Of a stretch of 14,297 bases of DNA, positions 1 to 14,297 are shown piece by piece. The translations under genes were made by a program, and so were the position numbers. Where the stretch lies: positions 1 through 14,297 of the forward strand of contig CAXBPH010000180.1 of the NCBI GenBank assembly GCA_963977445.1, in the 5' to 3' direction. The first letter of the stretch is position 1. Each line of letters begins with the position of its first letter. Below the pieces are notes generated by a model. That model worked only from the letters and a program-made list of their open reading frames with translations, was not told the DNA's origin and ran no database searches. The DNA comes from an uncultured bacterium. Its GTDB lineage: Bacteria > Hydrogenedentota > Hydrogenedentia > Hydrogenedentales > JAEUWI01.

Positions 1-20
1 GAATACTCAAGGAGATACAC

Positions 21-428
21 TTAACGCACTGTCCAGAATCCGGGGTCCACTTCTCTGTTCATCGATTGCAACATGGATTTGCTGAAGGTTTTTACCAGGG
101 AGACTTGCACCGATTTGCTTCCAACCATGCGTTCGAATGCGTCGTCTGCCGCCAATGTTCCCAAAGCGGTTCTCATATTCTGCAGAAGTTTTTCGAGATA
201 GAGACCACCGTCGTTGATATCTTCGGCGTGCATGACGACGGAGTAGAGGCTTTCTACGTGGGTCGTCAGGATAAACTTTTCTCGCTGTGCCGTGAAGGAA
301 TTTGCATACCATCGGTAAAAGGATTCTCCAGATAAATCGGCAGGCCCGAGTTCGGGGATGTGGAGTTTCTTGCGAAGCTTTTCAGTAACATGAATAATCA
401 ATCGTTCATCCGTGCTGGGGTTGGTCAT
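21..428 (-). CDS. DUF6933-like hypothetical protein, possibly shortened at the C-terminus
   Basis: 135-aa ORF whose motif order (IIHVTEKLRKKL ... WYANSF ... KFILTTHVESLYSVV ... KTFSKSMLQSMN) matches my recollection of DUF6933 proteins. It lies 42 bp downstream of the KAP NTPase on the same strand. The start could instead be the TTG at 401, since GGAG sits only 1 nt from ATG 428. Confidence 0.6.
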   Translation of the reverse strand: MTNPSTDERLIIHVTEKLRKKLHIPELGPADLSGESFYRWYANSFTAQREKFILTTHVESLYSVVMHAEDINDGGLYLEKLLQNMRTALGTLAADDAFERMVGSKSVQVSLVKTFSKSMLQSMNREVDPGFWTVR

Positions 429-470
429 TCTCCGATAGGTTGGGGAACCCTACGGTAGCGAAAGGGCTTT

Positions 471-1985
471 CTAAAGATCAATAGAGCCAAGTAATTTTTC
501 TATAGACTGCTTCAACGGGGTGATGCTCATTACCGATTGGCTCCTTGCTTCGAAGAACTTATTCAGGAAGTGTTCTCGCTGCTCAAGGTTCATGTTGACC
601 ATTCTTTTGGAAAGATATTGACAATCAGCGGGGTCGACTTCTTTGTTTTTCAATCTGCTCATTTCCTCGAATACTTGAGGGCGATTCCTATAACTTTCCG
701 GCATACATTGGTATACGGTCACCGAAATCCAGCAAGAATTATGGAAGTTTGGATTGTAATCGTCGGGCCCGAAATTTCCATAATGATCTTCGATGTAATC
801 AAGCACCTCTTTTGCCCCAATCTTACCTTGCGTGTATTGGGAATACAGCTTGTGATTCTTCAATCGGAGTACAAGGAGGATCGACGTTAGCTCGGGCCAG
901 AGAGTGTGGGAAGTGTTAACATTTCTAATTGTAAATACATAGGCGCGGACAAGACTCTCCACGTCACGAAGCGATAGCTTTAACTGCTCACTCAAGAACG
1001 GGAGGAGATTTTCCACCATTCGGTACGAATTGACGTGAGCGTTTCCTCGGGTTCGTCCGTATTCATCCACACCGTGTTTTTGAAGCAATGCCGTGCAATA
1101 CACGCCGGCGTCCACGGCAGGAAGCGAAAACTCCATATCAAAAAACCGTCTGAGATATCCGTCGACGTCAATATTCCCATAAACTGACTTGACGGATGAG
1201 CCGAGTTGATTCCGATCGATTCCCAGCACAAAGATCATGTTGGGAATGCCAAACAGGTGCTTAATCCGTTCCAGTAGCTCGATAGCAAACGTTGGACGAC
1301 ACCGGTCGAGTTCATCAATGATGAAAACGAGTGGGCCGCCGGTCTTATTTCTTACCTCAATGGTGAGTTCGCTTAATGCCTTGCGAAGTTCTTCGCGACT
1401 CTTGCGACTTTCTTGGTATTCGTCGAACAGGCGACCACGTGCAGTCTTTGAATCATCAGATTTTGCGGCAGCCAGAACTTCGGAAATGGTATTGATGAAG
1501 TTCTTGGTAGAAGCTATTTCGTCCTCGGTTAAATTTAGAAATCCGCAAGTTAGTGCGCTAAGTCCTTTGAGCGCAAACTTTGTCGAGACTTTTTGAGCGG
1601 CTTCGACTACCAACTTTAATGGAGTTCGGTATTCTTTCTCGGTGAAATTTTCACAAAGTTGACCAATTATCGCGATCAGAGGATCATTACAATAGTCGTC
1701 TTCCCACGCGTTGAAGTAGATTGCTTTCAGTTTATCTATCGCAAGGTGCTTTTGCCACCGAGTCAAAAAATATGTTTTTCCTGTTCCCCAACTTCCATTT
1801 ACCGTGATCACGAGTGGATTTTTTTCAACACGAACCAGATTTGTCAACGCTTTTGCTACGTTTTCGCGACCTGCGTCGTCACCTTCCCATGGTTTTCCAG
1901 AATTGACTTCACGTGTTTCTAATTTGAAAGGGGGAAGCTCTTGCTCCGCAGTATTCGGATCGGTATCGATCGGATTTGTTGTCAT
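471..1985 (-). CDS. KAP-family P-loop NTPase (PifA/YobI-like), 504 aa
   Basis: Walker A GSWGTGKT, KAP motif YFNAWEDDY..DPL, Walker B LVFIIDELDRCRP..ELLERIKHLF, and late motif YLRRFFDMEFSLP. Start moved from TTG 2057 to ATG 1985 because GAGGGAG precedes it and 2052-2057 is the -35 of a good promoter. Confidence 0.93.
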   Translation of the reverse strand: MTTNPIDTDPNTAEQELPPFKLETREVNSGKPWEGDDAGRENVAKALTNLVRVEKNPLVITVNGSWGTGKTYFLTRWQKHLAIDKLKAIYFNAWEDDYCNDPLIAIIGQLCENFTEKEYRTPLKLVVEAAQKVSTKFALKGLSALTCGFLNLTEDEIASTKNFINTISEVLAAAKSDDSKTARGRLFDEYQESRKSREELRKALSELTIEVRNKTGGPLVFIIDELDRCRPTFAIELLERIKHLFGIPNMIFVLGIDRNQLGSSVKSVYGNIDVDGYLRRFFDMEFSLPAVDAGVYCTALLQKHGVDEYGRTRGNAHVNSYRMVENLLPFLSEQLKLSLRDVESLVRAYVFTIRNVNTSHTLWPELTSILLVLRLKNHKLYSQYTQGKIGAKEVLDYIEDHYGNFGPDDYNPNFHNSCWISVTVYQCMPESYRNRPQVFEEMSRLKNKEVDPADCQYLSKRMVNMNLEQREHFLNKFFEARSQSVMSITPLKQSIEKLLGSIDL

Positions 1986-2028
1986 GATGTTGCTCCCTCT
2001 GCCGTGTTTTTTGGTGTTGCCGAAGGAG

Positions 2029-2057
2029 AGTATACGGATTAGAGGATGTCGGGGCAA
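2029..2057 (-). promoter_or_regulatory. sigma70-like promoter of the KAP NTPase gene
   Basis: Minus strand reads TTGCCC (2057-2052), 17 nt, TATACT (2034-2029); 43 nt separate it from ATG 1985. Confidence 0.65.
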
Positions 2058-2239
2058 TCGGCGTACCTATACATTAGACTTCGCCGTTCACCCTAAGGGT
2101 GCCGCCCCCACACGGAAGAGCGCGGGACCCGGCTTAGAATCCATATTCGGGTGAATTTACTGCGGTACTGCAACTTACTATCCCAATCTAAGTAGGGGTG
2201 CATCCATTCAAGGGGCACGTAACATGATTGGGGTTATCA

Positions 2240-3079
2240 ATGGACGATATTCAGCGAGCGGTTCGGCTAAGACGAGCTTGGGCGATGGTGAGAGAGCGCG
2301 GCTTGGGTACTCGAACTGTTGCACGAGCGCGAAGTACAGCGGAGGCTCCGAGTTTCCTGAGGAGAGGCGGTGAAGGAGAGGCGAGGGCCGATAGTGTTGC
2401 GAGGGAAGTCGGTGCTGTTTTTCAAAAGGGGCAGAAGCACTTTCCACGTGCTTCCCTGGGGACGGCATTGGAAGCGGCCACAACGGAGGTGGCGGATTAC
2501 GGTCTGGAGGCCTGGGGCGCGCGTCTGGAGAAGGATCTGCGCGATGTTGTTCAATCGGCTGCTACGACATCCTTCGTGAGCGGTGCGGAGGCGGTTGACC
2601 TGTCTACGGCAGGAAGGGGATGGGCGAATGACTACTGTGGGGAATTGGGGCGAGCGGCGACGGGTGGCGGGCAGAAAGCAGCTCGCGGGGCAGAGGAAGA
2701 AGTGCAATGGATGAACGCGGAGGTGTCGCAAATTGTTCAAAAGGGTGTGGACAAGTCGCTACGACCAGAAGACATAGTGGCGGAAGTCGATTTCCTGTTA
2801 GCGAGTACAGCCACGGGCCGTAGAGGCAAGCGAATTGCGTGGTCGGTAGTTTTTCGCTGGTGGCATGCCGGGCGAGACTGGCGCTATCGGCGAGAGGGAG
2901 CCACACATAAGATCTGGCATTTGAGTACTGGAGTTGATAACTGCCCCATTTGCCTGGGTAATGAAGACGCCGGTGAAATCGAAGCGGCACTAACTTTTCC
3001 GAGCGGACATAGCCACCCTTTGGCGCACCCTTGGTGCCATTGCTGGAACGAGTATACGGGGCTTCCGAAGCGACGGTGA
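2240..3079 (+). CDS. Phage minor head/head morphogenesis protein (MuF / SPP1 gp7-like), 279 aa
   Basis: C-terminal signature K.W...NCPIC..NE..G.I...FPSG...PLAHPWCHC, a variant of the family's CxxC...HPNCRC motif, preceded by the helical segment RRGKRIAWSVVFRWWHAG. ATG 2240 is preceded by GGGGT; the ORF track starts at TTG 2228. Confidence 0.8.
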   Translation: MDDIQRAVRLRRAWAMVRERGLGTRTVARARSTAEAPSFLRRGGEGEARADSVAREVGAVFQKGQKHFPRASLGTALEAATTEVADYGLEAWGARLEKDLRDVVQSAATTSFVSGAEAVDLSTAGRGWANDYCGELGRAATGGGQKAARGAEEEVQWMNAEVSQIVQKGVDKSLRPEDIVAEVDFLLASTATGRRGKRIAWSVVFRWWHAGRDWRYRREGATHKIWHLSTGVDNCPICLGNEDAGEIEAALTFPSGHSHPLAHPWCHCWNEYTGLPKRR

Positions 3080-3147
3080 ACACCTGATCTGTGAAGTCGC
3101 GTCGGACCAAGCGAAATGCCTAACCGACGATCAGTTACGTTTTCGAG

Positions 3148-3966
3148 CTACCGGGCGTCTGTGGTGTTCGCGAGCACCAACGCCGCCGCCCGGGGGAACC
3201 AGCCGCTGTTCCAATGATGTTGGAGCACCGCAGTCTCTTCATAGATGTGGGGGAACGCTGCGCCGACGAGTTGCTGGTGCACCGTTTCCATCTTGTGGCC
3301 TTTCGGGCCCATGGAAAGGAGGATCACTCGGGGAGCCTTGCCCATAAAGGGTGACGCGTGATTGCGCAGCAGCTTGGGGAGGGCGTAGTCCTGAAAGTTC
3401 TCGTCCGTCCCGAAAATGTCGATCATGCCGAATTGGTCGGGGTGCACTTTGTCGAGGGGTGCGTCCCATGCGACGGCCTTGCCGAAGAGTTCGGGATGAC
3501 GAAGCAATAGGGACAGAGCCCCGTTACCCGATTTACTGAAGCCGAGGAGCAGTCGCCCAGCCGGGGATTCGTCGACGGGATAATGTTCCTCGACCCACGG
3601 TAAAACGGTCTCGATGAAGTGCCGTTCGTGTTGCAAGGTGGCGTCGGTGGGGTGGTTGCCAAACCAGGGCAAGGCGGTGAAGGTGGGGGCGACACAAATC
3701 ACCTGATAGGTATTGGCAATATCCCCTTTGGCCGCCTCGTCGAGTCCCGAACCGTAACGGTATTCCGTGCCGGGCTCTACGGGGAGGATGTAAAGGACCC
3801 GATAGGTCGTCGTTCTATCGAGACCATCCGGGGTGATGACAGAGAGCGTTGTTGGGCCTGATTGATGGGGGCTGTTGATGCTTTGGGTGACGATGGTAGT
3901 CGCAGCAAATGCTGGGGCCACCGCCAAAATGACGAATCCCGAAATCAGGGCGCGAAGATGAAACAT
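3148..3966 (-). CDS. Secreted alpha/beta-hydrolase (putative esterase family), 272 aa
   Basis: Nucleophile elbow GFSKSG, C-terminal His motif [15 protein letters not shown] strand, signal peptide [21 protein letters not shown], and AGGAGG RBS just upstream of ATG 3966. Confidence 0.85.
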
Positions 3967-4008
3967 GAGACCTCCTCTGCGATTCACCGGCTTAGTCTAC
4001 ACTCATTT

Positions 4009-4093
4009 GTCCCACAGCGCCACAGGCCCCACAGGCCCCACAGGTCCCACAGGTCCCACAGGTCCCACAGGTCCCACAGGTCCCACAGGTCCC
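4009..4093. repeat. 9-bp tandem repeat array (CCCACAGGY)
   Basis: Six exact CCCACAGGT units at 4037-4090, plus CCCACAGGC (4028-4036), GCCACAGGC (4019-4027) and a degenerate GTCCCACAGC (4009-4018). No spacers. Confidence 0.97.
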
Positions 4094-4134
4094 CATCGAC
4101 GCCGAGGCCATATGCCCAATCGCCCGCGCAATAC

Positions 4135-4167
4135 AAAAAGCCCGGGTCGCGCTGGGCGACCCGGGCT
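4135..4167 (-). terminator. Rho-independent terminator of aceBA
   Basis: Perfect 12-bp inverted repeat AGCCCGGGTCGC/GCGACCCGGGCT with a 5-nt loop, followed on the minus strand by TTTTTG, 26 nt after the aceA stop. Confidence 0.9.
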
Positions 4168-4193
4168 GTAATCAGTCAATCAGGTATTCGAGC

Positions 4194-5504
4194 TTAGTGG
4201 AACTGCTCGCTTTCCGTGGAGCCGCTCATGGCGGTCACGGAGGATTCACCATCGGAGACGGCGTTGGTGATGGCGTCGAAGAAGCCGGTGCCCACGAAGG
4301 CCTGGTGCTTAACGGCACCAAAGCCGAGTTCTTCCTGGCTGAATTCTTCCTGCTGCATTTCGACGAAGGCCGTCATCTGACGGTCTCTGTAGCCATTGGC
4401 GAGTTTCCACATGCCCAGGTTGAGGTTGTGGAAGCCGGCCAGGGTGATGAACTGGAACTTGTAACCCATGGCACCGAGTTCGTTCTGGAAACGGGCGATG
4501 TCGGCATCGCTGAGCTTGGATTTCCAGTTGAAGGAGGGCGAGCAGTTGTAGGCGAGCAGTTTGCCGGGGAATTCGGCATGAACGGCGTCGGCAAACTTCT
4601 GCGCGGCTTCCAGGCTGGGCGTGCTGGTTTCGCACCAGATGAGGTCGGCGAAGGGGGCATAGTTCAATGCACGCGCGATGGCCTGGTCGATGCCGGGCTT
4701 GGTGACATAGAAACCTTCGGAGGTGCGTTCACCCGTGCAGAAGGGCTTGTCGCGGTCGTCAATGTCGCTGGTCAAAAGACCGGCGGCATCGGCGTCGGTG
4801 CGAGCGATAAGCACGGTGGGCGTACCGGCCACGTCGGCGGCCAGACGGGCAGCGTGGAGCTTGGCGACGAATTCACGGCTGGGAACGAGCACTTTACCAC
4901 CGAGGTGGCCGCACTTCTTGGCGGAAGCCAGCTGGTCTTCGAAGTGCACACCAGCAGCACCGGCCTGAATCATCTGAAGCATCAATTCGTAGGCATTCAA
5001 CGGGCCACCAAAACCGGCTTCGGCGTCGGCCACGATGGGCTGGAAGTAGTCATGCTTCTTCACGCCACTGATGGTCTGAATCTGGTCGCGGCGGGAGAGG
5101 GCATTGTTAATGCGCTGCACGACAGCGGGCACGCTGTTGGAAGGATAGAGGCTCTGGTCGGGGTACATGGTGCAGGAAAGGTTGGCATCGCCTGCAACCT
5201 GCCAGCCGGAGAGGTAGATGGCGCGGAGGCCGGCTTCTACCTGCTGGATGGCCTGGTTACCCGTCAGGGCGCCGAGGGCGTTAACGTAGCCGTCGCCGGA
5301 CTCATTCACATAACCCCAAAGCTTTTCCGCCGTGGCTTTGGCTACGGAGTGTTCGGTCTTCATCGAGCCGCGCAGTTCGAGGACCTTCTGTGCGTCGTAG
5401 GGGCGGCTGATACCAGCGAATCGGTCGGATGCCCAAAGTTCATTGAGTTCCTTGATGTCGGCATCGCTGATCAGGGGGTTCTTCTTTTGTCCGTTGTTAC
5501 TCAT
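4194..5504 (-). CDS. aceA: Isocitrate lyase, 436 aa
   Basis: Catalytic [12 protein letters not shown], plus [54 protein letters not shown] and C-terminal STESEQF. AAGGA RBS upstream. Confidence 0.99.
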
Positions 5505-5598
5505 AATACGTGTTGTCCTTGTTTGCCTCGCGGCAGGTTTTGGTGCCTTGCTCCGCTATCGGAGTCGCCGGACCATCGTTCCGTTGTGGCCCTGCCAC

Positions 5599-7200
5599 TC
5601 AGTCCAATTGCTCATAGGCAGCGAGGGTGAGAAACTCGGCCAGATCCTCATTGGCCGTGAACTCATCAAAAAGCTTCGCTGCTTCTGAATACTTTCCATT
5701 GGTGAAGCGATCCCCACCAACTTCATCCTTAATCGCATCCATTTCCTCGGCCGCAATCGCGCGGACCAATTCCATGGTTACGGCACGGCCATCATTGAGG
5801 ACGGCCTTGCTGTTGTGTACCCATTGCCAGAGCTGGGTACGGGAGATCTCCGCCGTGGCGGCATCTTCCATGAGATTATAGAGGGGCACGCAACCCACGC
5901 CGCGCAACCAGGCTTCCAGATACTGGACGCCGACTTTGATGTTTTCGCGAATACCGTGCTCGGTGATTTCGCCCGTGGGAATGGCCAGCAGGTCTGCGGC
6001 GGTGGTTGTTACATCGTCGCGCTGCTTATCAATCTGGTTGGGCTTGTCGCCCAGTACCTTGTCGAATTCTTCCATGGCGATAGCCACCAACGCCGGGTGG
6101 GCTACCCAGGTGCCATCATGACCGTCTTCGGCTTCCCGCTTCTTATCGGTGTGCACCTTGGTCATGGCCGCGTTGTTCGCGGCTTCATCATTCTTAATCG
6201 GAATCTGGGCGGCCATACCGCCCATGGCGAAGGCACCCCGCTTGTGACAAGCCTTGATGCAGGCCAGTGAGTAGGCGCGCATGAAGGGGGTTGTCATACC
6301 AACCAATGCGCGGTCGGGTACGAGGAACTCTTCCTTCTTTGCGAATTTTTTGATGTAGCTGAAGATGTAATCCCAACGACCGCAATTGAGGCCACCGCTA
6401 TGGTGCCGCAGTTCGAAGAGGATTTCTTCCATCTGGAAGGCGGCGAGGATGTGCTCAATAAGCACCGTACCCTTCACCGTGCCTTGGGGAATGCCCAGCA
6501 GTTCCTGGGCCTTCACGAAGACATCGTTCCACAGGCGGGCTTCCAGATAGTGTTCCATCTTGGGTAGATAGAGATAGACGCCGCCGCCCTGATCCACACG
6601 ATATTGGGCATTGTGGAAGAAATACAGGGCGAAATCGAAAAGACTACCCGAAGCGCGCTCACCATCTACTAACACGTGCTTTTCAGAAAGGTGCCAGCCA
6701 CGGGGACGGACCATCAAAACAGCCGTCTTTTCTTTCAGGGCATAGGATTTGCCATTGGGGGCCGTGAAATCGATCTGGCGACGGAGGGCGTCACGCATGT
6801 TGACTTGGCCGTCAAGGGTCGCAGACCACGTGGGGCCATGGGAGTCTTCGAAGTCGGCCATATAGGTCTTGGCACCCGAATTAAGGGCGTTGATGACCAT
6901 CTTCCGGTCAACGGGGCCGGTGATTTCCACCCGGCGGTCCTGGAAATCTGCAGGTACGGGGTCAACTTTCCAGTCGCCACTGCGAATTTCGGTGGTTTCA
7001 GCGAAATAATCGGGCATTTCGCCCCGATCCAGTGCTGCTTGCCGTTCCTTGCGTTTCTCGAGCAACTCCAACCGTCTGGGGTTAAAGGCGCGGTGCAAGT
7101 CGGCGTAAAACGCTAACGCATCTTTCGTTAGGATTTCGGCCTGAGTGTCCGAAACGGGTCCCAGGAGTTCCAGGCCCTCGGGCACGTCGATTGATGCCAT
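5599..7200 (-). CDS. aceB: Malate synthase A, 533 aa
   Basis: DRRVEITGP, MADFEDS, VRPRGWHL, YLPKMEHYLEARLWN, GLNCGRWDYIFS, GHDGTWVAHP, LMEDAATAEISRTQLWQW. Start moved to ATG 7200 (AAAGGA RBS) from GTG 7242. Confidence 0.99.
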   Translation of the reverse strand: MASIDVPEGLELLGPVSDTQAEILTKDALAFYADLHRAFNPRRLELLEKRKERQAALDRGEMPDYFAETTEIRSGDWKVDPVPADFQDRRVEITGPVDRKMVINALNSGAKTYMADFEDSHGPTWSATLDGQVNMRDALRRQIDFTAPNGKSYALKEKTAVLMVRPRGWHLSEKHVLVDGERASGSLFDFALYFFHNAQYRVDQGGGVYLYLPKMEHYLEARLWNDVFVKAQELLGIPQGTVKGTVLIEHILAAFQMEEILFELRHHSGGLNCGRWDYIFSYIKKFAKKEEFLVPDRALVGMTTPFMRAYSLACIKACHKRGAFAMGGMAAQIPIKNDEAANNAAMTKVHTDKKREAEDGHDGTWVAHPALVAIAMEEFDKVLGDKPNQIDKQRDDVTTTAADLLAIPTGEITEHGIRENIKVGVQYLEAWLRGVGCVPLYNLMEDAATAEISRTQLWQWVHNSKAVLNDGRAVTMELVRAIAAEEMDAIKDEVGGDRFTNGKYSEAAKLFDEFTANEDLAEFLTLAAYEQLD

Positions 7201-7327
7201 CGGTAGCAATCCTTTCACTGTGGAAATGCGGAAGTTCGACACAAGGGCACCACCTGTGGGGCTTGCGTCGCAAATAATTCGGGGTTTTCCACGTCTCTCC
7301 GAGTCTCAGCAACGGTACCACCGGTTG

Positions 7328-7378
7328 TAAGTGTTTGACAAATCAGTTGTTTCAATGTTAATTATAGGTCTGGTTAAT
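7328..7378. promoter_or_regulatory. AT-rich divergent control region between aceB and lysR
   Basis: TTGACA on + (7335-7340), TATAAT on - (7366-7361, facing aceB, no good -35), a T-N11-A LysR-type box ATA-N9-AAT (7364-7378), and two near-consensus IHF sites (7328-7340 on -, 7341-7353 on +). Confidence 0.55.
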
Positions 7379-7449
7379 CCTTGGGCCTTGTTGGCTTGAG
7401 ATTTCTAATAGTCGCTGTGCCCGACCCCCTGGCACAGGAGAGAGAAAAC

Positions 7450-8361
7450 GTGCCGAAGAACGAATTCCGGTACAAGCAGAATCGCCTCCAGCAACTGCGC
7501 GGTTTTTGCTACGCCGCTGCCGATGGCAGTATATCAAAAGCGGCCGAACGCATGTTTTTGAGTCAGCCCTCTGTCTCTTTGCAGATTCAGGCGCTGGAGC
7601 GGGAACTGGACGTAACCGTGTTTGAGCGGCGAGGGCCCAAGATCAAGCTTACGCCCGACGGCGAGATGCTCTTTGAGCTCGCCATGCCGCTCGTGGAACG
7701 TATTGATCAGCTTCCCGACGAGTTTGAGTCCCGCAGGGGCAATGTGGAGCAGGGACGCATCGATCTGGCGGCCGGTTGGTCCACCATCCTCTATGTGCTT
7801 CCCGAATATGTGGAATTATTTCGGAAAGCCCACCCGAACATTGAATTGAAGCTTCACAATGTGACGGGTGCCGAGGGGCTGGCCCAGCTGCGTGCGGGCC
7901 ACGTAGATTTTGCCGTGGGTCCCCTGTTGCAGGCACCCGACGACATCATCTTCCATCCCATCGTTTCCTATGAGCCTTTGTTGATCACGGCCCTGGACCA
8001 TCCCCTGGCCAATGCAACCGAACTTTCCCTCGCCGCAATCAGTAAGCATGCCCTCATCCTGCCGCCCCGTCACCTGAGTACCTGGAGCACGGTGGACTCG
8101 GTCTTCAAGGCCCAAGGTCTGCCCTATGAGGTGGCCATGGAAGTGGGGGGCTGGGAAGTCATCAAGAAATATGTGGAACTCGGCCTGGGCATTTCCGTCG
8201 TCATGAGCATCTGCATCACGGGCGAAGAAAAGCTGGCAGTCATCCCGGCAGGCGAGTTTTTTCCCAACCGTACCTACGGTGTCGTCATGCGAAAGGGGAA
8301 GTTTCTTAGTCCCCAGGCCCGGCGCTTTATTGAGCTCATGTTGCCCGACGTAACGCTGTGA
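7450..8361 (+). CDS. LysR-family transcriptional regulator, 303 aa, probable regulator of aceBA
   Basis: HTH LQQLRGFCYAA..GSISKAAERMFLSQPSVSLQIQALERELDVTVFERRGPKIKLTPDG and a LysR substrate domain (EVIKKYVELGLGISV). GTG 7450 follows CAGGAGAGAG. Divergent from aceB. Confidence 0.95.
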   Translation: MPKNEFRYKQNRLQQLRGFCYAAADGSISKAAERMFLSQPSVSLQIQALERELDVTVFERRGPKIKLTPDGEMLFELAMPLVERIDQLPDEFESRRGNVEQGRIDLAAGWSTILYVLPEYVELFRKAHPNIELKLHNVTGAEGLAQLRAGHVDFAVGPLLQAPDDIIFHPIVSYEPLLITALDHPLANATELSLAAISKHALILPPRHLSTWSTVDSVFKAQGLPYEVAMEVGGWEVIKKYVELGLGISVVMSICITGEEKLAVIPAGEFFPNRTYGVVMRKGKFLSPQARRFIELMLPDVTL

Positions 8362-8540
8362 GCGATTCGGACTAAAAAATTCCGGTCTGATGGGGGGGCA
8401 GCGGGGCGACGTAATACGGGCAGTACATTCGTCTCTTTCGCTGCTGGCCGACATGCTTCACGACGTTGGATGGAGCTGCAGTTGCCCATAGGAACCCAAT
8501 TCTCTGATCGGATCGATTGGGCACGGGTTTACCGGGTATA

Positions 8541-8571
8541 CAAACAAAAACGCCCCACAGGTGTGGGGCGT
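8541..8571 (-). terminator. Rho-independent terminator of the ABC/DUF3299 operon
   Basis: Stem ACGCCCCAC/GTGGGGCGT (8550-8571) with a 4-nt loop, followed on the minus strand by TTTTTGTTTG, 26 nt after the stop at 8598. Confidence 0.88.
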
Positions 8572-8597
8572 AGTGTTACCGTGAAAGTCGCAGTCGA

Positions 8598-9221
8598 TCA
8601 GGAGTCGCCACTCAATTCTATGGGTGCCTGAAGTTCCTCACTGGGGGTGTGCTGGGGAACCATGTGCTCTGGCGGAATGTAGCGACGTTGGAGACGGGCA
8701 CCTTTTTCTGCGGATTCGAGGGCGGCGTGTTCGATAGAGAAGAAGGATTGCTGGTTGGGCCCTTCGTGGAGGCGCAGTACCCCATTGACGAGGACGGGCT
8801 GCTCGTAGAGCATGGTCGTGGTGCCTTCTTCCATGTGAATGGCCATCACGTCATGGACCGGCGGCCGGTTACAGAAATAGCATTCAATAGGGAGGGGCAG
8901 GAGCATGAATTCCTTCATTTCGCGGAATTCATTTTCGGGCACCATAAAACCGATGAGATTGACCTGGGTGTTATTCAGGGCCAATAACTCTTCGGTAAAG
9001 GTGGCACCTTTGCGCAGGTTACCGTCGGTCGCGCGCATGTGATGCCATTTGAGGATTTCCATGCCGGAATTCTGGCGTTCACTTTCCCACTGCTGCCGCT
9101 CTTTGTCTTTCTTCTGAGCGAGGACGCCACGTTGTATATTCGAGTTGAAAAAGATGACCAGTGCCAGAACGATAATGACGCCTACCGCTGCCGTAAGCTC
9201 GCGTTTTACCCGTTGTCTCAT
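8598..9221 (-). CDS. DUF3299-like membrane-anchored exported protein, 207 aa
   Basis: N-terminal TM helix, then L.ALNNTQVNLIGFMVP, EFMLLP, CYFC..PP and PVLVNGVL, the DUF3299 pattern. It is the last gene after an ABC ATPase and permease, the usual context for this family. Confidence 0.75.
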   Translation of the reverse strand: MRQRVKRELTAAVGVIIVLALVIFFNSNIQRGVLAQKKDKERQQWESERQNSGMEILKWHHMRATDGNLRKGATFTEELLALNNTQVNLIGFMVPENEFREMKEFMLLPLPIECYFCNRPPVHDVMAIHMEEGTTTMLYEQPVLVNGVLRLHEGPNQQSFFSIEHAALESAEKGARLQRRYIPPEHMVPQHTPSEELQAPIELSGDS

Positions 9222-9254
9222 GATAGGAACTTCCTGATGATTGTGTTAGTGGTG

Positions 9255-10520
9255 TTACTGTCGGTCGGCCAGATCGTGGGCCACATCGCTGTTGTACGCC
9301 TGCCAGGCAGGTAAAATACCGGCCACAAGGCCCACCAGAGCGACGGTGGCAAAGGCGCGAATTTCTTCCGAACTCAGGCCGAAAGGCGTTACGACCAGAC
9401 CATATTCGTGGGCCAACTTGAGCCCGAGTATATAGGTTACCACATTACCAAAGAGCCAGCCGACTGCGATACCCAGTGTGGTGACCCAGAATGCTTCAAT
9501 AATGACCGCACCAAAAATCTCGTAGGACGATGCGCCGAGGGCTCGCATGATGGCCAGGTCCCGTTTTCGTTGCATGATACTCAGATAGAGGCCAATGAGT
9601 ATGCTGATGGCCGAAATGATGACGACCAGATAACCCACGGCCATCATGAGCCCCTTGATGGGATCGAGAAAGTCCCGGAAGAAATCCTTGATAACATTGA
9701 TGGGCACGGCGGCCATGGCATCGGTGTTTTCGTTGATCCACCCTTCATATTCAAAACGCTGGGCGGCGCTGTGGAGCTGGACCAGCACGGAGCTCACGCT
9801 GTTGGACCAGTCGAGTTCCGCGTCGTCGGCATGGTCATCCCCATGGTCTGGCGCACCGTGACCGTGGGCCTCCCAGATGGACTCGATGCTGCAGTAGATG
9901 GCGCGGTCAAAGGGAGAGCCACTGGGTTCGAGGATGCCGACAACCTTGTAGGGATGTTCGGCATGGTCGAATTCTCGGAGGTCCTCAGAGATTGCGAAGG
10001 AGCCATGGACGCTTTCAAAGGTGTCGCCCAGAGAAAGGCCGAGCTGTCGTGCGGCCACGGCACCCACCACGGCTTCCCGGGGTTTGTCAAAGGCCACCCC
10101 TTCTTCCAGGGTAAAGGGTCGACGTACTTCTCCGCTGAACCCCTTCCACTCGTGGTCGAGCAATTCTTTCGTGGTGCCTACGATGCGAAATCCGCCGTAG
10201 GTGTCGCCCAGCCCGATGGGAAAGGCAGCCTTTACGAAATCCTTGTCTTTTAAAAGGTCTTCATAGACATGAAGGGGCGTGCGCCCGATGGCAGAGTCCA
10301 TGAAGTAGACGCTGCCCAATACGAGGGACAGGGGACTGCCCTTGGGGCCGACCACGAGGTCGAAGGCCTGGCCTTCTTCCGCAAAACGCTGCTCCAACTG
10401 CTGGCGCAGGCTCAACACGGAGGAGATAAGGCCAACCGCCAACGCGACGGACATAATCGTCAGGCAGGTGGTCAGTTTCCGGTTCCACAGGTAGGCCCAT
10501 GCAATGTGCCAGAGACTCAT
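9255..10520 (-). CDS. ABC transporter permease, MacB/FtsX family, 421 aa
   Basis: One N-terminal TM, a large periplasmic domain (DLVVGPKGSPLSLVLGSVY, PIGLGDTYGGFRIVGTT), QRKRDLAIMRALGAS and three C-terminal TMs ending GILPAWQAY. ATG 10520 overlaps the ATPase TGA (ATGA coupling). Confidence 0.95.
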   Translation of the reverse strand: MSLWHIAWAYLWNRKLTTCLTIMSVALAVGLISSVLSLRQQLEQRFAEEGQAFDLVVGPKGSPLSLVLGSVYFMDSAIGRTPLHVYEDLLKDKDFVKAAFPIGLGDTYGGFRIVGTTKELLDHEWKGFSGEVRRPFTLEEGVAFDKPREAVVGAVAARQLGLSLGDTFESVHGSFAISEDLREFDHAEHPYKVVGILEPSGSPFDRAIYCSIESIWEAHGHGAPDHGDDHADDAELDWSNSVSSVLVQLHSAAQRFEYEGWINENTDAMAAVPINVIKDFFRDFLDPIKGLMMAVGYLVVIISAISILIGLYLSIMQRKRDLAIMRALGASSYEIFGAVIIEAFWVTTLGIAVGWLFGNVVTYILGLKLAHEYGLVVTPFGLSSEEIRAFATVALVGLVAGILPAWQAYNSDVAHDLADRQ

Positions 10521-11179
10521 GCGCCGTCCTCCGTCACCAGACCCACACAATCAAATTGTTTGGGGAGGCGTTCGGCCAGGGCGCGATCATGGGTGACCAG
10601 CATCATGGTTACTTTTTCCTCCGTACACACTTCCAGGAAAAGGTCCATAATAGCCTTGGCGTTTTTGGGGTCGAGACTGCCCGTGGGCTCGTCAGCAATA
10701 ATAAGGCGTTGGCGGTTGGCCAAGGCGCGGGCAATGGCGACACGCTGTTGCTCGCCCACACTCAGGGTGTTGGGCTTGCTGTGAAGCCGGTGGTTCAAGC
10801 CCACCCGTTCCAGCAGCATGGTCGCGCGGGACTTCCACTCGCCCGAGGGCACCGTGTCGCTGAAACGCATGGCAAGCATGACATTCTGCAAGGCGGTGAA
10901 GGGGGCAAGAAGATTAAATGTCTGAAACACGAAACCCAGTCGCTCACCGCGAAAGTGATCCAACTGGCCTTCGCTCATGTCTTGGATTTCGACGCCATCG
11001 ACGGTGATGGTCCCACTATCCAGCCGCAGGAGGCCCGAGACGAGGTTGAGCATCGTGCTCTTGCCGCATCCGCTGGGGCCCCAGAGGGCGATATGATCCC
11101 CCTCCTCGGCATGGAAGTGCTCACAATGGAAATTGGCTCCGGGGCCCAGTTTCCGTCGGCACTGCTCTAAAGTTACCAT
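10517..11179 (-). CDS. ABC transporter ATP-binding protein (LolD-like), 220 aa
   Basis: Walker A GPSGCGKST, Q-loop GFVFQTFNL, signature LSVGEQQRVAIARAL, Walker B IIADEPTGSLD, H-loop VTHD. CAGGA RBS upstream. Confidence 0.97.
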   Translation of the reverse strand: MVTLEQCRRKLGPGANFHCEHFHAEEGDHIALWGPSGCGKSTMLNLVSGLLRLDSGTITVDGVEIQDMSEGQLDHFRGERLGFVFQTFNLLAPFTALQNVMLAMRFSDTVPSGEWKSRATMLLERVGLNHRLHSKPNTLSVGEQQRVAIARALANRQRLIIADEPTGSLDPKNAKAIMDLFLEVCTEEKVTMMLVTHDRALAERLPKQFDCVGLVTEDGA

Positions 11180-11445
11180 GAGTTGCTACTTCCTGAAGGG
11201 CTATGTAGTGCAAAAAGGTTACTACGTATTATTCGACAGCGACGGAAAATGAGGGCACCTGTCTTCATTGATTGGCTGGGCCAGAACGGGGAAGTCGGTG
11301 TACAATTACCGGACACTGCTTAAAATGATTGACGGGACCTAGTATGCAACATGACGCCGCGCGCGGTCCAATCCACTTTTTCACCACCGCGCCGTGCCCA
11401 TAGGTTCAAATGACAAAATTACGCAAACTGCGCACCATGATTTTT

Positions 11446-11474
11446 TTGCGTATGACGGGATAATCAGCTATAGT
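11446..11474 (+). promoter_or_regulatory. sigma70-like promoter of the phosphotransferase gene
   Basis: TTGCGT (11446-11451), 17 nt, TATAGT (11469-11474), 48 nt before ATG 11523. Confidence 0.55.
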
Positions 11475-11522
11475 ATTGCTGTTACGATGTATATGGCCGA
11501 TCGTGTTCGGGATTGATCAATT

Positions 11523-12548
11523 ATGGCTACAGATATTCGCATAACGCCGAAGCTGTCCGGAATGGATGTGATTCAGGCGGTGATTGAAGAGCACTACGAC
11601 CTCGGTGTGGTGCAATTGCCTCGGCAATTGGAAACCACCCATCAGCGGCGGCACCGCAAGATGGTGGTGGAGAGCGAGCGAGGCACCTTTCTCGCCAAGA
11701 CCTACCGTCGGGACGCCGTTGTGCTTGATAATCTTCGATTCCAACACAATCTTTCGTCGCACCTGGCGAAGCATAAATTGCCCGTTGCGGCCATTCAGCG
11801 TGCCCGCAATGGCAAGGGTATCGTGGAAGTCGACAATTGGGCCATGGAACTACAGGCCTTTGTCCCTGGCGAGTCCATGCAGGTGACCACGCCGTCCCTG
11901 AAGACCTCGGCCGATGCCCTGGGCCTATTTCACCAAGTCAGCCGTGACGTTCCCGTGCCCCCCCGTGATGCGCGCAAGTGGCGGTTCAGTGAAGTGCCTC
12001 GCCAGTCCCTGCAGAAACTGTTTCACATGGCCCGACAAATGGGTAGCAGCAACGAGCGAATCGATGATTACTGCAACCAGATTGCCCTTTTTCTCCACGA
12101 TTCGACTGAGGTGTTGAGCGCGCAAAAGCGGGAAACCTACGAAACCGGCCTGATTCATGGCGATTGGCATGGGGGTAACCTGCTGTTCATCGGCGAGCAG
12201 TTGACCGCCATACTGGATCTAGAGTTTGCCGGCGACGGCTGTTACCTCGAAGATATTGCGTATGCCGTGTCCAATCTGTGCATCCGCACGACCTTGAGCC
12301 ACGAGAAGATGCAACATCGGACTAATATCCTTTTGGATGAATATCAGGCCTACCGTACCCTGTCCTACTCGGAATTGGTGGCCCTGTTCTACGCGGTCGG
12401 CGTGAAACATATCACTACCGTGGCCTATCAGGCACCCCAGCTTGGTGGAAAGGTGGCGGGTTATACCGCACCCGAGTGGCTCCATCGCCTGGCGGTGCAA
12501 TGTGCCTGGCTTTCCGAGCAGTCCCGTAAGGCCCGCTGGGGCGAATAG
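11523..12548 (+). CDS. Phosphotransferase of the APH/choline kinase/homoserine kinase type II superfamily, 341 aa
   Basis: ATP-site GTFLAK, Brenner motif LIHGDWHGGNLLF, metal motif ILDLEFA, and DIAYA. The substrate cannot be determined from the sequence. Confidence 0.88.
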   Translation: MATDIRITPKLSGMDVIQAVIEEHYDLGVVQLPRQLETTHQRRHRKMVVESERGTFLAKTYRRDAVVLDNLRFQHNLSSHLAKHKLPVAAIQRARNGKGIVEVDNWAMELQAFVPGESMQVTTPSLKTSADALGLFHQVSRDVPVPPRDARKWRFSEVPRQSLQKLFHMARQMGSSNERIDDYCNQIALFLHDSTEVLSAQKRETYETGLIHGDWHGGNLLFIGEQLTAILDLEFAGDGCYLEDIAYAVSNLCIRTTLSHEKMQHRTNILLDEYQAYRTLSYSELVALFYAVGVKHITTVAYQAPQLGGKVAGYTAPEWLHRLAVQCAWLSEQSRKARWGE

Positions 12549-12580
12549 TCCCGCTACGGTTTGGCACAGGGACCATCGTA

Positions 12581-12609
12581 TTGACTGGGTTCCTGCGTGG
12601 GCCTATACT
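12581..12609 (+). promoter_or_regulatory. Near-consensus sigma70 promoter of the lamin-tail-domain gene
   Basis: TTGACT (12581-12586), 17 nt, TATACT (12604-12609). Confidence 0.75.
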
Positions 12610-12664
12610 CGGCCCATTGTTTGTGACCGTGGTAAATTGCATGGACCCGGAAGGAAAAGTATAC

Positions 12665-14297
12665 ATGTACAACGAAGTTCTTGTTGTTGAACGATCTGGA
12701 TTTTTGGCGAGGGTGGGGTTGGCGACGTGGTTGTTTATTCTTGTACTCAGCGTTGCGTTAACCACGGTGGCTTCGGCCAACGACAATCTTCGGATTACCG
12801 AGTTCATGTATAACGCGCCAGCAGGGGGCGTGAGTTTTATCGAGTTCCAGAATGTGGGCACCCAGACGATTGACCTTTCGGGTATTACGTTCAGTGATGG
12901 CCTCACCTATACCTTTCCCGCGAACAGTAGCCTCGCACCGGGTGCCTACTATGTGATCACGTCTTCGGCCACCGACTTTGCGGCCCGTTACCCCGATGGG
13001 GCCTTCGACGGCACCTACCTGGGGGGATTGAACAATGACGGGGACCGGCTGGAGTTGAGCTCGTCCACTAACGTGCCCTTCCTGCTCCTCAATTATGATG
13101 ACGATGCACCGTGGCCCGGGGCGGCCGATGGGTTGGGGTTTTCGCTGGTCATCGTCGACCCTCTTGGCGATCCGAGTGACCCAGCCAATTGGCGCGCCAG
13201 CGGCGTTGCAGGAGGCACACCGGGCGCTGCGGATGTGCCGGTGTCGTTGGCCGGGGTGCTTGTGAATGAAGCCCTTACCCACACCGATCTGCCCCAAGTG
13301 GATACCATTGAACTCTACAATCCGACCGATAGTGCAGCGGATATTCGGGGATGGTATATTACCGACGACCGCAGTCAGCCCGCCAAGGCCCGGATTCCCG
13401 ATAGTTCCCAGTACGTGTTGGGAGCCGGTGCTTACGGGATCTTAAATGAAGCCGACTTTCGTGACAATCCCGGTATGGTCAATGGCAGCCCGCTTCCCGG
13501 TTTTGCGCTGAGTTCTCACAGCGAGGAAGTGGTCTATCTGTTCTCGGCAGATGCCGCAGGCAACCTGACGGGCTACAGCCATGGCTTTTCCTTTGAAGCC
13601 TCAATCAACGGCGTAACTTTCGGGCGCTATGTTTCGAGCGATGGCGTGGCCCATTTTGTGGCCCAGGCGGTGAATACCCTGGGAGCCGCAAACGGAGCCC
13701 CAGCGGTGGGGCCGGTTGTGATTGATGAGATTTTTTACAATCCTGCCGTCGGAAGCAATGATATCGAATACCTGGGCATGACCAATATCTCCGGAGAAGA
13801 TGTGAATCTCTGGGACGACTCCAAGAACGGCGTTCCCGAAAATACCTGGCGCATCAATGGGACAGGGTACTTCTTTCCACAAAATACCGTTCTTCCTGCC
13901 GGTGGGCGATTGATTCTTGCCAATGCAGCGCCGGCTGCGTTTCGCGCGCAATATAATATCCCCGATGAGGTTGCTGTCTTTGGGCCCTTTGGGGAACTTG
14001 CCGGTTTGAGCAACAGCGGCGAAACGATTACGCTTTTTCAGGCCGATGCGCCCGAACTCGACGCCACGCCCTACATTGTCGTAGACCGGGTTAAATTCAG
14101 TGATACGGCACCCTGGCCCAATGCGGATGGCAATGGTTTGGCCCTGGTGCGGCGCACTAACGGGGCATTCGGAAATGATCCGGCCAACTGGCAAGCGGCC
14201 ACACCGGGTTTTGGGCGTGCCGTAAGCGGGGGCGAAGGTGAGGGCGAAGGTGAAGGTGAAGGTGAAGGTGAAGGTGAAGGTGAAGGTGAAGGTGAAG
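12665..14297 (+). CDS. Secreted protein with three lamin-tail-like (LTD) domains and a Gly-Glu linker; 3'-partial
   Basis: Translated by hand; not in the ORF track because no stop lies in the window. ATG 12665 follows GAAGGA (alternative ATG 12641). Signal peptide ends VASA. LTD starts are LRITEFMYN..FIEFQN..IDLSG (12788), VLVNEALTH..IELYNP..DIRGWYITD (13256) and VVIDEIFYNP..IEY (13715); (GE)n follows from 14231. Confidence 0.9.
   Translation, partial: MYNEVLVVERSGFLARVGLATWLFILVLSVALTTVASANDNLRITEFMYNAPAGGVSFIEFQNVGTQTIDLSGITFSDGLTYTFPANSSLAPGAYYVITSSATDFAARYPDGAFDGTYLGGLNNDGDRLELSSSTNVPFLLLNYDDDAPWPGAADGLGFSLVIVDPLGDPSDPANWRASGVAGGTPGAADVPVSLAGVLVNEALTHTDLPQVDTIELYNPTDSAADIRGWYITDDRSQPAKARIPDSSQYVLGAGAYGILNEADFRDNPGMVNGSPLPGFALSSHSEEVVYLFSADAAGNLTGYSHGFSFEASINGVTFGRYVSSDGVAHFVAQAVNTLGAANGAPAVGPVVIDEIFYNPAVGSNDIEYLGMTNISGEDVNLWDDSKNGVPENTWRINGTGYFFPQNTVLPAGGRLILANAAPAAFRAQYNIPDEVAVFGPFGELAGLSNSGETITLFQADAPELDATPYIVVDRVKFSDTAPWPNADGNGLALVRRTNGAFGNDPANWQAATPGFGRAVSGGEGEGEGEGEGEGEGEGEGEGE
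14231..14297 (+). repeat. Coding hexamer repeat (mostly GGTGAA) encoding at least (GE)11
   Basis: GGCGAA GGTGAG GGCGAA then uninterrupted GGTGAA units to the window end, in frame with the LTD gene. Confidence 0.97.

Follow-up and report, generated by a model that had tools for sequence, protein, structure and literature searches.

A candidate PDC-S20-type KAP NTPase gene beside DUF6933 and MuF-like genes in a variable chromosomal region of a Hydrogenedentota-like bacterium

The window analysed here is an entire contig of 14,297 bp, and three genes arranged around a divergent spacer lie at its left end. A DUF6933-family gene (21–428, minus strand, 135 aa; Pfam PF22016) is separated by a gap of 42 bp (429–470) from the gene for a KAP-family P-loop NTPase on the same strand (471–1985, 504 aa from the ATG, or 528 aa if an upstream TTG at 2057 is taken as the start). 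Across a spacer of 254 bp (1986–2239) lies the gene for a divergent short MuF homologue on the plus strand (2240–3079, 279 aa from the ATG; alternative starts are a TTG at 2228, giving 283 aa, and an ATG at 2285, giving the 264 aa of the gene caller's version, P0001). Its stop codon is 68 bp from that of a convergent gene for a secreted-type esterase (3148–3987, minus strand; Pfam Esterase, 36 bits), and further genes identified with Pfam include those for isocitrate lyase, malate synthase, a LysR protein and an ABC transporter. None of the window's 13 large ORFs was recognised with Pfam as an integrase, terminase, portal or capsid protein, nor was a tRNA or an att-like repeat found in the window. 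The original prediction had described the three ORFs and the 254-bp spacer with exactly these coordinates, set beside housekeeping genes and free of phage integration, packaging and head genes, and this description holds for the whole contig. It should be noted that just 20 bp follow the DUF6933 stop codon before the contig ends, so absence of phage or restriction genes further to the left cannot be claimed. The spacer contains a sigma-70-like consensus match on the minus strand (2057→2029, TTGCCC-17-TATACT), with the KAP ATG 43 nt downstream of it, and the same consensus scan called no promoter-like site on the plus strand of the spacer that could serve the MuF-like gene. In total there are six sigma-70-like sites in 1–4300 (2.8 ± 1.5 in shuffled sequences), all of which are consensus matches only.

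The GC content over positions 1–2000 is 43–49%, against 53–61% elsewhere in the window. Eight of the nine other genes in the window have codon-usage z values between −2.7 and +5.7, compared with −12.8 for the KAP gene (GC 45%, GC3 0.47), −11.3 for the MuF-like gene (GC 59%, GC3 0.55) and −2.8 for the DUF6933 gene (GC3 0.57). That the trio is contiguous and compositionally foreign throughout would also fit a single imported module. The host-like codon usage of the esterase gene (GC3 0.70, z −2.7) shows where the segment of unusual composition stops on the right. Comparison with a close relative from the Hydrogenedentota (locus L002) gave 84.6% identity over 2215 nt for window positions 4135–6315 (blastn), and the end of this DNA synteny at 4135 coincides with a terminator-like hairpin on the minus strand at 4167→4139 that follows the isocitrate lyase gene (12 pairs and then a T-run; the two features together span 4135–4167). 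At the protein level isocitrate lyase and malate synthase are 94% and 95% identical between the two, the esterase only 58%, and beyond the break L002 has a KAP gene whose product is only 45% identical and which occupies another slot relative to the esterase. The trio consists of foreign genes at a variable chromosomal spot just past the L002 synteny break. A chance pile-up at an insertion hotspot had been put forward originally as the alternative to a single system, and it is this alternative that the break at 4135 and the different slot of the L002 KAP gene favour.

The original identification of the KAP NTPase proved correct, as its product matches Pfam PF07693 (KAP_NTPase) with 127.2 bits (cut-off 20; residues 40–348 on profile positions 1–285 of 293) and its Walker motifs are intact. 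In a 46-sequence family alignment that includes the window protein, G64, W66, G67, G69, K70 and T71 of Walker A and D224, E225, L226 and D227 of Walker B are invariant. The protein matches the PADLOC model PDLC04959 for PDC-S20 over nearly its full length (371.9 bits, E 1.9e-111, profile positions 4–435 of 464), the remaining three PDC-S20 models with 126–176 bits, and phrog_8614 with 248.8 bits. According to the preprint of Payne et al. (2024), PDCs are proposed from guilt-by-embedding, being defined by their location within BREX, DISARM or type I restriction-modification systems, and are candidates not yet tried experimentally. Judged by these profile matches, the KAP gene is a strong member of the catalogued candidate family PDC-S20, and so this part of a module that had been called undescribed is already a PADLOC candidate. 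The phage-conflict character suggested for the whole trio is retained for the KAP gene and not for its two companions. A literature search on the name 'PDC-S20' found no paper. No effector domain is recognisable in the KAP protein with Pfam. Nor was a transmembrane segment found (highest 19-residue Kyte–Doolittle mean 1.06), so the protein is predicted to be a soluble KAP-type NTPase; the transmembrane insertion is said, in the original description of the KAP family, not to be universal.

PifA is a KAP-type NTPase of the F plasmid that excludes phage T7. Like PifA, the window KAP protein is a single-protein exclusion candidate, and in its P-loop region it aligns with the PifA model of PADLOC (75.3 bits, residues 39–382 on profile positions 20–344 of 720), but only the N-terminal half of the profile is matched, the protein has 504 aa against a model of 720 positions and its PDC-S20 score is five times higher. 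It was therefore not classed as PifA, as there is no full-length match. The KAP-type ATPase domain is also homologous to that of QatA from the QatABCD system (PADLOC 66.6 bits, NCBIfam NF041923 73.3 bits), but 73.3 bits compares with an NF041923 cut-off of 600 and no QatB-, QatC- or QatD-like neighbours were detected with Pfam or PADLOC, so QatA was also rejected. Tmn and the membrane KAP NTPases of enterococci and Streptococcus thermophilus have a KAP-family P-loop likewise; published accounts of them describe validated defence proteins that act singly and carry two transmembrane helices inside the NTPase domain, an insertion given there as typical of many KAP members, whereas the window protein has no such helices.

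More than 5513 relatives of the KAP protein were found, with a length of about 480 aa, and the neighbourhoods of 80 genome loci, mostly from uncultured genomes, were surveyed. At 38 of these the KAP gene lies within a type I restriction-modification operon; HsdS is present at 34 loci, HsdM at 31 and both at 27. The ORFs directly downstream gave a similar picture in Pfam, 30 of 66 being Methylase_S, one HsdM and three SIR2_2, and small ORFs flanking the relatives include DarT, ThsB_TIR, PIN, HicB, BrnT/BrnA, SocA_Panacea, Macro and DUF4411. Prophage-borne relatives adjoin an integrase, repressor or methylase gene, the family has five records in the phage collection, and one KAP relative is carried by a Mu-like prophage fragment of Helicobacter (BK070154), some 4.9 kb away from the gene for a MuF-type minor capsid protein. 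The nearest relatives in the sample (L001, 55% identical; L002, 45%; L003, 44%) form one clade with the window protein (SH-aLRT 99, quick tree); in all three the KAP gene stands alone amid housekeeping genes, and its neighbours gave no PADLOC matches. Three slightly closer proteins (P0005, P0007 and P0008) are 54–57% identical and lie on short contigs outside the 80-locus survey. No restriction system surrounds the window copy in the visible DNA. Embedding in type I restriction-modification, by which PDCs were defined, is thus a property of the collected relatives and not of the window copy, and the same difference applies to its three nearest relatives within their visible DNA. The usual context of the family resembles that of PrrC, an anticodon nuclease whose gene is nested between hsdM and hsdS and which, in the account of Payne (2024), is almost always embedded in type I restriction-modification systems. 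The KAP protein has no sequence relation to PrrC and no nuclease domain, so any guarding logic that the two may share would be one of analogy.

The DUF6933 assignment also stood up, with 61.7 bits to Pfam PF22016 against a cut-off of 27 (residues 11–125 on profile positions 1–113 of 157) and 30 of 30 ESM Atlas feature matches to DUF6933 clusters (score 0.95). A word-based search found no close homologue, and the matches to three PADLOC PDC-S63 models are weak and partial (E 1.1e-3, 1.5e-3 and 2e-2; 13–17 bits). A terminator scan called no terminator-like site in the 42 bp that separate the DUF6933 gene from the KAP gene, so co-transcription of the two is plausible.

The MuF-like protein is divergent. 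It matches no Pfam family at E ≤ 10 and its only PHROG match is phrog_595 (E 0.024), but an exhaustive phmmer search of 1.84 billion representatives gave 235 matches at E ≤ 1e-3, just three of them, the protein itself included, reaching E ≤ 1e-30. Among its top 50 non-self matches (after P0002), PF04233 is found at E ≤ 1e-3 in 44 and reaches the gathering score in 30. An hhalign comparison with MuF, using templates picked from the query's own matches, gave a probability of 99.9% (E 7.8e-35, 216 columns), and in the ESM Atlas the protein has a feature score of 0.96 to MuF clusters and superposes on a cluster of phage minor head proteins over 245 residues with a TM score of 0.81. The tail motif C-x2-C ... 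H-P-x-C-x-C is conserved, and 'IAWSV' stands where the typical MuF consensus has 'IAxTE'. These searches confirm, indirectly and by way of relatives rather than Pfam, the MuF label that the gene had been given, and its product appears to be a divergent short MuF minor-head protein. It resembles the short MuF proteins (Mu gpF, SPP1 gp7; PF04233) in its full-length profile match, fold, Cys/His motif and lack of a toxin extension, but is too divergent for Pfam and has neither a preceding portal gene nor a head module. As just 11 residues follow the MuF motif, with no C-terminal extension, and the next gene, 68 bp on, is the convergent esterase and not a small immunity ORF, a MuF polymorphic toxin was ruled out. 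The closest relatives (P0002, 55% identical; P0124, 37%) form with it a tiny subfamily in which the C-terminal motif is invariant; an intact gene with such relatives and such a motif would not be expected of a decaying relic.

In none of the 80 KAP-relative loci was a MuF-like ORF detected, whether by tblastn (E ≤ 1) and phmmer (E ≤ 0.01) or by a scan of all 6041 ORFs with two HMMs for MuF (E ≤ 1). A DUF6933 ORF was likewise found at none of the 80 loci by tblastn or phmmer with the window protein, and Pfam gave no DUF6933 among the 66 downstream ORFs or 205 small flanking ORFs (E ≤ 1e-5). This co-occurrence test is one-sided, being run from the KAP side with a nearest sampled relative of 55% identity; in that direction the trio occurs together in no other genome examined, and the original proposal that it may form one system was not borne out.

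From these results it seems probable, though well short of certain, that 21–3079 is a turnover-prone island that combines a PDC-S20 candidate able to act alone with a DUF6933 gene unrelated to it and the relic of a MuF gene. What is seen here would be one end of an island gained by horizontal transfer beside the glyoxylate-shunt genes of a Hydrogenedentota-like bacterium, with the KAP NTPase, a PDC-S20-type single-gene anti-phage candidate, as its probable working part. The protein may act as a soluble NTP-driven switch, in which the conserved N-terminal P-loop domain (about residues 40–350) would hydrolyse NTP and the variable helical C-terminal part (about 350–504) might recognise a cue from the phage or a host complex that has been disabled. 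Upon sensing, NTP-dependent assembly would follow and infection would be blocked or aborted. Since no effector domain is recognisable in the protein, it would have to work on its own or by way of host factors; for many relatives, the type I restriction complex encoded around the gene is the likely partner, with a PrrC-like logic. The defence function, the sensor role of the C-terminal part and the outcome of sensing are all proposals for a candidate. The DUF6933 gene is probably co-transcribed cargo with no conserved link to the NTPase, and the MuF-like gene is most likely the relic of a phage-derived element left by island turnover.

Two other explanations are both unlikely. One is that the KAP and DUF6933 genes are a lineage-specific two-gene system, with the NTPase as sensor, the DUF6933 protein as effector, adaptor or antidote and the MuF-like gene as a bystander. 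The common strand, the 42-bp gap with no terminator-like site, the GC3 of both genes below that of the host genes, the weak PDC-S63 matches and the lack of a recognisable effector domain in the KAP protein itself are consistent with such a pair, but a DUF6933 gene is present at 0 of 80 KAP-relative loci, in the closest relatives (L001–L003) the KAP gene stands by itself, PDC-S20 is listed as a candidate consisting of one gene and the codon-usage deviation of the two genes is strongly unequal (z −12.8 vs −2.8). The other, to which we give an equally low chance, is that the trio is the cargo end of an integrated prophage or a phage satellite lying off the left end of the contig, in which MuF would be a working head part and the KAP and DUF6933 genes accessory or superinfection-exclusion functions. 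The contig does break inside a compositionally foreign island, KAP relatives occur in phage records (249 bits to phrog_8614, five records in the phage collection) and in BK070154 within about 4.9 kb of a minor capsid gene, and Jamet (2017) puts 96% of bacterial muf genes in prophages or remnants. However, muf genes stand immediately downstream of portal genes by the same account (Jamet, 2017), whereas here it is the oppositely oriented KAP gene that lies upstream; with the host-like esterase 68 bp downstream, there is therefore no head module on either side of the MuF-like gene, and no portal or terminase was found among the 13 large ORFs in 14.3 kb. Moreover, comparison of the MuF-like protein with the minor capsid protein of BK070154 gave nothing significant (E 0.10), a search of 50,697 phage records gave almost nothing (one 34-residue match), and the window lacks an integrase, tRNA or att-like repeat. 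PifA, a KAP relative, responds to a phage capsid protein. That precedent, the adjacency of the genes around a common 254-bp spacer, the foreign codon usage of the trio and an intact MuF-like gene of a very small divergent subfamily outside any head module would suit a lineage-specific three-gene defence built on a captured virion protein, with a domesticated MuF as decoy, sensor partner, assembly poison or bait for incoming phage portal or head components, KAP as switch and DUF6933 as effector, output or antidote, but such a system is very improbable given that a MuF-like ORF is found at 0 of 80 KAP-relative loci, that the syntenic L002 has a KAP gene and no MuF, that no plus-strand promoter-like site was called in the spacer and that the KAP (GC 45%, GC3 0.47) and MuF-like (GC 59%, GC3 0.55) genes differ in composition, which makes their co-import doubtful.

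Were the three-gene reading true the locus would matter more, as a defence system with a captured virion protein. If, as we favour, it is a turnover-prone island, there is little new in it beyond one more copy of the catalogued candidate defence gene PDC-S20, located at a variable point of the chromosome in a phylum that has been little studied, and the locus serves as a caution that a defence gene beside a lone phage structural gene can arise from island turnover alone. For the family the 80-locus survey provides independent confirmation that this family of soluble KAP NTPases enters and leaves type I restriction operons, and the company that the relatives keep with DarT, TIR, PIN and Panacea-type genes gives more reason to test PDC-S20.

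The three ORFs of the proposed module are a 135-aa DUF6933 gene (21–428, minus strand), a KAP NTPase gene (471–1985, minus strand; 504 aa counted from ATG) and a MuF-like gene (2240–3079, plus strand; 279 aa counted from ATG, with TTG 2228 and ATG 2285 as alternative starts), and both their coordinates and the 254-bp divergent spacer between the KAP and MuF-like genes agree exactly with those predicted. An upstream start is favoured for the MuF-like ORF because its full-length relative P0124 reaches 12 residues past the 2285 version. The KAP and DUF6933 genes, both on the minus strand, are 42 bp apart, and 68 bp separate the stop of the MuF-like gene from that of an esterase gene convergent with it. 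The statement that the neighbours are housekeeping genes, with no integrase, terminase, portal or capsid gene, was likewise upheld by Pfam for the 13 large ORFs of the window, that is, for gene content to the right of the contig's left end, which lies 20 bp past the 21–428 ORF; the window is one entire contig of 14,297 bp. From the esterase rightwards these genes encode isocitrate lyase (4194–5504, minus strand) and malate synthase (5599–7242, minus strand), which form a glyoxylate-shunt pair, a LysR regulator divergent from this pair (7381–8361), a DUF3299 protein, a MacB-type ABC transporter, a phosphotransferase and a lamin-tail-domain protein. No tRNA genes and no Rfam matches were found in the window, and a repeat search of 1–4300 gave no att-like direct repeats of note. 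Towards the right end the hexanucleotide GAAGGT is repeated 10.7 times (14234–14297), up to the last base of the contig and within the open-ended lamin-tail ORF (12581–14296), and is the likely cause of the assembly break there.

On sequence grounds the KAP gene adds a member to PDC-S20, one of the phage defence candidate families catalogued in PADLOC. Its product scores 127.2 bits against Pfam KAP_NTPase and 371.9 bits (E 1.9e-111) against the PDC-S20 model PDLC04959, whose profile it covers almost entirely, so that the description of the module as new did not hold for this gene, and no conserved new architecture was found among 80 loci carrying KAP relatives. Identity with PifA (PADLOC, 75 bits, N-terminal half alone) or with QatA (PADLOC, 67 bits; NCBIfam, 73 bits where the cut-off is 600) was ruled out by score and coverage. 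Relatives number more than 5513, each of about 480 aa; an alignment of 46 sequences shows no variation in the Walker A and Walker B residues, the C-terminal third is poorly alignable within the family, and tblastn matches mostly end near residue 400. No hydrophobic segment is present in the protein (highest 19-residue hydropathy 1.06), whereas two transmembrane helices are reported for the membrane KAP proteins validated in defence (Tmn and those of enterococci and S. thermophilus). Pfam detected no effector domain, a PDB search with the profile of the 46-member alignment found no solved structure within sequence reach, and a literature search under the name PDC-S20 found no publication.

The small protein belongs, as judged from its sequence, to DUF6933 (61.7 bits, the Pfam cut-off being 27; all 30 ESM Atlas feature matches are DUF6933). 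Stand-alone forms of 108–170 aa occur in several phyla in the Atlas, where fusions of DUF6933 to PRiA4_ORF3 are also seen. Three weak matches to models of PDC-S63, another PADLOC candidate family (E about 1e-3), provide a lead only. A word-based search gave no close homologue, a PDB sequence search no relative, the plasmid collection no match at E ≤ 1 and a literature search no publication on the family; the AF2 single-sequence model (mean pLDDT 47.8) was too poor for use.

The MuF label was borne out indirectly. Pfam returned nothing for this protein even at E ≤ 10, PHROGs matched phrog_595 alone (E 0.024), a word-based search found one relative and the phage collection yielded a single 34-residue match; there was no match in the plasmid collection at E ≤ 0.01 and none in a PDB sequence search, and the AF2 single-sequence model was too poor for use (mean pLDDT 39.5). 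When 1.84 billion representatives were searched exhaustively with phmmer, 235 proteins matched at E ≤ 1e-3, and only three reached E ≤ 1e-30, namely the query and two relatives, P0002 (55% identical) and P0124 (37%, full length). Of the 50 matches that follow, several are portal–MuF fusions; PF04233 (Phage_Mu_F) is present at E ≤ 1e-3 in 44, within the region that aligns with the query, and 30 reach the curated cut-off. The profile of the three-member subfamily aligned with one built from 19 PF04233-positive proteins over 216 columns with 99.9% probability, a comparison that is not independent since the 19 were drawn from the query's own matches. Independent support, unlike that alignment, comes from the Atlas, where the protein reached a feature score of 0.96 with a cluster of viral Phage_Mu_F proteins and, over 245 residues, a TM-score of 0.81 with a cluster named ‘phage minor head protein’. 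By sequence it is thus a very divergent, nearly orphan MuF branch. A C-x2-C ... H-P-x-C-x-C motif is conserved at the C-terminus, and as the protein ends 11 residues past it, without a toxin extension, it corresponds to what Jamet (2017) calls a ‘short MuF’; a MuF polymorphic toxin was ruled out by the same lack of a C-terminal extension. The Atlas structure search also returned unannotated Actinomycetota clusters (TM 0.64–0.72), one with DivIVA on 67% of its members; bacterial proteins outside phages may have MuF-like folds, which we treat as a lead only.

All three genes are atypical for the window, as judged by GC3 and codon usage. GC content is 43–49% over 1–2000 against 53–61% elsewhere, and GC3 is 0.47 (KAP), 0.57 (DUF6933) and 0.55 (MuF-like) against 0.60–0.76 in nine other genes. 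Scored as synonymous codon choice relative to the usage of neighbouring genes, the z values are −12.8 (KAP), −11.3 (MuF-like) and −2.8 (DUF6933), with eight of the nine other genes between −2.7 and +5.7 and the lamin-tail gene the exception (−7.7). A single import of the KAP and MuF-like genes is not suggested, because their GC contents differ (45% against 59%). Comparison with L002, a KAP-bearing locus from another Hydrogenedentota MAG, places the boundary of the variable region: malate synthase and isocitrate lyase are 95% and 94% identical as proteins and the DNA 85% over 2.2 kb, and the similarity ends at window 4135, at a hairpin after the isocitrate lyase gene. Past this point the order in L002 is a 161-aa ORF, a gene for a DUF1559/N-methyl protein, KAP (45% identical to the window copy) and the esterase gene (58%), and the order in the window is esterase, MuF-like, KAP and DUF6933; neither a MuF-like nor a DUF6933 gene was found in L002 by tblastn, phmmer, MuF HMMs or Pfam. 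Divergent KAP copies in different slots of one variable region in two related genomes are the signature of a turnover hotspot. Just within the non-syntenic part, in the 206-bp gap from the esterase start to the isocitrate lyase stop, the 9-nt unit GTCCCACAG is repeated 9.6 times (4009–4093), and a spurious plus-strand ORF translates GTCCCACAG as an HRS repeat. A DUF1559/N-terminal-methylation (pseudopilin-like) gene lies directly upstream of KAP on the same strand in L002 (3221–4273) and in L001, another of the nearest loci (2816–4099); the window has none.

Conservation of the neighbourhood was assessed from the KAP side, in the best 80 of at least 504 confirmed loci (GTDB species genomes, 6 kb per side, queried with the 46-member alignment), the nearest relative being 55% identical. 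MuF-like genes were found in 0/80 loci by tblastn (E ≤ 1) and by phmmer (E ≤ 0.01), and two local MuF HMMs gave nothing at E ≤ 1 on the full set of 6041 ORFs (50 aa or longer), the window protein scoring 128.6 bits as positive control. DUF6933 was found in 0/80 loci by tblastn and phmmer with the window protein, and Pfam found it in none of 66 ORFs directly downstream of KAP and, at E ≤ 1e-5, in none of 205 further small flanking ORFs (90–235 aa, non-overlapping, at most 3.5 kb away, restriction-gene matches excluded), the 205 being what remained of 327 flanking candidates after 122 larger ORFs were left out.

What does recur beside KAP is type I restriction. HsdS occurs in 34, HsdM in 31 and both in 27 of the 80 loci, nearly all on the KAP strand, and by Pfam the 66 downstream ORFs include 30 hsdS, one hsdM and three SIR2-like genes. 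This agrees with the definition of the PDCs by embedding, the Payne (2024) preprint describing 145 candidates that lie within BREX, DISARM or type I restriction systems. A quick tree of 77 proteins shows the restriction context to be scattered, with 14 changes or more, and places the window KAP in a clade with those of L001 and L002 (SH-aLRT 99), which stand alone among housekeeping genes; the neighbourhoods of these two loci and of L003, the other near one, hold no other PADLOC matches. Small genes flanking KAP relatives encode DarT, ThsB-type TIR, PIN, HicB, BrnT/BrnA, Panacea antitoxins, Macro and DUF4411 proteins. In the type I restriction operons of four loci (L039, L040, L044 and L017) several defence or toxin–antitoxin genes are embedded together, with DarT ADP-ribosyltransferase genes recurring downstream, a few kb beyond the hsdS gene next to KAP, and ThsB-type TIR and PIN genes recurring upstream; in L017 the ORF after KAP (7401–9728) encodes a 775-aa fusion of Methylase_S (type I specificity subunit), RhuM and Fic. 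In three Caldilineaceae loci (L028, 7737–11327; L035 and L036, about 7580–8730) a SIR2-like gene follows KAP, one product having 1196 aa with DUF4020, and a KAP–SIR2 pairing is possible there.

KAP relatives 27–33% identical also occur in five phage-collection and 42 plasmid records. One lies near an integrase and a methyltransferase in a Vibrio prophage; another, in a Helicobacter Mu-like prophage fragment (BK070154.1, 11918–19334), lies beside an S24 repressor and Dam methylase, about 4.9 kb from the phage's own minor capsid (MuF) gene, whose product has no significant similarity to the window MuF-like protein. These contexts and this dissimilarity indicate that the phage-borne KAP copies are accessory genes and not part of a KAP–MuF unit. 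In BK070154.1 the terL annotation is just 438 bp long and, with respect to the transposase genes, the head module is inverted.

The original prediction had allowed for a chance pile-up at an insertion hotspot, and this became the best-supported reading, given the synteny break at 4135, the different slots of KAP and the lack of either partner in the 80 loci. On balance we think it probable that the region is an island pile-up of a self-sufficient PDC-S20-type NTPase, a DUF6933 passenger, possibly co-transcribed with KAP, and a MuF gene stranded outside head modules. Against this, all three genes are foreign and adjoin one another, KAP and DUF6933 lie on one strand with an operon-like spacing of 42 bp, the MuF-like gene shows conservation and an intact reading frame instead of decay, and the partner counts come from the KAP-side test only, with its 55% identical nearest relative. 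The operon-like spacing would suit a functional pair of KAP and DUF6933, which we regard as unlikely, as no DUF6933 gene was found in the 80 loci of KAP relatives. The edge of a prophage or satellite would account for a head gene in foreign DNA close to the contig end, and is also doubtful, the window having neither phage hallmark genes nor att-like repeats. That the three form one system, as first proposed, is very improbable, the contiguity of the genes being set against 0/80 loci for each partner among KAP relatives no closer than 55% identity.

DUF6933 and the short MuF are known families, and the KAP gene is the one to which a function in defence may be assigned from its family context. 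In the mechanism that we propose its product would be a soluble NTP-driven sensor switch, in which the conserved P-loop domain would power assembly and the C-terminal third would supply specificity, and its output would be the block or abortion of infection.
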